This document shows positions 1-4,355 of a DNA stretch of 4,355 nucleotides, one piece after another. Numbering within the stretch: the stretch's first letter is position 1; every line of letters begins with the position of its first letter. The stretch comes from a virus (lineage: Duplodnaviria; Heunggongvirae; Uroviricota; Caudoviricetes). The stretch lies in the IMG/VR virus record IMGVR_UViG_2713896780_000016, one strand, 5' to 3'. The position numbers and the translations under genes were made by a program. The notes beneath the pieces were generated by a model. The model was not told the DNA's origin. It saw only the letters and a list, made by a program, of their open reading frames with translations, and did no database searches.

Positions 1-722
1 GTTTCAGAGCCAAGTTTTAACGCCTGCTCACGCAGCGCCTTAAACTGCGGGCTGTTTTTGTCGATTCGCGTCAGTGCCTGAACGCGGGACATCTCTTTGC
101 CGAACCCGAGCGCAGGCTGCAAAAAACGCCCGGCAGCATAGCCGCCCGCCGCTGCCGCACCAATTGCCAGCGCACCACCTGTTTTCAGTTTTCCCGCGGT
201 TTCCTGCGCGCGCGAATACCGCTCACGCGCCCGCGTTACACGCGCAAGCGCCTGCCGTTCGCGTTCAAGCTGGTTGTTGTACTGTTCGGTGCGTCTGATG
301 GCCTGCTGGATGGTGTTATCGCTGCCTGTCAGGGAAATGCCGTGGCGTTTCAGCTCTCCGCCAAGCTCCCGCATTTTCTGAATTTCCCGTGTGCGCGATT
401 CATTCAGGCGTTCAAGCCGGGTGCTTAACTGCTGCATCAGCTTTTGTTGTTTTTCGCTGAGCACTGTACCCGTGCGTTGTAACTGATTAAGGGCGTTAAG
501 CTGGCGTCGTGCTTTCACGATACCCGCATCCGCTTTACTGACAGCGTCGCGGGCGCGCTCAAATGATCGCGCCTGACGCTCGAGATTTTTGATCGCCCCC
601 TGCGTTCGCTGGATGGAGTCACCAAACTGCCCCATCAGGCGGCGGGCGTTTTCGGCAGGCCGGGTCAGCCTGTCAACGGCGCTGAAAGCGACCCGGATAT
701 CAAGAGTCTTCATTGTCTGCAT
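1..722 (-). CDS. T: Phage tail tape measure protein (P2 gpT-like), N-terminal part only; the 3' end lies beyond the left edge of the window
   Basis: The minus-strand frame is open from the ATG at 722-720 to the window edge; I checked every in-frame triplet and found no stop. It is not in the supplied ORF track, presumably because no stop lies in the window. Translation begins MQTMKTLDIRVAFSAVDRLTRPAENARRLMGQFGDSIQRTQGAIKNLERQ..., a Q/R/E-rich coiled-coil-like segment, then a Gly/Ala-rich hydrophobic stretch (GGALAIGAAAAGGYAAGRFLQPALGFGKEMSRVQALTRIDKNSPQFKALREQALKLGSE) typical of tape measure N-terminal domains. It sits directly downstream of E/E' as in P2. An alternative start is the ATG at 713-711 (MKTLD...), which has a GCGGGA Shine-Dalgarno about 9 nt upstream. 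Confidence 0.85.
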   Translation of the reverse strand, partial: MQTMKTLDIRVAFSAVDRLTRPAENARRLMGQFGDSIQRTQGAIKNLERQARSFERARDAVSKADAGIVKARRQLNALNQLQRTGTVLSEKQQKLMQQLSTRLERLNESRTREIQKMRELGGELKRHGISLTGSDNTIQQAIRRTEQYNNQLERERQALARVTRARERYSRAQETAGKLKTGGALAIGAAAAGGYAAGRFLQPALGFGKEMSRVQALTRIDKNSPQFKALREQALKLGSE

Positions 723-1330
723 TCCCGCTGCGAAGTGCCGCCCGCTCACGCCAGCTAACCACTTCGCCGGGCGTCATCATGAAGATTTCGGCGGGCGACC
801 AGTTAAAAATGGCGGCAATATCCGCCACAAAGTCTTCTATGTGCTCAAAGCACACAACCGTGATCAGGCTTCCGTCGCCTGTTCGTTCTTCCCGCCAGAG
901 TCCGCACCGCTCAAAAAATTTACGGCAACCACACATAACTGAATAAAGTCACGGGATGCCATTTTTTTGATCGTCACTTCATCCAGTCGCGGTGATGTCA
1001 CGCGTGACAGCAGCGTAAACATGGATTCCGCTTTCAGATTCAGCACATCAGACAGCGACAAATCTCGCAGAGATCCAGCCTGCTCAATAGCCCCGGTGAT
1101 CTCCACATACGTGATTTTTTCGCNNNNNNNNNNNNNNNNNNNNNNNNNNNNNNNNNNNNNNNNNNNNNNNNNNATCCAGCCTGCTCAATAGCCCCGGTGA
1201 TCTCCACATACGTGATTTTTTCGCCGCCTCGCTCAATTGGTTGGGTAAGTTTTACGCCACGCTCACTGGTTTCTTTCACAGTGTCAGTAACTACCGTGTT
1301 TTCGGTATCGATGTTTTTCGTCTCTTTCAT
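700..1330 (-). CDS. Predicted E+E' fusion product (about 176 aa) made by programmed -1 ribosomal frameshift at T TTT TTG; the E' extension overlaps the start of the tape measure gene
   Basis: The minus-strand heptamer TTTTTTG (rc of plus 912-918) lies in the E zero frame as AAT TTT TTG, i.e. X XXY YYZ = T TTT TTG. The -1 frame is open from 948 to the TGA at 702-700 (track ORF 700..936 is the same frame) and reads ...ERCGLWREERTGDGSLITVVCFEHIEDFVADIAAIFNWSPAEIFMMTPGEVVSWRERAALRSGNADNEDS. Its stop lies 23 nt inside the T ORF. Same heptamer and same E/E'/T arrangement as reported for phage P2. Confidence 0.55.
864..1330 (-). CDS. E: Tail assembly chaperone gpE-like (P2 E family); the reading frame is interrupted by an N-run with duplicated flanks, and is intact (about 121 aa) once the duplication is collapsed
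   Basis: ATG at 1330-1328 preceded by AAGGAG (rc of 1338-1343) with a 7-nt spacer. The 5' part reads MKETKNIDTENTVVTDTVKETSERGVKLTQPIERGGEKITYVEITGAIEQAG up to the gap. The same peptide ...EITGAIEQAG continues as SLRDLSLSDVLNLKAESMFTLLSRVTSPRLDEVTIKKMASRDFIQLCVVAVNFLSGADSGGKNEQATEA in the track ORF 864..1106. The two parts are in frame once the 51-bp duplicate plus 50 N (101 nt in total) is removed. Position is immediately after the tube gene and before the tape measure gene, and the pattern (G.LR..SL.DV...L..V..P.L) is as I recall for P2 gpE-type chaperones. Confidence 0.78.
912..918 (-). other. Candidate -1 programmed frameshift slippery heptamer T TTT TTG (recoding signal) near the 3' end of gene E
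   Basis: Plus strand 912-918 is CAAAAAA, so the minus strand is TTTTTTG, phased as T TTT TTG in the E frame. It sits within the 864..948 overlap between the E frame and the open -1 frame. Confidence 0.55.
1073..1123. repeat. 51-bp direct repeat, copy 1, abutting the left side of the N-run (probable unmerged contig-end overlap)
   Basis: atccagcctgctcaatagccccggtgatctccacatacgtgattttttcgc at 1073-1123 is identical to 1174-1224. Copy 1 ends exactly where the N-run begins. Confidence 0.9.
1124..1173. other. Run of 50 N (scaffold gap or masked bases) inside gene E
   Basis: Fifty consecutive n characters; the ORF track shows 17 X codons across it. Confidence 0.99.
1174..1224. repeat. 51-bp direct repeat, copy 2, abutting the right side of the N-run
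   Basis: Identical to 1073-1123 and starts at the first base after the N-run. The offset of 101 nt is not a multiple of 3, which explains the apparent frame break in E. Confidence 0.9.
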
Positions 1331-1352
1331 CAGGAAACTCCTTTCAGTCAGA

Positions 1353-1371
1353 GGCGACGCACTGCGCCGCC
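1353..1371 (-). promoter_or_regulatory. GC-rich RNA hairpin (8-bp stem, 3-nt loop) in the 54-nt tube-E intergenic spacer; possible attenuator or mRNA-stability element, not a canonical intrinsic terminator
   Basis: Minus-strand RNA GGCGGCGC-AGU-GCGUCGCC: seven Watson-Crick pairs plus one G-U wobble. No U-tract follows; downstream is UCUGACUGAAAGGAG, then the E start. Confidence 0.3.
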
Positions 1372-1384
1372 TGCATATTACTTA

Positions 1385-1897
1385 TCAGCCAAGCCCGAGC
1401 GCGGAACGGATGCGATCGGGCACAATGTCCTTGCCGTCCTTCCGGTAAATGAAGTTCAGCAGGTCAATCTCCCACAACGGGCGATCGTTAACACTCAGCT
1501 TGTAGTAGGTGTTTTTAATGGCGTAAGTGTGTGATGTGGCTTCGCCCTGTTTGGCTTCCCCCATATCAATTTCCGTCACACGTCCGCGCATTTCGACTTC
1601 ATACAGGTCGCTTTCTGCATCGGTGTAGTATTCACCCGCAAAACGCAGCAGCGTGCCGTCAATCGTGCCGCCATACTTAAGGAACAGCTCACGAACTGCG
1701 CCCCCCATGACAAAGCTCGCATCAAGCGCGGAGTCGTCCAGACCGAGATCAATACTTACCGCACCCATCATGCCACCACCCCGGTAGCTGTCGGTTTTGC
1801 GCGTCAGCTTAGGCAGAGTGACGGACGTCACCTTACCCACTTCGTTTTCACCATCCACAAACAGCGTAAAAAAGCGAAGATGTTTTGGTACAGCCAT
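1385..1897 (-). CDS. FII: Major tail tube protein (P2 FII-like), 170 aa
   Basis: Track ORF MAVPKHLRFFTLFVDGENEVGKVTSVTLPKLTRKTDSYRGGGMMGAVSIDLGLDDSALD... The size (~170 aa) and the TLPKLTRK..YRG.GM and GR..EIDMGE.KQGE motifs match the P2 FII tube family as I recall it. GGGAGG Shine-Dalgarno (rc of 1904-1909) 6 nt upstream of the ATG. The start overlaps the sheath stop (ATGA), directly downstream of the sheath gene. Confidence 0.9.
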   Translation of the reverse strand: MAVPKHLRFFTLFVDGENEVGKVTSVTLPKLTRKTDSYRGGGMMGAVSIDLGLDDSALDASFVMGGAVRELFLKYGGTIDGTLLRFAGEYYTDAESDLYEVEMRGRVTEIDMGEAKQGEATSHTYAIKNTYYKLSVNDRPLWEIDLLNFIYRKDGKDIVPDRIRSALGLG

Positions 1898-3081
1898 CAG
1901 GCACCTCCCAGCACCGCAAATGCGGGACCAAAGAATTCATCAGTAAACGACTGGTAAAGCTCCATGTCTTCCAGCGGGGGAACAGGCGTATATTTGTAGC
2001 GAATACGCACGCGCCCCTGACGTAAATTCGTGGTGCCGTTATCCACCACGTCATACCAGCACGACGCCCCAATCAGTTTCCCGGCAGTAACCAGTGAATC
2101 CAGTTTTGCCCTGATGGCACTGATAACATCTTTCACGTTCGCAGGCGTCAGTGGACTGTCGATGGTTTCAAACTGCGCTTCCGCAATTGAATCAGCCAGC
2201 ACCTGTGCGGTTCGGGTATACACCTCAAAGATGTAGGCGTTCGTTTCCGGTGTGCGGTTGCCCCAGAAGCGGAACCCGTTGCGACGAATAATGGTCGTGA
2301 TTTCTTTGTTGTTGAGGCTGTTGGCATCACTGTCTTCGGCCTGCAACGACCAGAACACATGCCTCGACATCCCCAGCACATTTTTAACCGGAACGTTGGA
2401 CAGCGATTTGTGCCAGCCCTGCTCATGGTCAATGTACGCACGAAGGCCGCACGCATAGGCAGGCGCGGGGAACGTTTCGTTTTTGCCACTTTTCGGGTTG
2501 TAGGCGATGAAGTCCGGCCATAAGAGCATCACCTCACGTTCGTTGAATTTCTGGCGGTAGGTAATCGCCTCAGCCATCGTGTTACAGCCGTGACATGAGG
2601 CATACACAAACGCGCGCAGTTTACCCGCAATCACGCACAGGGATTTTGTTACCGCCTCCGTGTCCAGCTCCGGCGCGGCCAGAATACGCGGACGGTATCC
2701 GATGCTTTCATCCTGCTCTGCAACAAGCAGCGCATACATCCCCGTATAGCTGCCGTCAGATTCAGAACCACCGATAACCAGTTGATCCTGCGTTTTTCCG
2801 TCTTCTTCTTTGTGTTCAGCCACGCGAACGACGATCACCTTTGTGCTCACCTGGTCTGCGATGGCCTTAAGCGCACGATAAAGCGTCCCCGTTGTTCCGC
2901 ATTTTCCCAGCACGTCATTGACGCGGGTCAGCAGTGTGGGCTTGTTCAGCGGGAACAGCTCCGCATCCGCATCATCCGCCGTTGCCACGATACCGATAAC
3001 ACTGGAATCAACATCATTAATCGCTGTTACCAGGTCGGTACTTTCCGTAACACGGGCACCATGAAAACGAGTTTCACTCAT
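1897..3081 (-). CDS. FI: Contractile tail sheath protein (P2 FI-like), 394 aa
   Basis: Track ORF MSETRFHGARVTESTDLVTAINDVDSSVIGIVATADDADAELFPLNKPTLLTRVNDVLGKCGTTGTLYRALKAIADQ... The DADAE.FPLNKP, LRAF.Y, WPDF, GWHK.LSNV, IRR.GFRFWGNRT, YTRTAQV and YTPVPPLE blocks and the ~395 aa length match P2-type sheath proteins as I recall them. AAGGGG Shine-Dalgarno (rc of 3090-3095) 8 nt upstream of the ATG at 3081. Confidence 0.93.
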   Translation of the reverse strand: MSETRFHGARVTESTDLVTAINDVDSSVIGIVATADDADAELFPLNKPTLLTRVNDVLGKCGTTGTLYRALKAIADQVSTKVIVVRVAEHKEEDGKTQDQLVIGGSESDGSYTGMYALLVAEQDESIGYRPRILAAPELDTEAVTKSLCVIAGKLRAFVYASCHGCNTMAEAITYRQKFNEREVMLLWPDFIAYNPKSGKNETFPAPAYACGLRAYIDHEQGWHKSLSNVPVKNVLGMSRHVFWSLQAEDSDANSLNNKEITTIIRRNGFRFWGNRTPETNAYIFEVYTRTAQVLADSIAEAQFETIDSPLTPANVKDVISAIRAKLDSLVTAGKLIGASCWYDVVDNGTTNLRQGRVRIRYKYTPVPPLEDMELYQSFTDEFFGPAFAVLGGA

Positions 3082-3237
3082 AGCTTCAGCCCCTTGTATC
3101 CGTTAAATGATTCGGCAACAATCATCACCCACCACGCGCGTAATCTCACCCCTGCGCCGTTCTCCCGCCACGGCGACAACAAAAAGCAGTAACCCCCTCC
3201 GCACGCACATGCGACCATGCCGCACAGGGAGGGAAAG

Positions 3238-4347
3238 ATGACCGACACCACCATGCAATTGCTCAGTCAGAGCACAGACCCCGTGAAAATGCCGGATTTT
3301 GATATTCTCGCGGAGGGGAAAACGCTGTCCGGCGTGGCAGAGCGCCTGATGAGTCTGTCACTGACCGACAACCGGGGATTTGAAGCGGACCAGCTCACCA
3401 TCACGCTGGATGATGCGGATGGTCAGTTGCAGCTACCGCCACGGGGCGCGCGCCTGACGGTTCTCATTGGCTGGAAAGGAGAACCGCTGACAGAAAAAGG
3501 CACTTACATTGTTGATGAAATCGCTCACGAAGGTCCGCCGGACAGGCTGACTGTTTCAGCCAGAAGCGCAGATTTTCGGGATGAATTTAACGTTAAACGT
3601 GAAGTGTCCTGGCATGATGTGACCGTTGAGCGCGTGGTATCTGCTATCGCTCACCGGTACGGCCTGAAACCGCAAATCAGCGAAATGCTGATGGATATCG
3701 AAATCGACCACGCCGACCAGACCGAAGAAAGCGACATGTCCTTCCTTACGCGCATGGCGGAAATGCTGGGCGCAATCACCACGGTAAAAAGCGGTAATCT
3801 GTTATTCATCATGCCAGGCGGTGGCGTGAACGCACAGGGAAAACCATTGCCATCGTTTGCCATCACACGCAGCAGCGGCGATCGCCATCAGTTTCGCATT
3901 GCTGACCGCGAGGCGTATACGGGTGTACGCGCCTACTGGCTTGATCTTAATTACGGGAAAAAGAAAAAAGTCAGCGTGAAACGCCGCAAACCGCCAAAAC
4001 CCAAAAAGGAGAAAAGCAGCAGCCGTGAAGGTGATTATATGGAAGGTGCGGAAGGCAATGTGTTTGTGTTACGCAAGACTTATCAGAACGAGCAGGCAGC
4101 AAGACGCGCAGCGGCGGCAAAGTGGCAGCAGCTACAACGCGGAGCCGCATCATTTTCCATCACGCTGGCACGTGGACGTGCAGAACTCTACCCCGAAATG
4201 CATGGTACGGTAACAGGATTTAAAAGCGAGATTGATAATCAGGACTGGATTATTGCAAAAGCCGAGCACACCATTGATAACAGCGGCTTTACCACGCAGC
4301 TTGAGCTTGAGGCAAAAATCCCGGAATGGATAGCGGAAACAGAGTGA
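3238..4347 (+). CDS. D: Phage late control gene D protein (P2 gpD-like tail/baseplate hub-type protein), about 369 aa
   Basis: Track ORF 3217..4347. I prefer the internal ATG at 3238 because GGAGG (3228-3232) lies 5 nt upstream, whereas the ATG at 3217 has no Shine-Dalgarno. The protein (MTDTTMQLL...LTITLDDADGQLQLPPRGARLTVLIGWKGE...EGPPDRLTVSARSADFR...DQTEESDMSFLTRMAEMLGA...) has the size and conserved blocks I associate with the gpD family. Stop TGA at 4345-4347. Confidence 0.88.
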   Translation: MTDTTMQLLSQSTDPVKMPDFDILAEGKTLSGVAERLMSLSLTDNRGFEADQLTITLDDADGQLQLPPRGARLTVLIGWKGEPLTEKGTYIVDEIAHEGPPDRLTVSARSADFRDEFNVKREVSWHDVTVERVVSAIAHRYGLKPQISEMLMDIEIDHADQTEESDMSFLTRMAEMLGAITTVKSGNLLFIMPGGGVNAQGKPLPSFAITRSSGDRHQFRIADREAYTGVRAYWLDLNYGKKKKVSVKRRKPPKPKKEKSSSREGDYMEGAEGNVFVLRKTYQNEQAARRAAAAKWQQLQRGAASFSITLARGRAELYPEMHGTVTGFKSEIDNQDWIIAKAEHTIDNSGFTTQLELEAKIPEWIAETE

Positions 4348-4355
4348 GCAACTTA

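Follow-up and report, generated by a model that had tools for sequence, protein, structure and literature searches.

Does gene E of this locus, together with the reading frame E' that overlaps it in the -1 frame, encode two products by programmed -1 frameshifting, or is E' expressed by some other route? The window (the whole 4,355-nt stretch of DNA analysed) displayed 99% identity to phage P88 (Xuanwuvirus, Peduoviridae), and the locus was a P88-like E. coli prophage of a common type. We put at about 90% the probability that E and the overlapping E' constituted the tail-assembly-chaperone pair of this P2-like (P88/Xuanwuvirus) prophage, produced by a programmed -1 frameshift.

Gene neighbourhood and anatomy of the junction

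The minus strand of the window displayed the gene order sheath–tube–E–E'–T, composed of the tail sheath gene FI (1897..3081), the tail tube gene FII (1385..1897; PF04985, 7.5e-47), the tail assembly chaperone gene E (864..1330; a gpE homologue), the E' segment (700..912), and the 5' part of the tape measure gene T (1..722; PHROG 28), which started at ATG 713 or ATG 722 and ran off the window. E/E' thus lay between FII and T, and the presence of FII as the upstream neighbour of E defined a tube–chaperone–tape measure order. The first-pass annotation had assigned a P2 E/E', G/GT-type recoding architecture to this region, and the assignment was supported by two overlapping open reading frames directly upstream of T and by a -1 slippery site (see below).

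E ran from ATG 1330..1328 to TGA 866..864 on the minus strand, and a Shine-Dalgarno motif AGGAG (1338..1342, minus strand) served the single start codon common to E and E+E'. E was interrupted by a 50-N scaffold gap (1124..1173), an assembly artefact rather than biology, with the two identical copies of a 51-nt duplication on either side (1174..1224 and 1073..1123). Collapsing the gap gave an E of 121 aa and was validated in two ways: (i) the P88 E gene (gp47) was 366 nt long and (ii) two contigs were 100% identical across the collapsed 530 nt. The product sizes predicted earlier, 121 aa for E and 176 aa for E+E', were right only with the 50-N gap and the 51-nt duplication collapsed in this way.

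E belonged to PHROG 103 (2.3e-35), which was the family of P2 gpE too (6.4e-45), and matched P2 gpE directly by BLASTP (6e-12); against Pfam PF10109 (Phage_TAC_7) it reached 17.2 bits, below the cut-off of 25, with the same profile span of 2-78 as for P2 gpE. E was therefore homologous to P2 gpE, and its stop codon was found where predicted rather than elsewhere. NCBIfam contained no model matching E or E', and none for P2 gpE either; a search for a solved structure of a relative of E/E' found none.

The slippery heptamer T TTT TTG (912..918, minus strand) was the same as that of the P2 E/E' site and stood in the phase of the E frame, the codons at the site being AAT (920-918), TTT (917-915), and TTG (914-912); direct reading of the sequence thus bore out the X XXY YYZ phasing claimed for it at first pass. 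Overlapping T TTT TTG was another heptamer in phase with E, A AAT TTT (915..921, minus strand). On the upstream side the -1 frame was shut by a TGA (949..951, minus strand), so that any shift before this codon would be unproductive; from 948 the frame was open, and it continued for 70 codons beyond the heptamer to a TGA at 702..700 within the tape measure gene, the same length of extension as had been described before. Since the frame opened at 948 behind the TGA and was ended by TGA 702..700, the span 700..948 that had originally been singled out was exactly the open -1 frame.

The string TTTTTTG by itself was not rare, with three occurrences in the window versus 1.28 expected from shuffles; this difference was not significant, heptamer frequency was rejected as evidence, and the case was consequently built on phase, position, and conservation. 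Shuffled controls folded as well as the 50 nt and 90 nt past the heptamer (z = +0.68 and -0.68, respectively), giving no sign of a stem-loop or pseudoknot of the dnaX/IS type 5–9 nt past the heptamer, and the window contained no clear upstream Shine-Dalgarno-like stimulator. A terminator-like hairpin (828..809, minus strand) was considered as a slippage stimulator and rejected, because it lay 84 nt downstream of the heptamer, too far away, and because P88 read ADIAVIF in place of the ADIAAIF codons within which the hairpin was located. The antisense open reading frames 589..942 and 713..946 (both plus strand) were likewise rejected as genes: they had no family support, and the periodicity of variability fitted the minus-strand frames.

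From this anatomy the following course of expression may be proposed. Ribosomes would initiate at the lone Shine-Dalgarno-served ATG (1330), and the majority would stop at TGA 866..864 to yield the 121-aa E; a minority would slip back by one nucleotide on A AAT TTT TTG (921..912), chiefly on T TTT TTG, where the P-site tRNA-Phe and the A-site tRNA-Leu would re-pair in the -1 frame, and these slipped ribosomes would read the 70 further codons to TGA 702..700, yielding the 176-aa E+E'. By analogy with lambda G/GT, the common N-terminal domain might coat the tape measure protein T while the E' domain might recruit the tube protein, and the frameshift efficiency would fix the E : E+E' ratio. We infer that the shift takes place in this phage, and its efficiency and the binding partners are likewise inferred.

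Conservation of the slippery site and of the E' peptide

The sequence comparison was applied to a census set of 137 unique (non-redundant) homologous junctions. An in-phase X XXY YYZ heptamer was present in all 137 of them (TTTTTTG in 102), against an in-phase background of 0.0033 per codon in the neighbouring T genes; out-of-phase heptamers in the corresponding zones numbered 10. The heptamers occurring at the homologous site were TTTTTTG, TTTTTTA, CCCTTTC, AAATTTT, AAATTTC, GGGAAAG, and TTTTTTT, so that the census documented cleanly which heptamers nature tolerates at a single homologous position. Codon choice at the site was equally constrained: Phe-Leu was always encoded there by TTT-TTG or TTT-TTA and never with CTG, which made up 64% of the Leu codons elsewhere in E. 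The in-phase slippery site was thus under selection.

The first-pass annotation had proposed aligning E and E' with P2 and with homologues in P2-like phages, and the resulting alignment displayed a conserved heptamer position. Of 18 diverse Peduoviridae, 15 had the slip site in a common alignment column although the nucleotides on either side were unrelated, and the heptamer of the window occupied column 123, that of the annotated P2 slip site. In the GC-rich phages RSA1, phiE12-2, and Milagro, which were framed by their annotated E coordinates, the -1 frame was open far upstream, and an in-phase TTTTTTG was found in all three.

The peptide encoded by the E' segment, whose 70 codons of the -1 frame are followed by TGA 702..700, was conserved as well. 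E' matched Pfam PF06528 (Phage_P2_GpE) with 46.9 bits (cut-off 23, E = 1.9e-12), the GpE domain covering residues 135-170 of the predicted fusion; it belonged to PHROG 1756 (2e-38), the family of P2 E' too, and was detected by tblastn in 288 phage records. The predicted fusion aligned with P2 E+E' across the junction (VNFL|ER versus VGFL|VA, E = 3e-25), establishing homology to both P2 products. Before the heptamer, variable sites at codon positions 1/2/3 of the E frame numbered 27/16/37; after it, the corresponding counts for the -1 frame were 8/5/13 where E and E' overlap and, in the stretch belonging to E' only, 14/7/35 (p = 1e-5). The position-3 variability peak therefore changed frames at the heptamer, from E to -1, and selection acted on the -1-frame peptide. 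Together with the PF06528 match and the tblastn records, this third-position pattern disposed of the concern, raised at the outset, that the -1 extension might not be conserved at the protein level.

Other readings of the junction

Among the other readings, the one that survived best kept the frameshift but moved the productive slip to A AAT TTT (921..915), which would give the junction VNFFER instead of VNFLER. Both heptamers were in phase, and a sub-clade represented by Shae_phiSM/L106 (87-88% identical) had TTTTATG in place of TTTTTTG and retained A AAT TTT only, so that A AAT TTT alone appeared sufficient there. For the window itself this reading was unlikely: TTTTTTG was the experimentally defined P2 site and by far the commonest in the census (102/137), relatives such as L116 (TAATTTTTTG) had T TTT TTG alone, and tRNA-Asn moving from AAU to AAA would be left with a wobble mismatch.

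Next came the reading without recoding, in which E' would be a small gene with its own start, either ATG 936 (giving 78 aa) or GTG 855 (giving 51 aa). Both open reading frames were present in the sequence, and 'GpE family phage tail protein' was annotated as a separate gene in P88, in PhiR44_2, and by PGAP, both versions having been deposited many times; the databases, however, disagreed on the start (51 versus 78 aa), indicating that the gene callers were guessing. No Shine-Dalgarno motif was found ahead of either ATG 936 or GTG 855, the codon at position 936 varied within the clade among ATG, GTG, and GTC, and an E'-frame start bearing a Shine-Dalgarno motif occurred in only 7 of the 137 junctions. 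Moreover, the conserved W..ER.GDG segment and the -1-frame third-position variability started immediately past the heptamer, ahead of GTG 855, and in P2 the -1 frame opened only 9 nt ahead of the heptamer. With its candidate starts unconserved and lacking a ribosome-binding motif, independent initiation of E', which the first-pass annotation had listed among the findings that would speak against it, was very improbable.

Efficient transcriptional slippage in bacteria generally requires longer runs than the one at this site. Addition of one U by RNA polymerase in the T6 run, with normal translation of the edited mRNA into E+E', was accordingly extremely improbable despite the T6 homopolymer and two related contigs with T7 and T8 at the run, given that polymerase slippage is phase-independent, yet 137/137 sites stood in the tRNA re-pairing phase, that the C CCT TTC, A AAT TTT(ATG), and G GGA AAG lineages had runs of only 3-4 bases and still satisfied X XXY YYZ, and that the T8 contig had a further break in frame, suggestive of sequencing error.

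Relation to known systems, the tape measure gene, and database annotation

The reading preferred here, programmed -1 frameshifting by the ribosome, corresponded to a mechanism already published for P2-like phages, and the site was real but ordinary. In P2, a -1 shift at TTTTTTG is described as giving a 91-aa E and a 142-aa E+E' (summarised in PMC3091744, citing Christie 2002 and Xu 2004), and the P2 record carried an annotated E+E' join with its slip site at TTTTTTG. The window and P2 shared the heptamer T TTT TTG, its alignment column, the -1 direction, the order FI, FII, E, E', T, an E' ending a few nucleotides within T, the families PHROG 103, PHROG 1756, and PF06528, and the lack of a downstream hairpin, a lack that is also reported for P2 and its relatives (PMC3091744). 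Identity to P2 was only ~31%, and the window differed from P2 in several respects: (i) E was 121 aa versus 91, with a longer N-terminus; (ii) the extension had 70 codons versus 57, including the extra W..ER.GDG segment; (iii) the E tail past the slip site had 15 codons versus 6; (iv) the additional overlapping heptamer A AAT TTT was present; and (v) the gpD gene was divergent and located upstream of the sheath gene, whereas it was downstream of U in P2. The same heptamer, phase, and module were found in phage 186 H (orf51/orf52), PSP3, and the Burkholderia phages KS5, KS14, KL3, and Milagro (PMC3091744); the frameshift was predicted, annotated, or published for these phages but neither annotated nor published for the P88/Xuanwuvirus clade. 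The comparison confirmed that the prophage carried an intact P2-type tail-assembly module, from which nothing new followed biologically.

The lambda G/G-T system, as summarised in PMC5009743 from the work of Levin 1993 and of Xu, Hendrix and Duda 2004, 2013, and 2014, shared with the window the overlapping open reading frames just ahead of the tape measure gene and the -1 slippery site; similarity in sequence is not to be expected. The lambda heptamer was G GGA AAG, which was also used by a Mannheimia P2-like phage, and the tail was non-contractile in lambda but contractile here. That summary gives the frameshift of the P2 group as 2- to 3-fold more efficient than that of lambda, and lambda gpG and gpGT as absent from mature virions (PMC5009743). 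E. coli dnaX likewise displayed an X XXY YYZ tandem-slippage heptamer (A AAA AAG) read in bacterial translation; dnaX, however, had an upstream Shine-Dalgarno-like element and a downstream hairpin, whereas the window had no hairpin and no clear Shine-Dalgarno-like element, and the product was truncated in dnaX but extended here.

The earlier statement that E' ended 23 nt inside T held if T started at ATG 722; with ATG 713, the likelier start as judged from the deposited annotations seen and from its being the more conserved ATG, the overlap was 14 nt. Across 131 homologous loci the E' stop abutted or overlapped the T ATG (-3 to +23 nt), and a Shine-Dalgarno-like motif preceded T in 49 of 131 loci versus E in 97 of 137; in the window a weak GGGA motif lay upstream of ATG 713. 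Ribosomes remaining in the 0 frame of E would terminate ~140 nt upstream, a distance too great for reinitiation at T. These positional relations leave room for a tentative and rather doubtful proposal, namely that T is translated mainly by coupling to the frameshifted ribosomes; if so, the frameshift efficiency would determine how much T is made in addition to the E : E+E' ratio, and the fusion and the tape measure would be linked in their stoichiometry.

The junction was found in 1,374 of 5,426 complete E. coli genomes. In GenBank/RefSeq, these genomes and the P88-type phage records listed E' as a free-standing gene, 51 or 78 aa long, under the name 'GpE family phage tail protein', and the 176-aa fusion was absent among ~15 billion deposited proteins. 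The practical value of the site accordingly lies in annotation: pipelines could flag, as a simple rule, any in-phase X XXY YYZ heptamer that is followed in the -1 frame by a PF06528 match.

Gene order of the tail module and the gap in E

The first 1,123 nt of the window were 99% identical to Escherichia phage P88 (Peduoviridae, genus Xuanwuvirus), and other Xuanwuvirus coliphages together with one Citrobacter phage displayed 94-99% identity to the window. The minus strand carried the tail sheath gene FI (3081..1897; PF04984 and PF17482), the tail tube gene FII (1897..1385; PF04985, 7.5e-47), the tail assembly chaperone gene E (1330..864 with the gap described below, encoding a 121-aa ORF once this was collapsed), the overlapping -1 frame E' (open frame 948..700), and the start of the tape measure gene T (PHROG 28, 3e-55), which continued beyond the window edge. 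A divergent gpD-like hub gene (3217..4347, plus strand; PF05954) lay upstream of the sheath gene, whereas in P2 gpD comes after T and U; this module order, rearranged with respect to P2, was shared by the window and P88.

A gap of 50 Ns (1124..1173) split E, and the sequence on its two sides was an exact 51-nt duplication (1174..1224 and 1073..1123). As written, E had a literal span of 467 nt, which was not a multiple of 3, leaving the ORF broken and out of frame. With the gap collapsed, E measured 366 nt, equal to P88 gp47, and two contigs were 100% identical to the collapsed sequence over 530 nt; the gap was thus a scaffolding artefact, namely two overlapping contig ends joined with Ns. Between FII and E, a GC-rich 9-bp hairpin without a U-tract (AGGCGGCGCAGUGCGUCGCCU) was located at 1352..1372 (minus strand), and at the same position phage 186 had an annotated 'partial terminator tI' and a Mannheimia phage a rho-independent terminator. 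The fold of this hairpin was not significant against shuffles (z = -1.23); it may attenuate chaperone and tape measure expression relative to sheath and tube.

The E-E' junction and its conservation

TTTTTTG was present at 918..912 (minus strand), and its phase was T TTT TTG, because the E frame read GTA AAT TTT TTG AGC (V N F L S) at this site. The -1 frame was closed upstream by TGA 951..949, open from 948, and extended for 70 codons past the heptamer to TGA 702..700; the predicted products were E of 121 aa and E+E' of 176 aa (106 N-terminal residues plus 70). The first-pass annotation had described the same heptamer and slippery phase, the same 70-codon extension, and the same two product sizes, all of which were reproduced from the sequence. 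Its further claim that E' ended 23 nt inside T held for T starting from ATG 722 but not for T starting from ATG 713, which gave 14 nt; annotations of P88 and its relatives start T at 713, and 14 nt was the overlap that recurred among homologues. T TTT TTG overlapped with another in-phase heptamer, A AAT TTT (921..915). An A7 run in E (962..968, minus strand; ATC AAA AAA ATG) lay 44 nt before the slip site. Its phase did not suit tandem slippage, and a shift there would be unproductive because the run preceded the -1 frame stop 951..949.

The count of TTTTTTG alone was ordinary (3 in the window versus 1.28 expected), and the sequence comparison was applied to two sets of homologous loci: (i) 17 annotated loci from different Peduoviridae genera and (ii) 160 further loci from an E' profile search of bacterial genomes and IMG/VR, of which 150 were analysable and gave 137 unique junctions. 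In 15/18 sequences of the first set, the slip site occupied a single alignment column despite unrelated flanking nucleotides; Shae_phiSM (A AAT TTT) and Kp4847-1 (C CCT TTC) had variant heptamers one codon earlier, and a Mannheimia phage had G GGA AAG at another position. In the second set, all 137 unique junctions (137/137) contained an in-phase X XXY YYZ heptamer within the zone where both frames were open: TTTTTTG (102 junctions), CCCTTTC (15), TTTTTTA (12-13), AAATTTT (6), and AAATTTC (1). Only 10 out-of-phase heptamers occurred in the same zones, and the adjacent T genes, taken as control, had in-phase heptamers at 202/60,863 codons (0.0033 per codon). TTT-TTG and TTT-TTA were the only encodings of Phe-Leu at the site; CTG was never used there, although it accounted for 1,078/1,672 Leu codons elsewhere in E, and this avoidance indicated nucleotide-level selection beyond that on amino acids. 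Among sequences at least 97% identical, variable sites numbered 0/55 in the heptamer plus overlap versus 30/311 in the rest of E.

The slip-site T6 run was T7 or T8 in two contigs, L117 (IMGVR_UViG_2565956773_000017, ~1479) and L120 (IMGVR_UViG_2880350357_000012, ~1478). E+E' of the T7 contig was one in-frame ORF, making a separate E impossible, and this contig may represent a sequencing error or a real variant; the T8 contig had another frame break in its E and was therefore probably error-prone, its run probably reflecting sequencing errors in the homopolymer. A normal C CCT TTT TTG was present in the sister contig L119.

The -1 frame extension proposed in the first-pass annotation proved to be conserved as protein: its 70 residues matched Pfam PF06528 (Phage_P2_GpE; 46.9 bits, cut-off 23) and PHROG 1756 (2e-38), and tblastn hits to it came from 288 phage records, among them P2, 186, W-phi, and PSP3. 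The full fusion aligned with P2 gpE+E' through the junction (E = 3e-25), E alone matched P2 gpE at 6e-12, and P2 gpE and E' belonged to the same two PHROGs as E and E' of the window. Codon-position variability was analysed across 23 aligned sequences of the window's clade (69-100% identity): ahead of the heptamer, the peak of variable sites was at E-frame position 3 (27/16/37), and past it at -1 frame position 3 (8/5/13 in the overlap and 14/7/35 in the E'-only part; chi-square p = 1e-5), so the -1 frame was constrained from the heptamer onward.

Two further elements were located within E'. A terminator-like hairpin plus T-run (GTGGCGGATATTGCCGCCATTTTT; 809..828, minus strand) fell within ADIAAIF, the best-conserved motif of E'; the P88 version of this motif was ADIAVIF, so the stem was probably not preserved, and the hairpin was most likely a by-product of coding. 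The stretch 746..777 (minus strand; 601-634 in locus L179) exactly matched a 32-nt type I-E CRISPR spacer from an array in E. coli strain GmM066 (NZ_CM183652.1), and the protospacer was preceded by ATG, a permissive I-E PAM, which suggests past CRISPR immunity against P88-type phages.

Probable programmed frameshifting and its alternatives

P2-type programmed -1 ribosomal frameshifting was the best explanation of the junction: from one start codon, ribosomes would produce mostly E (121 aa) and, in a minority, E+E' (176 aa). This supports the first-pass reading, including the likeness to the G/GT recoding architecture. The window agreed with the P2 gpE/gpE+E' family in every feature testable from sequence. 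The recoding site is of textbook type, and the prophage that carries it is very common; the junction was present in 1,374/5,426 complete E. coli genomes. That P2-like phages use this mechanism, and that it is conserved among them, has already been published, and the gap lies in annotation: E' is entered as a gene of its own in P88, PhiR44_2, and RefSeq E. coli genomes, and neither possible 176-aa fusion was found in public databases.

Taken literally, such entries would make E' an independently initiated gene, but this is very improbable: no Shine-Dalgarno (SD) motif preceded ATG 936 or GTG 855, while E had AGGAG; codon 936 varied within the clade (ATG, GTG, or GTC); an E'-frame start with an SD-like motif was found in only 7/137 junctions; E' was deposited as both 51 aa and 78 aa, indicating an arbitrary choice of start by gene callers; and constraint on the -1 frame began upstream of GTG 855, the GenBank start of E'. 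Transcriptional slippage, to which the T7 and T8 runs of two contigs could point, is slightly less probable still, since polymerase slippage is indifferent to reading phase, yet 137/137 sites were in the phase for tRNA re-pairing, and several lineages had heptamers with runs of just 3 or 4 identical bases.

Comparison with P2 and lambda, and the start of T

For programmed frameshifting in P2, the relevant passage of PMC3091744 (citing Christie et al. 2002 and Xu et al. 2004) gives a -1 shift at TTTTTTG yielding 91-aa E and 142-aa E+E', and mentions the P2 site as having no downstream secondary structure; in the window, no downstream RNA structure beyond shuffled controls was found. The differences from P2 (~31% identity) were quantitative: the window had a longer N-terminus of E, an extension of 70 rather than 57 codons with an extra W..ER.GDG segment (common to the window and its Klebsiella and Serratia relatives), and a tandem heptamer. 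The Shae_phiSM/L106 sub-clade kept only A AAT TTT, which was thus evidently sufficient alone, and either overlapping heptamer would be a candidate productive site in the window. SD-like AAGGTG or GAGGT was found 7-13 nt upstream of TTTTTTG in P2 (L004), 186 (L013), and three other loci (L009, L010, and L012), resembling the dnaX upstream stimulator, whereas the window had only GTGGTTG there; this motif may reflect conserved K/E-V-x-G codons.

In lambda, the domain common to G and GT binds the tape measure protein and the one added by the frameshift binds the major tail subunit, the G/GT ratio is critical, and neither product is found in virions; frameshifting in P2-like phages is 2- to 3-fold more efficient than in lambda (PMC5009743). 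By homology and position, we infer that E and E' of the window would have the corresponding binding roles.

The position of the T start hints, quite tentatively, that T translation might be coupled to ribosomes finishing E+E': the E' stop overlapped or abutted the T ATG by -3 to +23 nt (131 loci), and the T start of the window lay inside the last 14-23 nt of E' (700..722, minus strand) without a good SD, having only GGGA. SD-like motifs preceded T starts in 49/131 loci versus E starts in 97/137. Within T, another in-phase T TTT TTG was located at 120..126 (minus strand; about codon 199, ...AGRFLQPA...), after which the -1 frame was open for 26 codons only; it was also present in 13 unique related loci, apparently close relatives only, and may have arisen by chance and persisted by descent, or may give rise to truncated T.

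Follow-up and report, generated by a model that had tools for sequence, protein, structure and literature searches.

Gene content of the locus

The 4,355-nt stretch of DNA analysed here (the window) carries a block of P2-type tail genes on the minus strand and a gene for a gpD-like baseplate hub protein on the plus strand. The features are listed below; some coordinates were transferred from L002, the prophage of E. coli O145 strain RM8988.

1–713, minus: 5' part of the tape-measure gene T, truncated by the left end of the window
700–1330, minus: tail chaperone genes E and E', RefSeq features transferred from L002
864–1330, minus: E
700–918, minus: E' extension frame, linked to E by a −1 frameshift
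912–918, minus: slippery heptamer T TTT TTG, for the shift from E to E+E', in the overlap of the two frames
1124–1173: run of 50 N within gene E, flanked by an exact 51-bp duplication (1073–1123 = 1174–1224)
1385–1897, minus: tail tube gene FII (Pfam Phage_tube, E = 7.5e-47)
1897–3081, minus: tail sheath gene FI, 394 aa (ORF list and Pfam)
3082–3237: spacer between FI and D, putative divergent control region, 156 bp
3238–4347, plus: gpD-like baseplate hub gene D, intact, 369 aa (Pfam Phage_GPD, E = 2.7e-17)

The T start at window position 713 comes from transfer of the RefSeq T coordinates (17906–20713 in L002). Pfam searches assigned T to PhageMin_Tail (E = 1.6e-56), E' to Phage_P2_GpE and FI to three sheath domains (Phage_sheath_1, Gp18_domIII_N and Phage_sheath_1C). 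With FI, FII, E/E', T and D in the window and U just outside it, where it was seen in L002 by Pfam, the P2-type late tail gene set is complete. The ORF list, the Pfam assignments and the D start at 3238 bear out the description in the initial annotation: minus-strand FI and plus-strand D point away from each other, with 156 bp (3082–3237) between them.

The heptamer at 912–918 is read as N-F-L in the zero frame and as F-F-E-R-C in the −1 frame, as seen from the sequence and from the two overlapping ORFs. The P2 record annotates a frameshift site of this heptamer type, and the heptamer of the window is identifiable as the −1 programmed frameshift site that is conserved in P2-type tail chaperone pairs. 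The nearby run of 50 N has no counterpart in a 100%-identical complete genome, which covers the window in 4254 bp rather than 4355 bp (101 bp fewer) with neither the N run nor the duplication. The apparent gap at 1073–1224 is a scaffold artefact made from two overlapping contig ends, and the E frame is broken artificially.

The in-frame ATG of D at 3238 is preceded by GGGAGGGAAAG, with a Shine-Dalgarno sequence, GGGAGGG, at 3227–3233; an alternative in-frame ATG upstream, at 3217, has no ribosome-binding site. The D protein is 48.6% identical to P2 gpD across residues 19–369. RefSeq calls of D are inconsistent: the gene is called from an internal start, as an 801-nt member of the 'VgrG/Pvc8 family' (L002 23446–24246), in RM8988 and many other E. 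coli genomes, and a partial antisense 'hypothetical protein' is annotated over its 5' part (L002 23393–23485; window 3238–3546). The D ORF is intact from 3238 and can be aligned to P2 gpD from residue 19.

Identity of the prophage and contiguity of the FI/D junction

Nucleotide comparisons identify the window as the tail-gene region of a P88-like (Xuanwuvirus, Peduoviridae) E. coli prophage. A megablast search against phage records returned 13 matches, all P88-like, at 95–98.5% identity and covering 99% of the window. The phages matched are the Xuanwuvirus phages P88, PhiR44_2, 500465-2, P884B11 and Chuche and Citrobacter phiSM; P88 and PhiR44_2 are the 97.9–98.5% identical ones (P88, 97.9% over 99% of the window). 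Identity reaches 100% in prophages of E. coli O145 strains, including RM8988, and at least 80% of the window is found in one collinear place in 1354 of the 5426 complete E. coli genomes.

The source of the window is a draft assembly, and the 50-N gap with duplicated contig ends at 1073–1224 makes an assembly misjoin or a chimera at the FI/D junction, a possibility already raised in the initial annotation, worth weighing. The N gap lies 1.9 kb from the spacer. A 756-bp junction probe, made up of the spacer with 300 bp of flanking sequence from each of FI and D, was contiguous (at least 80% probe coverage, identity almost always at least 95%) in 1358 of the 1376 complete E. coli genomes that it matched among the 5426 searched, the other 18 matches being partial. 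The junction is also contiguous in the 13 phage records and in 61 species-representative loci (see below). Roughly one in four complete E. coli genomes has the P88-type junction, and that it arose by misassembly is almost certainly wrong.

Two P88-like records, CP025923/NC_049344 (520873) and CP025874/NC_049341 (503458), match the window in three pieces over a region about 1.7–1.9 kb longer, with an IS100 (IS21-family) transposase and istB annotated under the match. The former has two 'tail sheath family protein' features, which suggests that the insertion sequence interrupts FI. The record of Citrobacter phage Shae_phiSM (OR565851.1) is 95% identical to the window over the tail region and has D, ogr, tape measure and tube annotated; this is at odds with the phiSM paper (PMC6456863), which describes a long non-contractile siphovirus tail by electron microscopy.

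Gene order relative to P2

P88 and L002 share one order of genes. A first plus-strand stretch (J, I, H, G, the invertible G'/H' segment and a DNA invertase gene) is followed by a minus-strand block of U, T, E', E, FII and FI, and by a last plus-strand stretch with D, optional cargo, ogr and hok, after which the prophage ends. All Xuanwuvirus members compared (P88, PhiR44_2, 500465-2, P884B11, Chuche and phiSM) have the same gene order, spacer and box (see below) as the window. In P2, Fels-2 and Wadgaonvirus 500465-1, the order is collinear, FI-FII-E-T-U-D-ogr. The F operon of P2 thus has its seven genes on one strand with D last; this is not the case here, where FI to U are inverted onto the minus strand and D, on the plus strand, opens a separate unit. 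The genes are the same as those of the P2 F operon, but the proteins are only 31–49% identical, compared with 95% for G, and ogr lies 3' of D in P2 as it does in the phage group of the window.

Comparison of these orders indicates that the P88 arrangement is the P2 arrangement with the FI-to-U block inverted between the invertase gene (or G) and D. The direct 5' neighbour of FI in Fels-2 and Wadgaonvirus is the invertase gene, and for that reason the P88 order can be read as an exact inversion of FI to U. An inversion relative to P2 had been among the readings offered in the initial annotation, and the collinear phages place its breakpoints upstream of FI and between U and D. The initial annotation had asked about the neighbouring genes: in the P88 and L002 genomes U lies to the left of T and ogr to the right of D, and neither has another D to the left of T. 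The variable cargo locus upstream of FI, to which the junction had been tentatively linked, is not involved.

To the right of D, the gene content varies. P88 lacks a PIN-domain gene and has ogr directly after D, whereas L002 has a PIN gene between the two; within the predicted D-ogr transcription unit, the interval between these two genes is best described as a slot for variable cargo. The inserted gene of L002 (24419–25489, outside the window) encodes a 356-aa PIN_12-domain protein and has AT-rich flanks.

The divergent order extends beyond Xuanwuvirus. SEN4 and SEN5 (Senquatrovirus), Kp4871-3 (Reginaelenavirus) and Kp4847-1 (Reipivirus) have U, T, E, FII and FI on the minus strand and D and ogr on the plus strand, with the same box and spacing as the window and a D protein 64–74% identical to that of the window. 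In SEN5 and the Klebsiella phages the spacer is longer (190–246 bp, measured between tblastn ends), and an invertase gene was not found in the fetched flanks. P88, SEN5 and the other phages with the divergent order are placed by ICTV in Peduoviridae; the order is a clade-specific difference and gives no ground for exclusion from that family.

The presence of an invertase gene next to the block raises the question of whether the FI–U block is an active invertible segment, flipped by a Gin/Cin/Hin-type invertase, with the window showing one of two states. The same invertase family flips the neighbouring tail-fibre segment, and in Xuanwuvirus the gene adjoins the block, with a gap of 35 bp to the stop codon of U. 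That gap separates the stops of the convergent invertase and U genes at the far end of the inverted block and holds a bidirectional intrinsic terminator (L002 17368–17393; a 10-bp stem-loop with T runs on both strands). Several observations are hard to reconcile with a flipping segment. The junction is intact in the 1358 of 1376 matching E. coli genomes described above, with partial matches in the other 18. Fels-2 and Wadgaonvirus carry the invertase yet keep the P2 order. A search for inverted repeats at both breakpoints, the invertase/U junction and the FI/D spacer, yielded only scattered low-identity pairs. The neighbouring invertase is not implicated, because relatives lacking one in the fetched flanks (SEN5 and the Klebsiella phages) share the order. 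An actively inverting FI–U block is therefore extremely unlikely. Examination of the breakpoints revealed no trace of a recombination mechanism.

Breadth and probable history of the inversion

The distribution of the two orders was examined in a scan of one genome per bacterial species, which returned 80 loci. All 61 loci whose D is at least 61% identical to that of the window are divergent, with T, E, FII and FI on the minus strand followed by D and ogr on the plus strand, while all 19 species-representative loci with a D at most 54% identical are canonical, with U directly before D on the plus strand. About 27 genera of Enterobacterales account for 59 of the 61 divergent loci; they include Salmonella, Klebsiella, Enterobacter, Serratia, Erwinia, Pantoea, Pectobacterium and Brenneria, as well as Xenorhabdus, Photorhabdus, Providencia, Morganella, Yersinia, Hafnia and Edwardsiella. 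The remaining two are on a contig labelled Vagococcus (L011) and in a metagenome bin labelled Enterobacter sp. (L037). The former (NZ_JBQPOM010000071.1), assigned to the Firmicute Vagococcus sp. WN89Y, contains an enterobacterial prophage region with 98% protein identity and is probably a contaminated or mislabelled assembly.

In a neighbour-joining tree of 83 D proteins, the divergent and canonical loci are separated by one bipartition. Furthermore, the identities of D and of FI to their counterparts in the window co-vary, with r = 0.97 over 62 divergent loci, from which it follows that both sides of the junction have been inherited together. This correlation bears on another alternative, namely that the junction is a recent mosaic in which D-ogr or FI–U was acquired from another P2-like phage, or in which D is an extra copy; a mosaic junction and a second D copy had both been suggested in the initial annotation. 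P2-like phages are mosaic, and the cargo to the right of D varies, as with the PIN gene present in L002 and absent from P88. Each genome, however, gives one D match, and the spacer itself is homologous and can be aligned across genera. Together with the co-variation of D and FI, these observations make a recent mosaic origin very unlikely. Junction contiguity, the D bipartition and the D/FI correlation, taken together, effectively rule out that the junction was misassembled, is a recent mosaic or belongs to a flipping segment. The data fit one ancient inversion, since fixed in a large clade, its single origin being suggested by the D tree.

The divergent order is already known, in that public records annotate it (for example P88, NC_026014) and four ICTV genera of Peduoviridae, Xuanwuvirus, Senquatrovirus, Reginaelenavirus and Reipivirus, normally have it. 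The phages carrying it have been published (P88, PMC5285337; phiSM, PMC6456863; SEN4/SEN5, PMC5261728), and P88 (PMC5285337) and phiSM (PMC6456863) form plaques. Among the searchable papers, those on P88 and SEN4/SEN5 contain no explicit description of the inversion, and in the phiSM paper the sole match to 'inver' is the DNA invertase gene. The initial annotation had regarded the order as non-canonical, a view that it would have given up on seeing the order to be common and already described in this phage group. Relative to P2 the description stands; as an anomaly it does not, the order being the normal and fixed one of the P88-like group and a common arrangement among close relatives, as seen in P88 (NC_026014), phiSM, SEN5 and two Klebsiella phages (Reginaelenavirus and Reipivirus). 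Aberrant as it looks when set against P2, this layout is standard in a very common group of prophages, and annotation pipelines should therefore not flag it as an assembly error or a rearrangement.

Conserved elements of the FI/D spacer

Late promoters of P2 have the consensus TGT-N12-ACA and depend on the zinc-finger activator Ogr (PMC3931495). An Ogr_Delta zinc-finger gene lies 3' of D in L002 (Pfam, E = 5.1e-14), and ogr was found by tblastn in P88 and nearly all divergent loci. The spacer of the window contains the following elements.

3121–3126, minus: GATGAT, predicted −10 hexamer for late transcription towards FI, 34 nt from the box
3161–3178: Ogr-type activator box TCT-CCCGCCACGGCG-ACA, centre 3169.5
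3176–3186, plus: conserved arm ACAACAAAAAG on the D side of the box, kept in most spacers
3213–3218, plus: predicted −10 hexamer GACCAT of the D-directed late promoter, 34 nt from the box

The box of the window differs from the P2 consensus at one position (TCT in place of TGT). It has a close counterpart in the spacer between P and O of the same prophage: the sequence TCT-CCCGCCACGGCG-ACA followed by ACAAAAAG in the window corresponds to TCT-GGCCGTTTTCTT-ACA followed by ACAAAAGC in the P/O spacer, where the arm is present as ACAACAAAAGC. An extended dyad, TGTTNT-N12-ANAACA with at most one mismatch, has only two matches in the 27.5-kb prophage, in FI/D and P/O. The bare box occurs 16 times over the whole prophage against about 20 expected, which is the chance level, but between divergent late genes of the prophage it occurs only in P/O and FI/D. 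The significance of the box comes from its position and conservation, not from its count. With the A-rich arm added to the pattern, 0.07 matches are expected in the window; the spacer contains an exact match, and the only other match in the window (442–465, minus) lies inside T and has one mismatch.

Conservation was assessed across the divergent loci. Of 62 distinct FI/D spacers, 58 have T[GC]T-N12-ACA, with little variation in how far it lies from the FI start, and four have no match under this pattern; SEN5, Kp4871-3 and many others have a perfect TGT-N12-ACA box. The box lies 72–79 nt upstream of the FI ATG in P2, Fels-2, Wadgaonvirus, SEN5 and the window. When 45 distinct spacers were stacked on the box, the TGT and ACA ends were nearly invariant and the intervening N12 was free, while −10-like hexamers stood 34 nt out on each side with A2 and T6 conserved. 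Variants of the hexamer include GATGAT, GATTAT, GAATAT and AATGAT on the FI side (minus strand) and GACCAT, AACCAT, AATCAT, AACTAT, GACGAT and AATGAT on the D side. Both hexamers of the window, GATGAT and GACCAT, are weak. Searches of the spacer (3082–3237) found neither a sigma-70 consensus promoter nor a terminator, and no Rfam family was detected in the window, spacer included. The absence of a sigma-70 consensus is as expected for activator-dependent promoters.

Two further blocks are conserved across genera in the spacers of L007–L068: a CACG block about 9–14 nt to the left of the box (window about 3137–3141), and a GC-alternating block, CGCGCGCG, followed by A/G-TG, to its right (window about 3200–3212). 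They could replace a −35 element or constitute a second binding site.

A model for late transcription from a shared activator site

The P2 record provides a precedent for one activator site serving two promoters. A single site at 3057–3087 is annotated for both pO and pP, whose starts at 3016 (minus) and 3127 (plus) are 111 bp apart, and the activator site of pF lies about 58 bp upstream of the F-operon start. The FI-side geometry of P2, Fels-2 and Wadgaonvirus, from the box to the hexamer and the ATG, is comparable to that of the window, and this likeness points to the FI-directed promoter as the counterpart of the mapped P2 pF. On the other side of the box, the conserved box and hexamers resemble the shared site of pP and pO, and for this reason D probably has a late promoter of its own. 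The initial annotation had argued that D would need its own promoter in this spacer; a conserved, predicted candidate is indeed present.

These comparisons have led us to propose a model whereby the FI-FII-E/E'-T-U genes of a P2-type F operon were inverted once in the ancestor of the clade, while D and ogr kept their orientation. The inversion would have moved the activator site of the F promoter beside the 5' end of D. Late control of D could have been kept with little change because the Ogr box is a dyad that is already bidirectional at pP/pO, and a correctly spaced −10 would have been enough for D to remain in the late regulon. In the present arrangement, one Ogr dimer bound at the dyad 3161–3178 would activate two outward late promoters that lack a −35 element, about 55–57 bp away on either side. 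The leftward unit, FI-FII-E-T-U, is predicted to start near 3112–3114 (minus) and the rightward unit, comprising D, any cargo gene and ogr, near 3225–3227 (plus). The rightward start would give D a very short leader of about 11–13 nt, beginning at the Shine-Dalgarno sequence. As with the P2 pP/pO site, which is a dyad midway between outward late promoters, the box would lie midway between its two starts, and the predicted distance between these (about 111–115 bp) is close to the 111 bp mapped in P2. The two sites differ in that pP/pO flanks P and O, whereas the spacer of the window flanks FI and D and has a predicted function. We infer Ogr binding, the transcription starts and the late timing of D from the sequence comparisons described above.

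An alternative is that the order is as described, but D is transcribed from a constitutive or otherwise regulated promoter and the box serves FI only. The weak −10 on the D side and the very short leader would be compatible with this. The D-side hexamer, however, keeps A2, T6 and the exact 34-nt spacing while the surrounding bases change, the spacer has no sigma-70 consensus promoter, and D is a structural baseplate protein required along with the products of FI–U. Independence of D from Ogr is, on this evidence, improbable, though it is the least improbable of the alternatives considered. The explanation as a whole, a single ancestral inversion of FI–U in a P88-like prophage together with a shared, bidirectional Ogr-box spacer, is one that we consider likely to be correct.

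A more extended form of the model can be held with somewhat less assurance. The F operon would be split into two Ogr-dependent units served by one activator site, and the late regulon of the clade would be driven from two bidirectional control regions only, P/O and FI/D; we regard this as slightly favored. S and V abut, leaving no intergenic gap for a separate V promoter, although one may lie within the S coding sequence, and the whole-prophage count included no bare box upstream of V. If the proposal is true, the D-(cargo)-ogr unit would provide positive feedback on the activator and give cargo, for instance the PIN-domain gene, a place where it is expressed late.

An activator site common to FI and D was not found described in the searchable papers. 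In our analysis the shared FI/D promoter model is a small new step, a direct extension of the P2 pP/pO paradigm. It would offer an example of operon splitting without loss of co-regulation, and the conserved box and spacing constitute a testable promoter model for P88-like phages.

Lastly, three small ORFs in the spacer, at 3107–3241 (plus), 3078–3254 (minus) and 3103–3258 (minus), overlap the predicted box and promoters. They were judged to be probably spurious, because the spacer varies in length and sequence and it is the box-hexamer pattern, not a reading frame, that is conserved. Similar spacer ORFs are annotated as P88 gp50 (33155–33286) and SEN5_27 (L006 8800–8952). The promoter model can help to correct such small ORFs, as well as the inconsistent D starts, in RefSeq and GenBank records.
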